Below, piece after piece: positions 1-64,000 of a DNA stretch of 64,000 bases. This DNA comes from Escherichia phage vB_EcoM_Shinka. The stretch lies in sequence record MZ502379.1; one strand, given 5' to 3'. Under the pieces are notes generated by a model. That model saw only the letters and a list, made by a program, of their open reading frames with translations. It was not told the origin of the DNA and ran no database searches. Every line of letters starts with the position of its first letter. Within the stretch, counting starts at the first letter, position 1. The translations under genes were made by a program, and so were the position numbers.

Positions 1-2178
1 TTAGGCCGCAAGGGCCTTCATAGTTTTAGCGATTTGGGAAACTTCATCATCACTTAAAGAGTTGCGATAACCGATGAAGTCGGAAACAATGCGGAATTTC
101 TTGGTAAACTCAGCAACCATTTTATCACTGTTTTTTGAAGCATTATTTGATAATACATCAAAAAGATTAGTTACTGTCCAGATGTCATGACCAATGGTAT
201 CTTTTCCACCATTAAAATATACACCCTGTAATGAACTAACCATATTAGCGAGTCGTGTATATTCTTCAGAAACTTCATCTACACTGAAGTACTTCATCAT
301 AAAATCTAACTCAGGATACTTGATAATTTTATCAATATATCGTTTAGCTGAACTTGAATAACCTACATACTTATCATAATCTACATCATCAAAAGCATCT
401 ACATATAAATCACGCAAAGCTTCAAAAATACATTGGCACTGACCGAGTTCTTTTACCTTTTTCTGTAAAAGCGGACGAATAACATAAAATTCATTAATGC
501 CAATAAGATTAGCCATACGAATCAAAATATTCATAGATGGATGACAAAGCGATGTAGTACCATCCATAGAGAAAATATCAGAACGATGCATATACGCTAC
601 ATAACCAGTAATTTCATCTGCTTCTGATGTGAGCGTAAATAATTCCTCTTTTTCCCAGCGCCCGTCTTTAATTTCAAACTTAAATGCTGTAGCAGCTTTA
701 GGACGAGGTGCTTTACTTTTAACTACCTTTGGAATATAACTTTTTACTAAAGCTTCAATTTCTGACAAATAATGAATGTTAACTTCATCACTTTCAAACA
801 TCGCCATAATATCAGGAAGCAAATCAATCTGCGATTCTACTTCTGGATTAATAAACAGAAGGCGTTCATTGTGATGAATATTCAAAGTGTTATTAAATTC
901 ACTATCATCTAATGCACGTGCTAATCCACGGACAATATTAACACGATTTTTAATATTATCAATAACAATATTAATTTTTGTTGTATTAATACCAAACAGA
1001 CGATAACTTGATGCAACGGCTGAAGTTTCATGACTTTGCTTAATGCGCTTCAGTCGAGGGTCAAGATTTACTTCATACACAACTCCTGCATTGCATAACT
1101 TACTATCAGGTTCAAACATGCTTTGCATCTTCTTATATGACAGATTTTTAGTCGTAAATTTGACTGAATTACTAATCATATAATCTCGAGCAGAATACCC
1201 CATCTTCATCAATTCACGATATGTATGACGGGGAGATGTGGATTCTTTAAATCGTTTTACATCTTCATTAAATGCTTTCTCACTGAGTTCTTTAACTCGT
1301 TCAATAATATTTTTACGAGTACGATCATCCAGTGAAAGAGCCTCGCGAGATGGAGCAATATCAAGTGAACCCATTGGAAACTTAATGTAATTCACTTCAT
1401 TGCGAATGCTTAGCCAGTTACGGTCTCTAATAACACCATCGATAGGATAAACAATACCGCCATAGATAGCATATAATCCACCACGATCAGGCCAGTATCT
1501 TTCTGGATTTACACCGTAATAGTCATCAAAATCCGGAAAATAATCAATTTCGCGGTCAAGACCATTAATGATAGCCAAATCTTTGAATGGTCGCATGATA
1601 TAAGAAACTTCATAAGCAAAGTTTCTAAAGTCTTTTTCTTCAACTGGAACTACGATTTCAATACCAGTTTTATCATCTGGACCCATTTCTTTTACGAATG
1701 TAGGTTTAATTTGTGGACCATCACCATCCATGTAAGCTACATAACCACGAATTTCACCTTTATGATACGAAGTAATACTAAATGTATCAGTATAACTAAA
1801 CGGAGATTTAGAACCTAAACCAAACCCGCCAATAAAGTCATTAGATTCAGCCTTAGATGAACTGAAGTATGAATTATATAACCCAGGAGAATTATCATCA
1901 CCCTGAATATCAAAATCACTCATACCCGGACCAAAATCTCGACAAACAAATCGCGGATCTAATCGTCCTGGAACTTGTATGATAAATTTTTCAGGATTTC
2001 CATTAAGTGCATGGGCATCAATCATATTAGTAATTAATTCACGGACTACTGCACGAATCTTGTTTGTATACAAATCAGATGACAGAATTTTAAATACTTT
2101 AGGAGATGCTGTGATGCTAAATGCTTTTGATTTAGAACCATTGCCAAGAATTGTTTCTTTTTCAGTGGTGATAATCAT
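1..2178 (-). CDS. rIIA: rIIA protein, complete (725 aa)
   Basis: Full-length ORF whose stop codon is at window position 1-3; length and sequence match T-even rIIA as I recall it; followed by rIIA.1 and gene 39 in canonical order. Confidence 0.92.
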
Positions 2179-2188
2179 AATTTCCTCA

Positions 2189-2392
2189 TTAATTCATATT
2201 ACGCTTAATAACTTCAGCAACTTCTAGTAATTCATCTTTAGTTGCAGTGTCGGATTGAATTTTATCTCTAATATCTTTAAAGCGGTTTTTAAATTCTTCG
2301 GCTTCTCCCATATCGAAAAAGCGTTGAATGATTCTATATTCTCGATGAACTGCTTTATCAAAAAGTTCTAAATTTACTTTATATGATTTCAT
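2189..2392 (-). CDS. rIIA.1: small hypothetical protein at the rIIA.1 position (67 aa)
   Basis: ORF directly upstream of rIIA, preceded by an early promoter; position matches T4 rIIA.1. Confidence 0.65.
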
Positions 2393-2417
2393 TTCAATAT
2401 CCTCATTTGCCCAATTA

Positions 2418-2447
2418 ATTATACCACATCCTTGTGGTAAAGTAAAC
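2418..2447 (-). promoter_or_regulatory. T4-type early promoter (GTTTAC, 18 nt, TATAAT with TGG extension)
   Basis: Minus strand reads GTTTAC-tttaccacaaggatgtgg-TATAAT; spacer contains the imperfect palindrome ccacaNNNNtgtgg; near-identical copy at 49100-49129. Confidence 0.7.
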
Positions 2448-4267
2448 TACTGGCTCATCCATTCTTTACGAAGGTCAGCATTATCTCCCATGAGCATTTC
2501 AAAAAGCTCTTTCCAGTTCTCAGGAAGTTTAACAACATCATATACTGGGTTTTGAATCATCTCACGATATTCAGATTTTTCCAAAGAGCCAAGTCCTTTA
2601 ATATAACGGATGCTATGTTTAGGTAGAGCATCTTTGGCACTCTCATATTCAGCGACTGTATAAAACCATTCTTGTTTTTTACCGACCTGAGCGATGATTA
2701 CAGGAGTTTTGACAAAGCGAATTCGTCCTTGCTCAAACAATTCTGGCCAATTACTAAAAAACCCGAGCAGAGAAGGATAAATGCTTCCTAGGCCATCATG
2801 GTCAGCATCAGTCATAATAGCGATATTATGATAATTCAAGTTTTCAGCTTTTTCACCGAGAACTAATCCAGTGATTGCGCAAATATCAAATAGTTCTTTG
2901 TTTTTAAGCATATCTGCATAAGACATACCCCAACTGTTGAGAACTTTACCGCGCAATGGATAACCACCGTGAAGTTCTTTATCACGAACATCAATAAGAT
3001 ATCCGATAGCCGAATCACCCTCAGTCAAGAAAAGAGTAGTGTCAGCATCTTTACCACAAAGATTCGCTTTGATATGTTTATGAACCTTAGCTTTAGAAGC
3101 CTTTTTAGCTGCTTTAGTTTCTGCTGCTTTTTCTGCCGCCAATTTACGAGCCAAAGCAGCTTCAATAATCGGCATTAGAATTGCTTCATTATTCAAAATA
3201 GCACGTGAAATCTTTTTAGCATCAAGTTGAATATGACTACGAATTTCGCCAAATGGAGAAGTCAAACGCTCTTTAGTTTGAGAATCAAATCGCATGTTTT
3301 TCATATCACGAACAAACATAACGATTGTCAAACATTCTTTAACGCGTGCTTTAGTCACATCAATTTTGAACTTACGTTTGATTTGTGGAATAAGGTCTTC
3401 ACAAATATCATCCATAACACAGTCAATGTGATGGCCACCATTCTTAGTATGAATGTTATTAACGTATGTTAATTGACGAAAACCATCCGGTGAACGACCA
3501 ACTGCAATAGAACAGTTTTCTTGTTCTTGAACGATAGCATGCTCATCATATTGGCGTGCATATTTCTTAAAATTGCCCTGAACCTTTTTACCATTAAAGG
3601 TAAATTGAATATCAGGATAAACAACAGCAAGTGTCTGGAGACGATCTAATGTAATGTCAAGATAAACTTGAGATAATTCATTAGTTTCAAATGACATAAA
3701 ATCTGGAATGAAAGTAACACGAGTTCCTTTCCATTTTCCAGGAATAGTTTCCCATGATTTATTTTCCATGCCATTTGAACAACGAACTACAATATTATTT
3801 TGACCATCACCAGTTTCACCGACAAACATCACAGAAAAAATGTTTGTCAAACTAGAACCAACACCATTCATACCGCCAGTGACGCGTTCTTTATCATCAC
3901 CGAAGTTACCACCTGCTTTTGGAATAGTCCATGCAGCAACAGGACCAGGAATTTCTTCACCGGTAGGTGTTTTAACCATCGCCTGCGGAATACCACGACC
4001 GTTATCTTCAACTGTTACTTGATTGTTTTTAATAGTAACATTAATTTTATTTGCGAATTTAAACTTAGTACGAATACCTTCATCTACTGAGTTATCGATA
4101 ATTTCATCAATAAGCTTAACAAGACCAGGTACATACTGAACACTTTCCCATTTACCAAACAGAAAGCGCTCATGCATTTCATTAGCAGAAGAGCCAATAT
4201 ACATGCCACTACGCTTTTTGATATGCTCAATATCGCTCAGAATTTTAATTTCATTCTTAATCATCAC
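2447..4267 (-). CDS. 39: DNA topoisomerase II large subunit, GyrB-like ATPase plus Toprim, with the gene-60 segment fused in frame (606 aa)
   Basis: N-terminal GHKL ATPase region; C-terminal 115 aa (NIAIMTDADHDGLGSIYPS...KEWMSQ) correspond to T4 gp60; one uninterrupted ORF. Confidence 0.93.
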   Translation of the reverse strand: MMIKNEIKILSDIEHIKKRSGMYIGSSANEMHERFLFGKWESVQYVPGLVKLIDEIIDNSVDEGIRTKFKFANKINVTIKNNQVTVEDNGRGIPQAMVKTPTGEEIPGPVAAWTIPKAGGNFGDDKERVTGGMNGVGSSLTNIFSVMFVGETGDGQNNIVVRCSNGMENKSWETIPGKWKGTRVTFIPDFMSFETNELSQVYLDITLDRLQTLAVVYPDIQFTFNGKKVQGNFKKYARQYDEHAIVQEQENCSIAVGRSPDGFRQLTYVNNIHTKNGGHHIDCVMDDICEDLIPQIKRKFKIDVTKARVKECLTIVMFVRDMKNMRFDSQTKERLTSPFGEIRSHIQLDAKKISRAILNNEAILMPIIEAALARKLAAEKAAETKAAKKASKAKVHKHIKANLCGKDADTTLFLTEGDSAIGYLIDVRDKELHGGYPLRGKVLNSWGMSYADMLKNKELFDICAITGLVLGEKAENLNYHNIAIMTDADHDGLGSIYPSLLGFFSNWPELFEQGRIRFVKTPVIIAQVGKKQEWFYTVAEYESAKDALPKHSIRYIKGLGSLEKSEYREMIQNPVYDVVKLPENWKELFEMLMGDNADLRKEWMSQ

Positions 4268-4291
4268 TTATCCTCGTTTGGTTTCGGGAAT

Positions 4292-4317
4292 ATTATACTC
4301 CGGTAATCATAAAGCTA
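4292..4317 (-). promoter_or_regulatory. candidate MotA-dependent middle promoter for gene 39
   Basis: Minus strand reads tTAGCTTTA (MotA-box-like), 12 nt, TATAAT, upstream of the gene 39 start. Confidence 0.35.
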
Positions 4318-4334
4318 AAGGCCCGAAGGCCTTT
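4317..4334 (-). terminator. stable hairpin with UUCG tetraloop (terminator/mRNA stabiliser)
   Basis: aaaggcc-cgaa-ggccttt on plus strand (7-bp stem); loop is UUCG on the mRNA strand; U-rich flank. Confidence 0.55.
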
Positions 4335-4603
4335 TATTTAAAACGAATAGTTGAATCCTTAAAGAACAGCCCAGAACATACTGTTCCTTCTACTTTCTGC
4401 CCGGTAGGTCCAATAGCACGAAATCCAGTATGCTGGAAATCATTTTCAGAGCAACCGAACCAGTTATATCCAGTGATTTCAATATTAGTAAACCCACTTG
4501 AAGACAAAACTTTGGTTGCATTATCAGCATCAGTACATCCTACTAAAGATACTGCTAATACTAATGCCGCGATAGAACGATTAACATATTTCATAATTTT
4601 CAC
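4334..4603 (-). CDS. small lipoprotein-like protein (89 aa)
   Basis: N-terminal signal peptide with lipobox-like LVGC; in the 39.1/39.2 region. Confidence 0.6.
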   Translation of the reverse strand: MKIMKYVNRSIAALVLAVSLVGCTDADNATKVLSSSGFTNIEITGYNWFGCSENDFQHTGFRAIGPTGQKVEGTVCSGLFFKDSTIRFK

Positions 4604-4971
4604 TTAAATTTAATGGCTTGAAGAAGACTAATAACTCTCAAGCGACTTCTTTCATCTTTAACTGTAAAAGAAAGAGGGTCACCAGACTTCATAGTAATAG
4701 TGCATTCAAAATCAAAATCTTCGGAAACTTCTTTGAAGAAGTCAAATTCTTCATCATAAATTAAAACTTCACTCCGAAGACTGTGAAGAGTTTTTCCGTC
4801 ATTTCCAGATGCTGTACTAATCATTGTAACATTATTACCTTTCATATCTTCAACGATAAATTCGCTTGTAGATATTACAGCATTAATAGAACCATTCCTA
4901 TAAATAGCAGAAAATAGATATTTCTTTTCTTCACCTTCGCGAATGCGATATTTCTTACCGATTTTAAACAT
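4600..4971 (-). CDS. hypothetical protein (123 aa)
   Basis: ORF with start/stop overlap to its neighbour (translational coupling). Confidence 0.55.
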   Translation of the reverse strand: MFKIGKKYRIREGEEKKYLFSAIYRNGSINAVISTSEFIVEDMKGNNVTMISTASGNDGKTLHSLRSEVLIYDEEFDFFKEVSEDFDFECTITMKSGDPLSFTVKDERSRLRVISLLQAIKFK

Positions 4972-4973
4972 AA

Positions 4974-5150
4974 TTACCCTTTAAGTAAGTCGTAAAATCC
5001 GCCATTCACATGCTTAGGGGCAGAGACTAACCGAATAGCAATCCGATGACAATCAGGACATACATCAGTATCTCTTTCAGAAATTTTCTTGATTTTTTCG
5101 TATTCTTTTGCGCAGTCTTTTGATTGACATTTATAATCATAAAGCGGCAT
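4974..5150 (-). CDS. small zinc-ribbon protein, CxxC-x(n)-CxxC (58 aa)
   Basis: Hand translation: MPLYDYKCQSKDCAKEYEKIKKISERDTDVCPDCHRIAIRLVSAPKHVNGGFYDLLKG; below the 60-aa cutoff of the ORF track. Confidence 0.5.
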   Translation of the reverse strand: MPLYDYKCQSKDCAKEYEKIKKISERDTDVCPDCHRIAIRLVSAPKHVNGGFYDLLKG

Positions 5151-5152
5151 AA

Positions 5153-5566
5153 TTATTCCTTAAAGTGAGCTTTCAACATCTGATACAAGGACCACGCCTG
5201 TTCATCATTTTCAATAGTAACTTTCATTACAGGGAATTTAGATTGATCAGTTATCGGTGCAGATTCTTCCTGCTCTTCAGCTGCCTGGTATGGATTTTCA
5301 ACTTCATTAAAGAATTCAGCTTCATTCGATGAAAGCCAAATAAAATCTTCATCCAAAATATCTTTACCAGAAGATAGTACTAAATTTCCAGCAAATGACA
5401 TAATTTTAATAGGACGCCCAAGAGCATCCACATCTAAAATTTTAAAAGGATGCATACCTAAACGGCGTGCATAGATTCCGTTATCAGTATGGTCTTTAAT
5501 AAAATTTTCTTGAGCTTGTTTATTTTTAAATTGATACCATTTATTAACTTCAAATCTAATAGCCAT
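5153..5566 (-). CDS. hypothetical protein (137 aa), in the goF/comC-alpha position
   Basis: ORF in the 39-motB interval; identity with goF not verified. Confidence 0.5.
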
Positions 5567-5784
5567 TAATAAATTTCCTTCCAGTAAGTTGTGCCATCTT
5601 CAGTGATTTCACGGAATACACCATAAATTGGTTGTTTATCACCGACTTTCTCATATACATAAACCGAAGTCAAGTGAGTAAACTTGATAGTGTGTTCCTT
5701 TTGAACTACTACCAAATCTGGATCGAATAATACATCTTCAAATTCATCATTAGTGCAATTCTGAACAATTTTACGTTTCATCAT
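5566..5784 (-). CDS. hypothetical protein (72 aa), in the cef position
   Basis: Small ORF preceded by a promoter-like cassette; size close to T4 Cef but not verified. Confidence 0.45.
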
Positions 5785-5882
5785 AATTTCCTCATTAATT
5801 GAACATTGGAGCGATGCGTTTCAGAAGAGTATCAGCGCACCTTTAACGAATTATCCATTTTATTCTTCAAGTTGTTTTCTGT

Positions 5883-5925
5883 ATCAGTAGTTGATATTGA
5901 TATAGTACCATAATCAACTACTGAT
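5883..5925. repeat. perfect 13-bp inverted repeat (atcagtagttgat / atcaactactgat) with 17-nt spacer
   Basis: Read directly; spacer carries a tatagtacca motif that recurs in promoter cassettes at 26231-26278 and 52066-52110. Confidence 0.8.
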
Positions 5926-5955
5926 GTATATAGTTTTATGAAAAAATTTTAAACT

Positions 5956-6447
5956 TTATGCATAGCGAGCTTTGCTGTAGTGTTTAATCCAACTTTCAGG
6001 AATGACTTTGTATGTTCCTAAAAATACCGCGTTGTATAACTTAACGCCATCTTCTACCCATTGATCAGTAATGTATGCACACATAGCGCGAGTACGCTGA
6101 GGAAGTGGTTGTCCACCTTCGGTAAATTCAAACTCATAAGGAGCAATGAACTTGATAGCTTGACCAAGTTTCCACTTAAAGTCTACACCTACATGCGAAG
6201 TATCAATCGTTTCAATTCCTTTAGCAGGAACAGCTTTCAAAAACGCAGGCTCAAGAAATTTCCATCGAACATAACCAAACTGGGGCTTAGACATTCCATC
6301 TTTAGCAATGATACGTACTTTTACTTCAGAATCTTCATCTTTAACACCGTGTTTAAGCTGAATGCTTACAACTTCGACCAATTTTCCTGCTGCTTTAGAA
6401 CGGGATTTATCAGATACACGAGCAATTTCACCGATATTAATATTCAT
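5956..6447 (-). CDS. motB: MotB-like protein (163 aa)
   Basis: Position between the cef-like ORF and dexA; length matches T4 MotB; shares a C-terminal domain with the next ORF. Confidence 0.6.
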   Translation of the reverse strand: MNINIGEIARVSDKSRSKAAGKLVEVVSIQLKHGVKDEDSEVKVRIIAKDGMSKPQFGYVRWKFLEPAFLKAVPAKGIETIDTSHVGVDFKWKLGQAIKFIAPYEFEFTEGGQPLPQRTRAMCAYITDQWVEDGVKLYNAVFLGTYKVIPESWIKHYSKARYA

Positions 6448-6520
6448 AATTATCTCTCACTTGTTAAAAAGATTTTATACTCCACAGGACCATTATACTC
6501 TGGTCCCAAGAGTTTGTAAA

Positions 6521-7069
6521 CTAGCTTACACGAACATTAATCACTGCGCTACGAGGAACTACAGAGTATTCTCCAGCATGAACTACGTTCAGAAGTTCAA
6601 CGCCATCTTCAATCCACTGGTCTGTTACCCAACCACAGATAGGATTATCAAAAGGACGACGGATAGACACAGCAGCACACAACAGGTCTGTAGGGTCTTG
6701 TTCTTCAACTTCTTGGAACAGGATGAACTCATCTTCATAAACCAGGTTTTTCTTTATTTTGTTATTATCTAACCGGCGACCGTGGATGACGTAAGATTTG
6801 TCAAACCACTCACTTTTGGCAAATTCTTCAACAATAAATTCGCCTTCGCCAAAAACATCAGTCAGAGTTTTATGACCAGAAATCAAGGCATTAGTTTTAA
6901 TTTTAGGTTCAACCAGTTTGTAGGTTTTGCCGATTTCAATAGCGGTAGTCATAGTAGGTTCCTTAATTTCCAGTGGTTTAACAGGGCATACATAAGTGCT
7001 TACAACATCAAAATCAATCAGTTTAGCTACCGGATTTGGTATGTATTCAGGATTATAATTAAATTTCAT
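6521..7069 (-). CDS. MotB paralog (182 aa) sharing the C-terminal domain
   Basis: C-terminus ...CGWVTDQWIEDGVELLNVVHAGEYSVVP aligns with ...CAYITDQWVEDGVKLYNAVFLGTYKVIP of the previous ORF. Confidence 0.6.
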   Translation of the reverse strand: MKFNYNPEYIPNPVAKLIDFDVVSTYVCPVKPLEIKEPTMTTAIEIGKTYKLVEPKIKTNALISGHKTLTDVFGEGEFIVEEFAKSEWFDKSYVIHGRRLDNNKIKKNLVYEDEFILFQEVEEQDPTDLLCAAVSIRRPFDNPICGWVTDQWIEDGVELLNVVHAGEYSVVPRSAVINVRVS

Positions 7070-7071
7070 AA

Positions 7072-7572
7072 TTATCTCATTTCAATAAAATCTACGAGTT
7101 CAGCATGCGATTTGCGGAACATTACTTGGTGCCCACCAATGATAACTTCATCTTCAGGAACTTCGTATACAGCGAGATAAAATCCTTTAGAAGATAATTC
7201 TTCCCGCTCTTCTCGTGTGAACCATCTCATCATATCATATTCACTAGCGAAAGCAAAATGATAAAGACCTATAAACCATCCTGGAATATGATATTCTACT
7301 CCAACATAATCTTTCTTGAACTTAGTATTAATTACTATATTAGCGTTTTTAACTAATAGTTTATCTTCGTGTGGTAAAGGAATTCTTTTATTATTATCGC
7401 TATGATGCATAAAATTAGGTCTGTCATAACCTACGTGTAATAGCCACTCTTCGCTCAATGAATCTATTATACTCCTGTACGGCGTTATTTGAACACAAAG
7501 ATTTCGACGTATTGTTATAGCATCTTCATAATCAAGAATACTAAACGATGATTCAACACGATAAATTTTCAT
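7072..7572 (-). CDS. hypothetical protein (start corrected to MKIYRVESS, about 166 aa)
   Basis: The track ORF extends into the promoter at 7600-7629; internal ATG preceded by GAGGA is the likely start. Confidence 0.55.
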   Translation of the reverse strand: MKIYRVESSFSILDYEDAITIRRNLCVQITPYRSIIDSLSEEWLLHVGYDRPNFMHHSDNNKRIPLPHEDKLLVKNANIVINTKFKKDYVGVEYHIPGWFIGLYHFAFASEYDMMRWFTREEREELSSKGFYLAVYEVPEDEVIIGGHQVMFRKSHAELVDFIEMR

Positions 7573-7599
7573 TTTATTATCCTCAGTAGCTATGGTGTT

Positions 7600-7629
7600 A
7601 TAATACCACAACTAACCGAGGAAGTAAAC
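7600..7629 (-). promoter_or_regulatory. T4-type early promoter
   Basis: Minus strand GTTTAC-ttcctcggttagttgtgg-TATTAT. Confidence 0.65.
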
Positions 7630-7635
7630 AACTTT

Positions 7636-8319
7636 TTATCGTTTTGTTGGAAGAGATAGAGGATCGCAATCTTCCTCTGACGGAGCATCTTCAAGACCCA
7701 TAGCATATCGCAAAGCATACTTCATCATCAGAATATCTTTCGCACAGTCATGAATAGAATCATGCGCAACGAATCCATCTAAAGTTCCTTTTGGAAGAGG
7801 ACACGTGGTCATATCACGAACAAGTAGAAGTGCTTCAATTCTGGTACGAATATCACGCTGATTCCAGAATTTACATGGTTCTAACTTAAATGTGTCAAGC
7901 TCATTCTCAGAAACACCATTAAGACGTTGAATATCACGAATGAGATCGACTAAAATTGGAAAATCAAACGACATTCCACGGCACCAGCCTTGAGATTTCC
8001 AAGGATCGATATTATGTGCATTGATGTAATCATTAAATTTTGCAATACCATCGATAGTGCTTACATCTTCATCTGATGGTGCAATATTTTTTCGAGCTTC
8101 AGGAGATTGGTTCTTCCACCATTCAATAGTGCTTTTAGTAAAAAGACGATGTCCTTTTTGGCTTTTTAAATCAAATTTGATTTTAATGCCGCGTGAAACT
8201 AATTCATCAAATGTTTCAACTACTTCTGGGTTAGGGTCAAAAGCAATTACAGCTAAATCAATAACAGCTGCCTTTTCGCCGCTTCCCATTGTTTCAAAAT
8301 CTATAATAAAATCAAACAT
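7636..8319 (-). CDS. dexA: exonuclease A, DEDD 3'-5' exonuclease (227 aa)
   Basis: Length and sequence consistent with T4 DexA; conserved position upstream of dda. Confidence 0.88.
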   Translation of the reverse strand: MFDFIIDFETMGSGEKAAVIDLAVIAFDPNPEVVETFDELVSRGIKIKFDLKSQKGHRLFTKSTIEWWKNQSPEARKNIAPSDEDVSTIDGIAKFNDYINAHNIDPWKSQGWCRGMSFDFPILVDLIRDIQRLNGVSENELDTFKLEPCKFWNQRDIRTRIEALLLVRDMTTCPLPKGTLDGFVAHDSIHDCAKDILMMKYALRYAMGLEDAPSEEDCDPLSLPTKR

Positions 8320-8561
8320 TAAATTTTCCTTGCTAAATCGCGAATTTGACCTACAGTATAATCTTGAATATAAACTTTATTAATAGGTTCATCAATAAAT
8401 TTTGCCATAGATTCAATATCTTTTTGTATTTCTTCAAGACTGTATACTATCTTTAAAGCTTTTTCGCGAATAGTAATATTTTCAGGACCCTGATTTTCTT
8501 CAATGACAGCTTTAACATTTGTCATAAGAGATTTAAACTGGTACCAACTCAATTCAATCAT
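8319..8561 (-). CDS. hypothetical protein (80 aa)
   Basis: Tightly packed small ORF between dexA and dda. Confidence 0.5.
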   Translation of the reverse strand: MIELSWYQFKSLMTNVKAVIEENQGPENITIREKALKIVYSLEEIQKDIESMAKFIDEPINKVYIQDYTVGQIRDLARKI

Positions 8562-8814
8562 TAATAATCGCCTTATAAAGATAGCTAATTTCGCCTAAAA
8601 TATAATCATTGATTGTAACAGTTTTCACTTCACCACAAAAGAATTCTAACGCAATTAAATCTCGTTCAATTTCTTCTAATTGAAGCCTCAACTTACTAGA
8701 TTCTATTTTTACAGTTTCACGATTTTTGCTATAAGCTATTTCATAAATTTCGCTTACTTTATCTTGAAGAAGATAAAACTGATCTTTAGTTATTTCCACG
8801 AATAGCTTCCTCAA
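8554..8814 (-). CDS. hypothetical protein (86 aa)
   Basis: Tightly packed small ORF between dexA and dda. Confidence 0.5.
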   Translation of the reverse strand: MRKLFVEITKDQFYLLQDKVSEIYEIAYSKNRETVKIESSKLRLQLEEIERDLIALEFFCGEVKTVTINDYILGEISYLYKAIIND

Positions 8815-9046
8815 ATTTAATTAGTAATTTACAGACACTTTCATCTAATGTAATTACCGTATCTGTATTACTGTGATATGATTGTTTTTCAATTCGTTTA
8901 ATTGCTAATATAGTATCACTTATAAGATAAAGCTTATGAAGGAGCTCAGCTCCTGTTACCATAACATTAAGATTATCTTGCTTATTAGTATGCTTCCTTA
9001 TACCATCTATTAGACGATTTAAATATTTTGAATTGATGTTAATCAT
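8786..9046 (-). CDS. hypothetical protein (86 aa)
   Basis: Tightly packed small ORF between dexA and dda. Confidence 0.5.
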   Translation of the reverse strand: MININSKYLNRLIDGIRKHTNKQDNLNVMVTGAELLHKLYLISDTILAIKRIEKQSYHSNTDTVITLDESVCKLLIKFEEAIRGNN

Positions 9047-9052
9047 ATAGCC

Positions 9053-10372
9053 TCACACATAAAACACATCATAACGACCACGGGTAACACCAACATAAAG
9101 AAGTTGTTGGGCCAATTCAGCATCTGCATAATGAATACAAGGCGTATAAATGAAAGCACGGTCTACAGACATACCCTGAGCTTTATGGAATGTTGATGCA
9201 GGAAGTGCTTTCACTTTACTAAACTGTGATTTAGCATCCCAAAAATCACTCCATGGAGCTTTTCCGCCTTTGTTCCAATTTTTATAAGTTTCTGCTGTTT
9301 TACCTAAAAATAGATTAAACTTATATAACTCTTCATCAGATGAAATTATTTTAATCTTTTCACGATAATATTCATCATCGCCGTAAGTTTCTACTGTTAA
9401 ATCCCAATGACGAATTAGATATTCCCCAGGAACACCACGAGCTTTAACAAACGTTGATGTATACTCAGCTTCTATAATACGAACTAATTGTCCGTTATTA
9501 AAAATAATTTCTGATACAGGCTTTCCATCAATTTTATATGTTTTAATTAACGGTTCTTGCATTACAATAATTTCACCGACAATAAAATCTTTATCAGTTT
9601 CAAAAATCTTTTTACGAATAATGCTATTTAACTTGTCAACAGATTTATTCGTAAATGCCATTACGCGATTTTCAAACAAATCATCTAGTGATTTGACGAT
9701 TGAAAAATAATTTACCATAAAATCGCGTAAAGCGGTATCACCAGTAAATCCACGTACTCCATGACCGTCAACAACTTTATCATAAATCCACTTACCGTTG
9801 CGAACATCAGTAGCTACATCAATAATAGGAGCATTACTGCGTTTAACTTCAGTAAGTTCACACTGATAAAAATCTTTGTGTGTAAAGAATGGACTGATAT
9901 AAGCAGTATTTTCTCCTGGATCAACAGGTCTAATTTGCTTATTATCACCTATTCCAATTATAGTACACCAAGGTGGAATAGTTGAAAGCAGAATTTTAAA
10001 TAGCTTTCTATCATACATTGACACTTCGTCGCAGATTAATACTCTGCATTTAGCTAAATCCGGTACTTCTTTTTGTTCAAAAAGAACGTTTTCTTCATAT
10101 GTTACTGGGTTAATTTTAAGAATGCTATGAATAGTACTTGCTTCTTTCCCTGATAGTTTTGAAAGAATCTTTTTAGCCGCATGAGTAGGAGCTGCTAAAA
10201 TAATACCAGTTTCACCCGTAGATATTAAAGCTTCAATGATGAACTTAGTAAGAGTAGTCTTACCGGTACCAGCAGGTCCATTAATAGTTACATGATGTTT
10301 CTTTTCTTTAATAGCCTTCATAACAATGTTAAAGGCATTTTTCTGGCCTTCGGTCAAATCATCAAATGTCAT
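9053..10372 (-). CDS. dda: Dda DNA helicase, SF1B (439 aa)
   Basis: Walker A GPAGTGKT; length 439 aa as in T4 Dda; canonical position. Confidence 0.95.
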   Translation of the reverse strand: MTFDDLTEGQKNAFNIVMKAIKEKKHHVTINGPAGTGKTTLTKFIIEALISTGETGIILAAPTHAAKKILSKLSGKEASTIHSILKINPVTYEENVLFEQKEVPDLAKCRVLICDEVSMYDRKLFKILLSTIPPWCTIIGIGDNKQIRPVDPGENTAYISPFFTHKDFYQCELTEVKRSNAPIIDVATDVRNGKWIYDKVVDGHGVRGFTGDTALRDFMVNYFSIVKSLDDLFENRVMAFTNKSVDKLNSIIRKKIFETDKDFIVGEIIVMQEPLIKTYKIDGKPVSEIIFNNGQLVRIIEAEYTSTFVKARGVPGEYLIRHWDLTVETYGDDEYYREKIKIISSDEELYKFNLFLGKTAETYKNWNKGGKAPWSDFWDAKSQFSKVKALPASTFHKAQGMSVDRAFIYTPCIHYADAELAQQLLYVGVTRGRYDVFYV

Positions 10373-10680
10373 CGTAAATTCCCTGCAATTGGTATACTAA
10401 CAATACGCCCAGTATCTAAAATTCGCTGATATAATCTTTGTGTGTCTACGTCAGGCTTAACATGTTTAACTTCTATTTTATTAAACCAAAACTTGCGTGG
10501 AGTCTCAACTAATCTTGGAATTCCCTTACCTAAAGCTAATCGATACTGCTCTTTAAGAGTAGTAAATACTTTATCAGCAATATTCCATTCAAAAAATACA
10601 GCAGGACGATGTTCATCAAGCGGAACTGGCGCCGTAAATCCGTCTTTGTCTCGGTAAACTATCACATATACATAAACCAT
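10369..10680 (-). CDS. dda.1: hypothetical protein (103 aa)
   Basis: ORF overlapping the dda start by 4 nt. Confidence 0.6.
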   Translation of the reverse strand: MVYVYVIVYRDKDGFTAPVPLDEHRPAVFFEWNIADKVFTTLKEQYRLALGKGIPRLVETPRKFWFNKIEVKHVKPDVDTQRLYQRILDTGRIVSIPIAGNLR

Positions 10681-10681
10681 A

Positions 10682-11428
10682 TTATCCTCGGATAAGTTTA
10701 AAAATTGAACAATTTAGCGGGTATCCTCTTTTCAGTTTAAGTTTATCAATAAAAGACAAGTTTTGATACCGCTCTACACCTTGAATAATTTTATCACACA
10801 TATCATATTGCATTTCTGCTTCTGACAACTTTTTCACAATTTTCCAATCCGAGCCTTTAAGAAGAACGTTCAATTTAACAACTTCAGCGCCTTCTGCTAT
10901 GCGAGAACCATCAATACGAGCTTTAAGTGCTATAATCCTTAGCTTAATGTCAGAGGTCTGTTTTGATTTAGAAAGCTGAGAAATGTGTTCAATTCGGTTT
11001 TCACGTTTTTTCTGTATAGCTTTAATTTGATTATAAGTCTTTTTGATTTTAGCCCATTTCTTTTCATCTAAATTTAGTTTATGAACTTTTTTCGCAGATG
11101 AACGACCAATTCGCAAAGCAAATAAATCACGCTTTTCAATCAACTCCTCTAAAGTATAATCAGAACGAAATGTATTATACTTTTTCTTTACTGCAATAAC
11201 ATTCCCTTTAATGTATCCAACGTTATTATCAAAACGTTCTAATGATAATTTCTCTCCTTCAATACGATTATCAAAAGGTTCTCCTGAGTAGGCACAAACT
11301 TTTTGATCTAAAATGTTCTTAATGTAATTGAAGTCTAAGTTAAAATCTTTAGAACGTCTTTTTGCAGATGCCTGAGTATGCTCTAAACGACGTTTAATTT
11401 TACGAATTTGATTATTAGACAGCTTCAT
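10682..11428 (-). CDS. srd: hypothetical protein at the srd position (248 aa); contains a C...ERxDNN segment
   Basis: Position between dda.1 and modA; size near T4 Srd; identity not verified. Confidence 0.5.
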   Translation of the reverse strand: MKLSNNQIRKIKRRLEHTQASAKRRSKDFNLDFNYIKNILDQKVCAYSGEPFDNRIEGEKLSLERFDNNVGYIKGNVIAVKKKYNTFRSDYTLEELIEKRDLFALRIGRSSAKKVHKLNLDEKKWAKIKKTYNQIKAIQKKRENRIEHISQLSKSKQTSDIKLRIIALKARIDGSRIAEGAEVVKLNVLLKGSDWKIVKKLSEAEMQYDMCDKIIQGVERYQNLSFIDKLKLKRGYPLNCSIFKLIRG

Positions 11429-11464
11429 ATTTTTCTCACATCTTACGGACGGTTAACTACTTAT

Positions 11465-11494
11465 ACTATAACATTTTTACCTTAACTTGTAAAC
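11465..11494 (-). promoter_or_regulatory. T4-type early promoter
   Basis: Minus strand GTTTAC-aagttaaggtaaaaatgt-TATAGT. Confidence 0.55.
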
Positions 11495-11551
11495 AACTTT
11501 ATGTAAAAATGCTTTAAAACTTTCATGGTATAATGAATCTAAGTCCTTCCA

Positions 11552-12154
11552 TTATAGATTAAATCCTTCAAAATCAAGAGTATAGATAGTGTATGTTGAA
11601 TACTTTTTGTACTCATATCTATCTGCAATTCTAAATACACTTCCAGCTGGTATCATTACTTCTTGTTCATCTGAAACTAATTCCATATTACGATAACGAT
11701 GGCTATCCGGAAACTTAAAGTTTGGATTGTATTCTTTACAACGTAGAGCTTTTATAGCATACTCCTGGAAATTGAATACCATAGGAGCTTTGAATTCAAA
11801 AATAACTTGTGTGTTATACTCTAAACCGGAAGCAAAATGTAGAGCTATATTTTTATCATATGAAGCTGATACGACTTTATCAAATGTAATAATATCAATT
11901 CCTTGATTTAATACTTGCTTAGTCTCAGCTGGAACACCTCTCCAAAGAGGTTTATCGTTTGGTTCCAAACGAGATTTGATTATTTCATTTAACCAAGTAT
12001 GGTCATCTGGTTTATTAGTAATACAATGAATTAAAAGTTCAATTTCAGATAAATTAAACCCTTCAGAAAGTAATTCTTCACGAATAGAAGCACGCCCCGA
12101 TGCATCCATTGATTTTATTTTAAAATCTTTTAGTTGCATTACTGAGTATTTCAT
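11552..12154 (-). CDS. modA: ADP-ribosyltransferase ModA (200 aa)
   Basis: Length and position match T4 ModA; paralogous to the following ORF. Confidence 0.8.
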   Translation of the reverse strand: MKYSVMQLKDFKIKSMDASGRASIREELLSEGFNLSEIELLIHCITNKPDDHTWLNEIIKSRLEPNDKPLWRGVPAETKQVLNQGIDIITFDKVVSASYDKNIALHFASGLEYNTQVIFEFKAPMVFNFQEYAIKALRCKEYNPNFKFPDSHRYRNMELVSDEQEVMIPAGSVFRIADRYEYKKYSTYTIYTLDFEGFNL

Positions 12155-12762
12155 TCAACTACCTCAATATCATAAACTTTAAATGTTCCAAATGAATCGT
12201 GTAATTTTTCTTTTGAAATAGAAGTTATTCTATACTTTCCAATTGGAATCATCCATTCTTGTTCACGCACAATCATCATTAAGTTATCAGTACGCTCTGA
12301 ATCTAGCCCATCAGTATCTTCATACGTGTACTTAAACTCAGTATTAGGAGAAGAAAGTATAATATCGCTGATATGGTCAGAATAATTAAAAGCTTTATCA
12401 GTTTTTAAGCGAAATATTATTTCAGTGAAATACTCAACATAAGAAAAACCACATGCTGTGTGCAAACTAGTAGTAAATGAATCTACCCTATTCGTTGAAA
12501 ACACTTCTCCAACTTGTAAATCTTTAATGAGTTCTTTTGTCGATTTTGATATACCACGATATAACTGATAAGGTGATTTAGTTAAATGCTTTTTAACGAT
12601 TTTATTCAACTGCCGATGAAGAGCTTCATTCTTTTTAGCTTCCATACATTGCCAAAGAATTGACTGCTCAAAGTCAGTAAATTTTTCACAGACTTTTTTA
12701 TACATATCATATTGAAAATCAACGCTTTCAGCTTTTATAGAATAACTGTTCAACATCTGCAA
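12151..12762 (-). CDS. modB: ADP-ribosyltransferase ModB (203 aa)
   Basis: Paralog directly upstream of modA with 4-nt overlap. Confidence 0.75.
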   Translation of the reverse strand: MQMLNSYSIKAESVDFQYDMYKKVCEKFTDFEQSILWQCMEAKKNEALHRQLNKIVKKHLTKSPYQLYRGISKSTKELIKDLQVGEVFSTNRVDSFTTSLHTACGFSYVEYFTEIIFRLKTDKAFNYSDHISDIILSSPNTEFKYTYEDTDGLDSERTDNLMMIVREQEWMIPIGKYRITSISKEKLHDSFGTFKVYDIEVVE

Positions 12763-12801
12763 GATTAATAATCATGATAGCCTCCGTATACTTCAGAAGC
12801 T

Positions 12802-12831
12802 ATCATATCATCGTTAGAAAGGAAAGTAAAC
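12802..12831 (-). promoter_or_regulatory. T4-type early promoter
   Basis: Minus strand GTTTAC-tttcctttctaacgatga-TATGAT. Confidence 0.55.
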
Positions 12832-12842
12832 AACTTTTTGAA

Positions 12843-13025
12843 TTATTTTGCCCAGGGAGCCCAAGGCGGAGGGTCAAGATGGTATGAAGCTAGTTCTTCT
12901 AGAAGAGCATCTGGGGCTTCAATTCCATAATTCTGTAATACTATACGGTACTCTTTCTTATAATCACTAGAATCATTCTGGTTATTCGTAGAATGATTAT
13001 CTTCTAACATCTCAAATAAATCCAT
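12843..13025 (-). CDS. small acidic hypothetical protein (60 aa)
   Basis: ORF in the srh/mrh region. Confidence 0.45.
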   Translation of the reverse strand: MDLFEMLEDNHSTNNQNDSSDYKKEYRIVLQNYGIEAPDALLEELASYHLDPPPWAPWAK

Positions 13026-13033
13026 ATTAATTC

Positions 13034-13504
13034 CTAGCGATAAAAACCAAATTGACGATTAGCTTCAATAATCTTTCTTTCTTCTTCGGACATTCTCCAA
13101 CGTAGTCCAACATCAAAATGAGCCCAGACCATCTTAACAAATGCATTTATATCTTTAATATCTTCAATAATGAATGTTTTACTTTTAGAAGGTTGACTCA
13201 CTAATTTAACTTTATCATCTTCAAACAGGTCAAAAAGACCATATTCATGAGCTCTTTTATAGCCTTTAATAGTTAAAGCTTCAGAAGAAGAAAACGGTGA
13301 ATCTGTATTCTGCAAAATATCTTCAGTATGCTTTATAATTAGAATAACATTTTCTGGATATTTTCTTTCTTTTATATCTTTAATTAAAAAATCCGGATTT
13401 TCTGCTAAAGGAATAATTAATGAGCATTTTTTACCAAGAGTATTTACTGATTTACCTTCTTTAGACATGAATTCTACTGAATAATGTTTTGCTACTTCAA
13501 TCAT
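13034..13504 (-). CDS. hypothetical protein (156 aa)
   Basis: ORF in the mrh region. Confidence 0.55.
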
Positions 13505-13662
13505 GTGATTTCCTTTTGCCTACTAATGGGACCATCGGGAATTTTGTTTTCCTGGATATATTTCTCATTTTCTTCCATCATTTTACTGCCAATTTTAAGA
13601 AGCAAATCCAGTGCTTCATTTGCTTTTGCTTTAGCCTCTTCTAACGTTATATCTTTGTTCAT
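13501..13662 (-). CDS. small hypothetical protein (53 aa)
   Basis: Hand translation [53 protein letters not shown]; ATGA overlaps at both ends. Confidence 0.4.
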
Positions 13663-13862
13663 GATTTATCACCATAGATGTCTCTCATCAATTTAAGCGC
13701 TGAGCGTTCTAATTTCTTTTCTTTCTCAGCACTAATCATTGATTTCATCCATTCTTCCGATTCGTTCTGCATTTCTTTATTTGCTTGTTCAACCCAACCA
13801 TCATCAATATACATTGAGTTTGGTCTATTGAACCATTCAAGAATCTTCTTGGGAGCTTTCAT
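13659..13862 (-). CDS. hypothetical protein (67 aa)
   Basis: ORF in the mrh region. Confidence 0.5.
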
Positions 13863-14334
13863 TTATTTTACCTAAAACAATAGTAGGAGCATCGTCAAAT
13901 TTATGAATTTTTAGTAAATTTGGATTTAACTTATTCCATAAAGAGGTAATAAAATATGATAGCGCACTTTCGTCCGTAATTATAAATTTATTTCCTTTAT
14001 CTATTTTCCAATCATATATTGAATCATATGAATAGAAGGATAACGGTTTATTATTATAATATGCTTCACTAACATCAATATAGTTAGATTTAGTAAATGC
14101 TTGAATTGCCATAAATGGAGAATTTTGTACAGTTTCAATAATTCCGATCTTTTTAAGTTTTATTTCAACATCTTCTGGAATTGGCATTGAAATAAAATCT
14201 TCTACTAGATACATGTTATTGTCATATCTTTTATCAATCATTACTGCTACGGTAATTGGAACATCCTTGACAAACGCCATACTAATACTATTGATAAACA
14301 TTTCAAACAAAATTGCTTCCATAATTTTCCTCAA
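13837..14334 (-). CDS. hypothetical protein (165 aa)
   Basis: ORF in the mrh region. Confidence 0.55.
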
Positions 14335-14672
14335 TCACAAGATGTAGATGAACAACTAGAATCACAAGAACTTCCACATGAATCACCTGCCCATACGTGA
14401 ACAGGAACATTTGTATCATATGAATCAGAACTAGACTGTGTTTTCTGTGCATTAGATGATGTAGTAGGTGTTGACCAGCGCCAAGGATTTTTATAATATT
14501 CTTGGGCTTCTTCATAAGTCATAGTAACTGCTTCTACTGTTCCATCTCCCATATAAACATACTCAACTACAGTTAAAGGAAGGTAGTCATTTGAAATAGG
14601 AACTACACCTTCTCCGGGAGTTGTAGAGAAAAAATCTGTAAAGAAACTTTTAAACCAATTAAAGATAAACAT
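14331..14672 (-). CDS. hypothetical protein with hydrophobic N-terminus and Cys/Ser-rich tail (113 aa)
   Basis: C-terminus [18 protein letters not shown]. Confidence 0.5.
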
Positions 14673-14878
14673 TACAAAAAGCCTTTCTTGAATTCGACTT
14701 GCTTCTCACCATAATCATATCGAATTTCTGCATTAAATTCGACAGAACCATCTGCGTACATCATAAATGAATGCACAACAACTTCTGTAGACCATGGTTG
14801 TAGTTCATATTTCTTCATTACGTGTCGTGAAATGATAATATCTAAATCTTCATTCGGTTTAATCCAACGATTTAACAT
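14672..14878 (-). CDS. hypothetical protein (68 aa)
   Basis: ORF with GAGGAG SD downstream of the early promoter at 14905-14934. Confidence 0.55.
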   Translation of the reverse strand: MLNRWIKPNEDLDIIISRHVMKKYELQPWSTEVVVHSFMMYADGSVEFNAEIRYDYGEKQVEFKKGFL

Positions 14879-14904
14879 AGCGCTCTCCTCTATAAGATAA
14901 TTCT

Positions 14905-14934
14905 ATTATACCATACTCATTTTGGAAAGTAAAC
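14905..14934 (-). promoter_or_regulatory. T4-type early promoter
   Basis: Minus strand GTTTAC-tttccaaaatgagtatgg-TATAAT. Confidence 0.7.
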
Positions 14935-14948
14935 CATTTAAATGAAAA

Positions 14949-14970
14949 AAGGACTCCCGAAGGAGTCCTT
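14949..14970 (-). terminator. rho-independent terminator downstream of soc (UUCG tetraloop)
   Basis: aaggactcc-cgaa-ggagtcctt, 9-bp stem, followed on the mRNA strand by a U-tract. Confidence 0.8.
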
Positions 14971-14976
14971 GAATTA

Positions 14977-15222
14977 TTAACCACCAGTTACTTTCCACAA
15001 ATCTTCGTTTGCAGCAATCCATTCAGTACGCTGATTTTCTTCATATACAGTAGTATATGCTGCTTTTTCTGAAGGGAACGTCTGGTAATGAGCACCAGAA
15101 ATTTTGTGAACGTCAGAATAAAGAGGGAAAGCTACTGAAATTTCCTTTCCTTCAATTTTCTTATTTCCATCTAATTTCTGCTCAAATGTTTTGATATTAA
15201 CATAACCGCGAGTACTAGCCAT
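14977..15222 (-). CDS. soc: small outer capsid protein Soc (81 aa)
   Basis: MASTRGYVNIKTFEQKLDGNKKIEG... matches T4 Soc. Confidence 0.95.
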   Translation of the reverse strand: MASTRGYVNIKTFEQKLDGNKKIEGKEISVAFPLYSDVHKISGAHYQTFPSEKAAYTTVYEENQRTEWIAANEDLWKVTGG

Positions 15223-15252
15223 GTAATTCTCCTTTTATTTAAATTACATGAT

Positions 15253-15260
15253 TATTTATA
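15253..15260 (-). promoter_or_regulatory. late promoter TATAAATA for soc
   Basis: Plus strand tatttata; about 25 nt upstream of the soc ATG with a GGAG SD between. Confidence 0.7.
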
Positions 15261-15290
15261 ATAAATTCTCGCGGCTTTTAAGACGAGCTG

Positions 15291-15809
15291 TTAATAACCT
15301 CGGTCTTGACGAGCGAAATTTTCAGCATTTTTCAGATAATAAAGTTTAAAGATTTCTTCAGCCGTAAGACCGAGGCCTTGGAACATGTTCAGAACGAAAT
15401 GAAGAATATCAATCATTTCGAATTTAATTTCCAACTGGTCTTGTGGAGACAAATCAGTAATCAGAGTTTCACGTCGTTCACCATGTTGAGCTTTCCAAGG
15501 CTTCCATACAGCAGATGCATCTTTTTCACCATTGCTCATACCACCAAGAGAAGTCAGAAGTTCGCGGAATTCATCATCAATATAATCTTTCTGATTACGC
15601 AGCCAATCAACAACTTCACCTGCAGTAGCCAAATCATCAGGATGACGGTTATATTCAGGTTTATCTTTAGCTAAACGAATCTGCAGAGATTTCTGCATGT
15701 CAAGCATTACCTGCAGCGGGTCTTTTTCATCACCGAGAATATCCCAATATTCATTTTGAGCTTTATCAGCGCCTTCGATCAGTTGACTACATTCGTTAAA
15801 GTAAGCCAT
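15291..15809 (-). CDS. 56: dCTPase/dCDPase, MazG-like (start at MAYFNE)
   Basis: Sequence consistent with T4 gp56; first 5 codons of the track ORF are likely spurious. Confidence 0.9.
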   Translation of the reverse strand: MAYFNECSQLIEGADKAQNEYWDILGDEKDPLQVMLDMQKSLQIRLAKDKPEYNRHPDDLATAGEVVDWLRNQKDYIDDEFRELLTSLGGMSNGEKDASAVWKPWKAQHGERRETLITDLSPQDQLEIKFEMIDILHFVLNMFQGLGLTAEEIFKLYYLKNAENFARQDRGY

Positions 15810-15843
15810 TATTTTTCCTTTCAATTCATCAATAAGTTAAATA

Positions 15844-15869
15844 ATTATATCATTTGAGTATGTAAGCAA

Positions 15870-15870
<1 letters not shown>
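15844..15870 (-). promoter_or_regulatory. candidate MotA-dependent middle promoter for gene 56
   Basis: Minus strand TTGCTTAC, 13 nt, TATAAT. Confidence 0.45.
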
Positions 15871-17209
<1,339 letters not shown>

Positions 17210-17234
17210 TATATCATCCTCAGCAATTTATTTT

Positions 17235-17264
17235 ATAATACCATAACAAGCTGAGAAAGTAAAC
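17235..17264 (-). promoter_or_regulatory. T4-type early promoter for the nuclease-like ORF and dam
   Basis: Minus strand GTTTAC-tttctcagcttgttatgg-TATTAT. Confidence 0.65.
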
Positions 17265-17308
17265 AAATTTATGAAATTTGTGATAAATATTAATTTAAAG
17301 GAGGACAT

Positions 17309-17365
17309 ATGGCACAAAAATTAATGGCACTTGTTAATGCCATAAAAGGTAATAAAAACGTATAG
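17309..17365 (+). CDS. plus-strand mini-ORF (18 aa) with strong SD
   Basis: AAGGAGG 6 nt upstream of ATG; MAQKLMALVNAIKGNKNV; may continue into the next ORF via a frameshift or sequencing error. Confidence 0.25.
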   Translation: MAQKLMALVNAIKGNKNV

Positions 17366-17382
17366 CTTTTACTATTTCTGCT

Positions 17383-17508
17383 ATGGTAGGAATTTTACTC
17401 TGGAACTTTATTTTATCACCAATTGCAATTGCGCATGGTGTTAATATTCCAGTAGTTACTCTTGATACATTCGTAGATCTAGCATTTGCTTTAGTTGGGT
17501 TAATTTAA
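17383..17508 (+). CDS. plus-strand small hydrophobic peptide (41 aa)
   Basis: MVGILLWNFILSPIAIAHGVNIPVVTLDTFVDLAFALVGLI; convergent with and abutting the gene 61 3' end. Confidence 0.3.
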   Translation: MVGILLWNFILSPIAIAHGVNIPVVTLDTFVDLAFALVGLI

Positions 17509-18533
17509 ATCTTGGCATATTTAGATAACCGCATTTTAGCCATTAACCCCTGGGCAATATTATTTTTCATATATTCCATAATTTGTTCAGGGGTTGCACC
17601 TTCCTTTCTAATCATATCATTAACATCTTTTGATTTCCAGGGAGATTTATCCCAAAACATAACCCTTTCTCCTGCATCAACTAATTTAGTCATTCGCTTG
17701 ATAGTGTCAGGGTGACGAGGCTCATTATCTAAAACCCACACTCGTCTATCTTTAAATGGAACAACTTCTAGGTCTAATTGACCACCCGTAATAGCTATAC
17801 CATTTTCAATAAAAAGTGAATCTATAGGTCCTTCTAGAACATATACATCACCATCTTTAACTCGTTCGACTCCATATATTTTTGTTGCCTCAGGATAAGC
17901 TTTGATGGTGATATATTTTTGAGGAGCATCTTTCTTTAATGCACGTCCTTGAAAAGACTCAGCTTTTCCATTAGCATTATAAATTGGAATAACAAGACGA
18001 GGCTCAGAAATTTCCTTTTTGTATGTTCCCGGTGCTATGCTATTAACTAATTTAGGCCATTCGGTTGTAAACCAAAGATATTTCCATTTATCCTTTGGAA
18101 TACAACGAGCTTTTACATATTTTATAATTGGATGGTCTTCCGCCAGTTTATCTAATCTAACACATGACGGAAGAGATTTAATTATTTTCTTCTCAGGATG
18201 TTTAGGAAGTTCTTTAGGTTTTTCTACTGGACGACTTTTACCTTTTTCTTTTCTTATTTCAAAGATATACTCACGATATAAATCAGGTTCAAACTCCTTT
18301 AAATATATTCCGATTGGCGCATGATAGTTACAGTTATAACAATGAATATTTCCTTCATTATTATCACCATAATACCATCCACGCGCTTTATTTTGGTCGG
18401 TTTTTGAATCTCCACAAACTGGGCATCTAAACCGTAATTTAAAAGTTGAACTATTATTTACTTGTGTGAATTTAGGTAAATGAGCTAATGCACGATATGC
18501 AAACTCATTATCAATCCAAGCTATTGATGACAT
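17505..18533 (-). CDS. 61: DNA primase, zinc-binding domain plus Toprim (342 aa)
   Basis: CPVCGD...CYNCNYH zinc ribbon, Toprim EGPIDSL; 342 aa as T4 gp61. Confidence 0.95.
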   Translation of the reverse strand: MSSIAWIDNEFAYRALAHLPKFTQVNNSSTFKLRFRCPVCGDSKTDQNKARGWYYGDNNEGNIHCYNCNYHAPIGIYLKEFEPDLYREYIFEIRKEKGKSRPVEKPKELPKHPEKKIIKSLPSCVRLDKLAEDHPIIKYVKARCIPKDKWKYLWFTTEWPKLVNSIAPGTYKKEISEPRLVIPIYNANGKAESFQGRALKKDAPQKYITIKAYPEATKIYGVERVKDGDVYVLEGPIDSLFIENGIAITGGQLDLEVVPFKDRRVWVLDNEPRHPDTIKRMTKLVDAGERVMFWDKSPWKSKDVNDMIRKEGATPEQIMEYMKNNIAQGLMAKMRLSKYAKI

Positions 18534-18700
18534 TCTTTACTCTTCTTTTTCTTTAGATTCCTCTTTTTTCTTTTAGGAATCTGTTCAGGACCTTTATTTA
18601 CTACAGCACCTGATGTTGTTCCAGTAGAGATATTTTCAGGATTACCACCTGAATCTCCAGCAACCATATCTTCTTTAATAAATTCTTTATATGTTTTCAT
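18521..18700 (-). CDS. small basic protein (59 aa), 61.1-like
   Basis: Hand translation MKTYKEFIKEDMVAGDSGGNPENISTGTTSG...KRKKRNLKKKKSKECHQ; overlaps the gene 61 start. Confidence 0.45.
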   Translation of the reverse strand: MKTYKEFIKEDMVAGDSGGNPENISTGTTSGAVVNKGPEQIPKRKKRNLKKKKSKECHQ

Positions 18701-18701
18701 A

Positions 18702-19058
18702 TTAACCTCTATTCATAAAAGCATTAAAAATTTGGTCATCAATAGATGGAATAGCAACCTTTTCGGCATCATTTAGCAAATCATTAATTTCATCAGATAG
18801 CATAACACATGTGCCTTTATTTCCTGTAATTGTTACTGCACAATTACGAACGTTTTCTTTATTAAATTTTAGGTTAATATTTTCGTAATGAAAATCCTTT
18901 AATGCTGAATATATTTTTAAAATAAAATTGTCTTTTACTACAATAAACCCAACCTCACTATTAAAACGTGGTTCATGGAAACTGTAATAAACCTTTTCAT
19001 CTATAAAATCGTATGAAATTTTTTCCATTTTTAAATATGAAAATTCAGAACTATACAT
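18702..19058 (-). CDS. hypothetical protein (118 aa)
   Basis: ORF in the 61-41 interval. Confidence 0.55.
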   Translation of the reverse strand: MYSSEFSYLKMEKISYDFIDEKVYYSFHEPRFNSEVGFIVVKDNFILKIYSALKDFHYENINLKFNKENVRNCAVTITGNKGTCVMLSDEINDLLNDAEKVAIPSIDDQIFNAFMNRG

Positions 19059-19070
19059 ACTAACCTCTAA

Positions 19071-19364
19071 TTACTCACCTACCACTTCAGCGATGATATT
19101 TTTATTATTAAAGTTTTTATCGCAATACAGAACATAATTATACTGCATTACACCACCAGATTTAAGTTGTTTTTGCACTTCAGCTTTCATTTCAGGACGA
19201 TCACGTTCAACGATATTCATAATATCCGCTTCAATTTGAATTTCAACTTCAGTCTGATCTGCAGTCATAGACCATTCGCACAAATCTTTGTCATAACCCG
19301 CCATAGCAGGCTGAGCAGCGCAAGAAGATAAAGCAAAAATTGCAGCAAAGATAAATTTTTTCAT
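19071..19364 (-). CDS. sp: spackle periplasmic protein (97 aa)
   Basis: Signal peptide MKKFIFAAIFALSSCAAQPAMA; 97 aa; position between 61 and 41 as for T4 sp (61.3). Confidence 0.7.
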   Translation of the reverse strand: MKKFIFAAIFALSSCAAQPAMAGYDKDLCEWSMTADQTEVEIQIEADIMNIVERDRPEMKAEVQKQLKSGGVMQYNYVLYCDKNFNNKNIIAEVVGE

Positions 19365-19424
19365 GATAATCTCCTCAGTAGTTTATGTTTATATAGTATC
19401 TCAATTTCCAATAAAAGTAAACAG

Positions 19425-19724
19425 TTATTTTAAAACTTCTGCATAATCACATGTTACAAACTGTTTCTCTAACTTGGCGATTTTACGAAAGTATCTTTTG
19501 CATTGACGAATCTGTCGCTTTGTAGGGCGCACAGCAAACTTAATAAATTCCACTCGACCAAATGGAGGGCTTTCTTCTGCCGGAATATCTAATACTAATT
19601 CCCACGTATCTGCAATAAGTGCTTTGAATTGAGTATTTTTCCTGACATTATACGGAGTAGGTTTAAATAAAACGATATGCATATTATCCTCGGCAATCCA
19701 CTTCACATACCTTCTTGTCATCAA
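19425..19724 (-). CDS. hypothetical protein (99 aa)
   Basis: ORF in the 61-41 interval. Confidence 0.5.
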   Translation of the reverse strand: MMTRRYVKWIAEDNMHIVLFKPTPYNVRKNTQFKALIADTWELVLDIPAEESPPFGRVEFIKFAVRPTKRQIRQCKRYFRKIAKLEKQFVTCDYAEVLK

Positions 19725-19866
19725 TGAAAGCTTTAACTAGTGCTTTATTAACTTCAGCATATTGAGTAGTAGCCCATTGAACGTCATCTTTCATCATTGT
19801 GATCTCTTTAGTAAACATGCTTTCGTTCTTAAACCACCCCATAAAAACTACCTTTACCAATTCCAT
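19684..19866 (-). CDS. hypothetical protein (60 aa)
   Basis: ORF in the 61-41 interval. Confidence 0.4.
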   Translation of the reverse strand: MELVKVVFMGWFKNESMFTKEITMMKDDVQWATTQYAEVNKALVKAFIDDKKVCEVDCRG

Positions 19867-19924
19867 AACAATCTCCTCATTTAACCAACAAGACTACTAT
19901 ACCATAGTCTTGTCAGCTTGTAAA

Positions 19925-21352
19925 CTAAAATTTTAATTCATTTGCCAAAGCATCTAACTGAGCTCGAGCGGATTCGTTTCTTTGATAGCGATTCTGTTCA
20001 GCCTGAATTTGCTGTGAACCTGCTACTTCGTTCACTTCAGTTGGAGTAGAATCTTGTTCAATTTCTACCCATTTCTGATTTCCTTTTTGAACACCCATCA
20101 AAAACTTATTCCATTTATTCTTATCACCGTATCGTGATTTGATTTGCTTAATGAGTTGTTGTTCAGCAGCTGCTAGCTCCTCGGTTTCAATGACCGCAAG
20201 CATAAAATCAGCTGTTGCTGGAAGACCGGCAGATTCTGCAATATCGCTCATGTTAACATCAGAAGAATCCCAAGCTTGTTTACCAACCTGTGCTGCAGTC
20301 CAAAGAACAGTTTCGGTTTCAACAGCAAGAGCACGTAATTCCTCTGCAATGGCTTTAACAGTTGTGTAACTATTTTCTGAGTAAACTCTAATGCGGCAAG
20401 ATTTACAAATACCCAGATAGTCGACAATAATGATTGTTGGAACAAAATTCTTCTTGAGCTTTAATTCGTTTAAAAGCGATCGAAATGTATTAGCATCTGC
20501 TCCACCAGTAGGATACTGTTTAACTATTAAACGACCGAGAGTAGATTTCTCGCGCCATTTTTCCATTTTTCCTTTATACTCAGCGTAAGAAATATGCCCG
20601 TCATCAATGTCATCAAGAGAAACATCAAGCATATTAGCATCAATACGCTTAGCACAGACTTCTTCTGCCATTTCCATGGAAATGTAAAGAACATTATGTC
20701 CGAGCTGCAAATAATCTGCTGCCAATGAACACAGACCTAATGACTTACCGACGTTAACACCAGCCATTAAAACGTTCAGTGTTCCAGTTTCAGCTCCACC
20801 TTTAGTAATTTTATTTAGAATTTTGAGTCTAAATGGAACCTTACGAGCTTTATTCATATAAGATAGCCAACGTGCTTCGTAGTCATCCATCCAATCATGA
20901 CCAACGTAACTATCAAATGAAATTGATAATGCTTGGCGCATGATGTCAGGAATAGCACCTACATCTGGCATTTTCTTATTTCGTTTTTCCGGAGGAAGCT
21001 CAGCATTAGTTTGAATTTCGATTATTTTAGACGTAGCATTAAACATCGCCCTTTGCTGAACATATTTTTCTGTTTCTTTTATTAACCAACTGTGGTCTTC
21101 CGGAGAATCAGCCAGTTTTGAAATAAGTGTTTTTACACCAGAATATTCTGTTTCAGTAAATGAACTATTTTCTAATGCAACATTTAACGCATTAATAGAT
21201 GGAACGCTATGATACTCATTAACATGAGATTTAATTAATTTGAATGTATTTTTAGCTGGACCACTTTCAAAATATTCTGAATCCATATATGGCCAAACTT
21301 TTGAAAAATAAGCTTGATCAAATATGAGATGAGAAAGAATAATTTCTACCAC
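19925..21352 (-). CDS. 41: replicative DNA helicase, DnaB-like (475 aa)
   Basis: Walker A GVNVGKS; 475 aa as T4 gp41. Confidence 0.95.
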   Translation of the reverse strand: MVEIILSHLIFDQAYFSKVWPYMDSEYFESGPAKNTFKLIKSHVNEYHSVPSINALNVALENSSFTETEYSGVKTLISKLADSPEDHSWLIKETEKYVQQRAMFNATSKIIEIQTNAELPPEKRNKKMPDVGAIPDIMRQALSISFDSYVGHDWMDDYEARWLSYMNKARKVPFRLKILNKITKGGAETGTLNVLMAGVNVGKSLGLCSLAADYLQLGHNVLYISMEMAEEVCAKRIDANMLDVSLDDIDDGHISYAEYKGKMEKWREKSTLGRLIVKQYPTGGADANTFRSLLNELKLKKNFVPTIIIVDYLGICKSCRIRVYSENSYTTVKAIAEELRALAVETETVLWTAAQVGKQAWDSSDVNMSDIAESAGLPATADFMLAVIETEELAAAEQQLIKQIKSRYGDKNKWNKFLMGVQKGNQKWVEIEQDSTPTEVNEVAGSQQIQAEQNRYQRNESARAQLDALANELKF

Positions 21353-21361
21353 ACTTACTCC

Positions 21362-21724
21362 TTAAAAGAATTTAAACTTTTTCTTTGACCTTTTATTGAA
21401 TGCATCTTGCAGTTGCATTGTAATACATTTTTCTACATGAGGAGCTAACTCAGCTTTTCTTTCTTGGTCAAGAACAGCAAAGTCCATTACAACCTTTCCA
21501 TCAACCCAATCCAGTTTAGTTACATACACTATATGTGTAGAACCATCTTCTAGTTTAATGACAATCTCCTGGATAACATTTTCCATAGCGGATTTAATTA
21601 TCTTAAGAGACTCATTAAAAAGACGTTCTTTTCTTTCTTCTTCCCCCTCCGAAGAGGGGGATTCATCGATAATTTCTAGATCTAAATCTAAATCATCTTT
21701 ATTCATTAAATTCTTCCATATCAC
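21362..21724 (-). CDS. 40: head vertex assembly chaperone gp40 (120 aa)
   Basis: Position between uvsX and 41; overlaps uvsX as in T4. Confidence 0.8.
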   Translation of the reverse strand: MIWKNLMNKDDLDLDLEIIDESPSSEGEEERKERLFNESLKIIKSAMENVIQEIVIKLEDGSTHIVYVTKLDWVDGKVVMDFAVLDQERKAELAPHVEKCITMQLQDAFNKRSKKKFKFF

Positions 21725-22880
21725 TTAACTGTTCGAGGTCAGTTTCTAAATCAGCAGCTGATTTACTTTTACTTTCTGGAGATTTAAATTTTTCAACCTT
21801 TGAGTTAATCAATTCATCAACTTCAGCTTCAACAATTTCATTACTATCAATAGCACCTAACTGATAAGCACGTTTAATAGCATCTCGGAATGGTTGATGC
21901 TTAAATAAAGGACCCCAGAATGTAGTGCAGTTAGTATCTTTTGCACGCCAAGATTTTTCTTCGCGAATCATCTCGCCGGTTTCTTCATCAAGAAATTCAC
22001 GAGCATACCAACCATTTTTAGGTTTTACCACAAATCCTAATTCTAGAGCCATATCTAACAATCCAGAATAAGGATCGATACCACCGTCAAATTTAACATC
22101 AATAAAGAATTTACTTTTTTCTTTAACGGTACGAGATTTTTCTACATTTAGAACAAATTGATACCCCTGAAGATCAGAACCATCTTTAATCTGACGCTTA
22201 CCGATAATGAATACGGTATCAGCCGAATACATTACGCCTGTACCACCTGTCATCACGGTTTTACTAAACATTTCAATGGTTTCAATTGTATGGTTAACTG
22301 CAACACATGGAATATTTTTAATGCTAAAATAAGGAGTAACAATACGGAATAATGACTTCAGCGATTTAGCACGAGTCATATCTGCCACAGATTTTTCATT
22401 CAAGGCATCTTCCGTTTCTTTCTTGGAAGCCATATTACCAATTGAGTCGATGAATACAATAACCTTTTCACCACGCTCAATAGCTTCAAGCTGGTTCACC
22501 ATATCAATTTTCAGCTGTTCAACTGACTGAATTGGCGTATGAATTACTCGTTCCGGGTCAACTCCCATAGATCGCAAATAAGCTGGAGTAATACCAAATT
22601 CGCTATCATAGAATAGACAAACCGCGTCAGGATATTTGTTCAAATATGCCGCAACCATAGTCAAAGACATATTTGATTTAAAGTGTTTAGAAGGTCCTGC
22701 GAAAATAGTTAAACCAGACTGCATTCCACCATCAATCGCACCAGAAATAGCGATATTAAGCATTGGAATTTTTGTACGAATTACATCCTTTTCATTAAAG
22801 AATTTAGATGTAGTCAGTTCAGCAGTCATTTTAGAAGTGGAAGCTTTAATCAAACGGGATTTTAAATCTGCAATAGACAT
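21699..22880 (-). CDS. uvsX: UvsX recombinase, RecA-like (393 aa)
   Basis: RecA-fold core with GPSKHFKS Walker A; near-identical to T4 UvsX over most of its length. Confidence 0.95.
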   Translation of the reverse strand: MSIADLKSRLIKASTSKMTAELTTSKFFNEKDVIRTKIPMLNIAISGAIDGGMQSGLTIFAGPSKHFKSNMSLTMVAAYLNKYPDAVCLFYDSEFGITPAYLRSMGVDPERVIHTPIQSVEQLKIDMVNQLEAIERGEKVIVFIDSIGNMASKKETEDALNEKSVADMTRAKSLKSLFRIVTPYFSIKNIPCVAVNHTIETIEMFSKTVMTGGTGVMYSADTVFIIGKRQIKDGSDLQGYQFVLNVEKSRTVKEKSKFFIDVKFDGGIDPYSGLLDMALELGFVVKPKNGWYAREFLDEETGEMIREEKSWRAKDTNCTTFWGPLFKHQPFRDAIKRAYQLGAIDSNEIVEAEVDELINSKVEKFKSPESKSKSAADLETDLEQLSDMEEFNE

Positions 22881-22957
22881 TCATTTTTTCCATAGGCATC
22901 ATTATATTTTCCTCACTGGTTAAAGATAGAGTAATTATAACACAATAAATTTAGGCA

Positions 22958-23800
22958 TTAATCAACTGCTATTGGATGAATAGCATTAAACTTATGAAAT
23001 GCTTCTGATTTTTCTTTACGAGAAACACACATGCGAAGAACCTTTAATGGCTCGTCTTCTTCACCCAACGATTTTCGTTTTTCAATATTAGAAGTTTTCC
23101 AACGAGCTTGCTCTGGAAACTCTCTATTGATTTGCTCAAGCGCTCTATTATGTTTAGAATTACTGCGAATTGAACTACATCCGCCAGGAGCTTGTGCTTT
23201 TCCAGATACAACCAGATATTTGAACAAGGCCAAATGCGGATAACCTTGATTAATTAAATTGAGAAATGCATACATATCTTCACACAAATCAATTTTTCCA
23301 TACCCAATTTGTTCTGTCGTAAGTTTTCCGAGGTCATACCATGTATTCGTGAATCCATATGAATTTTCACGATAATTACCCCAAGATGAAGTAATTTTAA
23401 AAATAGGTAGACGAGCATGGCCATGATAATACCCACAATCCATGGCATCCTCAACATATTGAATCAATTCATAGAACTGTTCACGAGTCAATTGATTGAC
23501 TTTATCCACACAACGACGATCATCTCTTTTTCGCATTGAACTCATACGAATAGTAGTATCATCGTCAATCATCCAGATTCGTTGACCTGCATACATATCA
23601 GTAATTGCTTTACGAGTACCAGCAATTCCGTTTACATCATCAGGAATAGTTATAATTTTAGCTCTAGACCCATAAGCATCATAATAAGCTTTTTCTTCAT
23701 GTTCACGCACTACAATATGTGGTTCATAATCAGTCGGAAACATATTAAGGGCAGAAACTGCCCCTACACGCTGATAACTTGGAATTACGAATTGAATCAT
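22958..23800 (-). CDS. GT-A fold glycosyltransferase, probably the T2/T6-type beta-glucosyl-HMC alpha-glucosyltransferase (280 aa)
   Basis: N-terminal VIPSYQR and DDD (DxD) motifs; occupies the locus where T4 encodes beta-gt but is unrelated in sequence. Confidence 0.6.
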   Translation of the reverse strand: MIQFVIPSYQRVGAVSALNMFPTDYEPHIVVREHEEKAYYDAYGSRAKIITIPDDVNGIAGTRKAITDMYAGQRIWMIDDDTTIRMSSMRKRDDRRCVDKVNQLTREQFYELIQYVEDAMDCGYYHGHARLPIFKITSSWGNYRENSYGFTNTWYDLGKLTTEQIGYGKIDLCEDMYAFLNLINQGYPHLALFKYLVVSGKAQAPGGCSSIRSNSKHNRALEQINREFPEQARWKTSNIEKRKSLGEEDEPLKVLRMCVSRKEKSEAFHKFNAIHPIAVD

Positions 23801-23818
23801 TTAAGTGCCTTACATTTG

Positions 23819-24439
23819 TCAAAATGGTATCTTGTCATATTTGGCCCACGTCCTTTTAGTCCGCAATGCGGACATATTTTTTTCTATCAAATTATGAGGT
23901 TTTCCTTTACGATTTTTAGACATCGTTTCTTTAATTATTTTAGCTTTTTCTGCGCCAAAAATTTCTTCATAAGTTTTACCAGAATTTTCCTTTGCTCGAT
24001 TTATAATTCCATATGCCTGTTCATTTTTACCATACATTGGATTACCTTCGCCTTTCATTCTTTTAGAATGATCAGGACGCTTGATTCCACGAAAGGCATT
24101 TCCGCACTTATATCTTTCTTCTGGAGATAATTTTTTACCGTACATTCCATTTAATTTGCCTGGAAAACTTCCTCCCCATGCTTCATTCTTTAAATTATAT
24201 GAATCCGGACAATTAGCAGCATCTAAACAGGTTAAAATAATTTCTTCAACCTGTCTAAACATTGGTCCTTCATATAATATTTCTTTATTAAAGGATTTTA
24301 TTCCATATTTCTTTTTAGCATGTTGCCAAACTACACCCGAACCATCATAATTCGGGTTGTGACCATCATGACTTCCTATATACCACTTTTTAGTTTTAGG
24401 ATGTTTATACTTATAAACATGTGGCACATTTACTTCCAT
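23819..24439 (-). CDS. GIY-YIG homing endonuclease, Seg-like (206 aa)
   Basis: N-terminal VYKYKHPKTKKWYIGS GIY-YIG module; NUMOD3-like repeats (GMYGKKLSPEE, GEGNPMYGK); overlaps the gene 42 3' end. Confidence 0.7.
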   Translation of the reverse strand: MEVNVPHVYKYKHPKTKKWYIGSHDGHNPNYDGSGVVWQHAKKKYGIKSFNKEILYEGPMFRQVEEIILTCLDAANCPDSYNLKNEAWGGSFPGKLNGMYGKKLSPEERYKCGNAFRGIKRPDHSKRMKGEGNPMYGKNEQAYGIINRAKENSGKTYEEIFGAEKAKIIKETMSKNRKGKPHNLIEKNMSALRTKRTWAKYDKIPF

Positions 24440-25170
24440 TTTCCAGTATAATCCTTTTTAGCAATATGAGTTTCACCGGTGTTCCACCAATGGTCAACTA
24501 AATAAAACTGATTTTCGTACACATGAAGACTTCCAACGTTCCATATAATAGAACCCGCTTTATATTGCCGCGATGGGTCGCCTGCATTCAAATCAGATAC
24601 TAATTTATCTAGTACGTATTTTTGCCATGCATAATCATTACGATAGCCTGCCCAGCAGTCATTGCTTCTCATGTTAACAACTGCATTGACTTTCTTATCA
24701 CGAATCAGGTACTGTACTGTATTAGTACACATGAAATCTGACATGCCATCTTTATTGTAGTCAAACTGCATAGATGGACGAGTATAAATCATGATACCAC
24801 GCCGAGAATCAGGATTTTGACCAAGTTCAGCTAAACACATGTCATATTGAGCATAGTTATCTTCTGACCAGATAGCCCAACCATAATTCGAGTTAATTTC
24901 ACCTTTAGAAGATGCTACTTGTTGCCAAATCTTCGGTGTTTCACCCGGAATATCTTTAACGAACAAGCTCTTAGATTTATACCATTCAAGTTCACGCTGA
25001 ATGTATTCATCATTAAGAGCGCCAAAAATAAACGGTTCATCTGCTACAAATGATGCGCCAATAATTTCAATAGTTTTAACACCAGTTTTATCAACTACGA
25101 AATCTTTTTCTTTTAATGCAAGCCCCAAATGAAGACGGATTTCTTCAACTGTCATAGAGTCACTAATCAT
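24430..25170 (-). CDS. 42: dCMP hydroxymethylase (246 aa)
   Basis: Thymidylate-synthase-like fold; 246 aa as T4 gp42. Confidence 0.93.
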   Translation of the reverse strand: MISDSMTVEEIRLHLGLALKEKDFVVDKTGVKTIEIIGASFVADEPFIFGALNDEYIQRELEWYKSKSLFVKDIPGETPKIWQQVASSKGEINSNYGWAIWSEDNYAQYDMCLAELGQNPDSRRGIMIYTRPSMQFDYNKDGMSDFMCTNTVQYLIRDKKVNAVVNMRSNDCWAGYRNDYAWQKYVLDKLVSDLNAGDPSRQYKAGSIIWNVGSLHVYENQFYLVDHWWNTGETHIAKKDYTGKWK

Positions 25171-25323
25171 TTAAACCTCAATTGATACATTCATATTTAA
25201 CTTGTAACAGTAATAAACTCCAACCTAAAATAATAGTTGGAATCATAAGAGGAACCGTTACACTATAGTATATACTTATTATAATCATCAAGATTAAAAG
25301 CAACACTGCTATAATTTTGCTTT

Positions 25324-25575
25324 TCATTCCTTCTCTCTGATGATAATTACCTGATTTGGTTGTGCAGACTTTTTAGTTTCACCCGCAATTGACCAAATAA
25401 ATGTAATAAACCAACCAATAATTGACCAGTTAAACAGTAAAGATGCGAAAAAGATTCCTACTGTCGATTTTGACCCACGCATCAAAGCAATAAACCATGG
25501 AAGCATGTATATAATAATAGCCAACACGCCTGAAACTAAAACCATAAAAATTGAACCTGCTACTAAAGTTTCCAT
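25324..25575 (-). CDS. imm: immunity (superinfection exclusion) membrane protein Imm (83 aa)
   Basis: Two hydrophobic segments; 83 aa; position downstream of 43. Confidence 0.8.
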   Translation of the reverse strand: METLVAGSIFMVLVSGVLAIIIYMLPWFIALMRGSKSTVGIFFASLLFNWSIIGWFITFIWSIAGETKKSAQPNQVIIIREKE

Positions 25576-25582
25576 GTTTTCC

Positions 25583-25963
25583 TCACTTAGTCAAATTTTT
25601 TACGCATGAATTATAAGAATTCACTACATACTCCATCGGAGCATTTTTACCAGTACGCCATTGGTAATTATTAGCCCAATTAGCCCAAATTTCGGCGCAG
25701 TAGTTTTCAATTTTTTCTTCGTGTGTAATTACATCAGAATTACGATATGCTTGAGCAGATTCATCTGGACGAATAGCTTCGTCAAAATTCGCCTGCATTT
25801 GTTCGACTGTTTGCTTTGGAGCTTCTTTATAACACTTGACATTAGGATTATAAAATTTGCTTGAACAGTTTACAATTTTTCCTACATCAGACTGATTTAC
25901 TACCGGTCCTTGAGCTACACAACCAGTAAGACCTAATGCAATAACCAAAATAGCGATTTTCAT
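25583..25963 (-). CDS. lipoprotein-like protein (126 aa)
   Basis: Signal peptide plus lipobox LTGC. Confidence 0.55.
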   Translation of the reverse strand: MKIAILVIALGLTGCVAQGPVVNQSDVGKIVNCSSKFYNPNVKCYKEAPKQTVEQMQANFDEAIRPDESAQAYRNSDVITHEEKIENYCAEIWANWANNYQWRTGKNAPMEYVVNSYNSCVKNLTK

Positions 25964-26016
25964 AATAATTTCCTCAAATGCAAGTAGTAATTACTCCAGT
26001 AGTGCTTATGCAGGTA

Positions 26017-26211
26017 TTACCCCATTTGCACACCTAAAGATCCATTTGTATTCACATGAAGATTATCATCAATTTTAACTGATATTTTACCATTAGTGTG
26101 AATAACGGTGCTAGATTCAATCACAGGTTGAGTATCATTTTCAACACTAACAAATGGAACTGCTGCTAATGCAACTAAACAAACTGCTAAGCATCCCATA
26201 ACAATTTTCAT
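26017..26211 (-). CDS. small secreted/membrane protein (start corrected to MKIVMG)
   Basis: Signal-peptide-like N-terminus; the track start appears to be a non-ATG codon. Confidence 0.45.
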   Translation of the reverse strand: MKIVMGCLAVCLVALAAVPFVSVENDTQPVIESSTVIHTNGKISVKIDDNLHVNTNGSLGVQMG

Positions 26212-26248
26212 TTCATTCTCCAAATCCGTATCAGTAGTTGATAGTTGT

Positions 26249-26278
26249 ATAGTACCATGGAAGAACAGTCTTGTAAAC
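26249..26278 (-). promoter_or_regulatory. T4-type early promoter with conserved leader (copy of 52081-52110)
   Basis: Minus strand GTTTAC-aagactgttcttccatgg-TACTAT followed by ACAACTATCAACTAC leader. Confidence 0.6.
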
Positions 26279-26364
26279 AGTTTTGTGAAAATTTTTTAGG
26301 GAATTCTAAATGTCCAGAATCATCTGTTTTTCATAAGTATAGATTTATATTACTTGTATGAAAA

Positions 26365-26382
26365 AGGGACCCGGAGGTCCCT
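26365..26382 (-). terminator. hairpin terminator downstream of gene 43
   Basis: gggacc-cgga-ggtccc with A-run on plus strand (U-tract on mRNA). Confidence 0.65.
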
Positions 26383-26394
26383 AGATTTATTCTA

Positions 26395-29091
26395 TCAGCC
26401 AAACAGGAAGTCTAACGAAGCTTTTTCTTCATAGTCCATACCAGCCGATTCACACATGCCCGCAAGCGGTTTAACAAACGATTTTTGGAACAAAGTTGAG
26501 TAGTCAATCCAAGACAGTACGTCAGAACGAATTTCTTTTGGAAGTTCTGTACCCGACGGCCAAGCAATGCATTTGTCACCAAATGGATTTCCTTCACGCA
26601 ATGGAAGAACCATTACTTTATTTCCATCCAAAATTGGAGCTACACCTAAACCGCTAACAGCTCGACGATAAGTTAGCACACCGCGAATATGGAACGGGCA
26701 TTTAAATCCTGGCCAACCTTTATCATCATATTTCGCTATATCGTTCGCAGTTTTTACTTCAGCAATAACTTTATAGTCAAGTTGACGATATTCTTTCTCG
26801 AAGTTCTTGTAGTATTCTTGGACAGACTCTTCACCTTCTTGAAGAATACGACGAATACTTTCTTCGAGAGCTTCTTGGACCGCTTTAGGCGTTGAACTCT
26901 GCTGAGTTTCCATACCCATGATTTTTAGATGCGGTTCAGCAAATCGTTTATCTTCCATATCATAAACGTTCAGAGCATAACGCTTTTTCGCTTTCCAAAA
27001 TCCACCAATACCCTTTGAACCAAGTGGAGGGCAAGAAATAGCTTCACGGTCCATATGCATCAGATGCTCGCGGTTATTCATATAATCACATAACTCACGA
27101 TATGCAACATCAATCATAGGTTCCATCTTTTTCTTACCGAACTGATTCATAAATTCAACCAAATCGTTCTGCTCTTTGAATCGGTCAAGACCAACTTTTT
27201 CAATAACTTTATCTACACAAACATATACCGAATCAGTATCACCTGCTGCGATGAAATCTTCGCCATTAGTTCCACATACTTTATTCAGATACTCATTAAT
27301 TTTACGAGCAATCCACTGAATACCAACTTGGCCGAAAATTGTGATAGCAGTAGCATTTCGCAAATCATAGTAACGGAAATGAATATTACCAAGAGCACCA
27401 TAAAGACTGTTAATAAGAATTTTACGGTTCAGCTGATTTGTATTAGCAAGTGTAGCAGCTTTTTCACATTCCTCAATCAGACTATTGAGAACAGATTCAG
27501 TATAATTCGACAGTTCATTTAAGAAATCATCACTGAACTTAACATATCGTTCAACTTCTGGTTTAGTTGAACAAGACCCTGCGCCTTTCATAATAATCTT
27601 TTTAATAGCTTCGGCATTCATTTCTTCAGCGAACATTTTCTTTTTCCAGTCTTTACGCTGGAAAAATACTTTAGCGATTTCCTTTGGAATGATACCTTCT
27701 TGATGCTTATCATACATCCATCCATTCGGAGAACAAGAATATTCATCACTCGGTTTAGGAGCTGTTCCTGCAATATATTCATGAATTGGATGAACTTTAA
27801 ACTGACCACGAATAGTCTCAGGACTAATGTTAACCTGACGAATAATGCTCGGATACAGAGACGTCAAGTCAAAACTCATAATATATCGACGAGCAATTGG
27901 TTTAGGTTCAAATACGAATGCACCCGGAAAACTCTGTTTAACGTGCGAACCCTGTTGAGGAATAACCTTATGTTCACCTTTCAATGAGTTAAAAATAATA
28001 GCATCCCAAGTTTTAATAGGACTCATTACACCAGAAAAAGGCATTTTAGCATAATAAGACATACTTAAAACTAGATCGATAAACCCGCGAATTTTATCAA
28101 TTGCTTGAACTGATTCTACGTCAATGATGTTATAACTAATGTATCGTTGATGATTAGTCTCACGAAGTTTATTAATAGGACCATCATACGGTAATTTACC
28201 TTTTTTGGTTTCATGTTGAGCAACTGATTCCAAAGAGAATGACGGCAAATTAGTAAAAGCGAATTTCTTGTACAAATCTAAATAATCAAGAATAGATACG
28301 CCATCAATAGAATAAATTTCTTTGCTACCGTACATATTTTGAATTAGTTTAGATTTTACTCGACCGATTGGAGAGAAGCGTTTCATACTACGTTCACCGA
28401 GAACCATTTTAACACGATTCATGATATACGGAACGTCAAATCCCTCAATATTCCAACCAGTAAAAATAGCAGGTCGTTTCTGTTCCCAGAGATTGATATA
28501 TTCCATGAGCATATCACGCTCATTATCGAATGGCATATAAATTACTCGGTCAAGAATTTCTTGAGGAACTTCATCACCACCTTCACAGTCAAGCTTAGCA
28601 GCTAACTTTGCATCCCATTTTGATACTGAACCGTACATTGAATTCAAAAGGTCGAAAACATAAAAACGATCATCAATTGAATCATAATGAGTGATAGCAT
28701 CAATTTCATATTCAGCTTTCATTGGATCAGGAAATTTATCACCAGTAACCTCAATGTCACAGTTAGCTACACGAACAAATTTTCGGTCATAAACAATTTC
28801 TGAACCATACGTATCACTGATATAAGCGAGTTTAAAATCGTTCATACCAAGAGCTTCGAGACCGATGTCTTCCATTCGCTTCATCCAATCTCGAGCATCT
28901 TTCATTGATGGAAATTTTTGAGGAGCGCAATTTTTACCATAGATGTCTTTGTACTTTGACTCTTCCTTACAATGTCTAAACATAGTTGGAAGATATTCTA
29001 CTTCGCGAGTACGTTCCTTTCCATTTTCATCAATATAACGTTCAACAATGTTATTTCCGACTGTTTCGATAGAGATATAAAATTCTTTCAT
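26395..29091 (-). CDS. 43: DNA polymerase, family B (898 aa)
   Basis: 898 aa; exonuclease and polymerase motifs (DTDS, YGDTDS-like); matches T4 gp43. Confidence 0.97.
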   Translation of the reverse strand: MKEFYISIETVGNNIVERYIDENGKERTREVEYLPTMFRHCKEESKYKDIYGKNCAPQKFPSMKDARDWMKRMEDIGLEALGMNDFKLAYISDTYGSEIVYDRKFVRVANCDIEVTGDKFPDPMKAEYEIDAITHYDSIDDRFYVFDLLNSMYGSVSKWDAKLAAKLDCEGGDEVPQEILDRVIYMPFDNERDMLMEYINLWEQKRPAIFTGWNIEGFDVPYIMNRVKMVLGERSMKRFSPIGRVKSKLIQNMYGSKEIYSIDGVSILDYLDLYKKFAFTNLPSFSLESVAQHETKKGKLPYDGPINKLRETNHQRYISYNIIDVESVQAIDKIRGFIDLVLSMSYYAKMPFSGVMSPIKTWDAIIFNSLKGEHKVIPQQGSHVKQSFPGAFVFEPKPIARRYIMSFDLTSLYPSIIRQVNISPETIRGQFKVHPIHEYIAGTAPKPSDEYSCSPNGWMYDKHQEGIIPKEIAKVFFQRKDWKKKMFAEEMNAEAIKKIIMKGAGSCSTKPEVERYVKFSDDFLNELSNYTESVLNSLIEECEKAATLANTNQLNRKILINSLYGALGNIHFRYYDLRNATAITIFGQVGIQWIARKINEYLNKVCGTNGEDFIAAGDTDSVYVCVDKVIEKVGLDRFKEQNDLVEFMNQFGKKKMEPMIDVAYRELCDYMNNREHLMHMDREAISCPPLGSKGIGGFWKAKKRYALNVYDMEDKRFAEPHLKIMGMETQQSSTPKAVQEALEESIRRILQEGEESVQEYYKNFEKEYRQLDYKVIAEVKTANDIAKYDDKGWPGFKCPFHIRGVLTYRRAVSGLGVAPILDGNKVMVLPLREGNPFGDKCIAWPSGTELPKEIRSDVLSWIDYSTLFQKSFVKPLAGMCESAGMDYEEKASLDFLFG

Positions 29092-29135
29092 AGATATTCC
29101 TTAGTTTATAGCCCGAGTTATTAGGCTCTTGATAT
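29092..29135 (-). promoter_or_regulatory. gene 43 translational operator (hairpin plus SD)
   Basis: mRNA reads GAGCCUAAUAACUCGGGCUAUAAACUAAGGAAUAUCUAUG, matching the gp43 autoregulatory operator as I recall it. Confidence 0.55.
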
Positions 29136-29149
29136 ATTATACTCCAAAT

Positions 29150-29167
29150 AAGGGGCCGAAGCCCCTT
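29150..29167 (-). terminator. hairpin with UUCG tetraloop
   Basis: aaggggc-cgaa-gcccctt. Confidence 0.55.
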
Positions 29168-29169
29168 GC

Positions 29170-29391
29170 TTAAATTAGTACTATTTGTCGGGTGAAAATT
29201 GTCAATCCATCTGCATTAATTGACTTAACGACTGCAGTAAAGTGTTTTTGTTCTGGGTGAACTAATTTTTGAAATTCTACCTGAAATTTTAGTTGAAGGT
29301 TTTCTGGTAAATCGAAAAGTGTTTCTGTTGCAGAAAGATTATATTTTTCTTTAAGAGACGCCATGTATTCTTGCGGAGTTATAGCAGTCAT
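29170..29391 (-). CDS. small hypothetical protein between regA and 43 (about 73 aa from MTAITPQEY)
   Basis: ORF whose likely ATG abuts the regA stop; the track N-terminus overlaps regA. Confidence 0.4.
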   Translation of the reverse strand: MTAITPQEYMASLKEKYNLSATETLFDLPENLQLKFQVEFQKLVHPEQKHFTAVVKSINADGLTIFTRQIVLI

Positions 29392-29392
29392 A

Positions 29393-29761
29393 TTAATTAC
29401 CAATCGTATATTTAGGAACGAGTTTCCATTCATGTTTTTGTTTAAAAGAAATAACTCGGAAGTTATTAGTTAAATCTTTCATAAAAGTTCTTTGACCAGG
29501 AACGATTTCAATCAGTCCCCAATCTTCTAATAGCCATGCAATCGAATCACGACGAACTTCATCTTCTTCTGTCATTTCAACCTGGCGACCATCCATACGA
29601 AGCATTTCTTTAAAATGAACGATATAGTATAGTCCTTTTTTCTGAAGAATATGACAGGACTGATACAGAACTTTATCTTTATTATTAGCAATTCCCATAC
29701 GAGTCAAAGTTTCTTTTACTTTCAGAAAATCTTCAGGTTTTTTAAGAGTAATTTCAATCAT
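29393..29761 (-). CDS. regA: translational repressor RegA (122 aa)
   Basis: 122 aa; sequence consistent with T4 RegA; last gene of the 45-44-62-regA cluster. Confidence 0.92.
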   Translation of the reverse strand: MIEITLKKPEDFLKVKETLTRMGIANNKDKVLYQSCHILQKKGLYYIVHFKEMLRMDGRQVEMTEEDEVRRDSIAWLLEDWGLIEIVPGQRTFMKDLTNNFRVISFKQKHEWKLVPKYTIGN

Positions 29762-29762
29762 T

Positions 29763-30326
29763 TTACCATTCCAATGCTAGTTTTTTGAGTTGTTTCTGTT
29801 CTTTTACGTTCTTAGTCACTTCTTTCAAAAAATCATCCGTGACTAAACCTTTTAGTTCTTTTAATACTAAAGGAAGTTTTCCATTTTTAGTAAGAATTGA
29901 TTTATAGTTAATTGCATCATTTGTATTAACTTGATACCGCTTAGCAAGTAACTTAATAATCAATACTTCGGTGGAATCTTCAACCAGTTTTGCCCATTTA
30001 CCATATCTTTTACCACGAGGAACTGCAGCCATTAGATAATTAAAATGAGCTTCATCACTTAATCCAGAACCGATTAAATTCATAGCATATACAGCTGGCA
30101 TGCACTCTGGAAATTGTGATAATGCATTTTCAACCATGAATTTTGAATAATCTTTTTGAGCAATAGAGCATTTAGTTTTATTATTAATAGCTCCAATTAT
30201 TTCAAAAAATTCATTTTCAGCTTTTTCTTTAAAAGAATCAGCAGCGGATTGGACAGCTGTCCAATCTTTTGAATACCAAGCAACTTGATGCTCGTTTAAT
30301 TGAATATCATCTTCAAATAAGCTCAT
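29763..30326 (-). CDS. 62: clamp loader small subunit gp62 (187 aa)
   Basis: Position and length match T4 gp62. Confidence 0.9.
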
Positions 30327-30327
30327 A

Positions 30328-31287
30328 TCACTTCCACTGCATTTCGCATGCTAATTGAATGAAAAGATAAGCTAAATGCAATTCAGTATTAGCTGCAATA
30401 CCATGATACTGATTATTTTCGCCTACAATTTCGTACATACGAATAATACTCTGCGGAGTTACACGTGAATAGATTTCTTCGGCAAGTTTACCAACGAACC
30501 ACGAATAATCAGCTGCATATTTTGGTGCTAAAGCTCTGAGTTGTTTAACATCTTTATTTTTGAGAGACTCAAGAACATCATCAATAGCACCACGATCGTT
30601 AGTAACCAGTGATAAAATACCAGCATCCAAAACACCTTTAGATGAATAACTATCGAGCTCGCCAATAGTTTTACGAAAATCAGGAAAATTCTTTTTAACC
30701 AAAGCTGCTACAACTTTCATATCAGCTATAGCAATTCCTTCATGCTTACAGATTTCAGTCAATCGACGAATCATCTGCTTCATCATTTCAATTTTATCTT
30801 CATCGGTCGGTTGACCGAACGTAATAACTCGGCAGCGTGACTGAAGTGGTTTAATAATACCATCAATATTGTTAGCAGTAATAATAATACTACAGTTTGA
30901 ACTATAAGCTTCCATAAAGGAACGAAGATGTCGCTGAGATTCTGCTAAACCTGAACGGTCAAATTCATCAATAACGATTACTTTTTGACGACCATCAAAT
31001 GAAGCGGCGCTGGCAAAATTAGTCAAAGGACCACGAACGAAATCAATTTTACAATCTGAACCATTCACAAACATCATATCAGCATTTACATCATGACACA
31101 ATGCTTTTGCTACAGTTGTTTTACCTGTTCCTGGAGAAGGAGAATGAAGAATAATATGTGGAATCTTACCTTTACTTGTAATAGATTTAAAGGTTTCTTT
31201 ATCAAAGGCGGGAAGAATACATTCATCGATAGTAGATGGACGATATTTCTGTTCAAGAATGTGTTCTTTTTCATTTACGGTAATCAT
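30328..31287 (-). CDS. 44: clamp loader ATPase gp44, AAA+ (319 aa from MITVNE)
   Basis: Walker [14 protein letters not shown] Walker B. Confidence 0.95.
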
Positions 31288-31321
31288 AATTTCCTCATTC
31301 AAGTTTTAGTGTAAATTATAA

Positions 31322-31335
31322 AGGGCCGAAGCCCT
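31322..31335 (-). terminator. hairpin with UUCG tetraloop between genes 45 and 44
   Basis: agggc-cgaa-gccct. Confidence 0.5.
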
Positions 31336-31338
31336 CTA

Positions 31339-32025
31339 TTAAAAATCATGGGTAGAATCAGCTTCAAGAGCTACTACATAATTCGCATGTTCACCTTCAA
31401 ATTTAGCAGCGCCTTGTTTACCTTTTGCCCAAAGCAGAAGTTTATAATTTCCTGGTTGCATTTTCATATTTGCCATATTGATAATGAAATTAAATGTGTT
31501 TTCACCATCATAATCACCAAGAGTCAAAGAATATTTAACACGAGTCAAAGCAGAATCTTCTACTTTATTAAAACCGTTAATTACGATTTTACCTTCTTTT
31601 ACTGTGATAGCAATTGTATCAATCTGCAGACCGCGAGATACACGCAACAACTGTTGAAGGTCTTCAGCTTTAATTTCGGTAACAACAGATGCTACCGGGA
31701 ATGGAATTGGTTTATTAGGAGCAACTACTGTACTCGGATCGGCTGCTGGCCAAAAAATTGTTGAACGGGCATCAGCAATTTTAATATTTCCATCTTCTGA
31801 CTGGGAAATTTCTGCATCATCATTAACTAGCGACAGAATACCGAGAAAACCGTTCAAATCGTAAATTGCTACATCAAAATCAATAACGTCAGAAATATTT
31901 GCTTCCGCGTAAGTTGTACCATTAACTGCGCGAGTCATAATAAATTGACCGGATTTAAGCATAATGCCAGAGTTAATAGTAGCGAAATTTTTAAGCAGAG
32001 CAGTAGTATCTTTAGACAGTTTCAT
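31339..32025 (-). CDS. 45: sliding clamp gp45 (228 aa)
   Basis: 228 aa; matches T4 gp45. Confidence 0.95.
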   Translation of the reverse strand: MKLSKDTTALLKNFATINSGIMLKSGQFIMTRAVNGTTYAEANISDVIDFDVAIYDLNGFLGILSLVNDDAEISQSEDGNIKIADARSTIFWPAADPSTVVAPNKPIPFPVASVVTEIKAEDLQQLLRVSRGLQIDTIAITVKEGKIVINGFNKVEDSALTRVKYSLTLGDYDGENTFNFIINMANMKMQPGNYKLLLWAKGKQGAAKFEGEHANYVVALEADSTHDF

Positions 32026-32054
32026 GTAATTTCCTTCAATTCAAATGAGATTTA

Positions 32055-32081
32055 ATTTTATAACTAATTTAATAAAGCAAT
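32055..32081 (-). promoter_or_regulatory. candidate MotA-dependent middle promoter for gene 45
   Basis: Minus strand TTGCTTTA, 12 nt, TAAAAT. Confidence 0.4.
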
Positions 32082-32470
32082 TAACGATTAAAATCAGCCG
32101 CAATTGTTTCCGCAACAATTTGAGCAGCAACAATTAGACGTTCATCTGCATTACCGCAATAATCATCTTCAAGACGTTCACCACATGAAGTCATAATAAA
32201 TTTAGCACCGGCGTTTAGGGATTCTGTAGTATGTTTGCGCATTAGTTCAATCCATTTATTACTTACTTCACGATCGATAGCTTCATAATACGCATGACGA
32301 GCAGGTGCAGATTTAATTTTGTTCTGAATAACTTCCATTGCGTTATCAGAAAGAGACAAAACCCATGCTCGACGAATTTTATTTTGGTTTTGTGGATTTG
32401 ATTCAGAACGCACGTGTTTTGGCTGAATATCTTTTACATCAACAGTATAATTCACAGTAATTTTAGTCAT
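32081..32470 (-). CDS. rpbA: RNA polymerase binding protein RpbA (129 aa)
   Basis: Position upstream of 45; 129 aa. Confidence 0.8.
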
Positions 32471-32479
32471 AATACACCT

Positions 32480-32668
32480 TTAGTCATAATAATCAGTAAC
32501 AGTCCAAGCTTCATTTCTATTGGACATTATTTTTGTATATTCTGCTTTAAATGCATTCCTAAGCATAGATTCAGTAACTATATGCTCTTCATTAGAAAAA
32601 TTATTTCTCAGAATATATCGTTTTATTTCAGGAATAGTTAATAGATGCTGTCCGGTTGAATATTCCAT
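32480..32668 (-). CDS. hypothetical protein (62 aa)
   Basis: Small ORF between 46 and rpbA. Confidence 0.45.
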   Translation of the reverse strand: MEYSTGQHLLTIPEIKRYILRNNFSNEEHIVTESMLRNAFKAEYTKIMSNRNEAWTVTDYYD

Positions 32669-32723
32669 GTTTTTCCTCCATAGAGATTATACTCTAATAA
32701 ATTAAAGCATAATCTCTTATAAA

Positions 32724-34406
32724 TTAAACCATTACAGTAAATCGACCAACTTTCTTCATTTGAAGATGCTGACCGTATGCTTGTGGGTCATGGTCTCTAT
32801 GCGAAATAACAAAAACATTAGTATTTTTTAAACTATCTAAAATAGTTGAAATAGCTTTTACACCTTCAACGTCGGTCGCTGAATCAAAAACTTCATCAAG
32901 AATTAGTGTGTTTATTTTAACACCTGAAACTTTTTCAGCAATATCACGCCAAGTAAATAAAAGAGCAATATCAATTCGTGCTTTTTCACCTTGACTGAAT
33001 GAAGCATAACTAAAATCTTCACGACCACGGGATTTAATTGTCTCATTAAATTCTTCATCTAATGTAAACACATAATCCGCTTCCATTATTTTAAGATAAT
33101 AGTTAATCTGCTTATTAAATAATGGAATGTACTTTTTAATAATAGCACCTTTAATACCAGAATCTTTGAGCATATCAGTCAAAATTCCTCGGTGGTATTT
33201 TTCCATTACTAAATTAGTTTTTGTCTTAACAATTTTATCAAGTTCTTCTTGAAGCAGTGCTATTTCATCAGCATGGTCAATAAACTCAGAAGATGCTTTT
33301 TCTATAGCCGCTTTAACTTTTTTAGCTTTATCTACCGTCGTGATTAGAGATTGCTTTTTATTGCGAATATCATTTGCCAACGACTGCTGGGTTTTAATAT
33401 TATCTCGGTATTCATCAACAAGAACTTTTAAATTATCACGATGTGTTGAAAGCTGTTCAAACGAATGCGTGCATTCAGAAACTTTATCTTTAATTTTAGA
33501 AACAACTTTATCACCGGAACTCAATTGTGACAAGCAGGTTGGACATAATCCACCTTCGTGATACATATTAATGACTTTATTATACGAGTCAATTTTTGAT
33601 TTAATTAAAACTGCTTCTTGACCGATTTTATTAAATGCATCAGTCGGGTCTTCGTCTAAAACAATATTAACTAATCTTTCATTAGCTTCTTCTATTTCCG
33701 ATTTTAGCGTTCTAGCTTCTTTTGCCAAATCATCATACATATTTTGCAGACGAGTAAGATTGTCACCCGTTAATTTTTTCTGGCGTTCAACGTTATCATT
33801 ATATATTTTAATTTGTTGGATAATACTATCTTTTTTAACATCAAGCACTTGGTTTTGTGAATTTAATTCACGTATTAGTGCTTTATTAAGCTTATCCATT
33901 TCAGCTAATGTTCCTACCTCAAGCAGGTCTTCCACAAGCTTTCTTCGTGCAGGGGTCGACAAACCCATGAAAGGGGTATACCCTGCTGTACCAAGGACAA
34001 CAATCTGCTTGAAACTGGCATATGACATTCCGATAAGCTGTTCAAATTCTGCTTGGAAATCTTTACTGCTGGCAGATTCATTAAGACGTGTACCGTTAAC
34101 GGTGATTTCGAAAACGTTTGGTTTTTGTCCTCTTTTGATATAGTACTTTTTCTCATCATATTCCATCCACAGTTCAACTAAAAGTTCTTTCTTATTTGTG
34201 CTGTTTATTAATTGACCTTTCTTTACATCACGAAATGGCTTGCCAAAAAGCCCAAATGTGATGGCTTCTAACATAGTAGACTTACCACCGCCATTTCGTC
34301 CAGTAATAAGAGTTTTTTGAACCTTATCTAGTTGAATGTCAATAGGATTTCCACCTACTGACATTATATTTTGATACCTAACTCGGTTTAGTTTAAAATT
34401 CTTCAC
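32724..34406 (-). CDS. 46: recombination nuclease ATPase subunit, Rad50/SbcC-like (560 aa)
   Basis: Walker A GRNGGGKST, central coiled coil, CPTC zinc hook, C-terminal Walker B/D-loop. Confidence 0.95.
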   Translation of the reverse strand: MKNFKLNRVRYQNIMSVGGNPIDIQLDKVQKTLITGRNGGGKSTMLEAITFGLFGKPFRDVKKGQLINSTNKKELLVELWMEYDEKKYYIKRGQKPNVFEITVNGTRLNESASSKDFQAEFEQLIGMSYASFKQIVVLGTAGYTPFMGLSTPARRKLVEDLLEVGTLAEMDKLNKALIRELNSQNQVLDVKKDSIIQQIKIYNDNVERQKKLTGDNLTRLQNMYDDLAKEARTLKSEIEEANERLVNIVLDEDPTDAFNKIGQEAVLIKSKIDSYNKVINMYHEGGLCPTCLSQLSSGDKVVSKIKDKVSECTHSFEQLSTHRDNLKVLVDEYRDNIKTQQSLANDIRNKKQSLITTVDKAKKVKAAIEKASSEFIDHADEIALLQEELDKIVKTKTNLVMEKYHRGILTDMLKDSGIKGAIIKKYIPLFNKQINYYLKIMEADYVFTLDEEFNETIKSRGREDFSYASFSQGEKARIDIALLFTWRDIAEKVSGVKINTLILDEVFDSATDVEGVKAISTILDSLKNTNVFVISHRDHDPQAYGQHLQMKKVGRFTVMV

Positions 34407-34666
34407 AAAAGATTCCTTTTAATGTATCTTTTAGACCATTCTATCATATCATCATAATCTAAAAAGTATTCATCAAATTCAGCCATGCAAACAACGCCTT
34501 GTGCTGCTTTTGATGTGATATAAATTATTCCAACATATCTAGAATCTTCTTCGGTGTAATCAATATTTGCTATGAATTCATCATTAATGTCAAATGTCGA
34601 AAACTTCACAGTATGCATCCTTAATACAAGATACAGCCATATCTTGTAATGATTTAGGTGTGTCAT
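34403..34666 (-). CDS. hypothetical protein (87 aa)
   Basis: ORF between 47 and 46; overlaps the next ORF. Confidence 0.45.
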   Translation of the reverse strand: MTHLNHYKIWLYLVLRMHTVKFSTFDINDEFIANIDYTEEDSRYVGIIYITSKAAQGVVCMAEFDEYFLDYDDMIEWSKRYIKRNLL

Positions 34667-34853
34667 TATCTAAAATGTTGAAGTTAAAAGATACAGCCCA
34701 ATCTGTACAGACCGTAACCTTTTTAATACAATTATCTTCAACCTCTAACGGTTCAAACCAATATTCAATAATTTCTTTATGACCAATATCATCTTTTACT
34801 TCGCATTCAAAATGCTTACTCATCATAACATTTTTAAATTCATCAAAAGTCAT
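34590..34853 (-). CDS. hypothetical protein (87 aa)
   Basis: ORF between 47 and 46. Confidence 0.45.
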   Translation of the reverse strand: MTFDEFKNVMMSKHFECEVKDDIGHKEIIEYWFEPLEVEDNCIKKVTVCTDWAVSFNFNILDNDTPKSLQDMAVSCIKDAYCEVFDI

Positions 34854-35869
34854 TGTGTTGCCTCTACATATAGCTGGTTTGCATATTGAATAAGTGCTTC
34901 GCGATCAGAATCAGTGATGTCTGGAATTGCATTAATGTATTCTTCCATCAACGTCTGAAGAGATTGAACTTCAACTTCTTCACTTTCATCTGACTCGACA
35001 GAGTTATCAATTTTTGACACAACTCGTAATGAATGCACAACTTTTTCTAGTTCAGATTCGAACTTCGTCAGATTTTTGTCTACTTCAGTTACTATAACAC
35101 GTACTGATAGATTTGTAAAATCTTTATAGTCAATTTTTCCTTTAAATGGATAATGAATTCTACGATGCCAGGTAGTATTGTTTGGAATAAATTCCATTCG
35201 TTCTGTTTCTGTATCAAACATCCAGAACCCGCGAGGGTCATTCTCGTCACCTGCAGTTAGTGTCCATGGTGTCCCAATATATCTGACGTTAGCAGCCTCA
35301 GAGATAGTATGGAAGTGACCAGACCACACCTCTTTATAAGTCTTAAGGAAATCAGGTTCAAGACCATGAGATTTCATTCCTTTATAAAAATAAAATCCAT
35401 TCAGTTCCCAGTGACCAACGCAAAAAGAAGCAGATGAAGTTTTGATGTGTTCAAGAATTTCACCAGTATTTTCTTCACACATCCAAGGAATTAAATCAAT
35501 TAAACATCCGTCAAAATCTACCGTAGTAGGCTTATCATATACTTTAACATTAGGATATTTAGCCAAAAGCTCAGTAGAGGCATTTGGAGTTAAAGTATTT
35601 TTAAAGTGCATATCATGATTTCCTACAACAGTATGTAGGGTAATACCAGCATCATCAAGCATTTGAACTATTTCACGAGCGAACTCCATAGTTTTATGCG
35701 TGATTGCTTTTCGCACATCAAAAATATCGCCGTATTGAATCCAGGTAGTAATTCCATTTTTCTTAGAATATTCTATTGCTTGTTTAATTCCATCCAACTG
35801 AATGGATTGAACCCACTCATCATCGGCTTTAACGCCTAAATGCCAATCACCTAAATTTAAAATTTTCAT
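34850..35869 (-). CDS. 47: recombination nuclease subunit, Mre11/SbcD-like phosphoesterase (339 aa)
   Basis: Metallophosphatase motifs (DWHLG, GDIFD, GNHD). Confidence 0.95.
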   Translation of the reverse strand: MKILNLGDWHLGVKADDEWVQSIQLDGIKQAIEYSKKNGITTWIQYGDIFDVRKAITHKTMEFAREIVQMLDDAGITLHTVVGNHDMHFKNTLTPNASTELLAKYPNVKVYDKPTTVDFDGCLIDLIPWMCEENTGEILEHIKTSSASFCVGHWELNGFYFYKGMKSHGLEPDFLKTYKEVWSGHFHTISEAANVRYIGTPWTLTAGDENDPRGFWMFDTETERMEFIPNNTTWHRRIHYPFKGKIDYKDFTNLSVRVIVTEVDKNLTKFESELEKVVHSLRVVSKIDNSVESDESEEVEVQSLQTLMEEYINAIPDITDSDREALIQYANQLYVEATQ

Positions 35870-36006
35870 ATATCAAGAACCGTCATTGAAATGCAAAATA
35901 AAATTATTGAAATAAACCCATCTGGCGTGCTAAAGAACCCAATCCAACATGCTCTAGTGAATAGATAAAATGCAAGAAAAAGTATCACATATCCAAGAAA
36001 TATCAT
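35866..36006 (-). CDS. small hydrophobic membrane peptide (46 aa)
   Basis: Hand translation MIFLGYVILFLAFYLFTRACWIGFFSTPDGFISIILFCISMTVLDI; GGAG SD; stop overlaps the gene 47 ATG. Confidence 0.4.
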   Translation of the reverse strand: MIFLGYVILFLAFYLFTRACWIGFFSTPDGFISIILFCISMTVLDI

Positions 36007-36029
36007 TATATCAAACTCCGTATAAAGCT

Positions 36030-36047
36030 AAAGGGCCGAAGCCCTTT
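36030..36047 (-). terminator. hairpin with UUCG tetraloop at the alpha-gt 3' end
   Basis: aaagggc-cgaa-gcccttt. Confidence 0.55.
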
Positions 36048-37248
36048 ATTTTGTAATAATGTCAAACTGTTCTTTAAAGCAGAAGCTTGAATCTTGATGC
36101 TGATACAAAAATTCATAAGCTTTTTCGCGTTCGCGGTCATAAAGAGCTCGGTCAGATGACAGTTCTTTAATACGTTCGAATGTTGATTCCATGTCATTTT
36201 CATCAAACCAAATGATACCGCTATCATGCGAGGTCAAAGGAGTACTATCAACACGGAATTTTAAATTTTCGCCAGTAGATTTCCAAAATACCGGAATTGT
36301 TCCACATGCACCAAGCTCGAGATGAGTATATTCTAAAGAGCGCTGTAGATATTTTTTATCCAACTTACTCAGCTGATAACCAAAACCGGATTTACTCATG
36401 CGTTCAAGCATTTCGCTATTTACATAACGGTCAAGAATTTGCGTTGGCAAATTAGGAGCAATTTTAATTTGGTCTACTTGATGAAGACGATAATACTCGT
36501 ATGGAATTCCTTTTTCTTTAATAGGAATGAACGCTGGAGAACGTTCCAGACCTTCCATAATAGTACTTAGTCCTGCAGGTTTAAGATGCTTTTCATGAAA
36601 ATCAAACATCTGATAAAAACCTTTCCATGTAGTCGTACGACCAATCCAACGGTTGATATTCATGTTAATTTCAGAAACATCTTTCCAGTAGGTTGACCGA
36701 ACCTTCGCAATATCCATAGGAGGCTGAAAGTTATATACAGTCGGCGCTTCTTCAATATCATCAAACAGAGAAACTGTTTCTGGATACCATTCTTTCATCA
36801 GAACTTTATTAAAATCACCATTATCAGAATGGCTAAAAATAACATCAGCTCGACGAACAGTTTCTTCTAATCCCAAATTTCGACGCAAAGAAAGAGAAGA
36901 ATGGTCATGTTGATAAACTACAACACGAACAGAAGGTTTAATGTTATCAATAATTTTTTTATAGTTATTAATAGTGTCTTCTTCAACCGAAGTAGCAGGA
37001 ACTGAATTAATAATTAGAATATCACAATCATTTACCAGCTTAAGTGTTTTATCATATTCTTTTGCCAATAAAACCGGAATTGAAAATGATTTATAATCAT
37101 GCGCGCAATTACGAGTAAATGATTTATCTTTAGCATAAACCAAAGTTACTTCATGACCATTTTTAATAAACCAATCACGTTGCTCGAGTGAGAATTTTGT
37201 TACACCACAACCTTCAAGACCTCGAGCCATAAAAATACATACTTTCAT
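36046..37248 (-). CDS. agt: DNA alpha-glucosyltransferase (400 aa)
   Basis: 400 aa; closely matches T4 alpha-gt as I recall it. Confidence 0.92.
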   Translation of the reverse strand: MKVCIFMARGLEGCGVTKFSLEQRDWFIKNGHEVTLVYAKDKSFTRNCAHDYKSFSIPVLLAKEYDKTLKLVNDCDILIINSVPATSVEEDTINNYKKIIDNIKPSVRVVVYQHDHSSLSLRRNLGLEETVRRADVIFSHSDNGDFNKVLMKEWYPETVSLFDDIEEAPTVYNFQPPMDIAKVRSTYWKDVSEINMNINRWIGRTTTWKGFYQMFDFHEKHLKPAGLSTIMEGLERSPAFIPIKEKGIPYEYYRLHQVDQIKIAPNLPTQILDRYVNSEMLERMSKSGFGYQLSKLDKKYLQRSLEYTHLELGACGTIPVFWKSTGENLKFRVDSTPLTSHDSGIIWFDENDMESTFERIKELSSDRALYDREREKAYEFLYQHQDSSFCFKEQFDIITK

Positions 37249-37272
37249 TTAATATCCTCTTTGTTTTGGTTT

Positions 37273-37298
37273 ATTTTACCAAAAATTTATAAAGCAAT
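37273..37298 (-). promoter_or_regulatory. candidate MotA-dependent middle promoter for alpha-gt
   Basis: Minus strand TTGCTTTA, 11 nt, TAAAAT. Confidence 0.4.
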
Positions 37299-37318
37299 AT
37301 AGGAGCCGAAGCTCCTAT
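37299..37318 (-). terminator. hairpin with UUCG tetraloop
   Basis: ataggagc-cgaa-gctcctat, 8-bp stem. Confidence 0.55.
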
Positions 37319-37506
37319 CCACATAATACGCCATACAGAGGCTCGTTAGAACTTTTAAATTTTATGCGCTTATATTTTATAGTTCCTTCTGCTTTAGCTT
37401 TATCATGAGACTCTTTAAAGCGTCTCATCATTTCCTCTTGAGAGGAACGAATTTTATTATAATCTATTTCAGAAGTCTGGTGTTCATCTTTCATAACTGC
37501 CACCAT
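37315..37506 (-). CDS. hypothetical protein (63 aa)
   Basis: Small ORF between 55 and alpha-gt. Confidence 0.45.
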   Translation of the reverse strand: MVAVMKDEHQTSEIDYNKIRSSQEEMMRRFKESHDKAKAEGTIKYKRIKFKSSNEPLYGVLCG

Positions 37507-37697
37507 TTTTTGACTTGATAAGAATCAACCCACACTTTCATATTGGGGTCTGCTCTTACAATAGGAGGATTAACTTCTTTAATTGAACTATCATGGTATT
37601 CTTTTTCAGAAATTTTCACACAAAGATGACCATTCAAAGATTCAGTAAATCCTGCATTATTTTTAAGACGCTTGAATTTTACGTGTGTAAGCATCAA
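37491..37697 (-). CDS. hypothetical protein (68 aa)
   Basis: Small ORF between 55 and alpha-gt. Confidence 0.45.
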   Translation of the reverse strand: MMLTHVKFKRLKNNAGFTESLNGHLCVKISEKEYHDSSIKEVNPPIVRADPNMKVWVDSYQVKKWWQL

Positions 37698-37980
37698 TCA
37701 TATCCTCAATCTGTGATCTAGTAGTCTTCCAAAGAATACTGATGAGTTCATCGTTATATGGCTGTTTTAGAATATCCCGACTTTTCTTGATAGCATATTC
37801 GTATTGAGCAAAATTATTATTTTCAGCTGCGATCTGAGCGTGCTTATAAAGACGATTCAGTTCGCGTTTGTTTTTAGACAATAACTTATTTGCTTTTCTT
37901 TCTGCTTCAAGACGGTTCTTTTCTTCAATAGAAGAAATAAGCTTTTCCACTTCATCATTAATTTCGGGTTTATCAGTCAT
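37663..37980 (-). CDS. hypothetical protein (105 aa)
   Basis: ORF between 55 and alpha-gt. Confidence 0.5.
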   Translation of the reverse strand: MTDKPEINDEVEKLISSIEEKNRLEAERKANKLLSKNKRELNRLYKHAQIAAENNNFAQYEYAIKKSRDILKQPYNDELISILWKTTRSQIEDMIDAYTRKIQAS

Positions 37981-37981
37981 A

Positions 37982-38200
37982 TTATTTCTCTAATATAAAA
38001 TAAAAATCATCATCTGTTAAATGATACCTGTAATTTAATTCTACACCATTAGATTTAAAAGCGGTATCATACGGATTTTCTGGATCAATATCAATGTCAA
38101 GAGCTAAAACTTCCCTGAGATACATTTTAAGTAAATAGGGAATAGCTTCAACTTCAGGTATTTCTTCCAAGAATCCGGAGAGGTTAATCGTTAGCCTCAT
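37982..38200 (-). CDS. hypothetical protein (72 aa)
   Basis: ORF between 55 and alpha-gt. Confidence 0.45.
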
Positions 38201-38741
38201 ATAAAAAATCCAAACTAGGAGAATCGTCTACAACACTTTTCTTTTCAGCCCCCGGTGTTCTATAGGTTGATTCTTCGTAATGCGTCATTTTATCGTAGAT
38301 GTCTTGAATAAAAGTTTCATCTACTAACGCAACCATATCGTCGTCACGGCTGTCATAGACATTGTGAACGAAGTAACTGTATTTCTTTGCAACTTCCTTA
38401 CGTTCTTTTTTAATACGTTGGACGAATGCATTAAAACAAGCTTGAGTTATATATGCATGCGGGTTTTTATATTTCGTTTCATCAAAATTGTGAAGCCCCT
38501 TAATAGAAGCTTCTATACCATCTGCAATCATTTCTTGTTTCCAAGACTGGGTGTATCCTGAAAAGTTGAAACGTTTAGATAAGCCTTCTGCAATAAGCAT
38601 AATGGCTAATCCGATAGTATCATTCTGACGAACTACTTTATTTGGGTCTTTATTATTTGCTAATTCTGTTTTCCAATCAATAATAGCTTGTAAAAGCTCT
38701 TTATTGTTTACGTAATTATATTTAGGCTTAGTTTCTGACAT
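38184..38741 (-). CDS. 55: late sigma factor gp55 (185 aa from MSETKPK)
   Basis: Sequence and length consistent with T4 gp55. Confidence 0.92.
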
Positions 38742-38819
38742 TTTCACCTCTTAGCTCAATTCATAGATCTATTATATCATAATATTTGAAGATCTATCTT
38801 AAAGCATAGAGGATATCAG

Positions 38820-39089
38820 TTATCTAAGTAAACAGTATGCTTGGAACACTTTTTCCATCATCTTTTTAAATTCATGAATATCTATGTAATGACTAGTTAA
38901 ATCAGCATGATATAAAAAGTCTAAAAACTTTTCATGTGTACTAACATATTCACTTTCATTTAATTCAGAAACATGGCTTTCCCAATATCCAACACCAGTC
39001 TTATTTGGGAAAAATGAAATTTTCATGTATTTGTCAACATAGAAAATGCCATAATTTTCAATAGTAATAGAAATATTAATAAATTTCAT
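38820..39089 (-). CDS. hypothetical protein (89 aa)
   Basis: 55.x-region ORF. Confidence 0.5.
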   Translation of the reverse strand: MKFINISITIENYGIFYVDKYMKISFFPNKTGVGYWESHVSELNESEYVSTHEKFLDFLYHADLTSHYIDIHEFKKMMEKVFQAYCLLR

Positions 39090-39301
39090 ACATTCATCAA
39101 CTTAGCCGCTTCAAGAGCTGCATCTAGTGAATCAAATTGATCAACATATTCAATCAATTCGCCATAATTAGCATATAACCACCATTGGCTAAATTCATAC
39201 TCAAGGATGAATCCGTTTCCTTCAATTTGAGTTAAACCAATGCCATTTGTATTTACTTCATACCCAGCAAGACGTAAATCGTTAATAAGAGCTTCGTTCA
39301 T
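39086..39301 (-). CDS. hypothetical protein (71 aa)
   Basis: 55.x-region ORF. Confidence 0.5.
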   Translation of the reverse strand: MNEALINDLRLAGYEVNTNGIGLTQIEGNGFILEYEFSQWWLYANYGELIEYVDQFDSLDAALEAAKLMNV

Positions 39302-39303
39302 AA

Positions 39304-39630
39304 TTATACCTTAGTAATTTTCAGGTCTGCAAATTTTTTCTTGCGTTGATTTTTCATGCGACGAATAGTTTTATCGGAAATTTCATGCTTTTGATAAGCT
39401 TTAGATTCTACACCAAAAGCTTTAACATCAAATTCTGACAAGATATATTGAACCAACAATTCACGGACAGTATTGCGTCCAATCTTCTGATCATTCTGTT
39501 TCATCGTCTGATGAAGCTCTTTTTCCCATTTATCCAAAATTTGAGGAGTTACAATATCGCCTTTTTCTAGCAAAGAAACTACTTTATCATATGCGTAAGA
39601 ATTAATGACGTTTTTAATTTGAATAGTCAT
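39304..39630 (-). CDS. hypothetical protein (108 aa)
   Basis: 55.x-region ORF. Confidence 0.5.
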   Translation of the reverse strand: MTIQIKNVINSYAYDKVVSLLEKGDIVTPQILDKWEKELHQTMKQNDQKIGRNTVRELLVQYILSEFDVKAFGVESKAYQKHEISDKTIRRMKNQRKKKFADLKITKV

Positions 39631-39668
39631 ACATTATCCTCAATTACGTTAAAATTTTATTATCCAAA

Positions 39669-39684
39669 AAGGGCCGAAGCCCTT
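39669..39684 (-). terminator. hairpin with UUCG tetraloop
   Basis: aagggc-cgaa-gccctt. Confidence 0.5.
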
Positions 39685-39883
39685 AGCTAAACTTTTTGGC
39701 ACCCTTCCAGCCTTCGTACATCATTGCGACTGACAATGACAAAGCTCCTTCACATGCTGCATACTTATTATTCCAGAACCAATTTAGAAAAACTTCATCC
39801 TCAATACCATTGTGTTTCATGTTCTGGAAAAATTTGGCGCGTTCTTCAGCAATTCGCTGTGATAATTTAGATTCAGGATTCAT
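39683..39883 (-). CDS. hypothetical protein (66 aa)
   Basis: 55.x-region ORF. Confidence 0.45.
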   Translation of the reverse strand: MNPESKLSQRIAEERAKFFQNMKHNGIEDEVFLNWFWNNKYAACEGALSLSVAMMYEGWKGAKKFS

Positions 39884-40102
39884 TTAAATTTCCCACCAAT
39901 TGCCATTTTCATCAATAAATTTAATCCAGTCATTTACTGACCACTTGGTCGTATCGCCTTTTGGAGTAACATTTAAAGTATATAGTCCTTGCTTAAAAAG
40001 CATTCGTTTGATATTCATATTTTCCTCAGCTGTAACGATAACACTCGTTTGATTTACGTTTAGCAACTCGTTGAGAAGTATTATAATCAAAATCATCGTC
40101 AA
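39884..40102 (-). CDS. hypothetical protein (72 aa)
   Basis: 55.x-region ORF. Confidence 0.45.
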   Translation of the reverse strand: MTMILIIILLNELLNVNQTSVIVTAEENMNIKRMLFKQGLYTLNVTPKGDTTKWSVNDWIKFIDENGNWWEI

Positions 40103-40358
40103 TGTAAACTGATTTTTTCAACTTTCTTACTTCACCACGTAATTGGCGATTTAGCTCATCTTTAACTTCTGAATCAATGCCTTTCATTCTACGCCATTTA
40201 TCTGAGCGAAAAATGTTTTCAACCATATCTTTATGACTTACACCATCAGGAGCTTTACGCTTTCCGAAATAGTCATAATCACGTACTTTTAAATCTTTAC
40301 GACGATACGTTTTACCCATGGAGTTTAATTTCCTTAGCAACTGAACTAAATGCAGCAC
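40026..40358 (-). CDS. basic hypothetical protein (110 aa, start uncertain)
   Basis: Lys/Arg-rich ORF; overlaps its neighbour, so the true start may be internal. Confidence 0.4.
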   Translation of the reverse strand: MLHLVQLLRKLNSMGKTYRRKDLKVRDYDYFGKRKAPDGVSHKDMVENIFRSDKWRRMKGIDSEVKDELNRQLRGEVRKLKKSVYIDDDFDYNTSQRVAKRKSNECYRYS

Positions 40359-40494
40359 GATCGCAAATCATGCGTTTATGTAACTTGAGTATAATATAGC
40401 AAACTTCAAAACTATTTACATGAGTAACACGAACAGCATTACCATTAATGAGATAATACTGTCCCTTTTTAATTTCTTTATCAACCATAACCAT
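40312..40494 (-). CDS. hypothetical protein (60 aa)
   Basis: ORF downstream of the early promoter at 40525-40554. Confidence 0.45.
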   Translation of the reverse strand: MVMVDKEIKKGQYYLINGNAVRVTHVNSFEVCYIILKLHKRMICDRAAFSSVAKEIKLHG

Positions 40495-40524
40495 ATCAAT
40501 TCCTCAAAGGTAATTCATATGTTA

Positions 40525-40554
40525 ATAATACCACGGTTTGAACTTGTTGTAAAC
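40525..40554 (-). promoter_or_regulatory. T4-type early promoter
   Basis: Minus strand GTTTAC-aacaagttcaaaccgtgg-TATTAT. Confidence 0.65.
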
Positions 40555-40635
40555 AACTTTGTGAAAAATATTTCAGGGAATGATAAGAAAGGAACGATAG
40601 CTTAGAATGGTAATATACAGAATGTAAGAAAGAAA

Positions 40636-40648
40636 GGCCCAGAGGGCC
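40636..40648 (-). terminator. short GC hairpin
   Basis: ggccc-aga-gggcc. Confidence 0.35.
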
Positions 40649-40652
40649 CATC

Positions 40653-40976
40653 TTAGTCTTCTATGATATCTCTATCATATCCAAGTGAAATGAGAGTTTC
40701 TTTGAAGTGTTTAATGTTCTTTTGTCTGGAATCATTAATGAAAATGACTGGATAACGAATGTTAAGAGATGTGAATCCAGCGCGTTTAGCAAGAGATACA
40801 ATCAGTTGACGATCATACTCAATATTACCATTATTAGTAAGAACTTTATAAAAAGTAAAAGGAGCATTGAGCTCCTTTAGAAGTTTTGTAACTGATTGAC
40901 ATCCAGGACAACGACCTACTTCATCTGGAATTCCATAGACTTCAATCTTATTCTTTAAGTTCGAGTTTTGTTCCAC
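40653..40976 (-). CDS. nrdH: glutaredoxin-like NrdH (start uncertain, possibly GTG)
   Basis: CPGC redox motif (EVGRCPGCQS); the N-terminal part of the track ORF overlaps the upstream gene and is likely spurious. Confidence 0.6.
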   Translation of the reverse strand: MEQNSNLKNKIEVYGIPDEVGRCPGCQSVTKLLKELNAPFTFYKVLTNNGNIEYDRQLIVSLAKRAGFTSLNIRYPVIFINDSRQKNIKHFKETLISLGYDRDIIED

Positions 40977-41259
40977 GAGAAATAATTCCTTGGTAAGCCC
41001 AATAAGGAGGATTAACAGAATCCTCACCAGAGTTTTCTTCAGGAAAATAAACCTGGATAACGAAGCCGGATTCATCAAAGGTAAAATAAACCGTAGGCAG
41101 TTCACCTAACAAATCGGCACGAGCGTTGATTTCTTCGAGGTCTTGTTCACGTCCAGCCCAGAAGCTTGGGTTCAGACTACATTCATAGAAATAATAGTCA
41201 TTACCGAACATATCAAAACCATTCCAACTCTCTACTACATACCGCTCAAAACTAATCAT
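40948..41259 (-). CDS. hypothetical protein (103 aa)
   Basis: 55.x-region ORF. Confidence 0.5.
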   Translation of the reverse strand: MISFERYVVESWNGFDMFGNDYYFYECSLNPSFWAGREQDLEEINARADLLGELPTVYFTFDESGFVIQVYFPEENSGEDSVNPPYWAYQGIISRGTKLELKE

Positions 41260-41261
41260 AA

Positions 41262-41477
41262 TTAAGCCTTTTTATCAAGAACCGCATTCAGCTTGTTAGT
41301 AATTTTATCCAGACGCTCATTGAACTCACTAGAAGATAAGCCCTTTTCTGGAGAAATTAAACTAATCACGAAAAATACAACAATAAAAGGAATAAGAAAA
41401 ATAGCTCCAACTGCCATAAACAGAAAGAACGTTACAGTTGTAAGAAAATCAGCTAAACCTTTACGAAATTTATACAT
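41262..41477 (-). CDS. small membrane protein (71 aa)
   Basis: One long hydrophobic segment. Confidence 0.5.
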   Translation of the reverse strand: MYKFRKGLADFLTTVTFFLFMAVGAIFLIPFIVVFFVISLISPEKGLSSSEFNERLDKITNKLNAVLDKKA

Positions 41478-41592
41478 ATTTTACCCTTAATTGATTAACC
41501 AAGCATTGATAAGCACTAAACTATATTGCGAATAAAATTCTGGACCAAAATGAAAAATCATATCATTTATAGTATCCATAATGTAATTCAAT

Positions 41593-42063
41593 TTAATCAT
41601 GTGTCCACACCCCATCGGTATTTGACCAAAGTCGCTGATTATCTGATCCTCGCCACAGCTTTTTAGTCGGAAGATTTTTCTCATACTTCCCATCAATAAT
41701 AACATCAACATATTTAAGCATTTCTAGTTGTTTAATATCTTCAAACTTATATCCTGTCCACAACCAAATGCTTTTATTGGGATAAAGATTTTTAATAGTT
41801 TGAACCACAGAGTGAATCACGTCTCTGTTATCAGGATAAAGAGGGTCACCTCCGGTTATAGTTAATCCTTCTATATAATCATTATTCAAACATTCAATTA
41901 ATTGTTCTAGTGTTTCACCAGTGAATGGAACACCATTTCTAGCATTCCATGTTGATTTATTATAACACCCTTCACATTTATGCAAACAACCTGTAACGAA
42001 AAGAACGGTCCTGCAGCCAGGACCATTAACAAAATCGCAAGGATAAAATCTATCATAATTCAT
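41593..42063 (-). CDS. nrdG: anaerobic ribonucleotide reductase activating protein, radical SAM (156 aa)
   Basis: CxxxCxxC-type cluster (GCLHKCEGC); 156 aa; overlaps the nrdD stop. Confidence 0.92.
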   Translation of the reverse strand: MNYDRFYPCDFVNGPGCRTVLFVTGCLHKCEGCYNKSTWNARNGVPFTGETLEQLIECLNNDYIEGLTITGGDPLYPDNRDVIHSVVQTIKNLYPNKSIWLWTGYKFEDIKQLEMLKYVDVIIDGKYEKNLPTKKLWRGSDNQRLWSNTDGVWTHD

Positions 42064-43877
42064 TGGTGCTTAACCCTATGCATGATTTCTTTATTTTTGC
42101 CGAGATTAAATCCGCGTTCGTTCGGATTTCCCAAATAACCACATGTTCTTCTTATTGTGTTCATCTTTTTAGGATCAGTTTCTCCACAAATAGAACAAAC
42201 AAATCCGTTTTCAGTAGGAGTCATTTCATGGGTACTTCCACATGTAAAACATTTATCTACTGGCATATTAACACCAAAATAATCTAAATGTTGTGCAGCA
42301 TAATCCCAGACAGCCTCAAGACCTTTTAAGTTATTTTTCATATCAGGAAGTTCAACATAAGAAATGTGACCACCTGTCGCAATGAAATGATATGGCGCTT
42401 CACGAGAAATCTTTTCAAACGGAGTAACATTTTCTTCTACTGAAACGTGGAAACTGTTAGTGTACCAGCCTTTATCAGTAACATCCTTTACACTTCCATA
42501 TTTTTCTGTATCAAGTTTACAGAAGCGATAGCACAGGTTTTCAGCAGGAGTAGAATACAAACTAAAAGCAAAACCAGTTCTTTCAGTCCACTGTTTAAGA
42601 TGAGCATTCATTTTAGTTAAAATTTCTTGCCCAATATCACGACCGACAAGAATATTCAATTCGTGAATACCAATGTATCCTAAAGACACTGAACTTCTAC
42701 CGTTTTTAAATAACTCAATTATGTCGTCATCAGGTTTAAGACGAACCCCGAATGCACCTTCTTGGTAAAGAATAGGAGCAACAGTTGCTTTAACTCCTTT
42801 TAAGGAACTAATTCTACACATCAAAGCTTCAAAACATAAATCCATTCGTTCATTAAATAATTCGATAAATTTCTGTTCATTGAACTGTGTTCCAATATAA
42901 GAATCTAACGCGATGCGAGGAAGATTCAATGTTACAACACCAAGATTATTACGTCCATCAAGAATTTCATTGCCAGTCGAATCTTTCCATACGCTCAAGA
43001 AACTACGGCAACCCATTGGAGAAACAGGAACAGATGAACCAGTGATAGCTTTATTGTTCTTAGCTGAAATAATATCAGGATACATCCTTTTGCTTGCACA
43101 CTCTAGAGCAAGCTGCTTAATATCATAGTTCGGATCGTCTTTATAAAGATTAACACCTTCTTCAACGAACATAACAAGCTTAGGGAAAATAGGAGTTATC
43201 CCATCACGACCGAGACCTTTAATACGATTTTTCAGAATTGCTTTCTGAATCATTCGTTCAGTCCAGTCAGTTCCCGTACCAAATGTAATTGTTACAAAAG
43301 GAGTCTGTCCGTTTGAACTAAAGAGAGTGTTTACTTCATATTCATAAGCTTGGAATGCATCGTATACATCTTTTTCTGTTTTAGATTGAGCATAATTCAA
43401 CGCATCAGCGATTTGCCATTTTTCTGCATCCTCAATATGTTTTGCATAGGTGCGTTTAACATAAGGAGAAAGTACTTTATCTACATTCGCAAAAGTCGTT
43501 CCGCCATATTGATGGGAAGCAACTTGCGCAGTAATTTGTGCCATAATTGCAGTAGCAACACCGATTGATTTAGGAGTTTCAATCTGTGCATTACCAAGCT
43601 TAAATCCGTTCTCAAGCATTCCTTTTAAATCTACTAAACAACAATTAGTAAAAGGCAATGATATACTGTAATCTAAATCATGAAAATGAATTAATCCAAC
43701 ATTATGGGCATTTACAATATGACTTGGAAGAATACGACAAGCGATATGTTTAGAAACAATACCGGCCATTAAATCTCTTTTTGTTGGAAAGACGCGAGAA
43801 TCTTTGTTGGCGTTTTCTGTATTTAATTCTTTATCTTTATTTGAAATAAAATTTAAAACATCTTTTTCTAAAGACAT
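42060..43877 (-). CDS. nrdD: anaerobic ribonucleoside-triphosphate reductase, uninterrupted (605 aa)
   Basis: C-terminal glycyl-radical region and Zn site (CFTCGSTHEM...CSICG); no intron. Confidence 0.95.
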   Translation of the reverse strand: MSLEKDVLNFISNKDKELNTENANKDSRVFPTKRDLMAGIVSKHIACRILPSHIVNAHNVGLIHFHDLDYSISLPFTNCCLVDLKGMLENGFKLGNAQIETPKSIGVATAIMAQITAQVASHQYGGTTFANVDKVLSPYVKRTYAKHIEDAEKWQIADALNYAQSKTEKDVYDAFQAYEYEVNTLFSSNGQTPFVTITFGTGTDWTERMIQKAILKNRIKGLGRDGITPIFPKLVMFVEEGVNLYKDDPNYDIKQLALECASKRMYPDIISAKNNKAITGSSVPVSPMGCRSFLSVWKDSTGNEILDGRNNLGVVTLNLPRIALDSYIGTQFNEQKFIELFNERMDLCFEALMCRISSLKGVKATVAPILYQEGAFGVRLKPDDDIIELFKNGRSSVSLGYIGIHELNILVGRDIGQEILTKMNAHLKQWTERTGFAFSLYSTPAENLCYRFCKLDTEKYGSVKDVTDKGWYTNSFHVSVEENVTPFEKISREAPYHFIATGGHISYVELPDMKNNLKGLEAVWDYAAQHLDYFGVNMPVDKCFTCGSTHEMTPTENGFVCSICGETDPKKMNTIRRTCGYLGNPNERGFNLGKNKEIMHRVKHQ

Positions 43878-44689
43878 AATTCTAATTTATCCTTTTGAAA
43901 TTCTTCGTCTAAATATGGGTTCCAACCCATTTTAAACCTTTTGATGAAATTATCAATTCTAAATTTCGGTAAGTTTAAATCCGCAAAAATAGATGATTTA
44001 CTTTTAAAATCTGGACTTAAATAATCATATAAAATTTCTGCGTATTTTAACCATAATATACAAGTACCAGATTTAATTGCTCTCGGAGTTTTCCAAGGTT
44101 TTACACCATACATCGGATTTCCACTTCCTTTATGCCTGATAGAAGATGAAATTCCAATTTTAATTTTAGCTTCCTTTGTATGCGAAAATCCACGATGTGG
44201 ATTTTCTTTCCAGTATTTTTTAGAAGCTTCTGATATTTTCTTTCTGGCTAAATTAGTATGATGCTTTCCATAAAATCCATGATTTTTGCCTTTATTACGA
44301 TTTCTTTTAATCATGGTTATTGATTGCTTTTCTCTAGTTTCTTTAGAAGGAGAAATACCATATGTTGTAAATTGGCCATCAGCATATGCTAAATTAAAAT
44401 ACTCTTTATTCCATACATCTTTTTCTATATTCTTTTGAAATTCAGCTTCAATGCTAGTTATTTGTTCATCTCCGACTAATTGAAAATATAATATTTCAAC
44501 TTTCGGCGTTTCTTTCAATAAGGCTTTTTGAAATTCGGAAGATGACGAAGACGAATAATAAAATTTACCATTTTTATCAATAATATTCGTTCCATCAAAA
44601 GTGCAATTGGTTTTACTTCCAATGTAATAATATGGTGGGATTTTAGCATTAATTCTATTAATAAATGATAGTTTATATACTACATTCAT
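43868..44689 (-). CDS. GIY-YIG homing endonuclease, Seg-like (273 aa)
   Basis: N-terminal YKLSFINRINAKIPPYYYIGS GIY-YIG module; NUMOD3-like repeats (GFYGKHHTNLARKK, GSGNPMYGVK); overlaps the nrdD start. Confidence 0.7.
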   Translation of the reverse strand: MNVVYKLSFINRINAKIPPYYYIGSKTNCTFDGTNIIDKNGKFYYSSSSSSEFQKALLKETPKVEILYFQLVGDEQITSIEAEFQKNIEKDVWNKEYFNLAYADGQFTTYGISPSKETREKQSITMIKRNRNKGKNHGFYGKHHTNLARKKISEASKKYWKENPHRGFSHTKEAKIKIGISSSIRHKGSGNPMYGVKPWKTPRAIKSGTCILWLKYAEILYDYLSPDFKSKSSIFADLNLPKFRIDNFIKRFKMGWNPYLDEEFQKDKLELCL

Positions 44690-45159
44690 TTTAAACTCTT
44701 TCTAAGCTGCTTCTTAAATGAAGCTATTAATTGTGTTTTGGTGTCAGATTCATTATATTCAAATCCTCTTTGAAGCATCTCGGCCATCATTTCCTCTTTT
44801 CCTAAACGAGAAAATTCCTTTGATTTATCTCCAACAAAGTTAGGGTGAATATTATTTTGGGTGTAATCGGATTTTAAATAAGTAAGTAAATTTTCTAACC
44901 ATTCAAGATAATCAACACCTTGTCCCTTTAAGCCAGAACGATTAAATTTATGCTTCATTTGACCTTCTGCGGCATTGCATAGATTACAAAGCAATCCACG
45001 TACCTTTCCTGCTTTTGGTCCATTTAATTCATGGTCATGATCAAGATGATTAGCTTGAACATCAGGATTTAGTTCTCGTTGGCAAATTAAGCATTTACCG
45101 TTTTGTGCATTATAAAATTTTTGTTTTTCTTCTTTGTATAATTTGCCAGTCAATAACAT
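44686..45159 (-). CDS. 49: endonuclease VII, Holliday junction resolvase (157 aa)
   Basis: Near-identical to T4 EndoVII as I recall it (MLLTGKLYKEEKQKFY...). Confidence 0.95.
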   Translation of the reverse strand: MLLTGKLYKEEKQKFYNAQNGKCLICQRELNPDVQANHLDHDHELNGPKAGKVRGLLCNLCNAAEGQMKHKFNRSGLKGQGVDYLEWLENLLTYLKSDYTQNNIHPNFVGDKSKEFSRLGKEEMMAEMLQRGFEYNESDTKTQLIASFKKQLRKSLK

Positions 45160-45166
45160 AATAAAA

Positions 45167-45189
45167 CCCTTACCTTAAATAGATAAGGG
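45167..45189 (-). terminator. hairpin downstream of pin
   Basis: ccctta-(11 nt)-taaggg with U-rich flank. Confidence 0.4.
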
Positions 45190-45201
45190 TATTTATTATT
45201 T

Positions 45202-45705
45202 TTAAGTATTGTAAAACATTCGATGCAATCGTTTATATTGCTGAATCATTCGGTCAGAAAAAGAAATTTGGGTTTCAAGCCATTCAATATATTCTGCCGC
45301 AGCTTGCATCAAATTTCCTTCATAGCCATCGTTATTTTCTTGTGCAGCTAATTTAGCTAATGCGTATGAAATACGTTCACCTTGAAAAGCGGCTTTAGGC
45401 TTCTGAACATCTTGGCTAGTTCTCTCTACAACTTCTTCAATTTCGCCATTTTCAACGGATTCAGTATTCCACAAACACCAGTATGTAATTGGCTTATCAT
45501 AGATGTTAATAATCTTTCCGTCGGAAAGTTCAATTTCAATAATTCCAGTATCAGGTTCTATATCATCTTCACATTCTTTTGCAAGTTCACGAACTTTAAA
45601 GACAGTACCTGCACTAAGTTCCGGCCAGTAATTACATAGCCCTGTATCAACACGATTAATTCTAAACCACTTATCTACTGTAATCATGTCCCATCTCCAT
45701 ATCAA
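45202..45705 (-). CDS. pin: hypothetical protein at the pin (protease inhibitor) position (167 aa)
   Basis: Position between 49 and nrdC; size close to T4 Pin; identity not verified. Confidence 0.5.
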   Translation of the reverse strand: MIWRWDMITVDKWFRINRVDTGLCNYWPELSAGTVFKVRELAKECEDDIEPDTGIIEIELSDGKIINIYDKPITYWCLWNTESVENGEIEEVVERTSQDVQKPKAAFQGERISYALAKLAAQENNDGYEGNLMQAAAEYIEWLETQISFSDRMIQQYKRLHRMFYNT

Positions 45706-45982
45706 TTAAGTCATTTATCGTTGGTTCATTATATACTGTTTCTTCATCAGTGTAAACCGGTTCTTCCGGCTCTGGCTCTACAGTTTCCCATCTAGCCGCC
45801 CACCAAGGTTTAACCCCGAAGCTTATTAAGTTCTTCATAATCAATCCAGGATTCTAATCCTGATGGCAAATCAGATTCAATTTCCCAAAGAAGCTCTTCA
45901 ATTTTCTGAAGACGATCTAGTTCTTCGGCTGGAATAGTAACCATTGACGGAGTTCTTGATACATTAATATCGTAAATCATAT

Positions 45983-46198
45983 TTACCCCAATTTAACCAT
46001 ACAATCGCCGTATTTCCACTTAGAAATAGACTTTTCACCATTAGAATAATAAACTTCGAGTTTAGCACGATTATTTTTAATTTGAATAACCTTGGCTGTC
46101 ATCAAAGTTCCATACCCATAGTAAACTGCAACTTCATCACCTACATATACCGCGCTTCCGCGGTAATCATGAATATAGTCAGTTCCTTCGAGCATCAT
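45983..46198 (-). CDS. hypothetical protein (71 aa)
   Basis: ORF overlapping the nrdC stop. Confidence 0.5.
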   Translation of the reverse strand: MMLEGTDYIHDYRGSAVYVGDEVAVYYGYGTLMTAKVIQIKNNRAKLEVYYSNGEKSISKWKYGDCMVKLG

Positions 46199-46458
46199 TT
46201 AAAATATTCTCGCAGTTGGTCAAATCCACCAATATGACTTCCATCAGGAGCAAATACCTGGGGCATTGTCAAGCCGATTTGAGTATCACGACCTAGTTTA
46301 GTCAGAAGCTCAGCAATTTTCTCATCATCAAAAACACCTTTTTCCGGCATAATGTTGATAAATTCAAACGGCTGTTTCTTCACGGTCAAAAGACGTTTTG
46401 CATTATCGCAATACACACATTTATGAATGTTGCTATCATAACCATATACTTTAAACAT
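46195..46458 (-). CDS. nrdC: thioredoxin/glutaredoxin NrdC (87 aa)
   Basis: CVYC redox motif; 87 aa as T4 NrdC. Confidence 0.9.
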   Translation of the reverse strand: MFKVYGYDSNIHKCVYCDNAKRLLTVKKQPFEFINIMPEKGVFDDEKIAELLTKLGRDTQIGLTMPQVFAPDGSHIGGFDQLREYFK

Positions 46459-46459
46459 A

Positions 46460-46702
46460 TTATTCCTTAATTCCTAGTACTTGTTTAAAAGTCTCGTCGT
46501 AATCAAGACTTTGGCCCGTTTGTTCTTTATGTTTGTATATAATATCACTTACTTCTGATAGCATATTTTTATATGAACGAGTTAAAGCAGATTTAAGCAC
46601 GCTGTATCTATCAGGAAATTTACCATGTTCATTATAATAAGCTATTGCTAATTCACGGACTGCCTTTTCAGCAGCCTCCATATATTCTTTACGCTTGGTC
46701 AT
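46460..46702 (-). CDS. hypothetical protein (80 aa)
   Basis: nrdC.x-region ORF. Confidence 0.5.
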
Positions 46703-46704
46703 TT

Positions 46705-47094
46705 TTAATCCAAAATATTATTAGGCATTGGTTGAACACTCACAAGTTCTTTAAAGAACTCAGTAGAGTCAGGCAATTTAACCATTTCCGGAGCATGCTT
46801 ACTGAATTTATGTTTACATTGACGGCATTTATATTCAAGCTCTGGTTTACGCCAGTTAATCAATTGAACTTGTTCAGTACCGCATTCAGGGCAATTAGGA
46901 ACGTTTTTAGAAGCTCTTTCACGTCGTTCAACCATAGCCATAATAGCATCCCATGCTGGAGGTTTAAAATCTAAATCGTCGCAGCCGTGAATCTTTCCAC
47001 GCATTTCCATATCATCTTCCTCACCAGCCATAATAATTTTAATTAAACTGGAATTACTTGAAGCTGCAATGTCTTCTAATAAACGCTTTTTCAT
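46705..47094 (-). CDS. zinc-ribbon protein (129 aa)
   Basis: CPECG...CRQCKHKF. Confidence 0.55.
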
Positions 47095-48017
47095 TTCAAT
47101 ACCTCAATAGCATTACGTAAACCATTTGCTTTGGCGGTTAAAGCCTTAAGAACTTTAGTATGCTCTTCAATCTGTTTTTCAACTTCAATCAAACGGGCAC
47201 TGAGATATTCGCGTTCTTCTTTCATAGTATCATTTCCATGATTGGATTTTGGGGTAGGTTTAAATTCACTAGGGTCCTTTAATTTAATAACAAATTTAGT
47301 TTCAAACAGCGAAAGACCATAATTCGTATTATCATCAAAGGATTTGACTACATCCATATCAGATAATAACACGCGTAAATTATAAGCCAAAGAACTAATA
47401 GTTTCATTGTGTTTATTAGCTTCGCGTGGTTTCATATACGGAAGATTTTTATATATCTCGTGCGGAGCACAAATGATAATTGACAATTCAAATTGCCCAT
47501 TCTGGGACGATGGAGTGAATTTAGCCGTAACCCAGTCTTTTACATTCACATTAATAGTACGGTTATCACCATGACAAAACAGTCTACGAGAATGCTTAAA
47601 AAGCATATTCACGTTATTATTGAATTCGTGTGAAAATTCACTAGCAAATTTTTCTTTACTATCTTTAGAAAACCATTCTTCTAAATAAGTTCTTTTCACG
47701 TCGTTAATAATATTAAATGTAACAACACTAGCATTTGATACATTAGTCTCAATGTAGCTTGGATACATAAATTTTTTAACATTATTAACAGCTATCACAG
47801 AAGATAGTAATCGGGAACGTTTGAACCACTCGAGCAAAGAACCAAGAGAATGTGAATACGCATTTTGTGTATCTTTACAAATATGGTTTTCCCATCCAAT
47901 ATAGTCTAAAAAATCACGAAGAATATTATTGATTACTGCTCTGTGTCCTATCTGATAATTACGATGTTTAGTAATAAGACTGTCAAAATAATCAATATAA
48001 TGTTTACGAGTTTTCAT
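47091..48017 (-). CDS. hypothetical protein with C-terminal coiled coil (308 aa); member of a tandem paralog array
   Basis: Starts MKTRKHY; shared architecture with the next two ORFs. Confidence 0.6.
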   Translation of the reverse strand: MKTRKHYIDYFDSLITKHRNYQIGHRAVINNILRDFLDYIGWENHICKDTQNAYSHSLGSLLEWFKRSRLLSSVIAVNNVKKFMYPSYIETNVSNASVVTFNIINDVKRTYLEEWFSKDSKEKFASEFSHEFNNNVNMLFKHSRRLFCHGDNRTINVNVKDWVTAKFTPSSQNGQFELSIIICAPHEIYKNLPYMKPREANKHNETISSLAYNLRVLLSDMDVVKSFDDNTNYGLSLFETKFVIKLKDPSEFKPTPKSNHGNDTMKEEREYLSARLIEVEKQIEEHTKVLKALTAKANGLRNAIEVLK

Positions 48018-48069
48018 GTTCTTCTCACTTGGTTAATGATTTATACTCCGAGCCATCCTTGGCTTTAAA

Positions 48070-49071
48070 TTACTTAATTAACTGTAAAGCTTGTTCCAGA
48101 CGATCAAGACGATTAACAGATTCTTCCCAAATCCTTTTAGCCTGCTCATATTCTTTCTGCGCTTTATTAGAAATTTCTAGAACTTCTTTATAAGCTTTTT
48201 CTAGTGCAATAACTTCTGGACGAATTTCTATCGGTTCAGGTGAATCATCAAGACATTCCATTAGTTCCTCAAGGGTAGTTTCTTCTTTAGGAGTATTCAC
48301 AATTTCATCACATTTTTGTTGGTAAATTTCTTTATCAGTAGGTGAATAAGCACATTTCACTTCACGAAGGCTAATTACGAGTTTATATCCTTCCCAACCG
48401 CATATATTCTTAAAAGGATATGTATGAATATTTTCTACTGTTTCCATACAAAGTAATGCGGTCTCTAATTGACGAGTTATAGTGCTAGCAATTGAGAAAA
48501 ATTTATTAATATTCTTTTGGTTAGTTTCTGGTGTAAAAAATCCATAATTCACAAAAATAGATACTTTATTTTTATCAAGTTCATATTCTTTTATGATAAT
48601 CATATCAGAAGCCAAAGGATGAATTTGACGATAATCGCCATAACATAATTTAGAAGCTGATTTTAGAATTTGTTTCTTAAAAAGTCTGAAATTACTGATC
48701 CAACGACGAGTAAAAATATTCTCAGGGTCTTCTTTAATATTAAGATGATAAGAATTAACATCACCGAACCAATTGTATCCTACTACATCTTTAGTTCGTT
48801 TAATTTCTTTCCCAAAATTACCAAGAATATCCCGATTAACCAAATATGAAAGAAGACGAGACTCTTTAAAGGTTTTCTTGATAACATCTTTATCTACACG
48901 GCTAGAAATTTTACGAATTTCATGAATAAATTTAGTAGAAGAAACAATACTTGCATCAACACTATTGAGCCATTGATTGATAATAGAAAGAACGCTATTT
49001 TGGCCAAACATCGGTATAGCTTTATCATCAATAACGCTATTGAATGATTTGATATATTCGTTACGAGTCAT
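48070..49071 (-). CDS. hypothetical protein with C-terminal coiled coil (start corrected to MTRNEY, 333 aa)
   Basis: The track N-terminus runs through the promoter at 49100-49129; GAGGAG SD precedes the internal ATG. Confidence 0.6.
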   Translation of the reverse strand: MTRNEYIKSFNSVIDDKAIPMFGQNSVLSIINQWLNSVDASIVSSTKFIHEIRKISSRVDKDVIKKTFKESRLLSYLVNRDILGNFGKEIKRTKDVVGYNWFGDVNSYHLNIKEDPENIFTRRWISNFRLFKKQILKSASKLCYGDYRQIHPLASDMIIIKEYELDKNKVSIFVNYGFFTPETNQKNINKFFSIASTITRQLETALLCMETVENIHTYPFKNICGWEGYKLVISLREVKCAYSPTDKEIYQQKCDEIVNTPKEETTLEELMECLDDSPEPIEIRPEVIALEKAYKEVLEISNKAQKEYEQAKRIWEESVNRLDRLEQALQLIK

Positions 49072-49099
49072 AATAATCTCCTCAGTAGAAAGTAAAAAC

Positions 49100-49129
49100 A
49101 TTATACCACATCCTTGTGGCAAAGTAAAC
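49100..49129 (-). promoter_or_regulatory. T4-type early promoter (near-copy of 2418-2447)
   Basis: Minus strand GTTTAC-tttgccacaaggatgtgg-TATAAT. Confidence 0.7.
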
Positions 49130-50157
49130 TAGTTCAGTGCATTTAGTGCATTGTTCAGTTTAGAACGTTGCTTTGTCAGATTTTGAACCCTTGACTGAGC
49201 TTGTTCTAACGCCTTTTCAGCTTCTAGCATTTCATTGGTCGCTTTAACGAGTTCATCATCTACTGCCTTAAGAGACTTTTCAATCGCATCAGCGTGCCAT
49301 TTTTCTACAGGTTTAAAATTTGAATTTTCAGTAGGAAGAAAACTCACTTTATTAAGTTTACATGCATCTATGTTACTTGAACTGTACATCCAACATTTAG
49401 GATCGTTTGATAAGTAATTGGATAAATTTAAATTTAAGGTATCTTGCACTTCCTGCTTTTTCTCTTGAACAATTTCATCCTTTCTCAAAAATTCATATTT
49501 AAATGAAACGATCATATCAAGTTCATATGTTGTTGTATGTTCCCAATTTCGCTCAAAACGAGGTAAAATCTTAGATTGAACAGCAGCAACAACATCCATA
49601 TACTTAAATGCTTCTGTCAGCTGTGATTTAAGACATTCACAAATTGAAAGAGAATTTTTAGTATTAGGCTTAAAGCTAATTCGTGCAGTTCTATTATTTT
49701 CTTTTAACGGTCTTACTTCCATCTGAAGAGTATAACCATCAAATTTCAGGTTCTTTAAGTTAATGTCAGAACCTTTTAATCGACTAGCCGTCGACAAAAT
49801 TTGCTTTAATTGTCTACGGAACAGAGCAATAAATCTCCATTCAATTCGATAATGATTTGGATTGAAAAATCCAGATGATAAATCGACCTTACTTTGACCA
49901 ACGCCTTGAACAATCAAAGGATTTTTATAATCAATAGTTTTACAGAAATCGGTGAGCTGTTCACGAGCAGTCATTTGTGTAATATACCCTGCTTTACTAA
50001 AATTACGCACCCATTCACTGCTATTCGTATACTTAAAGTGATGAATAACACGATTAACTTTATCAGGGTCTAAATTATTTTCACACAAAAATGTCATAAC
50101 ATCACGAGTATAGCTGGCATTACGAACCATATCTTCAATTTGAGAACGAGTTTTCAT
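49129..50157 (-). CDS. hypothetical protein with C-terminal coiled coil (342 aa); paralog array member
   Basis: Starts MKTRSQIEDM. Confidence 0.6.
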   Translation of the reverse strand: MKTRSQIEDMVRNASYTRDVMTFLCENNLDPDKVNRVIHHFKYTNSSEWVRNFSKAGYITQMTAREQLTDFCKTIDYKNPLIVQGVGQSKVDLSSGFFNPNHYRIEWRFIALFRRQLKQILSTASRLKGSDINLKNLKFDGYTLQMEVRPLKENNRTARISFKPNTKNSLSICECLKSQLTEAFKYMDVVAAVQSKILPRFERNWEHTTTYELDMIVSFKYEFLRKDEIVQEKKQEVQDTLNLNLSNYLSNDPKCWMYSSSNIDACKLNKVSFLPTENSNFKPVEKWHADAIEKSLKAVDDELVKATNEMLEAEKALEQAQSRVQNLTKQRSKLNNALNALN

Positions 50158-50165
50158 GGTGTTCC

Positions 50166-51068
50166 TTAAGATTTAAGTAAATCAACGATTTTAATTAATT
50201 TTTCACGCTCAGATTTAGCTTTACTACTCAATCCAGATAGTCTGAAAATTTCATCATCATATTGCTGAATAGAAATATTTAGCTCTTCAATCTGCTTATT
50301 AAAATAAGCAATTTGTTCAGAATGTTTTTCATTACTGCGAACTGGTACAGGTTTTGTAGGTAATTTAGATGAACTGGATTCATCCGGGCGATAAATTAAA
50401 ATACAACTTGAACCAATCGGACATTTAGCACCAGATGAATATTCTAATGTTCCAGCTTCTTTTAAAACTTCAAAAGCTAAACAGAGATGATGCCCCATAT
50501 TGACATAATCTGTAGAGTGAGCTCTGATGTAATAATCATCTCCACGAGTACTAAATTTAAAGCATTTAAGGTCTTCTGTATTATTGGTCTTAAAAATCAT
50601 TTGTTTATCTAGACCTTTAGCTAATCGAGCGCCTAATGCTAATAATCGTCGTTGATTTTCCCACAAATCCGCAATCATTTGGTCAAATGATAATTTCGGC
50701 ATTAGTCGACCATAAAGGTCATATCCTTTATTATAATTGCGAAGGATTTCACTCGCATTAATACGAGACAACGCTCCAATTTTATTAAGGGCTTTCATGA
50801 TGCGATTAGATAAACCCATTCCAGATCCGTTTGTTCGTTGCAAATGTTTATCTAATCCAAACCCAATATCAACTTTAAATTTATCTAAAATTTCAGCATG
50901 AACATCTCTGTCAATAACATTCAAATCCAAAGTTGGGTTAAATCTATGAAAAAATTTATCTGGCTCTCCACGACGAAGTACAGTCCATTCATTTAATTTT
51001 TTATTAACTAAAGATTTAATTACTGCATTGACATTATTAATTACTACTGACATATTTTTCTCACTCAA
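50166..51068 (-). CDS. hypothetical protein with C-terminal coiled coil (300 aa)
   Basis: nrdC.x-region ORF. Confidence 0.55.
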   Translation of the reverse strand: MSEKNMSVVINNVNAVIKSLVNKKLNEWTVLRRGEPDKFFHRFNPTLDLNVIDRDVHAEILDKFKVDIGFGLDKHLQRTNGSGMGLSNRIMKALNKIGALSRINASEILRNYNKGYDLYGRLMPKLSFDQMIADLWENQRRLLALGARLAKGLDKQMIFKTNNTEDLKCFKFSTRGDDYYIRAHSTDYVNMGHHLCLAFEVLKEAGTLEYSSGAKCPIGSSCILIYRPDESSSSKLPTKPVPVRSNEKHSEQIAYFNKQIEELNISIQQYDDEIFRLSGLSSKAKSEREKLIKIVDLLKS

Positions 51069-51469
51069 TTTTCAATTTTACTAAATACACAGAATATGAT
51101 GGAAAAGACTATATAAGCACCGCATACAGATTGAACTAATACCATTCCAAAGAACCAAACAATATTATCAAACAATGTCTGTTTTACGTCGAAAGGACGT
51201 AAACTTACAGTAATATTATCGCCTTTTTCTATTGATGAATACATCTCTGGTGAAATATATTCACTAAATCTATAACCGTCTTTGAGTTCATATACGGCAA
51301 TAAACGATAAACTAGACCCCTTTCCTTGAGTTCCTGTAAGGGTATTAACTACAGTAACATCATAATCTTTATAATGCATATAATCATTAATTGCATAATA
51401 ACCATATGCAACTACTACACATAAACAACATATCAATAAATTCAATCTTTTAATTATCAACTGTTTCAT
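51065..51469 (-). CDS. membrane protein (134 aa)
   Basis: N- and C-terminal hydrophobic segments. Confidence 0.55.
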   Translation of the reverse strand: MKQLIIKRLNLLICCLCVVVAYGYYAINDYMHYKDYDVTVVNTLTGTQGKGSSLSFIAVYELKDGYRFSEYISPEMYSSIEKGDNITVSLRPFDVKQTLFDNIVWFFGMVLVQSVCGAYIVFSIIFCVFSKIEN

Positions 51470-51524
51470 AATAATCTCAATTAAAAGGGCTTAGAACCAT
51501 TATACCATCCTTGGTATAAAGCGG

Positions 51525-52052
51525 TTATGCGAGTACCGTCTTTAACCGTTCTTCAAACTTCCGAAGAGTATTTTGGCGTTCAGCTCTTTGCTTTTTGTAA
51601 GTTTCAATACGCTCTGAAATGAGAGTGTATCGTTCATTTACTGATTCTTTCATAAAATCAGGAATTTCACGAGAAGCTTTAATCTCGTCAAATTTATCAA
51701 TAACTGCTTGCTCTTCAGCAATTAAGTTATCATACATCAAAATATCTTTCTTGATGAACTCAATATCTTCTTGAGTTACACGAGATAATTTAGATGCTTT
51801 ATCCTTTTTGTACTGTTCGTTAGTATCACGAGACCAGTGTAATGTACGATTTTTATTCGTATTCTTGTAAATTTCTACAATACCAATCTCATCGATAATA
51901 ACGATCCAATTCCAACGAGATTTGTAAATTTGTCCTCCGTCAACCGTGATTTCACCTCCGATTGAGATGTCATTAAAGAACTTGCTTTGTGCTTCAGATT
52001 TAAATTTACCATCGTTGTAATTTACCAGGTTGAAAATATCTTTAGCGTTCAT
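51525..52052 (-). CDS. hypothetical protein with C-terminal coiled coil (175 aa)
   Basis: ORF with GGAGG SD downstream of the promoter at 52081-52110. Confidence 0.55.
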   Translation of the reverse strand: MNAKDIFNLVNYNDGKFKSEAQSKFFNDISIGGEITVDGGQIYKSRWNWIVIIDEIGIVEIYKNTNKNRTLHWSRDTNEQYKKDKASKLSRVTQEDIEFIKKDILMYDNLIAEEQAVIDKFDEIKASREIPDFMKESVNERYTLISERIETYKKQRAERQNTLRKFEERLKTVLA

Positions 52053-52080
52053 TTTGTGTTCCTCCGTAGTTGATAGTTGT

Positions 52081-52110
52081 ATAGTACCACAGAGGAACAG
52101 TCTTGTAAAC
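52081..52110 (-). promoter_or_regulatory. T4-type early promoter with conserved leader (copy of 26249-26278)
   Basis: Minus strand GTTTAC-aagactgttcctctgtgg-TACTAT followed by ACAACTATCAACTAC. Confidence 0.6.
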
Positions 52111-52112
52111 CA

Positions 52113-52427
52113 CTAAAAGAAACTTCTTTCACAATTTTTTCCACTGAACCATGCGCTTACCGCTTTCTTAGTCTCAGGAGCAGTGTTATCCATAAACCAT
52201 TCAAAGGCAGCCTTTTTATGATTCTGGAGGGCTTCTCGGGCTTTAATCTGCTCACGGTCTATTAACACTAACATATGAGCCTTTCTTGTCACCATGGGCT
52301 TCTTATGATTTTTTGAATACTCCCAATCATTTGTCCAACGCATTGTCGTTGCGAATTGAAATACAGCTTCTTTAATTTTAGTTTCGTAAATTTCACGAGC
52401 CTTTGAGTATAACATCATTACCTCCAT
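52113..52427 (-). CDS. hypothetical protein (104 aa)
   Basis: nrdC.x-region ORF. Confidence 0.5.
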   Translation of the reverse strand: MEVMMLYSKAREIYETKIKEAVFQFATTMRWTNDWEYSKNHKKPMVTRKAHMLVLIDREQIKAREALQNHKKAAFEWFMDNTAPETKKAVSAWFSGKNCERSFF

Positions 52428-52516
52428 TTACCAGTTTAATTCTAGTCATCTTTTTGATGGCAGTCCATATAATCTATTTCTGAACTGCCTTTTTATCTTA
52501 GAAGGCCTCTTATGAA

Positions 52517-52822
52517 TTATTTCAGAAGAGTAACCTCAGCGATTTCTTCCCAACCGTTTTTGTCGGTCATAATAAAGTCAGCAAGATAAAGAGCAGTACG
52601 CAGTGAAACATTGCGTAAACGATTAACATTGACTTTCATCCATGATAATGCTTTATAAGTTTCTTCATCAGAAAGACCGCGTTTTTGCATCATGTCAGTT
52701 GAAAGAATAACATCTTCAACCCTGACCATAATTTCTTCATTAGTGTGAACACCCAAATCCAAATAAACTGAGCGGGACACTAATGCTTGTAAATGTGGAG
52801 CAAGTTTAGTACCACAGCTCAA
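52517..52822 (-). CDS. hypothetical protein (start uncertain)
   Basis: The track start is probably a non-ATG codon inside the promoter-like sequence; an internal Met (MVRVEDV) is a plausible start. Confidence 0.4.
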   Translation of the reverse strand: MSCGTKLAPHLQALVSRSVYLDLGVHTNEEIMVRVEDVILSTDMMQKRGLSDEETYKALSWMKVNVNRLRNVSLRTALYLADFIMTDKNGWEEIAEVTLLK

Positions 52823-52835
52823 ACGGAAAGTAAAC
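52806..52835 (-). promoter_or_regulatory. possible early promoter (weak -10)
   Basis: Minus strand GTTTAC, 18 nt, TACTAA. Confidence 0.3.
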
Positions 52836-52850
52836 CGGTAAAATGAAAAA

Positions 52851-52868
52851 AGTCTCCCGAAGGAGACT
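52851..52868 (-). terminator. rho-independent terminator (UUCG tetraloop)
   Basis: agtctcc-cgaa-ggagact with U-tract on the mRNA strand. Confidence 0.7.
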
Positions 52869-52872
52869 AATG

Positions 52873-53259
52873 TTATTCGAGGGAAAGAAGATACTTACTC
52901 TGGTAAAACATTCCAGTAATATCATCTATCGTGCTTTGGATGGCTGGAGGCATTTCTTTATAAATGCTGTTAGATTGGTCTAGTATGCGATCAATCATTT
53001 TAATTGTGTCGGTAGGAAGTTTACTGGCATCTGGAATTGAAGGTGTGTATTTTCTACCAGAATACCCCAAATATTGCTCACCAAATTTATCAATCAAATC
53101 TGGCAACTCGGAGAAAATAAAATCGTATGCTTTGTGTCTAGCATAACTTTTAGTTTCAAAATGTGCAGAATGAAAATAAGCTTGTGCAGCCATTAATAAA
53201 CCTAAGTATTCATCTGCCTTTGAAGGTTTTCCACTTTGTGAAAAGTCGCTGAATTTCAT
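52873..53259 (-). CDS. hypothetical protein (128 aa)
   Basis: ORF immediately upstream of rI. Confidence 0.5.
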   Translation of the reverse strand: MKFSDFSQSGKPSKADEYLGLLMAAQAYFHSAHFETKSYARHKAYDFIFSELPDLIDKFGEQYLGYSGRKYTPSIPDASKLPTDTIKMIDRILDQSNSIYKEMPPAIQSTIDDITGMFYQSKYLLSLE

Positions 53260-53549
53260 TCAGTCTCCAATTTAATGTTCATAATTCTAGCGTATGATTG
53301 TGCCATCTCCGCGCCTCGCTCTATACATTCAAAATCAGAAGAGCACGGGTCATTTTTATAGGTCGTTCTCATAAAACTATAGAATTGTTCAGACGATTCT
53401 ACGCTTTTATTTTCAAAAAGCATATAAACGTGCCTAATACCAGATTCCATAAATTTATCAAAATGAGGATCGACATTCGCTTCAATCGATGGAGATAAAA
53501 CAAATGACAATCCTAGCATGGCAAATAGTGCCGTTGCTTTTAAGGCCAT
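53256..53549 (-). CDS. rI: lysis inhibition regulator RI (97 aa)
   Basis: N-terminal signal-anchor MALKATALFAMLGLSFVLSPSIEA; 97 aa as T4 RI. Confidence 0.88.
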   Translation of the reverse strand: MALKATALFAMLGLSFVLSPSIEANVDPHFDKFMESGIRHVYMLFENKSVESSEQFYSFMRTTYKNDPCSSDFECIERGAEMAQSYARIMNIKLETE

Positions 53550-53561
53550 AAAGGCCTCCTA

Positions 53562-53774
53562 TCATTTTTGTCCTGTATTTACTTTATGCCGATGCACGGC
53601 CTTAACTTTATCAAGGTATTTTTCAAAATTTCGCAATCTAGTATAGTCTGCCGGAGATTGGTTGAGTGATACCTCTCGACGCAAAGCTGAAATAACATTT
53701 CCAACTTCCCTACGAATTTCATCTAATTGAAGAACAGTAAGATTGCGAAGTTGCTTTTCAGTTAATTGTAGCAT
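53562..53774 (-). CDS. hypothetical protein (70 aa)
   Basis: ORF between tk and rI. Confidence 0.5.
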
Positions 53775-53799
53775 ATATACCCCTTTAGTTAGATAAACC

Positions 53800-53807
53800 T
53801 ATTTATA
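53800..53807 (-). promoter_or_regulatory. candidate late promoter TATAAATA
   Basis: Plus strand tatttata about 25 nt upstream of the ATG at 53774, with AAAGGGG SD. Confidence 0.4.
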
Positions 53808-53816
53808 ACTTTTGCA

Positions 53817-54398
53817 CTAACCGAGCTTTTTAGTTAATTCATTCCAATGTTTTCTACACAAAGAAACATAAATTTCATCACCAATACAGATTTGATTACC
53901 TTCTTTAACTGGTGTTCCATCTTCCATTAATCGAGCTGTCATAATCGCTTTTTTGCCGCAATGACAAACTGCCTTTAGTTCAATAAGTTTATCTGCAATC
54001 GCTAAAAGTTCTTTAGAACCTTCAAACAATTTTCCAGCGAAATCAGTCCTTAATCCATAAGCCATAACAGGAACATTATATGTATCAACAATTCGACTTA
54101 ATTGATGCACTTGTTCAGTTTTTAAAAACTGAGCTTCATCTACAAATACGCAATGAATATCTTTTTGTGCTTCAGCCCATTTATAGAACTCGAAAATATC
54201 CATATCATCTGTAATAATATTCGCTTCCTGTTTAATTCCAATGCGAGAAACAACTTCACAGACAGAATCGCGAGTATCAATAGCAGGCTTAAGAACTAAT
54301 ACACTCATTCCACGTTCTTTATAATTATGTGCAGCAGTCAAAAGAGAAGCAGATTTTCCAGCATTCATTGCTGCATAAGTAAAAATTAAACTCGCCAT
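53817..54398 (-). CDS. tk: thymidine kinase (193 aa)
   Basis: P-loop NAGKS, C-terminal zinc ribbon; 193 aa as T4 Tk. Confidence 0.95.
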   Translation of the reverse strand: MASLIFTYAAMNAGKSASLLTAAHNYKERGMSVLVLKPAIDTRDSVCEVVSRIGIKQEANIITDDMDIFEFYKWAEAQKDIHCVFVDEAQFLKTEQVHQLSRIVDTYNVPVMAYGLRTDFAGKLFEGSKELLAIADKLIELKAVCHCGKKAIMTARLMEDGTPVKEGNQICIGDEIYVSLCRKHWNELTKKLG

Positions 54399-54407
54399 AT
54401 CACCTTC

Positions 54408-54593
54408 TTAAAGCGTATTCACATAAGCTATTAATTCATTTTCTTTCTTATCAAACCGATCAGCAAATTCTTCCTGCTGTTCGGGAGATAGCGGGCCGTA
54501 TTCATCATAAAAGGTGTTTGCTTCTATATGCTCATCTAGAAGTTCATGGATAAGCTCAAACAATTTATCTTTTTGTTCTTTACTCAGACTCAT
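54408..54593 (-). CDS. acidic hypothetical protein (61 aa)
   Basis: tk.x-region ORF. Confidence 0.5.
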   Translation of the reverse strand: MSLSKEQKDKLFELIHELLDEHIEANTFYDEYGPLSPEQQEEFADRFDKKENELIAYVNTL

Positions 54594-54763
54594 ATATTAA
54601 TTTCCAGGAGTTTTAAAATAATTCGCTTTTGCTTAAATATTTCCATAGTTAAATGACCAGTATCTTTTTGACCGATTCCAATGGCAAAACCTTTATTAAC
54701 AGCGAGTTCAATTAAATTATCAAGCTCACGTAACACTTCGTATTGTAACTCAAAACTATTCAT
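54590..54763 (-). CDS. small hypothetical protein (57 aa)
   Basis: Hand translation MNSFELQYEVLRELDNLIELAVNKGFAIGIGQKDTGHLTMEIFKQKRIILKLLEINI; ATGA overlap with the downstream ORF. Confidence 0.4.
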   Translation of the reverse strand: MNSFELQYEVLRELDNLIELAVNKGFAIGIGQKDTGHLTMEIFKQKRIILKLLEINI

Positions 54764-54969
54764 TTTGGTTTACCTTCTTTAACGAAATCAGGATAAGGAT
54801 AAAATCCTGAATAAAATCCTTCACCTTTATGATTGATGCATCCTTTATTAGAACAATAGCACCAATAATCGAAATCACAAGCCATTTCATCATTACATAA
54901 AGCAAAAACAACAGGCCATTTACACTTTTCACAATGGGCATTTTTAAGAATACTAGTTTGGCTCATAAC
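54760..54969 (-). CDS. Cys-rich small protein (about 69 aa from MVMSQTS)
   Basis: HCEKCKW...CNDEMACDFDYWCYCSNKGCINH; preferred over the overlapping alternative-frame ORF 54756-54941. Confidence 0.45.
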   Translation of the reverse strand, partial: VMSQTSILKNAHCEKCKWPVVFALCNDEMACDFDYWCYCSNKGCINHKGEGFYSGFYPYPDFVKEGKPK

Positions 54970-55175
54970 CATGTAACCTTTAAGCAATATTCTTCTACAT
55001 GTTGTTTACGACCTTTCTTATCAATAAAGGTATATTCAACGAATGTTCCAATGTAGTCTTTATCTACATCATGTGGACTATTAATTGGACATTTAGTACG
55101 GCAAATGCGTTCCCATTGACGAATAATTTCCACTTTGTTTTTAGGATCAAACGGATGTGGGTAATGTACTTTCAT
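54963..55175 (-). CDS. hypothetical protein (70 aa)
   Basis: tk.x-region ORF. Confidence 0.5.
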   Translation of the reverse strand: MKVHYPHPFDPKNKVEIIRQWERICRTKCPINSPHDVDKDYIGTFVEYTFIDKKGRKQHVEEYCLKVTWL

Positions 55176-55626
55176 AATCCACCACTATTAAATCAATATC
55201 AGGAGTAAACATGTCGATTAATTTAGAAACCTTATCCCAATCGCCGCCAGCAATACCACAACCTATGCGTGGAATGTAAATTACTGGTTTAAACAAAAGG
55301 GTTTCTGCCTGTAGATTTAATTCTATCATGCAGTTTACTAAAGCACCATAATCAAGATTAGGACCTGGTTCGTATTGCGTATACAGGTTATAGCATATAC
55401 CAAAACCATTAGGTTTATGTTTAAAAACAATAGACATATCGCCTAATTTATCACGAGAACCGTACTCAGTAGTGGTTTTATCTATTTCTAAAATTTTGGG
55501 ATAGGCTCTTGCTAATTGACCAGCTACACCTGAACCCATAGTATGAAAACAATTGCACCCGTGCGCAATAATATTACCTTGAAGAAATAGGGCGACAATA
55601 TCGCCCTTGATATATTTTACAATCAT
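55147..55626 (-). CDS. macro domain protein (159 aa)
   Basis: Macro-domain-like Gly-rich motifs (HGCNCFHTMGSGVAG, GCGIAGGDW). Confidence 0.7.
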   Translation of the reverse strand: MIVKYIKGDIVALFLQGNIIAHGCNCFHTMGSGVAGQLARAYPKILEIDKTTTEYGSRDKLGDMSIVFKHKPNGFGICYNLYTQYEPGPNLDYGALVNCMIELNLQAETLLFKPVIYIPRIGCGIAGGDWDKVSKLIDMFTPDIDLIVVDYESTLPTSV

Positions 55627-55967
55627 CTAGTACTCAATCCTCGATTATAAGAATCTACCAAACGGTCAACCATTGAATGACAAGCGGCTTTATCTTTCTC
55701 CTCCGCAACTGAACATTCTAAGGTATTCCACTTTTTAGCATATCGTTTTAACAATGTATCATTTTTGTATCTGCTTGATTTATCTCTTTCTCCGTCTTTA
55801 TATGCATATATTAATTTCTGCGCAAATTCAGCTTGACATGCTTTATTTTTCCCGCAATAATCCGCTGCAGTACGGTTTACATATTCTCTAATTTCAGTAT
55901 ATGATGATGTATCTGCTAACGCAGAAAATGAAATTAATCCTATACATAAAACCAAAATTTTAGTCAT
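55623..55967 (-). CDS. vs: secreted protein at the vs position (114 aa)
   Basis: Signal peptide MTKILVLCIGLISFSALA; position upstream of regB; identity with Vs not verified. Confidence 0.55.
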   Translation of the reverse strand: MTKILVLCIGLISFSALADTSSYTEIREYVNRTAADYCGKNKACQAEFAQKLIYAYKDGERDKSSRYKNDTLLKRYAKKWNTLECSVAEEKDKAACHSMVDRLVDSYNRGLSTR

Positions 55968-56505
55968 TTACTATTTCCAAAAGTTTATTATTTTTAAGGT
56001 AATTAGCCTTTTCTAGGACTTCAGAAGCATATTTAGAACCTGCTTTAACATTCCATCCCGAATTATAAGAGGATATTGCTTTTCTTATATCGCCCTTATG
56101 TATATTTAACCAATAAGAAAGTTCAATGTACGCCCAGGAAGCTGAATTGGACCGTTTATTCAACATTCTTTTTATTTCAGCATCGGTCATATTATAACCA
56201 AGTTCCTTAACTCTTGCTCGCATAGTAGGCAAATAATTTTGGAACATTCCGTAGGCGTGATGCTTTGCTTTAGATTTTAAATTAACTCCGCCAGAGCTTT
56301 CTTGCCATAAAATAGCAGCCATTATATGACCCAATCCGCTCTTGTGGATATTTTTGTGTGTTTTATATTTTCCATCCTTAGAAAATTGTTCCCCGAATTG
56401 ATACGCGTAACGCATGTTATCGAGTTGGACATTACTGAAAGTATGCTCGGAGCTATGTGCCATCATTGAAATGGCCAATAGACCAGCGAGTAGTGCTTTT
56501 CTCAT
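55960..56505 (-). CDS. secreted SLT-domain lytic transglycosylase-like protein (181 aa)
   Basis: Signal peptide; ILWQESSGG (catalytic E-S), GMFQ and SYNSG motifs. Confidence 0.65.
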   Translation of the reverse strand: MRKALLAGLLAISMMAHSSEHTFSNVQLDNMRYAYQFGEQFSKDGKYKTHKNIHKSGLGHIMAAILWQESSGGVNLKSKAKHHAYGMFQNYLPTMRARVKELGYNMTDAEIKRMLNKRSNSASWAYIELSYWLNIHKGDIRKAISSYNSGWNVKAGSKYASEVLEKANYLKNNKLLEIVND

Positions 56506-56512
56506 GCTTACC

Positions 56513-56974
56513 TCATTGAGTTTTAATTACTGCTTTAGAAGCCTTTCCTGGTAAACGACGACTGTTGATAATTGCCATCCTGCATTGAAGTGACGGGTCT
56601 TTGAACTTCTCATTAGGCTTACAAACCGTAAATCCAAGCCAAAGATTTCCATCTGTGATTTCTAAACGTCCAGGACGATATTCAACCCCATCAATAAAAT
56701 CCTCGTCAATGTCAGGACGCGGAGGCATACTCAGGAATTCATTAACTTCTAAAACATGGTCTTTTATTTTATGGAATAATTCAAAAACATATGTCTCATC
56801 AATCTCCCGTTGAATTGCACGATCAAGAAGATGTTGAGAATATTTTAGATGAAACGATGAGACTCCTGCTGCTTTTGATGCCTCACGAATCTCATTGTTA
56901 ATTTGACGAAACTCCGACTCAAAGTGACGACGAAGCTTATTTCGACGGATAAAAACTTCTGTATTGATAGTCAT
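56513..56974 (-). CDS. regB: RegB endoribonuclease (153 aa)
   Basis: 153 aa; sequence consistent with T4 RegB; early promoter immediately upstream. Confidence 0.9.
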   Translation of the reverse strand: MTINTEVFIRRNKLRRHFESEFRQINNEIREASKAAGVSSFHLKYSQHLLDRAIQREIDETYVFELFHKIKDHVLEVNEFLSMPPRPDIDEDFIDGVEYRPGRLEITDGNLWLGFTVCKPNEKFKDPSLQCRMAIINSRRLPGKASKAVIKTQ

Positions 56975-57001
56975 GTTGTTCTCCTCTTAACTGATAGAAA
57001 A

Positions 57002-57031
57002 ATTATACCACAGTCAAGAGGAAAAGTAAAC
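57002..57031 (-). promoter_or_regulatory. T4-type early promoter for regB
   Basis: Minus strand GTTTAC-ttttcctcttgactgtgg-TATAAT. Confidence 0.7.
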
Positions 57032-57033
57032 AG

Positions 57034-57354
57034 TTATTCTTTAAATCTAATCAATTTATTCATAGACTTTGAAACTTCTGCACGAACCTCATGTAAGTTT
57101 TTAAGCTGTTCAAGACGCTGCTCATAGTAAGCAATTTCATCTTCTTCGAGACAGTCCTGTGAATCTTCTTTAAGATAGCGTGCATAGTCCTGGAAAGCTT
57201 TACGGACTACTTCCTGGAAGTCATCAAGACTTTGAATTTTCTTAGGAGCGGCAGATACACGACGAGGGGCAGTATAATACTCATAACCAAACCCTGCACT
57301 TAATTGAGCCATTAGTATTTTTCCTCTGGTTGGAACACAGCACGGCAAGCCCAC
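57034..57354 (-). CDS. hypothetical protein (106 aa)
   Basis: ORF upstream of regB. Confidence 0.5.
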
Positions 57355-57614
57355 ATACTTGCTTCTTTGAGTTTCGTTTTAGCAATAGTTAACTGATCGA
57401 GGCTTTCGGCGTAATTCTTCGCGAGTTCATCATCTTCACAGCTATCAAATGCTTCCCAGAATTCATCGTATAAAGCGTCAAAGATAAGTCCTAAACGAAC
57501 TTCAGCGTCTTTGATAGCATTCACTTTACCGATTTTCTCTTCAGTATGCGGCTTATAACCTTTAATGTCTTCAATCATATTTGACTTCCTCACCAGTACA
57601 TAAATCGTATTCAA
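57312..57614 (-). CDS. hypothetical protein (100 aa)
   Basis: ORF upstream of regB. Confidence 0.5.
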
Positions 57615-57792
57615 CTAAACGAATAGGTTCATGAATGCCATATCCCTGAACAGAAATTTCTGTAGTAGGATAAATTCCATCAATATCACCCATATTCCAC
57701 GCTTCGTTAAATTGCTGTTCGCCTGAATTACTAAACCACTCGGCGAAAGCATTTAGCACATCTTTAGAACCTTCAATAATTATCTTTGCCAT
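57571..57792 (-). CDS. hypothetical protein (73 aa)
   Basis: ORF upstream of regB. Confidence 0.45.
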   Translation of the reverse strand: MAKIIIEGSKDVLNAFAEWFSNSGEQQFNEAWNMGDIDGIYPTTEISVQGYGIHEPIRLVEYDLCTGEEVKYD

Positions 57793-58154
57793 TATAAGCT
57801 CTCAGTAAAGGTACGAGCAATAACGTCGCGCTGCTGTTCCGGAGTCAGAGAGTTAAAGCGAACTGCATAACCGGATACACGGATGGTCAGCTGCGGATAT
57901 TTTTCCGGATGCTTAACTGCATCTTCCAGAGTTTCACGACGCAGAACGTTAACGTTTAGGTGTTGACCACCTTCAATTTTAACTGTAGGCTGTGGCTCAA
58001 TTTCAATTTCACGAGCATGCAAACCGTAGAAAATTTCTGGGTCTACAAAAGAGTCCTCTTTAAAGGTTTTAGAGACAATAATTCGTGCTTGAATACCATC
58101 TTCAAAATAAATAGTACCTTTATGTGTGCCTTCAAGAATTTGATATGCTTTCAT
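57792..58154 (-). CDS. autonomous glycyl radical cofactor, GrcA/YfiD-like (120 aa)
   Basis: C-terminal [60 protein letters not shown] is the glycyl-radical module as in E. coli GrcA; its DNA is visibly more GC-rich. Confidence 0.85.
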
Positions 58155-58161
58155 ATAAACC

Positions 58162-58488
58162 TCAATTAGAAAATAAATTTATCCAAGATTGTTCTTTAAT
58201 TAAAAATGGCTCAGAATCATATGCCATTAAACTTTGGGTGATTAGTCCTTTAAAAGGTCCATCAATAAATTCCATGGTAAAATATGGAATTTTATTCATT
58301 AACTGTGCGTTAGGAGCAGTGCACAAAACTCTGCATCCTTTGAATACACCTTTTTGTAATTTGTATTGCTTGGGATAAAATTCGCTTAAAATGTTGTTAT
58401 TTGCCAAAATTTCAAAATGATTTACCAATTTATTTTTAATAGTTTTTGGCGAAAAATAGAGATATTCGAAAAGCTGTGTGTCTGTCAT
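58162..58488 (-). CDS. hypothetical protein (about 108 aa from MTDTQLF)
   Basis: Start corrected to the ATG that overlaps the upstream stop (ATGA). Confidence 0.45.
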
Positions 58489-59075
58489 TATTGCATTCCG
58501 ATTACGAAAAACTGTGGACGAGTAATACCACCAATGCAACATTTACTATTACAGCAGTAGTGTACAGTGTCAATATGGACGCTATAAATCTTATCCATAT
58601 CAGGAGATTTGACAGGCTCATCAATTATATACAAAATTCGCGAAAGCGATAAACCTCTGAACTTGCTTCCTTTATTACCAATAAAACTGCGCACAGAATC
58701 AGTAAATAAACGAAAACGTATATCATCATTAGAATAACGCGAAAATTCCTTTTTAATGTTATTTGCAGAAATTTTAGCGTAAGCTGAAGTATTAGAAAGA
58801 ACAATAACTGTTCCGCCATCATACAGCCAATTAGCAGCAAAGTTAGTCACAGCAATTGATTTACCGGATTGACGTCCACCATCTATACGAAGTGTGCAAT
58901 ACTGTTTAAGTAAGTCTTCAAATGGTGGGATATAATCGTTTTTACAAATTTCTTCTACTCTAGCATCAGAATGGTGTGTAAAAGCATTCATCAGGGATAG
59001 ATAAGGACCAGTTAAAAATGTTCTCATTTTATTCTCTCTAAATTTGGGCCATTCCGTGGCGCATGAATTGTCCAT
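58488..59075 (-). CDS. small P-loop NTPase-like protein (195 aa; start may be MRTF at 59027)
   Basis: Walker A-like DGGRQSGKS and Walker B-like ILYIIDE. Confidence 0.5.
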   Translation of the reverse strand: MDNSCATEWPKFRENKMRTFLTGPYLSLMNAFTHHSDARVEEICKNDYIPPFEDLLKQYCTLRIDGGRQSGKSIAVTNFAANWLYDGGTVIVLSNTSAYAKISANNIKKEFSRYSNDDIRFRLFTDSVRSFIGNKGSKFRGLSLSRILYIIDEPVKSPDMDKIYSVHIDTVHYCCNSKCCIGGITRPQFFVIGMQ

Positions 59076-59204
59076 TTCTGTATTTACCCATTACCGCACT
59101 CAGGCTCGACCTTATTACAGGTTGGCGGGAATCCCTCATAGAATCATGAGGTCCAGGTTGTTCCCATATTATTTGAATGTAAATAGGTCTGAGTATTCGC
59201 TTTA

Positions 59205-59783
59205 TTAGGAATTACGGGCTGCATTAGCAACGGCATACGCGTACTGAACATTAGCGTCTTTAAACGTACCTTTAGAGGTATCTAGTTCTGCCTTAAAGCC
59301 GCCTTTAGCCATAACATCGGCAAATTCTTTACGGAAAGCCATTGCATCAAGACCTTTCCATGATGATTTATGCTTGGCAAATTCAAGACCAGCGTAGTTG
59401 ACAGCCTTAGCTAATTTATTATCAATAACCCATTTACCGGCTTTAGGCACAAACACCGGGCCTTTCTGTTTGGAGAATAGTTTTAAATTCCAGCGACGAA
59501 GGTCACCGTCAGCTTTAACAAAAGCTGCGTCCAAGTTACTAGCAACAACATCTTGAATATGGCCAAATTTAAGCCCATCAACTTCAATATTTAGATCGGT
59601 ACGCCAGCGAAGTCCTTCCCAAGCGAAGGCTTTAAAGTCGGAAGCCTTTGTAGCTAAGTACCGTTCAATAGGAGCTGTTTTAGGGTCAAAGCCGTTTCCA
59701 GATCGGTATGTCCACTCATCTTTGTTAATGCCTTTGGCCTTTACTACAGAAGCTTCGGCAATAAATTCTTGATATGTTTTCAT
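59205..59783 (-). CDS. ipIII: internal head protein, IPIII-like, with capsid targeting sequence (192 aa)
   Basis: N-terminal MKTYQEFIAE CTS with predicted prohead-protease cleavage after Glu. Confidence 0.8.
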   Translation of the reverse strand: MKTYQEFIAEASVVKAKGINKDEWTYRSGNGFDPKTAPIERYLATKASDFKAFAWEGLRWRTDLNIEVDGLKFGHIQDVVASNLDAAFVKADGDLRRWNLKLFSKQKGPVFVPKAGKWVIDNKLAKAVNYAGLEFAKHKSSWKGLDAMAFRKEFADVMAKGGFKAELDTSKGTFKDANVQYAYAVANAARNS

Positions 59784-59811
59784 GTGTTTCCTTGTTTGTT
59801 TTGATAGAGTA

Positions 59812-59841
59812 ATTATACCATATTAATACTTAAGCGTAAAC
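59812..59841 (-). promoter_or_regulatory. T4-type early promoter upstream of the IPIII-like gene
   Basis: Minus strand GTTTAC, 18 nt, TATAAT. Confidence 0.6.
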
Positions 59842-59844
59842 CGT

Positions 59845-60105
59845 TTAAGCTTTACCGCCAGAAATAATTCCGAAGTTGTTAAAATCATATCCAATATCGT
59901 CAACATCTACTTTAGGACTTGCTACAACATAAGCAATTTCACTACGTTTTGCACAGGTGTTGATTTCTTTACCATCGCCACCTAAGAAAGAATACCCATT
60001 ACGTTTTAATGAGCCAAAGTCTTCCGCATCACCAATGAAAGCTTTAACTTTAAATTTAGAACCTTTGGCATCTGCTTCAACGATAAATTCTTGATACATT
60101 TTCAT
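59845..60105 (-). CDS. small internal protein with capsid targeting sequence (86 aa)
   Basis: N-terminal MKMYQEFIVEA CTS-like. Confidence 0.65.
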   Translation of the reverse strand: MKMYQEFIVEADAKGSKFKVKAFIGDAEDFGSLKRNGYSFLGGDGKEINTCAKRSEIAYVVASPKVDVDDIGYDFNNFGIISGGKA

Positions 60106-60111
60106 TTTTCC

Positions 60112-60222
60112 TTAGTAAATTGATTTACCAAAGTATTTGTACCAAGTCGGACGTTGAGCAATTTTTTCATCTAAGCGTGCTTGACTTATCGCAATGGACG
60201 CTTCGGACGGGACATAATTTCC
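60112..60222 (-). pseudogene. denV: denV (endonuclease V, pyrimidine-dimer glycosylase) 3' remnant
   Basis: Only ...[31 protein letters not shown] matches the C-terminal about 35 aa of T4 DenV; upstream is unrelated and occupied by a promoter and an internal-protein gene. Confidence 0.7.
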
Positions 60223-60242
60223 TCCAAGTAGTTGATGAATGT

Positions 60243-60272
60243 ATAGTATCAAAACCCTTGGAGGAAGTAAAC
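60243..60272 (-). promoter_or_regulatory. T4-type early promoter lying where denV 5' sequence would be
   Basis: Minus strand GTTTAC-ttcctccaagggttttga-TACTAT. Confidence 0.5.
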
Positions 60273-60274
60273 AA

Positions 60275-61515
<1,241 letters not shown>

Positions 61516-61534
<19 letters not shown>

Positions 61535-62004
61535 TCAGTGATAAAGTTATTTAAATTTTGAACGTATTTCTTTTCATCAAAAATCTTTTGTTGTCTGCGT
61601 AGCCGCCATGGCATTTCAATGAACGTGTACCATATCCCAGATAATATTGCTGCTGTAAAAATATTAACAAGTATGGTTAAAAGAATCCAATCTCCTATTC
61701 TGTCCATTGGATTTTTTATAAAAAAGTAAAATACGAATGATGTCACAGGAAGACTAATAATATACCACAGAATCATAATTTTATCTGTGAACCAATCAGC
61801 GTTCGTTAACTTAGCGCGACCATTATGAATACACACGAATTTATCATCTGTTATAATAGATGGCTTAGCTGCTTGATATCCCATTCTAAACTCCCTAATC
61901 AACAAATTTTTCATATCTTCGGAACAACCATTCCAGTCAACTCTATCAACTGAAATGCCATCATCCCCATCATCTAAATCATACCAGCGAGTTTTTAAAA
62001 TCAT
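61516..62004 (-). CDS. membrane protein (162 aa)
   Basis: e.x-region ORF with hydrophobic segments. Confidence 0.5.
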
Positions 62005-62363
62005 TTAATTTTCCTACAATCACTCACAAACTCTTCCATTGATTCTTTTTCAATATAAGACATGTAGCTATTATATTCCTTTAATTGTATTTTGTAATCC
62101 TTTTTTCTTTGCCAATTTATTTTAAAATTATCATAATGAAAATATAACATTGTACCAAAGAATGAAAATAATGAAATAATTTTAGTATAGTGAAGTTCAC
62201 TCCAAACTTCTATTATATTTACTGTGCCGTCAATGTTTAAAATAAGACAGTCAATTAACAATCCAAAAAGACTACCCGCAAGAGCTGCAGCCAACGCCAC
62301 AGCAAAAATTAAAAATGACTCAGGAAGAGAATATTTGACTTTATTTAGTTTTGGCTTTTGCAT
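62001..62363 (-). CDS. membrane protein (120 aa)
   Basis: e.x-region ORF with hydrophobic segments. Confidence 0.5.
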   Translation of the reverse strand: MQKPKLNKVKYSLPESFLIFAVALAAALAGSLFGLLIDCLILNIDGTVNIIEVWSELHYTKIISLFSFFGTMLYFHYDNFKINWQRKKDYKIQLKEYNSYMSYIEKESMEEFVSDCRKIK

Positions 62364-62758
62364 CGTGATTCCTTAACAAATTTCATAATTTCATCAAATT
62401 CATACGCAGCAAGTTTAAGCTGGTGTTCCTTTTTAATCTTTTTACACTGTGCTTTCCAATCACGTACGCGTTTACGATAATGTCTTCCTTGATACCAGTA
62501 TCCTACCCAATTTACAGGTACTAATAAAAATGGAACTATCATTGGAAGAATTAATGTTGACGCAAATATTATATTAGATTCAATATCAGTCATAACATCT
62601 ATAACTATTCCAACCCCCAGTAGAATTACAAATGATACAGCTATTACAGGACCTATTAATACATCAGTAGAAATTAGCTGGCGCTTTAATTCATACTTCA
62701 ACGGTTTACTTGGAAGATACATTGATGGCTTTGACATATTCTCTACATTCCTTAACAA
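62345..62758 (-). CDS. membrane protein (137 aa)
   Basis: e.x-region ORF with hydrophobic segments. Confidence 0.5.
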   Translation of the reverse strand: MLRNVENMSKPSMYLPSKPLKYELKRQLISTDVLIGPVIAVSFVILLGVGIVIDVMTDIESNIIFASTLILPMIVPFLLVPVNWVGYWYQGRHYRKRVRDWKAQCKKIKKEHQLKLAAYEFDEIMKFVKESRCKSQN

Positions 62759-63314
62759 ATTTTTCTAATAATAAATCGCTTTCAAAATTGGGATTTTCTA
62801 CGAATTTATCAAAAAGATCATCAACAATATTCAAGATATTCCTTTTACTAAGAATACGTTTATTTTCATGCTTCGTTTCAGAATCAACTATAAGAGTAAA
62901 GAAATATTTCTTGCCCTGAAATTTTACAGTAGTATCAATATAGAATAAATTTGACTTTTGTAAATTACGTTTAAACCATGCGTCACTTAAACTATAAACA
63001 CCGAGATAATCAAAATCGTCGTTTAAATAACATACTGTCCATTCAGGAGAAATGAAATCAGTAAATTCAACATCAAAATCACACGTCAATGAATGAATTG
63101 ATTCAATACTGTTAATAAGTATTCCAGGACGTATTAAAGACTTTTTACCTCTGGAAAATCTTCCAGAAAGACTTTCATTAGTTTCATATGAAGAACCCCA
63201 ATAATAATTACGCCCTTCTGCCATACGTTTAAGAGCATTTAGTAATTGGTCTGGAACATCAACTTGTCTTTGGAACTCTTCAAACATTGAATTGAAATCA
63301 CTTTGCATTTTCAT
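62706..63314 (-). CDS. hypothetical protein (202 aa)
   Basis: e.x-region ORF. Confidence 0.5.
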   Translation of the reverse strand: MKMQSDFNSMFEEFQRQVDVPDQLLNALKRMAEGRNYYWGSSYETNESLSGRFSRGKKSLIRPGILINSIESIHSLTCDFDVEFTDFISPEWTVCYLNDDFDYLGVYSLSDAWFKRNLQKSNLFYIDTTVKFQGKKYFFTLIVDSETKHENKRILSKRNILNIVDDLFDKFVENPNFESDLLLEKFVKECREYVKAINVSSK

Positions 63315-63335
63315 TCCTATTTACTCTAAGTAATA

Positions 63336-63350
63336 GGGGCCCGAAGCCCC
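63336..63350 (-). terminator. hairpin with CGAA/UUCG-type loop
   Basis: ggggc-ccgaa-gcccc. Confidence 0.45.
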
Positions 63351-63356
63351 TTATCA

Positions 63357-63950
63357 TTATTTCAGAGAATTAATATATTCCTGAACATCGGCAGAGGTAG
63401 TTTCAACCCCAGAAATATTGCCATTAAAGGTTTCAACTCGGGCAAGAGTATCTTCAATATCAACTTTAGTCAGTGCTGCAATTTCAACTACATCATCAGC
63501 AGTACTAATTCCAAGGGCATTCGCAGCACGAGTTTCACGGATATATTCCAATTTAACTGCAAGTTCTTGGCGAGCATCATCTAACTCAACTACTTTCTTG
63601 GCGATTTCAATTCGCATTTCAGCATACCCATCAGCTTTAGTAGTCAACTGCTCAGCTGTTCGACGATATAGCAAGCCGAGTTTAGCATGCATTGTTACAT
63701 CTTGACCTTCGGAAAGAAGCTTGCGAATTTCACGCTCTTTTGATTCGGCCTGCTTATTCTTTTCGACAATAAGTTCACGAATACGCTTTTCTTCATTAAT
63801 AGATTTAACAGAAGCAGTTTTTAGGTCTTTAATTTTATCAAGCAGTTTTGCTGCTGCGGCAGTATACTGTTCTTCAACAGATAGATTTTTAGCCATAGCA
63901 GAACCAAGTTTAGTGCGAATAAACTCAACAATTTTCTTCAGTGTGTTCAT
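63357..63950 (-). CDS. coiled-coil protein, possibly PspA/IM30-like (197 aa)
   Basis: Long heptad-like helical sequence; similarity to PspA is an impression only. Confidence 0.4.
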
Positions 63951-64000
63951 AGTAGTTCCTTAGGTTGATTAAGATTTAAAATCCATGAGAGTATTATACC

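Follow-up and report, generated by a model that had tools for sequence, protein, structure and literature searches.

The three copies of a repeated element in the window, the whole 64,000-nt stretch of phage DNA analyzed here, probably constitute one family of portable T-even early-expression cassettes, early promoters of the PeSL ('promoter-early stem-loop') type that are kept alike by recombination. The inverted repeat at copy 1 is best explained as a promoter spacer complementary to its own leader, most likely acting in read-through RNA. We put the probability of this reading at roughly three in four. The element is real and was correctly read, and it is of an already described kind, as it matches the PeSL cassettes published for T4-type phages. 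Coordinates of the features are collected in Table 1.

Over 4 kb around the copy 1 hairpin the DNA is 99.8% identical to Yersinia phage PYps35T and 98-99% identical to many Tequatrovirus genomes. These identities, together with coordinates that agree with the start of those genomes, indicate that the window is the initial 64 kb of a T4-like phage (Tequatrovirus). Nearly all of its genes are carried on the minus strand. A replication origin at copy 1 was considered and rejected, as the T4 RefSeq record has no rep_origin feature at 4500-7500, the same record having one elsewhere.

Table 1. Features of the three cassette copies, their relatives and the promoter-embedded hairpins.
Feature	Position	Strand	Description
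Copy 1, setting	between motB (5956-6447) and cef (5566-5784)	minus	
Copy 1, UP-like region	5931..5955	minus	A/T-rich aaaattttttcataaaact; homologous to copy 2 UP
Copy 1, promoter core	5902..5930	minus	-35-like TATACA (5930-5925), 17-nt spacer, TGG and -10 TACTAT (5907-5902)
Copy 1, hairpin	5883..5925	minus	5' arm ATCAGTAGTTGAT (5925-5913), promoter spacer; 3' arm ATCAACTACTGAT (5895-5883), conserved leader; -10 in loop
Copy 1, leader end and dead gene	5832..5871	minus	RBS GAAG, ATG 5858-5856, 8-codon remnant ending at 5832
Copy 2, setting	3' of gene 43 (DNA polymerase, 26395-29091)	minus	precedes 64-aa signal-peptide ORF (26017-26211), then imm.1 homologue
Gene 43 terminator	26358..26382	minus	AGGGACC, tccg, GGTCCCT, T run; canonical; just upstream of copy 2
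Copy 2, full cassette	26209..26300	minus	UP region, GTTTACA (-35 hexamer 26277-26272), 17 nt, TGGTACTAT (-10 26254-26249), leader ACAACTATCAACTACTGATACGGATTT, GGAGAATGAAATG (ATG 26211-26209)
Copy 3, setting	between homologues of T4 nrdC.9 and nrdC.8	minus	names from T4 annotation
Copy 3, full cassette	52050..52130	minus	GTTTACA (-35 hexamer 52109-52104), 17 nt, TGGTACTAT (-10 52086-52081), leader ACAACTATCAACTAC, GGAGGAACACAAAATG (ATG 52052-52050); upstream of nrdC.8 homologue, PHROG 2274
Copy 3, promoter-embedded hairpin	52057..52099	minus	5' arm in spacer and -10 (52099-52086); 3' arm over RBS GGAGGAAC (52070-52057); 14 pairs, -20.2 kcal/mol, z -4.2
Degenerate relative	19393..19421	minus	TTTACT, 17 nt, TACTAT, then ...AAACTACTGAGGAG; repeat-search family D1
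Degenerate relative	60213..60275 (core 60243-60271)	minus	TTTACT, 17 nt, TACTAT, ACATTCATCAACTACTTGGAGG; own hairpin, z -3.7
Seven hairpin promoters (first base of -35)	5930, 6520, 7628, 19924, 52109, 57030, 60271		from fold screen
Dhakavirus (IME08) hairpin			UGGUAGGGUA / UACCCUAUCA; -35 again TATACA
Winklervirus (X20) hairpin			GGUGUAGGAG / CUCCUACACC; perfect 10-bp stem
Mosigvirus (LH01) hairpin			UUCUCCUC / GAGGAGAA; 3' arm is the ribosome-binding site

A 24-nt core, GTAGTTGATAKTTGWATAGTACCA, was found at 5887-5910 with 2 mismatches and at 26234-26257 and 52066-52089 with 0, and 100 dinucleotide-preserving shuffles of the window contained 0 matches to it. The three copies claimed by the sequence-only reading are upheld by this result, but the consensus written there misfits copy 1 (TTGAT versus GTTGT in the middle) and copy 3, which does not have the leading CA. 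Copies 2 and 3 consist, in minus-strand order, of an A/T-rich UP region, GTTTACA, 17 nt, TGGTACTAT, the leader ACAACTATCAACTAC, GGAG and ATG, and the two are alike over ~48 nt, the GTTTAC box included. Copy 1 has its UP region in common with copy 2 (60% identity versus a background of 0.38 +/- 0.10). A ribosome-binding site and start codon stand at the 3' end of each copy: GGAGAATGAAATG in copy 2, GGAGGAACACAAAATG in copy 3 and, in copy 1, GAAGAATAAAATG followed by an 8-codon remnant of a gene that is intact in T2. An earlier claim that each copy lies upstream of a minus-strand gene start holds for copies 2 and 3; behind copy 1 there is only the remnant, with the start of cef ~100 nt downstream of the copy.

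T4 early promoters are recognized by GTTTAC(A/T), a 17-nt spacer, a TGn-extended TAnnnT -10 and an A-rich UP region. Copies 2 and 3 possess all of these, and copy 1 possesses all except the -35, where TATACA replaces TTTACA and the match to GTTTACA is 5/7. The proposal that two of the copies form the -10 and leader of a GTTTAC early promoter agrees with the sequence of copies 2 and 3 and with the T4 motA promoter, which has the same cassette. Sequence therefore supports, as a predicted identity, the assignment of copies 2 and 3 as promoter plus leader. Copy 1 may also be an active promoter, judging from its sequence.

The simplest alternative is that the copies resemble one another only in the generic way of A/T-rich T4 early promoters and that there is no distinct cassette. 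GTTTAC, TGGTAnnAT and an A-rich upstream region are indeed common to all T4 early promoters, and the repeat search placed many promoters of the window in families D1, D2, D4 and D6. The 17 minus-strand early promoters of the window served as background. Over 84 nt, promoter pairs are identical at 0.44 +/- 0.07 of positions, whereas the three copies gave 0.70, 0.67 and 0.56, which agrees with the earlier expectation that they exceed A/T-rich promoter similarity. In the first 25 nt past the -10 the copies gave 0.80, 0.72 and 0.64 against a background of 0.36 +/- 0.13. Of all 136 promoter pairs theirs rank highest, with the surplus similarity in the leader, outside the promoter consensus. In addition, a 23-nt core is identical at seven loci in two genera (Tequatrovirus and Mosigvirus) while the flanks differ. 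Generic likeness is extremely unlikely in the face of this evidence. Weaker likeness is seen in two degenerate relatives (19393-19421 and 60243-60271), which share the TACTAT -10 and an ...AACTAC... leader with the cassette; in the hairpin of the second, TTCCTCCAAG pairs with CTTGGAGGAA, the ribosome-binding site.

PeSL cassettes (Arbiol et al. 2010, PMC2839356; Comeau et al. 2014, PMC4122927) are the same composite of A/T-rich region, sigma-70-type early promoter, stem-loop, ribosome-binding site and start codon, and they are likewise repeated many times before small variable ORFs. All defining sequence features of a PeSL cassette are present here. The promoter, a match at the level of sequence, is GTTTACA, 17 nt and TGGTACTAT with A/T-rich DNA upstream in copies 2 and 3, and the same with TATACA in copy 1; the consensus TTTACW-N17-TAYWAT given for PST/T4 (PMC4122927) fits the copies. 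Stem-loops occur in copy 1 (z -5.2) and in copy 3 (z -4.2), where the structure overlaps the -10, and copy 2 has only the gene 43 terminator upstream. Repetition is accompanied by indels of small ORFs, one of which lies at the edge of copy 2 when the window is compared with T4. In the intergenic region of copy 1, phage PST, analyzed in PMC4122927, and the window are 98.8% identical, and the T4 ndd region, a worked example in that paper, holds one copy of this cassette. Two differences were noted. PST/T4 stem-loops are placed just upstream of the promoter in the account of PMC4122927, whereas at 7/17 early promoters of the window they are made of spacer and leader; and the stems here are A/U-rich, whereas those of PeSLs are G/C runs.

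Scans of viral and metagenome contigs, together with individual phage records, yielded 62 cassette instances of seven locus types with unrelated genes downstream. At least seven gene starts in T4-like phages, including T4 motA, are preceded by the same core. The five downstream proteins scanned all fall in different PHROG families, namely 4189 (the 64-aa signal-peptide ORF behind copy 2), 2274, 3720, 2678 and 1754 (imm.1), and the sixth is MotA. T4 has at least five copies: one with a hairpin identical to that of copy 1, one corresponding to copy 2 but directly before imm.1, one corresponding to copy 3 before nrdC.8, the motA early promoter, and one between denB and ndd.6. The motA and denB-ndd.6 copies are outside the range of the window, and in syntenic contigs one locus type lies ~350 bp beyond the window end. 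The T4 motA early promoter has the same UP region, GTTTACA and TGGTACTAT, with leader ACAACTATCAACTACTGATACAG. Copy 1 differs from it in having TATACA for TTTACA and a spacer rewritten to pair with the leader.

The edges of the cassette are points where homology between phages breaks. The window is collinear with T4 through copy 2 to ATGAAAAT, after which the two differ by an entire ORF; these 8 nt are seen again at the start of imm.1. Parts of the cassette are also found at loci other than their usual ones. The locus past the window end typically has the spacer variant tccctgttcttc[c/t]at, which phage U115 has at the gene 43 locus; in the reverse case, the agactgttcttctat spacer turns up in one distal-locus instance. 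The distal part of the copy 1 leader is common to the distal-locus type, into the first codons (ATGGATAATT in the window). The T4 denB-ndd.6 copy combines the spacer of another promoter family (2418-2449, 49100-49131) with the leader of copy 2 and the first 12 nt of the imm.1 coding sequence. Such mosaic exchange of neighboring segments implies that recombination is acting. Modular shuffling by these cassettes, which had been proposed from the sequence alone, is supported by the seven gene starts, the breaks of homology and the swapped spacers; it is the idea already published for PeSLs (PMC2839356, PMC4122927). Mini-circle crossovers in PeSLs map between the -10 and the ATG (PMC2839356), the same interval that is most conserved in the cassette here, and exchange between copies is what the PeSL model predicts.

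Alternatively, the leader ACAACTATCAACTAC could have a signaling function of its own, as RNA or as DNA, and be kept by selection rather than by recombination; it might, for example, aid promoter escape, direct the modification of 5' ends or bind a factor on early mRNAs. The 23-nt core that is identical at seven loci in Tequatrovirus and Mosigvirus amid differing flanks is what such a signal would look like, and a review notes additional conserved positions in T4 early promoters whose role is unknown (PMC2988021). However, most early promoters of the window do not have the leader, no Rfam family matches it, RegB needs no specific sequence 5' of GGAG (PMC1702504), and the mosaic exchange of adjoining segments points to recombination. 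We regard a leader signal as distinctly unlikely. A caveat for the cassette reading itself is that the likeness of the copies could also stem from an ancient duplication combined with selection on the leader rather than from ongoing exchange.

Copy 1 had been described as flanked by a perfect inverted repeat. The 13-bp perfect repeat is real (plus-strand arms ATCAGTAGTTGAT, 5883-5895, and ATCAACTACTGAT, 5913-5925); it is the longest in 64 kb and comes first among the 19 inverted repeats that the search of the window reported. It does not flank the element, however, because its left arm on the plus strand is the element's own leader and its right arm is the spacer between -35 and -10, making it part of the promoter architecture. 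The repeat can be extended to 20-nt arms with 85% complementarity and a 3-nt loop. The fold of the sense RNA consists of a 13-pair stem, a 2x2 internal loop, 5 further pairs and a 3-nt loop. The -10 falls within the loop of this 18-pair hairpin because the spacer can pair with the leader of the same promoter. The sense (minus-strand) RNA gave -24.1 kcal/mol (z -6.3) and the antisense -18.9 (z -2.8), the weaker antisense fold being due to an inner pair that is G.U. In the fold screen of the 17 promoters copy 1 scored 18 pairs, -20.2 kcal/mol and z -5.2. Sigma-70 geometry would place the start of transcription near the A at 5895, the initial base of the 3' arm.

The hairpin is nearly invariant. 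A stretch of 55 nt around it is 100% identical in 433/497 full-length phage matches, while phage matches to the entire 171-nt intergenic region are mostly at 90-95% identity. The sole variant found in the arms has G for A opposite a U, so that a G.U pair remains in the sense RNA. Both natural stem variants (n=2) are G.U-compatible, an outcome with a chance of ~1 in 4. Because Tequatrovirus genomes are closely related, this invariance is only modest evidence of selection. The arms cannot be aligned with the hairpins of other genera. No Rfam model matched at gathering score anywhere in the window, and around the hairpin there were only sub-threshold chance matches to miRNA-precursor, snoRNA and sRNA models.

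The gene behind copy 1 is dead. T2-type phages have an intact 89-aa ORF there (PHROG 3720), and T4 and the window share a ~206-bp deletion inside the ORF that leaves a few codons. The ribosome-binding site has decayed to GAAG in the window, versus GGAG in T4 and T2. A cassette-mediated origin of the deletion was rejected, as the ~206 bp are internal to the ORF, between short A-rich repeats, and no second cassette is involved. The cef gene begins ~100 nt downstream of copy 1. If its promoter is active, copy 1 would now serve cef and the genes beyond. The GenBank record of phage SA20RB calls the copy 1 hairpin a rho-independent terminator (WebGeSTer).

It is accordingly worth asking whether the inverted repeat at 5883-5925 is mainly the intrinsic terminator of motB, with a dead promoter embedded in it. 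The SA20RB annotation, the -35 degraded to TATACA, the ORF remnant downstream in T4 and the window, and the termination demonstrated for PeSL stem-loops of RB49/phi1 (PMC2839356) are all in keeping with this idea. However, the stem is A/U-rich (in the 13-bp core, 4 pairs are G-C) and the sequence after it is ACAGAAAACAAC, in contrast to the G+C-rich stem and U run of rho-independent terminators; because the U tract is absent, the hairpin is not a canonical terminator. A scan of 5000-7800 detected no canonical intrinsic terminator. TATACA, the 17-nt spacing, TGG and the -10 do not vary among ~500 genomes, Dhakavirus retains the same -35 and spacing around a different hairpin, and T2-type phages retain an intact gene directly behind. 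These results make a terminator with a dead promoter unlikely.

Hairpins that enclose the -10 are not confined to copy 1. Of the 17 early promoters in the window, seven form folds whose loop contains the -10 (z -3.4 to -5.3). At 7628, 52109 (copy 3), 57030 and 60271 the ribosome-binding site is taken up by the 3' arm, which at 5930, 6520 and 19924 corresponds to the first transcribed bases predicted. For the spacer of copy 3 its own leader is the best partner (rank 1 of 17); copy 2 has no embedded hairpin in the fold screen (z +1.4). Among the -35/spacer segments of the window promoters, duplexes of spacer with own leader averaged -12.3 kcal/mol versus -8.0 for non-cognate pairs, and 0/20000 permutations were as low. 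The sense strand folds better in 9/10 cases (sums -193 versus -125 kcal/mol; 31 versus 7 G.U pairs), an asymmetry that base composition could partly account for. A canonical terminator lies within 110 nt upstream of 0/7 hairpin promoters versus 4/10 others, a suggestive contrast that is not statistically significant. Copy 2 is one promoter of the latter sort; the gene 43 terminator, ~85 nt upstream of its -35 box, coincides with the gene 43 terminator site that T4 record M37159 labels a potential terminator. The motA copy and the distal-locus copy, both behind canonical terminators, have no such hairpin either.

Other genera present the same layout in other letters. Ahead of cef or of the gene that follows motB, Dhakavirus, Winklervirus and Mosigvirus have hairpins of unrelated sequence that enclose a -10 (z -3.4 to -3.8). 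In Dhakavirus IME08 the copy 1 locus retains TATACA, the 17-nt spacing and a -10 around a different hairpin.

These comparisons bear on two further explanations of the palindrome. It might act as DNA, as the operator of a dimeric regulator or as a cruciform controlling the early promoter. Its perfect 13-bp half-sites have centers about three helical turns apart and overlap the promoter, and the shut-off of T4 early promoters is incompletely understood (PMC3014915, PMC2988021). Against this, the inner stem and one natural variant need G.U pairs that are present only in the sense RNA, and the sense strand is the better fold in 9/10 cases. Moreover, seven promoters of the genome have hairpins of unrelated sequence, and those of other genera at the same position are different again; unrelated hairpins at one position imply structure rather than the binding site of one protein. 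Alternatively, an inverted duplication templated by strand switching might have left the palindrome behind as a neutral by-product without function. One arm repeats the adjoining leader exactly in inverse orientation, as quasi-palindrome correction would yield, but the hairpin is far better conserved than the surrounding intergenic DNA, and independent hairpins are found at the corresponding position in three further genera, as well as at six more promoters of the window. We consider action as DNA very unlikely and assign the neutral by-product the same low standing.

If the copies are portable early-expression cassettes, the following sequence of events can be proposed. Each cassette would supply host sigma-70 RNA polymerase with an A/T-rich UP region, GTTTACA, a 17-nt spacer and the extended -10 TGGTACTAT; strong T4 early promoters of the 'UP/-35/TGn/-10' form serve the unmodified host polymerase (PMC2988021). 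It would also supply a conserved initial transcribed sequence, ACAACTATCAACTAC(TGATAC), a ribosome-binding site of the RegB type (GGAG) and a start codon. T4-type recombination, for which short homology suffices, would swap and homogenize the copies and set them before different small genes. We found no genome-wide map of T4 transcription start sites in the literature.

The hairpins most likely act as follows. In every case the predicted start of transcription is downstream of the 5' arm, so the hairpin can form only in read-through RNA. At copy 1, read-through RNA from motB would fold, and the hairpin may attenuate, insulate or shield the 3' end of the upstream transcript. RNA begun at the embedded promoter would have no 5' arm and hence be open. 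At copy 3 the 3' arm would lie over the ribosome-binding site, so read-through RNA would be poorly translated; with GGAG covered, ribosomes would be blocked and possibly RegB too, leaving the RNA perhaps RegB-resistant. At copy 2 the canonical terminator of gene 43 would stand in place of an embedded hairpin.

RegB sites were compared with the consensus, GGAG followed by a 7-nt A-rich, C-free stretch, GGAGAAUAAAA (PMC1702504). The ribosome-binding site of copy 1 in T4 and T2 is GGAGAAUAAAA, 11/11 to consensus; in the window it is GAAGAAUAAAA, with GGAG lost. Copy 2 has GGAGAAUGAAA (10/11), and copy 3 has GGAGGAACACA, a poorer match that is structured. Two cassette genes are reported RegB substrates (Durand et al. 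2006, PMC1702504): MotA mRNA is a good substrate and the nrdC.8 site, that of the copy 3 gene, is cleaved moderately; window copy 1 differs in having decayed to GAAG. Sixteen T4 GGAG sites in stable structures resist RegB, for a cause that the authors left open (PMC1702504). The conserved leader was considered as a RegB determinant and rejected because RegB requires no specific sequence 5' of GGAG (PMC1702504). Since the ribosome-binding site equals the RegB consensus in T4/T2 copy 1 and is one position off in copy 2, the cassette would encode a fast start together with a fast shut-off.

The proposed logic resembles that of T4 e, soc, 49 and I-TevI (PMC3014915), in which read-through RNA has both arms and a buried ribosome-binding site, while internally started RNA without the 5' arm is translated. 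That geometry is also seen in copy 3 and in the 7628, 57030 and 60271 promoters. In e, soc, 49 and I-TevI, however, the internal promoters are late and the hairpins control timing (PMC3014915), whereas here the internal promoter is early; copy 1 is further unlike them in that its 3' arm is leader rather than ribosome-binding site. Bacterial promoter-coupled terminators (Fletcher et al., bioRxiv 2026, 10.64898/2026.08.19.745784) offer another parallel. In that report a stem-loop or termination signal overlaps the next promoter and couples neighboring units, as here, but it concerns bacterial genomes and canonical terminators, whereas the hairpin here has no U tract.

A broader rule can be put forward only tentatively. 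Many T-even early promoters (7/17 here) may be deliberately built into 'self-excluding' hairpins in which the spacer is complementary to the leader or ribosome-binding site of the same promoter. Transcripts that come in from upstream would be folded, and as such insulated, poorly translated, and perhaps RegB-resistant or 3'-protected, while RNA born at the promoter would be open, giving a general insulation rule for early units. We think this extension possible but doubtful. The available text of the PeSL papers notes stem-loops overlapping the -10 in RB49/phi1 (PMC2839356, PMC4122927); the self-excluding logic is not stated in that text, nor is it described there for T4/PST. Two observations may not have been stated before: that the stem of copy 1 repeats the leader of its own cassette in inverse orientation, and that ~40% of the early promoters of this region have spacer-leader pairing with a strand bias pointing to RNA. 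If true, self-excluding hairpins would extend the late-promoter trick of gene e, soc and I-TevI to the early class, and would explain why spacer and leader co-vary as a block between genera at the motB-cef position.

For annotation, the cassette sites deserve an early-promoter label; at present the copy 1 hairpin is called a terminator in one public record. If the hairpin logic is confirmed, it would provide a simple rule for how dense early units avoid mutual interference, and compact parts for engineered phage genomes. The cassette is a concrete example of how small accessory genes move in T4-type phages. A unit of ~90 nt would hold all that is needed for immediate, short-lived expression, namely a strong promoter read by the host polymerase, a leader and a RegB-sensitive ribosome-binding site, and would also serve as a homology patch for recombination.

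The -10 element lies in the loop of a hairpin at five additional early promoters of the window, with folding z scores of the promoter-region RNA between -3.4 and -5.3. A strong hairpin of another layout (12773-12834, z -4.5) was observed at the early promoter 12802-12830, where the ribosome-binding site and ATG lie under the 3' arm. Because its 5' arm begins within the -10, RNA initiated at this promoter would still contain part of that arm.

Hairpin-embedded early promoters and repeated elements in the window
Feature	Position	Detail
Hairpin-embedded early promoter	6479-6513	-10 in loop
Hairpin-embedded early promoter	7580-7622	-10 in loop; ribosome-binding site under 3' arm
Hairpin-embedded early promoter	19883-19918	-10 in loop
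Hairpin-embedded early promoter	56979-57025	-10 in loop; ribosome-binding site under 3' arm
Hairpin-embedded early promoter	60219-60266	-10 in loop; ribosome-binding site under 3' arm
G+C-rich stem-loops, UUCG-type loop	29150-29176, 31320-31346, 39668-39694, 63335-63361	minus strand
Gene starts with common ~35 nt	18666-18702, 59749-59785, 60074-60105, 60522-60558	minus strand

The small gene behind the first copy of the main cassette (early promoter, leader and ribosome-binding site) is a remnant at 5832-5858. T2-type phages possess an 89-aa ORF (PHROG 3720) at the same place, and an internal deletion of ~206 bp in T4 and the window phage left just its start and tail. The ribosome-binding site of the remnant has decayed from GGAG to GAAG in the window phage. 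At the second copy, a 64-aa signal-peptide ORF (26017-26211, PHROG 4189) that T4 does not have lies between the main cassette and the imm.1 homologue, and both edges of this indel bear the identical 8 nt ATGAAAAT.

A second promoter repeat was found in the early-promoter pair 2418-2449 and 49100-49131 (32 nt at 97% identity, TTTACTTTRCCACAAGGATGTGGTATAAT). Its spacer holds a small 7-pair hairpin (CCACAAG/UGUGG region), and the same spacer type recurs in the main-cassette copy of T4 denB-ndd.6. Two other repeats were noted. The near-identical G+C-rich stem-loops, which read GGGGCCGAAGCCCC on the plus strand, look like repeated intrinsic terminators. The ~35 nt common to four gene starts (ATGAAAACATATAAAGAATTTATT...) may mark either a small family of paralogous genes or common N-terminal coding sequence.

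In two syntenic contigs (L008 and L021) a further main-cassette copy was observed at ~64.3 kb, ~350 bp beyond the last base of the window, where it precedes an 87-aa ORF (MDNYGELF..., PHROG 2678). The window phage genome probably has this copy as well. Contig L020 (IMG/VR UViG_2974742932, ndd region) carries cassette-like promoters at 1353-1418 and 1861-1906, ~500 bp apart, which bracket tiny membrane-peptide ORFs. PeSL mini-circles have been proposed to form from a tandem arrangement of this kind.

Follow-up and report, generated by a model that had tools for sequence, protein, structure and literature searches.

Within the 64,000-nt stretch of Escherichia phage vB_EcoM_Shinka DNA analyzed here (sequence record MZ502379.1; hereafter the window), the short plus-strand locus at positions 17,290–17,508 is very probably one disrupted gene of the phrog_2024 family, in which the ORF for a small hydrophobic protein of 66 aa has been divided between two reading frames by the absence of a single A. 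Members of phrog_2024 have an uninterrupted ORF of 63–67 codons, whereas the window contains separate ORFs of 18 and 41 codons, and its copy as it stands is a disrupted (pseudogene) member of this family.

According to its ORF content, the window covers the early region of a Tequatrovirus (T4-like) genome, including genes 56, dam, 61, 61.1, 61.2, sp, 61.4, dmd and 41, all of them on the minus strand. The best 20-kb match to the window was found in Yersinia phage PYps14T (98.7%), and a megablast search returned no identical record. The first-pass annotation had stated that all neighbors of the locus are minus-strand genes, and this is true of every flanking gene between 15 and 21.4 kb (ORF list). 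Its description of the locus as the only credible plus-strand coding signal also holds: the other plus-strand ORFs of at least 50 aa that begin with ATG in the 64-kb window have no convincing Shine-Dalgarno (SD) sequence and look like antisense shadows.

The 66-aa ORF belongs to the clockwise strand; it is flanked by dam or gene 56 and by the 3′ end of the primase gene 61. Gene 61 (DNA primase; 17,505–18,533, minus strand) is the convergent neighbor of the small ORF in every lineage, and the stop codons of the two genes overlap in the window, in T4 and in RB69-type phages. On the other side lies a gene for a PD-(D/E)XK nuclease-like protein of 186 aa (16,649–17,209, minus strand), which is translationally coupled to dam and is considered here as context only.

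Two reading frames of one split gene

The 5′ fragment of the gene (17,309–17,365, plus strand) is preceded by the SD sequence AAGGAGG (17,298–17,304, plus strand). This motif had been placed 6 nt upstream of the ATG at 17,309; both motif and start codon are present, but the spacer between them is 4 nt long (ACAT), 6 nt being the spacing observed in T4 itself. The mini-ORF of 18 aa was read directly and from the ORF list, and consists of 18 codons followed by the stop codon TAG at 17,363–17,365 (ATG GCA CAA AAA TTA ATG GCA CTT GTT AAT GCC ATA AAA GGT AAT AAA AAC GTA TAG), as had been proposed. Aligned to intact alleles, its codons 1–16 are native (MAQKLMALVNAIKGNK), and they are followed by two post-frameshift residues (N and V) and the stop. 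The 3′ part of the gene in the native frame (17,359–17,508, plus strand) comprises codons R18–I66 and the TAA stop, and encodes the greater part of the transmembrane helix together with the loop and the C-terminal helix. It contains the previously noted hydrophobic ORF of 41 aa (MVGILLWNFILSPIAIAHGVNIPVVTLDTFVDLAFALVGLI; 17,383–17,508, plus strand), which was found as described; this ORF begins at Met26, an internal residue of the full-length protein, has no SD sequence of its own and terminates with a TAA codon (17,506–17,508) overlapping the stop of gene 61.

The −1 frameshift maps to a run of five A residues (A5; 17,354–17,358, plus strand), which is a run of six (A6; AAA AAA, Lys16–Lys17) in intact alleles. 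The run starts one base 5′ of the stretch 17,355–17,385, earlier proposed for resequencing, and shares its first four bases. Intact relatives read GGT AAT AAA AAA CGT where the window reads GGT AAT AAA AAC GT, and the alignment is otherwise identical. The suggestion of the first-pass annotation that a frameshift or an error might have split a single small membrane protein into the two frames is thus supported, as close relatives carry a single 66-aa ORF and the window is one A short. In phages 107, JB75, fPS-65, fFiEco06 and PYps14T, a single plus-strand CDS of 201 nt is annotated at this locus, and in two of these five records its product is named "putative (trans)membrane protein." In the 66-aa protein, the mini-ORF corresponds to the N-terminus and the hydrophobic peptide to residues 26–66. 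The repaired protein, MAQKLMALVNAIKGNKKRIAFTISAMVGILLWNFILSPIAIAHGVNIPVVTLDTFVDLAFALVGLI, has exact copies on 111 public contigs (exact-protein index). Translation of the window copy would be predicted to halt after 18 codons, leaving the other 49 native codons out of frame and without an SD sequence of their own. Rescue of the A5 allele by a programmed −1 shift of the ribosome on T AAA AAC was also considered, and was rejected as the main reading on our assessment that the heptamer is imperfect and is not accompanied by a supporting structure.

The repaired protein matches phrog_2024 with an E-value of 1.6e-31 (residues 3–66 against profile positions 2–65 of 65), and the same profile matches its homologues from RB69 (2.9e-27), KPV15 (1.6e-24) and PM2 (2.3e-25). 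The gene is therefore a member of an already catalogued, uncharacterized family (phrog_2024; RB69ORF029w, RB32ORF030w; "putative transmembrane protein"), whose members it resembles in profile, genomic slot, strand, length and SD sequence, and from which the window copy differs in being split into 18 + 41 codons. The slot typical of phrog_2024, with gene 61 on one side, gene 56 or dam on the other and both neighbors encoded on the opposite strand, was found in the window and in its relatives, and the order 56 / plus-strand ORF / 61 was seen in RB69, phiC120, VR20, PSD2001, KPV15 and PM2. By tblastn, approximately 700 phage records were found to carry a homologue, nearly all of them adjoining gene 61. 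A profile search of 1.84 billion representatives returned only phage proteins of 61–65 aa and repeat artefacts; the long top-scoring matches (P0032, P0036 and P0037) were rejected as internally repetitive artefacts of this kind. Neither the 66-aa protein nor its distant homologues had a match in Pfam, NCBIfam or PADLOC.

Conservation across T-even genomes, which had been put forward as a check, was confirmed: the region is kept as coding in six Tevenvirinae lineages, namely Tequatrovirus, Mosigvirus, Gaprivervirus, Jiaodavirus, Mosugukvirus and an unclassified metagenomic lineage. Position, orientation, length (63–67 aa), a strong SD sequence and an upstream NATAAATA motif are kept across all six. 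The homologues of Mosigvirus (RB69ORF029w and phiC120) and Gaprivervirus (VR20 and PSD2001) show 44–55% identity, and lower values (21–26%) were obtained for the proteins of Jiaodavirus KPV15 (63 aa) and Mosugukvirus PM2 (67 aa) and for that of the unclassified metagenomic lineage (63 aa); every one of them matches phrog_2024 (E-values of 1e-24 to 1e-31). No variation among the homologue groups was seen at W32, N33, P38, G44 and P48, and position 53 is acidic in all of them. In Tequatrovirus itself, the small ORF is present in 502 of 502 records. The ORF of T4 is intact (AF158101.6, positions 17738–17938), yet the record has no feature there; the records of T2, HY01 and PP01 likewise omit it, and in T6 the ATG start is replaced by ATT. 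Overall, the ORF is continuous in about 98% of public copies, and the gene is broken in approximately 1–2% of public contigs.

Recurrent indels in the A-run

The A5 allele was found in at least seven other assemblies (T4_ev240, a48, 4E10, an ENA metagenome scaffold and three SRA-derived contigs; aligned loci L005, L035, L036, L037, L038, L042 and L043). In addition, one contig (locus L039) carries a run of seven A residues (A7), its ORF and the upstream 60 nt being otherwise identical to those of the window. The backgrounds on which A5 and A7 occur are 0 to 51 differences apart, and A5 is present on at least four of them. Because these A5 backgrounds differ from each other at 1 to 51 positions, the alignment points to at least four or five independent ±1 events in the run, which is, judging from the aligned alleles, a recurrent slippage site. 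The remnant of 41 aa occurs on approximately 14–20 public contigs, compared with many hundreds that encode the intact protein, and is annotated as a gene in 4E10, a48 and T4_ev240. When IMG/VR, the GTDB genomes and the JGI metagenomes were scanned for the exact A5 pattern, 0 matches were obtained; it was only by way of the exact-protein index that the other A5 alleles came to light. The occurrence of the same −1 change and of a +1 change in independent assemblies indicates that the gene is dispensable and has been lost repeatedly. In view of the broken copies on public contigs and of the ATT found in T6, it is at most conditionally useful.

The frameshift of the window may alternatively be a sequencing or assembly error (a miscounted homopolymer), the phage truly carrying an intact 66-aa gene, and we regard this as a possibility of real weight, if short of a probable one. 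It is favored by two further single-base frameshifts that separate the window from its two closest relatives in conserved genes within 6 kb: (i) a +1 change at 12,741, 11 codons into modB, and (ii) a −1 change in a T5 run at 18,571, which rewrites the C-terminus of gp61.1 at a site where all ten other loci spanning it have T5. The resulting gp61.1 variant of 59 aa occurs in one public record only, that of vB_EcoM_Shinka (exact-protein index). Moreover, the 121 bases of the window around the A-run have no exact match in the phage collection, the best match being 99.2% identical. Against an error stands the presence of A5 or A7 in no fewer than eight assemblies that are independent of one another and come from different laboratories and sources; one of these assemblies is a single base from the window. 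In addition, runs of six A residues are the classical hot spots of spontaneous frameshift mutation in T4 (Benzer's rII hot spots; Streisinger's slipped-mispairing model), and a real mutation at this site is fully plausible.

With the rII hot spots and with contingency loci, the A-run shares recurring ±1 changes in a six-A tract on varied backgrounds. The independent recurrent changes expected of a contingency locus are indeed found here (A5 on at least four backgrounds and A7 on that of the window). The tract differs from those of contingency loci, however, in being short (6 nt) and interrupted by a synonymous AAG in many lineages, and in that its reversibility is only hypothetical. It is not long and conserved enough for high-rate reversible switching, since it is replaced by AAG AAA or AAA AAG in T4, in phage 107 and in several contigs of IMG/VR. 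Because of its shortness and of these synonymous interruptions, we take the A-run to be a hot spot of mutation in a gene that the phage can do without, and not a dedicated switch. A more far-reaching reading, in which a conserved late inner-membrane gene acts on the envelope (in lysis timing or inhibition, or in exclusion) and is, in addition, switched off and on in populations by slippage, as a contingency gene of a virulent phage, is as a whole decidedly unlikely.

Late-promoter-like motif, coding constraint and the opposite strand

Upstream of the SD sequence, a late-promoter-like element, GATAAATA (17,282–17,289, plus strand), is located 19 nt before the ATG. It matches the T4 late-promoter consensus TATAAATA (positions −13 to −6) at 7 of 8 positions, with the mismatch at −13, which is the least conserved position of the consensus (PMC2988020, PMC1524935). 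The G found at −13 is not among the common variants of late promoters, whereas A is. In T4, early and middle transcripts are all counter-clockwise and only late transcripts use both strands (PMC2988020); a plus-strand gene at this place should therefore be a late one.

The distribution of the motif in the window was also analyzed. On both strands together, ATAAATA occurs in 9 copies against 43 ± 7 expected, i.e., it is approximately five-fold depleted, and the signal at the small ORF exceeds chance. All five minus-strand copies are placed 13–30 nt before the ATG of soc, of gene 49, of e (two copies) or of a 70-aa ORF, and one of the four plus-strand copies is that located 19 nt before the ATG of the small ORF. 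At the locus itself, [ACG]ATAAATA is found 12–22 nt before the ATG in T4, T6-type phages, RB69, VR20, KPV15 and PM2, although the flanking DNA has diverged and, in the other genera, cannot be aligned. The T4 late genes located in early regions (soc, the late start of gene 49, and e) likewise have a short NATAAATA element 12–30 nt before the ATG, a very short leader and a strong SD sequence. They differ from the small ORF in being counter-clockwise here and in having T or A at −13; the small ORF is clockwise, with G at −13 of a putative promoter. Location among early genes is common to the small ORF and to soc, 49 and e.

For RB69, no late promoter is listed before RB69ORF029w, and a minus-strand middle promoter (Pm:16038) is placed over the same bases (Nolan et al., 2006), so part of the conservation of the motif in this phage could serve the opposite strand. 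We infer that the NATAAATA motif may act as a gp55-type late promoter, for which transcription would be predicted to start at approximately 17,295, so that the SD sequence would lie in a leader approximately 14 nt long. On the strength of motif and strand, late expression of the 66-aa gene appears probable, and we hold this view with moderate confidence. A literature search on the gene and its homologues retrieved no transcript, ribosome-footprint or peptide evidence, and no T4 transcription-start map.

No plus-strand terminator is predicted for approximately 3 kb after the small ORF, and a transcript made late would therefore continue into gene 61 in antisense orientation. The main product of the locus might accordingly be a late antisense RNA directed against the 3′ end of the gene 61 mRNA, the promoter mattering more than the peptide, and several T4 sites are known to be transcribed from both strands at different times (PMC2988020). 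This explanation leaves the amino-acid conservation, the strong SD sequence and the conserved length of the ORF unaccounted for, and the ORF of Gaprivervirus ends 100–200 nt short of gene 61. We consider it very unlikely as a replacement for a protein-coding gene; an antisense RNA could be an additional rather than an alternative role.

The coding character of the ORF was assessed on 13 distinct Tequatrovirus alleles, whose 26 variable sites fall on codon positions 1, 2 and 3 in the proportion 9/2/15. The pN/pS ratio in the 66-aa frame is 0.17 (pooled Nei-Gojobori), whereas the other five frames have ratios of 0.23 to 2.1 and all contain stops, the 66-aa frame being the sole open one of the six. 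Within the A-run, the base substitutions are silent: AAG AAA and AAA AAG both still encode Lys-Lys. Because of the third-position bias, the low pN/pS, the synonymous variants of the A-run and the conservation of the protein among phages whose DNA is too divergent to align, the allele comparison shows the 66-aa ORF to be protein-coding and under purifying selection.

On the minus strand, a terminator-like hairpin, ATGGCATTAACAAGTGCCAT followed by TAATTTTTGT (17,314–17,343), lies about 160 nt past the stop codon of gene 61 and within codons 6–12 of the small ORF. Its fold has a z-score of −2.27, a terminator is annotated at the same site in fPS-65 (and others in the region in SA20RB), and from its structure and position it looks like the terminator of gene 61. 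An Rfam search of positions 17,000–17,800 on both strands gave no match. The presence of this hairpin inside the ORF, the early promoter of the next gene that is predicted just upstream in fPS-65, and the lack of annotation in the T4, T2, HY01 and PP01 records might suggest a chance open frame in a region consisting only of the 3′ tail and terminator of gene 61 and of promoter DNA for downstream early genes. Such an origin is highly improbable in view of the pN/pS value and of variation skewed to third codon positions, of homologues (21–55% identical) that hold the same slot in genera with unalignable DNA, and of the restriction of the hairpin, unlike the protein, to Tequatrovirus.

The first-pass annotation had also compared the small peptide and the divergent nuclease-like gene to a toxin or immunity module. 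The two genes are adjacent and divergent in the window, and the neighbor has both the motif and the fold of a PD-(D/E)XK nuclease. The distribution of the genes speaks against this comparison: the nuclease-like gene occurs in only about 145 of 503 Tequatrovirus records, whereas the ORF is present in all 502; T4 has an intact ORF yet only a 3′ remnant of the nuclease gene; and Mosigvirus, Gaprivervirus, Jiaodavirus and Mosugukvirus carry the ORF without either the nuclease gene or dam. Furthermore, the conserved partner of the nuclease is dam, to which it is coupled even at 55% identity, the two would be expressed at different times (the nuclease early or in the middle period, the ORF late), and PADLOC gave no match. 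A toxin or immunity partnership of the small protein with the nuclease is thus extremely improbable.

Finally, control of the hydrophobic ORF by an 18-codon leader peptide acting through RNA structure, as in the attenuator arrangement proposed earlier, would agree with a short ORF with a strong SD sequence, a segment able to form a hairpin (ATGGCACTTGTTAATGCCAT) and, 17 nt past the first stop, a second ORF, but it is practically untenable, as the mini-ORF is the N-terminus of a gene that intact alleles contain as one continuous ORF (by themselves sufficient to refute it), the plus-strand RNA folds ordinarily (z −0.56), the T tail of the hairpin is on the minus strand only, Rfam gave no match, and neither a plus-strand terminator nor a downstream plus-strand gene follows.

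Predicted protein and significance of the locus

The 66-aa protein was modeled with AlphaFold2 (51 homologues; pLDDT 79), giving predicted helices at residues 2–12, 16–42 and 52–65. In the model, an amphipathic N-terminal helix (2–12) and a basic cluster (K13–R18) precede a long helix (16–42), which is followed by a Pro/Gly loop (43–51) and a short acidic amphipathic helix (52–65). The peptide VNIPVVTLDTFVDLAFALVGLI is very hydrophobic, and hydropathy peaks at 2.0 at residues 23–41 (Kyte-Doolittle, 19-residue window). All basic residues are N-terminal (K4, K13 and K16–R18), and the protein ends with ...DLAFALVGLI. It is predicted that the product would insert into the inner membrane with its basic N-terminal helix in the cytoplasm, one span (approximately residues 16–42) and the acidic helix (52–65) in the periplasm. 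This N-in/C-out arrangement is the simplest topology under the positive-inside rule, and a single span with an external C-terminus is, as far as the model can be relied on, rather likely. The invariant residues (W32-N33, P38, G44, P48 and the acidic residue 53) suggest helix-helix association, either in self-oligomerization or with a partner membrane protein. A cleavable signal peptide (P-x-A-I-A / H-G) was considered and rejected, the A-x-A motif not being kept in distant homologues (LASTHG and LAHTQG).

When BFVD was searched with the model, the only folds retrieved besides noise were those of its own family (the "Holin" entry of OE5505 and the 63-aa protein of CIP9). The label "Holin" is attached to the OE5505 homologue in one UniRef entry and one BFVD entry, and looks automated. 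The 66-aa protein shares small size, a hydrophobic transmembrane helix and, probably, late expression with holins. However, holins have a highly charged hydrophilic C-terminal domain, whereas in the 66-aa protein such a domain is lacking and the charge is N-terminal; and holin genes are linked to endolysin or lysis cassettes, whereas gene e is about 44 kb away (near 61 kb). T4 already has a defined holin, gp t. "Holin" is therefore treated here as a resemblance and not as membership.

By analogy, the protein may be compared with Imm, Sp and RI of T4 (superinfection exclusion and lysis inhibition), which are likewise small membrane or periplasmic proteins of T-even phages; of these, sp is located in the same cluster, 1.6 kb from the small ORF. 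They differ from the 66-aa protein in having no detected sequence similarity to it, in being encoded on the opposite strand and, probably, in timing. Our best guess is that the protein would play a role at the envelope late in infection, e.g., in lysis timing, membrane integrity or exclusion, and any one specific function of this kind is unlikely to prove the correct one.

For annotation, these results mean that the locus should be treated as one disrupted gene and not as two peptides or a regulatory leader. The interest of the gene is modest and lies in its absence from the T4 reference annotation, in the good circumstantial case for late expression and in the recurrent indel site. T4 is the reference of the family, yet AF158101.6 omits this intact and conserved ORF of 66 codons. 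The indels in the A6 run provide a natural set of knock-outs (a48, 4E10 and T4_ev240) that can be compared with their intact relatives.

Late-promoter cores in the window

In a whole-window scan, the core of the T4 late promoter (ATAAATA) was found to be approximately five-fold depleted, with 9 copies observed and 43 expected. The copies are located at positions 4900, 17283, 58107 and 61464 on the plus strand, and at 15259, 45196, 53806, 61061 and 61074 on the minus strand. The plus-strand site at 4899-4906 is the full TATAAATA motif. No ORF lies behind this site or behind the plus-strand copies at 58107 and 61464, and these three may be promoters of late antisense transcription or may match by chance. 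On the minus strand, a 70-aa ORF at ~53780 is preceded by a perfect late-promoter motif (TATAAATA at 53806) and an SD sequence, its ATG being placed 25 nt past the motif; this predicted ORF appears to be a further late gene within the early region.

In RB69 (locus L013), the sequence AATAAATA (~16032-16039), placed before ORF029w, adjoins a MotA-box-like CGCTTTA on the opposite strand and falls within Pm:16038, a middle promoter for gene 56 predicted by Nolan et al. The same few bases of RB69 may serve promoters on both strands.

Frameshifts and other differences between genomes

Two other single-base frameshifts were identified in the window: (i) at position 12741, one more A is present than in fFiEco06 and PYps14T, the two closest relatives, which shifts the modB frame 11 codons in, so that ModB, an ADP-ribosyltransferase, is here either disrupted or missing its N-terminal part, and (ii) at position 18571, within gene 61.1 (18521-18700, minus strand), a T5 run is short by one T, while T5 is present in all ten other loci spanning the site. 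The latter leaves gp61.1 with 59 aa and the C-terminus ...PKRKKRNLKKKKSKECHQ in place of 54 aa and ...PKKKKEESKEKEE, and the lengthened ORF overlaps the start of gene 61. The exact form of the 59-aa variant is on record for phage vB_EcoM_Shinka only. At ~32665-32738, the plus-strand HNH endonuclease gene found in fFiEco06 between genes 45.2 and 46 (locus L011, 31826-32613) is absent from the window, which is a typical presence/absence difference of a homing endonuclease.

In T6 (AP018814.1; locus L029, 1192-1392) the plus-strand 66-aa membrane-protein gene next to gene 61 (the small ORF) begins with ATT instead of ATG, and the annotated CDS was begun at Met6 and named "putative head morphogenesis protein". 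In the same record soc appears as "terminase small subunit" and gp56 as "ferredoxin", and the names are therefore transfer artefacts. In contig L041 (JGI 3300045387; 1412 nt), the 5' end of the small ORF and its promoter are placed, reverse-complemented, upstream of the 41-aa remnant (residues 26-66); this probably reflects a chimera or an inversion made in assembly and not a genuine rearrangement.

A nuclease-like gene coupled to dam

Directly upstream of dam (GATC methylase; 15870-16649, minus strand) lies a nuclease-like ORF of 186 aa (16649-17209, minus strand), whose stop overlaps the dam start. Its PD-(D/E)XK-type motif (FDIVI ... IEIKHQ) is invariant, and weak matches were obtained to DpnII (Pfam, E 0.0045) and to a type II REase (PADLOC, E 9e-5). 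The AlphaFold2 model matches the PD-(D/E)XK nucleases VC1899, AF1548, MunI, Bax1 and Can2. Relatives sharing 55% identity are also encoded directly upstream of a D12 methyltransferase. The gene occurs in a subset of T-even phages (~145 of 503 records). In T4 (AF158101.6), just a 3' remnant is left between dam and the small ORF (locus L004, 1904-1966; record ~17639-17701), and the gene therefore appears to have been removed by deletion. The 186-aa protein could be a restriction-like nuclease partnering the GATC methylase in some T-even phages.

Follow-up and report, generated by a model that had tools for sequence, protein, structure and literature searches.

A gene very probably orthologous to the T2/T6 beta-glucosyl-HMC-alpha-glucosyltransferase lies between uvsX and gene 42 of Escherichia phage vB_EcoM_Shinka

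In phage T4, the genes of one interval run uvsX, segA, b-gt, 42, and the beta-glucosyltransferase encoded by b-gt (beta-gt) belongs to CAZy family GT63. In Escherichia phage vB_EcoM_Shinka (sequence record MZ502379.1), of which we analyzed a stretch of 64,000 nucleotides (hereafter the window), the same interval carries an open reading frame (ORF) that a first-pass annotation assigned to another kind of glycosyltransferase. Which transferase occupies this locus, and what would it make of the phage DNA? Altogether, our analysis argues strongly that the ORF is an orthologue of the T2/T6 beta-glucosyl-HMC-alpha-glucosyltransferase (ggt, also ba-gt or g-gt; TAGT), the enzyme that makes gentiobiosyl-hmC, and we regard this reading as very probable. 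The gene was reportedly cloned from T2 and T6 by Winkler and Rueger in 1993. Nothing in this biology is new: enzyme, fold class, locus and consequences are already on record, and work published by 2026 covers the fold class, the family, the synteny with beta-gt and the prevalence (PMC13390438, PMC13216743).

The open reading frame, its family and its fold

The ORF begins with ATG and is intact. In agreement with the first-pass annotation, a 280-residue reading frame with the motifs VIPSYQR and DDD lies at the beta-gt locus, between uvsX and gene 42 (Table 1), in a minus-strand order of gp41, gp40, uvsX, ggt, a GIY-YIG endonuclease-like ORF, gene 42, imm-region ORFs and gp43. Judged by its conservation, it is a real and intact gene rather than a chance ORF, because 474 phage records hold it at no less than 90% nucleotide identity over its full length (90–99%), many of them under the name beta-glucosyl-HMC-alpha-glucosyltransferase. 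A scan for promoters and terminators around the locus stayed at background level. Elsewhere in the region, a strongly hydrophobic ORF of 49 residues (25178..25327, minus strand) stands between gene 42 and imm; phages Solly, CP and Geo have an ORF of equal length in the same place, labeled "Phage protein", and the matching gap of ~150 bp carries no annotation in the T4, T2 and T6 records.

Table 1. Positions in the window of ggt, its motifs, its neighbors and other genes discussed in the text.
Feature	Position	Strand	Basis or remark
Dam-type N6-adenine methyltransferase	15870..16649	-	Pfam MethyltransfD12 6.5e-51
186-aa ORF abutting Dam	16649..17209	-	resembles DpnII and BanI restriction endonucleases only weakly and below threshold, E ~0.005-0.009
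gp41 helicase	19925..21352	-	gp41, gp40 and uvsX lie on the stop-codon side of ggt
uvsX	21699..22880	-	Pfam T4_UVSX_C 4.7e-39
ggt / ba-gt, beta-glucosyl-HMC-alpha-glucosyltransferase (very probable), 280 aa, Pfam TAGT, predicted GT-A fold	22958..23800	-	ORF, Pfam, PHROG, orthology, fold matches
DDD, ggt residues 79-81, DxD-type motif	23558..23566	-	translation
VIPSYQR, ggt residues 5-11, N-terminal, includes R11	23768..23788	-	translation
GIY-YIG (Seg-like) homing-endonuclease ORF, 206 aa	23819..24439	-	PHROG 314 1.1e-28; 37% to T4 SegA over N-terminal part
gene 42, dCMP hydroxymethylase, source of hmC	24430..25170	-	94% identical to T4 gp42; Pfam Thymidylat_synt
small imm-region ORFs	25178..26223	-	
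gp43 DNA polymerase	26395..29091	-	endonuclease ORF, gene 42, imm ORFs and gp43 lie on the start side of ggt
a-gt, DNA alpha-glucosyltransferase, makes alpha-glucosyl-hmC acceptor	36046..37248	-	tblastn 91% to T4 a-gt over 400 aa; Pfam PF11440 AGT 1.1e-236

The protein matches PHROG 842, "beta-glucosyl-HMC-alpha-glucosyltransferase", over residues 1–275 (9.5e-89) and Pfam PF20691, TAGT (TET-associated glycosyltransferase), over residues 3–207 with 39.8 bits (6.2e-10; gathering cut-off, 27.5 bits), an alignment that spans positions 2–205 of the 205 in the profile; neither ggt nor a-gt is covered by an NCBIfam model. It is identical to T2 ggt, in two T2 records, at 277 of 280 residues (the three substitutions being R11H, N19D and P251S) and to the annotated T6 ggt at 258 of 261 (Y40N, D55G and R106H), while identity amounts to 279/280 for SOLLY_044 of phage Solly, 277/280 for PYps14T and 272/280 for Geo. 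The T2/T6 gene likewise has 280 codons, the same motifs and the same partners, a-gt and 42; the homologous gene lies between uvsX and gene 42 in two T2 and two T6 records, and the flanks of the locus are 98% identical to T2/T6. The earlier proposal of a T2/T6-type enzyme is thus borne out by protein identity and by locus. Over 24 kb around the locus, the sequence shares 98.5% identity with Yersinia phage PYps14T and ~97–98% with many other Tequatrovirus genomes; the Shinka DNA is therefore that of an ordinary T-even-type phage.

The relation to T4 beta-gt is one of position and not of descent. Both genes fill the slot between uvsX and gene 42, and both products transfer glucose from UDP-glucose in beta linkage to modified phage DNA. 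However, BLASTP of ggt against T4 beta-gt gave no similarity (best E = 2.2), the published fold classes are GT-B for beta-gt and GT-A for ggt (PMC13216743), and the acceptors differ, being naked hmC for beta-gt and alpha-glucosyl-hmC for ggt. Together with fold matches to GT-A and not to GT-B, the BLASTP result upholds the initial view that the two proteins are unrelated. Public annotations mix up these two unrelated transferases: the records of RB55 and RB59 call a T4-type b-gt "beta-glucosyl-HMC-alpha-glucosyl-transferase", and several records call the TAGT gene "beta-glucosyltransferase", "b-gt" or "hypothetical protein".

For the fold we used a second AlphaFold2 model, built from an alignment of ten sequences that included nine database homologues at 98% to 32% identity; a single-sequence model had been unusable (pLDDT 40) and was dropped. 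The alignment-based model reached a pLDDT of 72.5 and a pTM of 0.76, with the N-terminal nucleotide-binding half mostly above 80 and low confidence in segments 131–149, 200–211 and 238–248, so that its details at the acceptor site are unreliable. Foldseek returned 120 matches in the PDB at E <= 1e-3, headed by the GT-A enzymes WrtF fucosyltransferase, AvpGT, TarS, TarP, the chondroitin polymerase K4CP, SpsA and RmlT, and no GT-B phage glucosyltransferase was among the PDB matches listed. Lack of a glycosyltransferase fold would have refuted the first-pass annotation; the nearest structures to the model are GT-A enzymes. The model thus predicts a GT-A, GT2-like fold with a single Rossmann-like nucleotide-binding domain. 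A PDB search with the ggt sequence found no solved structure for the family, the best match being an unrelated protein (E = 1.6). Sequence identity to cellular GT-A enzymes of the GT2 family (SpsA, TarS/TarP, K4CP, BcsA, WrtF) is only 6–15%, and these act on polysaccharides, teichoic acids or lipids and not on DNA-linked glucose.

VIPSYQR sits on and just past the first beta-strand of the nucleotide-binding half in the model (residues 2–6), and I6, P7, S8, Y9 and R11 are invariant in ten homologues down to 32% identity; D79, D80 and D81, invariant in the same alignment, directly follow strand 74–79, so that in the model a core beta-strand ends in an acidic motif of the DxD type. No residue that the homologues, down to 32% identity, have without exception is altered in the Shinka protein. 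By analogy to GT-A enzymes in general, residues 79–81 probably take part in binding metal and nucleotide sugar and in catalysis.

The predicted reaction and its extent

The pathway partners of the enzyme are present in the window in the form of a-gt and gene 42. A tblastn search of the 64-kb window for T4-type b-gt gave no match at E <= 1e-3, and no relative carries beta-gt outside the uvsX–42 locus; in a published survey, alpha-GT and beta-GT occur together in only 6 of 753 genomes (PMC13216743). In our model, gp42 would produce hydroxymethyl-dCMP, hmC would enter phage DNA at replication, the alpha-glucosyltransferase would place an alpha-linked glucose on part of the hmC, and ggt would take UDP-glucose and add a glucose beta-1,6 to this first glucose, giving gentiobiosyl-hmC. 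Shinka DNA would be expected to contain gentiobiosyl-hmC along with naked hmC and a share of alpha-glucosyl-hmC, and to be free of beta-glucosyl-hmC. Together, fold and DxD motif suggest an inverting, metal-dependent, GT2-like mechanism; a beta linkage formed from UDP-alpha-glucose amounts to an inversion of configuration and therefore fits the GT2-like inverting class.

The chemistry comes from published work on near-identical enzymes. UDP-glucose is stated as the donor for the T-even transferases (PMC6024577), and T2 and T6, which have no b-gt, carry an enzyme that adds a second glucose beta-1,6 to alpha-glucosyl-hmC to form gentiobiosyl-hmC (PMC6024577; bioRxiv 10.64898/2026.02.25.707755; PMC13216743). 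When ba-gt is deleted from T6, only alpha-glucosyl-hmC remains, at ~75% (PMC11078745; bioRxiv 10.64898/2026.02.25.707755). HPLC/MS of virion DNA of Solly, which like Shinka, as far as the 64-kb window goes, is a Tequatrovirus with a-gt and TAGT and no beta-gt, found ~1/3 hmdC, ~2/3 alpha-gentiobiosyl-hmdC and no beta-glucosyl form, and the authors place TAGT at a position syntenic with T4 beta-GT (PMC13390438). The Solly HPLC/MS data and the T6 deletion phenotypes lend indirect support to beta-1,6 transfer to alpha-glucosyl-hmC by the Shinka enzyme.

What is uncertain, and not readable from sequence, is the gentiobiosyl fraction in Shinka rather than the identity of the enzyme or the kind of modification. 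Gentiobiosyl-hmC makes up ~5% of hmC in T2 and ~72% in T6, with ~25% of hmC left naked (PMC6024577; bioRxiv 10.64898/2026.02.25.707755; PMC13216743), and across near-identical enzymes the fraction ranges from ~5% in T2 over ~40% in Geo, EL and BGP to ~67–72% in Solly and T6 (PMC6024577, PMC13390438). The Durham study distinguishes two Tequatrovirus groups, one with ~2/3 gentiobiosyl (Solly, CP and others) and one in which hmC, glucosyl and gentiobiosyl forms stand at ~1:2:2 (Geo, EL, BGP), and it finds Dam-like and restriction-enzyme-like genes exclusively in the latter, partially gentiobiosylated group (PMC13390438). Shinka has a Solly-type ggt, yet its Dam gene and adjoining 186-aa ORF are 100% identical to those of Geo and are not found in Solly; given this mixture of a Solly-type ggt with a Geo-type cassette, its modification level is uncertain. 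In addition, ggt is not directly beside gene 42 as it is in T2 and T6, since a 631-bp insertion (23803..24433) with the endonuclease-like gene intervenes and removes the overlap between start and stop of gene 42 and ggt seen in T2, T6, Solly, CP and Geo, a loss that might have changed ggt expression. The insertion is absent both from Solly and CP of the high group and from Geo of the partial group.

A residue of the N-terminal motif may bear on the low level in T2. Both T2 records (MH751506 and LC348380) have His at codon 11 of ggt (window 23768..23770), and Arg stands at this position, within the IPSY.R motif, in Shinka, Solly, CP, Geo, T6 and all nine database homologues down to 32% identity. 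From these alignments, R11H in T2 is a candidate explanation for ~5% gentiobiosyl-hmC there against ~72% in T6. A very low, T2-like level in Shinka seems the least likely outcome because Shinka keeps the invariant R11, whereas the T2 records have H11.

The alternatives to our reading concern the strength of the enzyme, its acceptor and its donor. Shinka might possess the same enzyme in an effectively weak form, as in T2, with a few percent of hmC gentiobiosylated and DNA that behaves as if alpha-glucosylated only. The T2 protein, with 277 of 280 residues in common, goes along with ~5% gentiobiosyl-hmC; the insertion parts ggt from gene 42, so that the translational coupling of T2, T6 and Solly is lost; and the ggt lesions in two T6 records described below suggest that the gene is dispensable in the laboratory. 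However, R11 is shared with Solly and T6, the sole difference from the Solly enzyme (~2/3 gentiobiosyl) is N19 in place of D19 at a variable position, and an AAGG Shine-Dalgarno-like element stands 7 nt upstream of the ggt ATG, so that we consider a weak enzyme very unlikely.

It is far less credible still that ggt glucosylates naked hmC directly and so takes over the function of T4 beta-gt, yielding beta-glucosyl-hmC. Its place at the beta-gt locus would suit such a role, and because solitary TAGT homologues exist in phages with neither alpha-gt nor beta-gt (PMC13216743), some members of the family must use another acceptor. Yet no beta-glucosyl-hmdC was detected in the Durham Tequatrovirus phages that have a TAGT enzyme, Solly included, in which about one-third of hmC stays naked (PMC13390438), as does ~25% in T2/T6 (bioRxiv 10.64898/2026.02.25.707755), and T6 without ba-gt retains its ~75% alpha-glucosyl-hmC. 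Equally little weight falls on transfer of another sugar, for example arabinose as in phages of the Mosigvirus/RB69 type, or on an acceptor other than DNA. The GT-A matches span many donors and acceptors, and the quality of the model is too low for donor specificity, but the protein is ~99% identical to enzymes of phages whose DNA has measured gentiobiosyl-hmC, arabinosylating phages use 5-hydroxy-dC with different transferases and an arabinose-precursor gene cluster (PMC13390438), and gp42 of Shinka is 94% identical to the T4 hydroxymethylase. The T2/T6-type reaction stays much the preferred reading.

Two T6 records deserve separate mention. In MH550421, codon 10 of ggt (4950..4952 region of the retrieved stretch) is TAG and not CAG, so that the annotation begins the ORF at M20, without the VIPSYQR strand; in AP018814 (ggt at 2135..2974 of the retrieved stretch), an in-frame loss of one Asp turns DDD into DD and leaves 279 residues. 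Because T6 is the textbook high-gentiobiosyl phage and yet both records carry ggt lesions, these T6 stocks may be modified differently than is supposed. The truncated T6 form may also be the RefSeq protein that serves as family reference.

The uvsX–42 interval as a swap site and the consequences for host defense

Homology to T4 breaks off at 22868, barely within the beginning of uvsX, and picks up again at 24438, where gene 42 ends, so that 1.57 kb in Shinka replaces the 1.93 kb of segA and b-gt in T4; in comparison with T2 and T6, the endonuclease-gene insertion is the sole extra DNA. By these alignments the uvsX–42 interval is a swap site that exists in at least three states, namely segA with b-gt in T4, ggt alone in T2, T6, Solly, CP and Geo, and ggt with a seg-like gene in Shinka, PYps14T and ~77 other records at no less than 95% identity. 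The first-pass annotation saw ggt as standing in place of T4 beta-gt. The same slot is indeed occupied; taking T4 as the norm is less apt, as ggt is the majority state, with 474 records against 29 for T4-type beta-gt.

The endonuclease gene between gene 42 and ggt is a neighbor of the modification pathway and no part of it. It is present in 86 phage records, one of which names it SegD, and T2, T6, Solly, CP and Geo lack it. In Shinka, its A-run at 23877..23883 has one A more than in PYps14T and in the 620-nt copies of most other records listed, which shifts the frame of the last ~19 codons and removes a C-terminal zinc-finger-like motif (CPHCG...HFDKC); the ORF stops 18 nt short of the ggt start, which it would otherwise overlap. 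The extra A may reflect either genuine inactivation of the gene or a sequencing error in the homopolymer. It is tempting to speculate, although we think it unlikely, that the ggt cassette is a hitch-hiker of this GIY-YIG endonuclease, or that Shinka is a natural recombinant of a Solly-type ggt with a Geo-type cassette of Dam and nuclease-like genes. Where two phages infect one cell, the enzyme would cleave genomes free of the endonuclease close to the 42/uvsX interval, and ggt would be co-converted during repair. The Shinka copy of the endonuclease gene is, however, frameshifted at its C-terminus. If hitch-hiking were true, it would help to explain why the TAGT cassette is far commoner than T4-type segA and beta-gt at this hot-spot, and if Shinka were a recombinant, measurements on its DNA could reveal the locus that governs how much gentiobiosyl hmC there is relative to monoglucosyl hmC.

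The second glucose matters for enzymes that attack modified DNA. The Brig1 glycosylase excises alpha-glucosyl-hmC and does not degrade T6 DNA in vitro, and T6 without ba-gt is more sensitive to it (PMC11078745). Similarly, the glucosyl hydrolase BapA releases no glucose from gentiobiosyl-hmC, and deletion of ba-gt makes T6 DNA a substrate (bioRxiv 10.64898/2026.02.25.707755). Enzymes of the GmrSD family, for example BrxU, still cut gentiobiosyl DNA (PMC13216743, PMC13390438). The further suggestion of the first-pass annotation, that modification pattern and nuclease sensitivity would differ from T4, is therefore already in print for T6 and near-identical phages (PMC13390438, PMC11078745, bioRxiv 10.64898/2026.02.25.707755). 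Given the behavior of gentiobiosyl-hmC DNA reported for T6 and for the Durham phages, a ggt-bearing phage should, by analogy, resemble T6 and not T4 in its sensitivity to host defenses.

The finding is correct but ordinary, as ggt is the usual gene at the uvsX–42 position in T4-like coliphages. Its value lies mainly in annotation and prediction: the correct name is of some practical use, as many records still say "hypothetical protein" or "beta-glucosyltransferase", and the expected T6-like defense profile would be useful in picking therapeutic or typing phages.

Follow-up and report, generated by a model that had tools for sequence, protein, structure and literature searches.

In phage T4 the genes b-gt and 42 are separated by only 23 nt, and no gene lies at that junction. 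In Escherichia phage vB_EcoM_Shinka an ORF is found between a glycosyltransferase gene and gene 42, which raises the question of what this ORF encodes, how its lineage is tied to its neighbours and whether the Shinka copy can still be functional. The ORF was studied within a 64,000-nucleotide stretch of sequence record MZ502379.1, here called the window. Taken as a whole, the locus is best explained, in our judgement with good probability, as a Seg-type homing cassette 3′ of gene 42 whose copy in Shinka has suffered a frameshift. The ORF and its surroundings comprise the following features.

21699-22880, minus strand: uvsX, in the early-gene block, adjoining ba-gt
22958..23800, minus strand: glycosyltransferase of 280 aa (Pfam TAGT), downstream neighbour of the seg ORF
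23819..24439, minus strand: Seg-type GIY-YIG endonuclease ORF, frameshifted; ATG start, 206 aa, residues 1-186 as in the intact 213-aa protein
24430..25170, minus strand: gene 42, dCMP hydroxymethylase of 246 aa (Pfam Thymidylat_synt), upstream neighbour of the seg ORF
26395-29091, minus strand: gp43, in the same block, beyond gene 42 and the imm-region genes

The locus belongs to a minus-strand block of Tequatrovirus (T-even) early genes in the order uvsX, ba-gt, seg ORF, gene 42, imm-region and gp43. In near-identical GenBank records the 280-aa transferase is labelled beta-glucosyl-HMC-alpha-glucosyltransferase (ba-gt, T2/T6 type). As the original prediction had stated, the ORF lies between the glycosyltransferase gene and gene 42, recognized by their Pfam TAGT and Thymidylat_synt matches, and its start overlaps the 3′ end of gene 42; its ATG (24439-24437) sits within that gene, and the overlap amounts to 10 nt. 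T4 indeed has no homing endonuclease gene at the b-gt/42 junction, in agreement with the original prediction. T4 segA is located one junction away, between uvsX and b-gt; the window does not contain segA, and its gap between uvsX and ba-gt is 77 nt. The description of the ORF as a free-standing endonuclease gene was right with respect to the kind of gene and the junction, but its 3′ end at 23819 is created by a 1-nt insertion that had gone unnoticed. The exact 206-aa product corresponds to GenBank entry QXV73091.1, 'putative endonuclease [Escherichia phage vB_EcoM_Shinka]'; a single public contig carries it. Two antisense ORFs on the plus strand of the locus (182 aa and 89 aa) were dismissed on account of their missing PHROG matches.

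The intact 213-aa protein is predicted to begin with a GIY-YIG nuclease domain, of the 'Y-x-GSG' subtype common to T4 SegA-E, and to end with a CCHC zinc finger; the linker in between contains helices and two NUMOD3-like repeats. In profile searches the ORF matched PHROG_314 'homing endonuclease' (E 1e-28; the intact form reached 2e-31), while its match to TIGR01453 'group I intron endonuclease' stayed below threshold (3e-5; 24 bits versus a cut-off of 56). Pfam PF01541 (GIY-YIG) and PF19835 did not match the ORF even at E<=10; some homologues do bear PF19835 or PF01541, and many have a precomputed match to PF07460 (NUMOD3). The single Pfam match of the ORF was to NUMOD3 and, at 18 bits, fell short of the cut-off of 20.4; two NUMOD3-like GxxNxMYGK repeats are visible at residues 94-102 and 130-138. 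An AlphaFold2 model of an intact homologue (pLDDT 89) displayed a three-stranded sheet with flanking helices (E7-12, E19-24, H36-45, E51-57 and H61-72), and its top Foldseek matches in the PDB were 1mk0 and 1ln0, the catalytic domain of I-TevI (probability 1.00, TM 0.63-0.64, rmsd 2.8-3.0; E 1.6e-3 for 1mk0). With the family profile, I-TevI was detected in the PDB at E 0.08-0.11 only, and hhalign against I-TevI returned a probability of 23%; given this weakness of sequence profiles, the fold assignment rests on the AlphaFold2 model and Foldseek. The sole phmmer match in the PDB, to an ABC transporter, was judged spurious. The predicted GIY-YIG module is thus supported by fold, by PHROG_314 and by the GIY/YIG tyrosines, Glu and Asn, but not by Pfam PF01541, and the predicted NUMOD3-like repeats can be seen in the sequence but do not reach the Pfam threshold.

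Seventy homologues were found, of which alignments took in 28 and 47 sequences. In both alignments Y9, Y20, G22, Y31, S34, G35, E64, N82 and C189/C192/H205/C209 are conserved. Motif A reads VY9KY...WY20IG; Y20 is invariant and Y9 is present in at least 90% of the 47 sequences, and the two residues align with Y6 and Y17 of I-TevI. The glutamate E64, together with E65, occurs family-wide in the helix FRQVEEIIL (Glu64/65 corresponding to I-TevI E75), and the asparagine N82 in YNLKN is invariant (I-TevI N90). No residue aligns with the catalytic arginine R27 of I-TevI, as the R27 helix falls in a gap, and the same applies to T4 SegA-E. According to Table 1 of a review, SegA, SegB, SegC and SegE are active and SegD was not determined (PMC2988022), so the absence of this arginine does not show inactivity. 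A phylogenomic study of GIY-YIG proteins did not settle the matter of the arginine in Seg proteins. In the comparison with SegA-G suggested by the original prediction, the motifs of the Seg-type subtype were recovered and the catalytic residues (GIY/YIG Tyr, Glu and Asn) were present. With respect to homologues, dN/dS ranged from 0.12 to 0.28; hence the family is maintained as a protein.

Among Tequatrovirus records, 491 matched the adjoining part of gene 42. The intact gene (642 nt, 213 aa) is present in 77 of these approximately 491 records at an identity of at least 95% (70 of them at 99% or more) and absent from about 414, and the position is therefore polymorphic rather than conserved in all T-evens. 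The 77 seg-plus records stem from phages of Escherichia, Shigella, Yersinia and Salmonella. In the seg-less phages AR1, EO1 and BYEP01, which have the same transferase, the stop codon of gene 42 overlaps the ATG of ba-gt (ATGA); with this overlap at the empty site, the cassette must have been inserted to the nucleotide, with overlaps remade on both sides. The gene is already in the databases, deposited in 77 phage records. It is labelled there mostly as 'hypothetical protein' and in some cases as 'homing endonuclease', 'site-specific intron-like DNA endonuclease' or 'SegD', while the UniRef clusters are named 'Homing endonuclease'. Judged by sequence comparison, the 'SegD' label in LR746311 is a mis-transfer. 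A literature search did not yield a characterization of the seg gene or of phage Shinka, nor the method by which Shinka was sequenced.

Homologues of 44-71% identity immediately follow a Thymidylat_synt-family gene in all contexts that were checked. This was the case in all seven metagenomic or genomic contigs found by exact protein, in which the downstream genes vary (T4-type b-gt, helicase, IMPDH, NTP-transferases and unknowns). Eight IMG/VR loci likewise have seg 3′ of a gene of the thymidylate-synthase (TS) family, three more have a 67-aa zinc-finger remnant, and the same TS-family/seg arrangement is found in the two Klebsiella phage records examined, KLB2 and Roth67. It is the TS-family gene, rather than the transferase, that recurs as the neighbour, as expected of an endonuclease that targets the TS-family gene. 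We regard the ORF as an uncharacterized member of the Seg family that probably homes on gene 42.

The last part of gene 42 is a divergent stretch linked to seg, as seen in three features.

24430..24674, minus strand: divergent tract linked to seg and covering the final 245 nt of gene 42; identity to the seg-less phages AR1 and T4 is 75-79%
24625..24672, minus strand: cluster in which differences are densest, at the tract's left edge; codons MRSNDCWAGYRNDYAW, for which seg-less Tequatroviruses have MRSNDVVFGFRNDYAW
24493..24525, minus strand: second seg-linked cluster; codons HVYENQFYLVD, in the seg-less type HVYSRHFYLVD

Compared with AR1 or T4, gene 42 of the window is 96.6-97.6% identical over nt 1-496, 78.8% over nt 497-680 and 75-77% over nt 681-741. 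The 5′ end of ba-gt is 97% identical between seg-plus and seg-less phages; the divergent tract is therefore one-sided, with none on the ba-gt side. Along the tract the number of mismatches per 30 nt is 8, 12, 1, 4, 3, 9, 5 and 6, and the two clusters place MRSND-CWAGY-RND where seg-less phages have VVFGF, and HVY-ENQ-FY where they have SRH. When the last 261 nt of gene 42 were compared with the window in the 491 records, the distribution was bimodal (86 records at 95-99%, 405 at 80-90%, none in between). Every seg-plus copy read belonged to the high-identity class; the match of the 77 seg-plus records runs on through the neighbouring end of gene 42, and no seg copy was seen in the low-identity class. 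EO1 and BYEP01 are seg-less and have both S-type clusters, and switch to seg-less sequence about 60 nt before the junction. In the closer homologues, the gp42 found with seg is of the xWAG[YF] form and never of the xVFG[FY] form. As a universal correlate of seg the WAGY form fails in four distant homologues (L098-L101), which sit beside xVFG-type genes; moreover, many WAGY loci have no seg, and no single nucleotide in the 24625..24672 segment fully separates seg-plus from seg-less sequences. In T4, the td intron interrupts its gene between the codons for RSVDVFLG and those for LPFN, and the homologous segment of gp42 is the 24625..24672 cluster; I-TevI cuts 23-25 nt upstream of the td intron insertion site (PMC2988022). 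This parallel between td and gp42 is a fact of position and no proof of a target.

How such a cassette would be expressed and spread can be proposed from its arrangement. No late promoter (TATAAATA) was found within 8 kb, sigma-70-like sites were not in excess over shuffle expectation, RNA structure at the seg start was not significant (z -0.9), Rfam gave no match, and neither an own terminator nor an operator-like repeat of seg was seen. Known precedents are segC, segF and segG, which are promoter-less cassettes (PMC2988022). The seg ORF is best explained as a free-standing, promoter-less homing-endonuclease cassette of a lineage living 3′ of dCMP-hydroxymethylase or other TS-family genes; it would be read from gene 42 transcripts, with gene 42 as its probable source of transcription as well as its probable target. 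Seg overlaps both gene 42 and ba-gt, and we infer joint transcription and translational coupling of the three genes. In a mixed infection the enzyme would cleave the allele without seg, within or close to the 3′ end of gene 42; the cleavage sites of free-standing endonucleases typically lie hundreds of base pairs away from the endonuclease gene (PMC2988022). Recombinational repair with the seg-plus genome as template would then transfer seg, along with the neighbouring stretch of gene 42, to the recipient, and super-Mendelian inheritance (localized marker exclusion) of the 42/glucosyltransferase region would result. Cleavage, homing and marker exclusion by Seg at gene 42 are in this way predicted from sequence. 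The Shinka copy would have entered decay after such spread, when an extra A in an A6 run cost it the zinc finger 27 codons before the end.

Two features document the state of the Shinka copy.

23877..23883: run of seven A on the coding strand (A7; T7 on the plus strand); A6 in the 77 phage-database copies and in IMG/VR contig L013
23797..23877, minus strand: stranded ancestral 3′ end; the +1 frame encodes ICPHCGLKGRGPNMTRYHFDKCKALK followed by a stop codon, a CCHC zinc finger

One extra base in the 23877-23883 run shifts the frame and severs the last 27 codons, and the last 20 residues of the 206-aa ORF, NMSALRTKRTWAKYDKIPF, are out of frame. In relatives such as VEc20, SsoM113, PYps14T and others, a 642-nt ORF of 213 aa is annotated, the end of which corresponds to 23797 in window coordinates. 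The TGA of the stranded seg 3′ end overlaps the ATG of ba-gt (ATGA). The 66-nt stretch of the window had an exact match in none of the 77 phage-database copies, each of which is one base shorter; the IMG/VR contig with A6 is 98% identical. Named 213-aa forms are found on more than 200 public contigs, compared to one for the 206-aa form. The lost CCHC finger is among the best-conserved parts of the family: C189, C192, H205 and C209 are invariant in the 28-sequence alignment and present in at least 90% of the 47 sequences, R203 is invariant in both, and the AlphaFold2 model of the intact homologue has a beta-beta-alpha finger at its C-terminus. Because the A7 frameshift removes this finger, the Shinka copy most likely represents an allele that was disabled recently and is now in the decay stage of the homing cycle, and its 206-aa product is probably unable to bind its site. 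For the same reason, the Shinka allele is unlikely to drive marker exclusion, as the original prediction had proposed it might, unless the additional base arose in sequencing. Frameshifts of this gene also occur in other lineages, namely in REP2/REP3 (641 nt, split into ORFs of 127 aa and 86 aa) and in PYps5T (643 nt, split into ORFs of 117 aa and 110 aa), and a zinc-finger-only remnant of 67 aa stands at the same place in the three IMG/VR loci L077-L079; these cases appear to represent independent decay elsewhere.

It is conceivable, if rather unlikely, that the phage itself has an intact gene, the seventh A being a homopolymer error of sequencing or assembly and the product a normal, active Seg of 213 aa. 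Such an error would account for the absence of A7 from all database copies and from contig L013, and for the confinement of the truncated protein to a single contig. It would also be in keeping with the few isolated 1-nt indels that distinguish the window from its closest relative PYps14T, which affect small ORFs only (at about 12741, 13528, 18571 and 37479). The large essential genes of the window are, however, free of frameshifts (gp43, uvsX, gp41, gp46 and others are full length), so that the notion of a generally error-ridden assembly was rejected, and the independent frameshifts in REP2/REP3 and PYps5T look real. Since the assembly is not generally poor and yet contains isolated indels, a real mutation and a homopolymer error give indistinguishable sequence. 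The run might also serve as a recoding site, at which slippage of RNA polymerase, or a +1 ribosomal shift at A AAA AAT before the GTCCGCATTGCGGAC hairpin, yields some complete protein with the zinc finger and keeps the dosage of the endonuclease low. The A7 run does lie 3 nt upstream of this perfect 6-bp hairpin, and loss of one A from the mRNA would restore the 213-aa frame exactly. We consider recoding highly improbable: the arrangement is present in the Shinka genome only, whereas in the other 78 copies the run is A6 and the frame uninterrupted; a -1 shift, which is what such signals usually cause, leaves the frame unrestored as read from the sequence; and the hairpin is made up of the CPHCG codons and is present alike in intact genes.

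With respect to the tract in gene 42, a plain mosaic joint was considered, in which ancestral recombination with an xWAGY-type gp42 lineage brought in seg as a closely linked passenger; we regard this as possible though doubtful. The sharp left boundary common to all S-type records examined speaks for it, as do the wide occurrence of xWAGY-type gp42, with many members lacking seg, the distant seg homologues beside xVFG-type genes and the want of a nucleotide in the segment that separates seg-plus from seg-less perfectly. Wholesale import, however, predicts a uniform spread of differences, whereas they are clustered. The switch in EO1 and BYEP01 about 60 nt before the junction is what repair stopping short of seg would yield, and the constancy of the TS-family neighbour despite unrelated downstream genes argues for target specificity. 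Recruitment of Seg for the benefit of the phage in place of selfish homing (regulation of the 42/ba-gt operon, exclusion of rival phages or amplification of neighbouring genes) appears improbable. It would agree with the purifying selection on the family (dN/dS 0.12-0.28), with the second role of I-TevI as an autorepressor (PMC2988022), and with a 2026 paper reporting that phage SegB promotes the amplification of anti-defence loci (PMC13096335). On the other hand, about 84% of Tequatrovirus records lack seg and several lineages have it in frameshifted form, which fits a dispensable selfish element, and seg has neither an operator-like repeat nor a promoter of its own.

The homing cassette at gene 42 adds an uncharacterized Seg-type endonuclease to the T-even catalogue, of a kind so well known that it will not surprise the specialist. 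Because it is steadily attached to dCMP-hydroxymethylase and other TS-family genes in phages of very different kinds, target specificity can be tested directly, and the intact, frameshifted and remnant copies form a natural panel for the study of the homing cycle. Given the tight link to an alternative active-site allele of gp42, endonuclease-driven gene conversion may reshape a core DNA-modification enzyme. We tentatively suggest, with more doubt than confidence, that the Seg lineage is a free-standing counterpart of I-TevI/I-BmoI which recognizes the active-site-coding segment of TS-fold pyrimidine hydroxymethylase genes and spreads the CWAGY + ENQ allele. If this were true, homing would carry another allele of the active site of an essential DNA-modification enzyme into T-even populations, and the seg-less S-type phages EO1 and BYEP01 would be 'immunised' products of aborted homing. 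Two points merit experiments, namely that the lineage is constantly attached to homologues of gene 42 and that the alternative active-site allele has such sharp bounds. As an annotation we propose 'Seg-like homing endonuclease (frameshifted in Shinka)' instead of 'hypothetical protein' or 'SegD'.

In comparison with known systems, the protein shares with T4 SegA-E the motifs VY-x9-YIG, Y-x-GSG, KKYG, EIL, E, YN-x-K and GG, in this order. Like the T4 seg genes, its gene is free-standing amid conserved genes and variably present among T-even phages. By BLASTP, SegC comes nearest among the T4 proteins (E 2e-13, with 36% identity over 117 aa). Overall identities amount to 25-30% with SegA-E and range from 18 to 30% across SegA-G and I-TevI; because it is only 25-30% identical overall, the seg ORF is, on sequence grounds, not the orthologue of any T4 Seg. 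It further differs from SegA-G by its C-terminal CCHC zinc finger, which is found in none of them, and from the SegA-E group by its junction (42/ba-gt). T4 segA lies one gene away in the same block, at the uvsX/b-gt junction, and the glucosyltransferase region thus bears seg genes in different T-evens; the junction of SegA is a different one, however, its identity is 29%, and its target is uvsX (PMC2988022). The arrangement is reminiscent of SegF at the soc/56 junction, likewise a promoter-less cassette whose start overlaps the end of an upstream nucleotide-metabolism gene (by 11 nt with T4 gene 56, by 10 nt with gene 42 here), and the known target of SegF is that upstream gene, gene 56 (PMC2988022, Table 1). 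SegF is 23% identical, and its activity and marker exclusion were demonstrated experimentally, whereas for the Seg at gene 42 both are predicted. Unlike the intron-encoded I-TevI, the seg ORF is free-standing, and it has no counterpart of the R27 helix; in I-TevI the finger (CxxC...CxxC) lies inside the linker and is followed by a helix-turn-helix, while in the Seg described here the CCHC finger is the C-terminal module. Common to both are the GIY-YIG fold, the linker and zinc finger modules and the link to a thymidylate-synthase-family gene, in which the td codons RSVDVFLG and LPFN on either side of the intron are homologous to gp42 RSND-VVFGF-RND, the very segment where the seg-linked differences are densest.

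Decayed copies of the seg gene occur in other phages and in metagenomic contigs. The seg genes of REP2/REP3 (641 nt) and of PYps5T (record MT828552; 643 nt) each differ by a single-base frameshift from the intact 642-nt gene and are annotated as two ORFs; these two frameshifts are independent events. A more extensively reduced copy was found in three IMG/VR contigs:

about 3189-3392 (L077-L079): 67-aa ORF directly 3' of the gene 42 homologue

Of a Seg-family protein this ORF retains no more than the last ~50 residues, which form its zinc-finger end; it is a 5'-deleted Seg remnant at the same junction as the seg gene of the window.

Isolated 1-nt indels between the window and its closest relative, PYps14T, are located at ~12741, ~13528, ~18571 and ~37479 within small annotated ORFs. 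They may be homopolymer errors or real variation, and the credibility of the A7 run in the seg gene (23877-23883) depends partly on them. The run lies beside the following element:

23859-23873: perfect palindrome GTCCGCATTGCGGAC, formed by the CPHCG codons; on the coding strand 3 nt separate it from the A7 run upstream

Together, run and palindrome resemble a slippery site followed by a hairpin. The palindrome is likewise present in every intact seg copy.

Within the neighboring glucosyltransferase ORF, 35-55 nt from its 5' end, there is another element:

23746-23766, minus strand: hairpin resembling a terminator, TAGGGGCAGTTTCTGCCCTTA with a T-rich tail after it

The region matching the window carries an annotated 'terminator' feature in the fPS-2 and DalCa records. 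Phages lacking seg at this junction also have most of the hairpin sequence.

In gp42, the dCMP hydroxymethylase, two substitution clusters were observed:

24625-24672, minus strand: residues 167-182
24493-24525, minus strand: residues 216-226

Across about 90 phage loci these clusters covary, R-H pairing with VVFG[FY] and [NR]-Q with xWAGY. This covariation hints at a structural coupling within the enzyme that would be independent of the endonuclease.

Further candidate endonuclease genes were noted elsewhere. In phage BYEP01, which is seg-less at the gene 42 junction, the locus concerned is uvsX:

1-1071 of the BYEP01 locus: uvsX; its annotation, 'protein RecA', is shortened (930 nt)

A 'NUMOD3 motif protein' adjoins this shortened annotation, which suggests a further endonuclease insertion within or next to uvsX. 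The window itself contains a gene of this kind, absent from PYps14T:

43868-44689, minus strand: gene for a 273-aa Seg-like endonuclease, the second free-standing one noted in the window

It is flanked by nrdD and gene 49 and overlaps with each. Its product matches PHROG_7504 'homing endonuclease' (E 3e-34), and the N-terminus shares 39% identity with T4 SegG.
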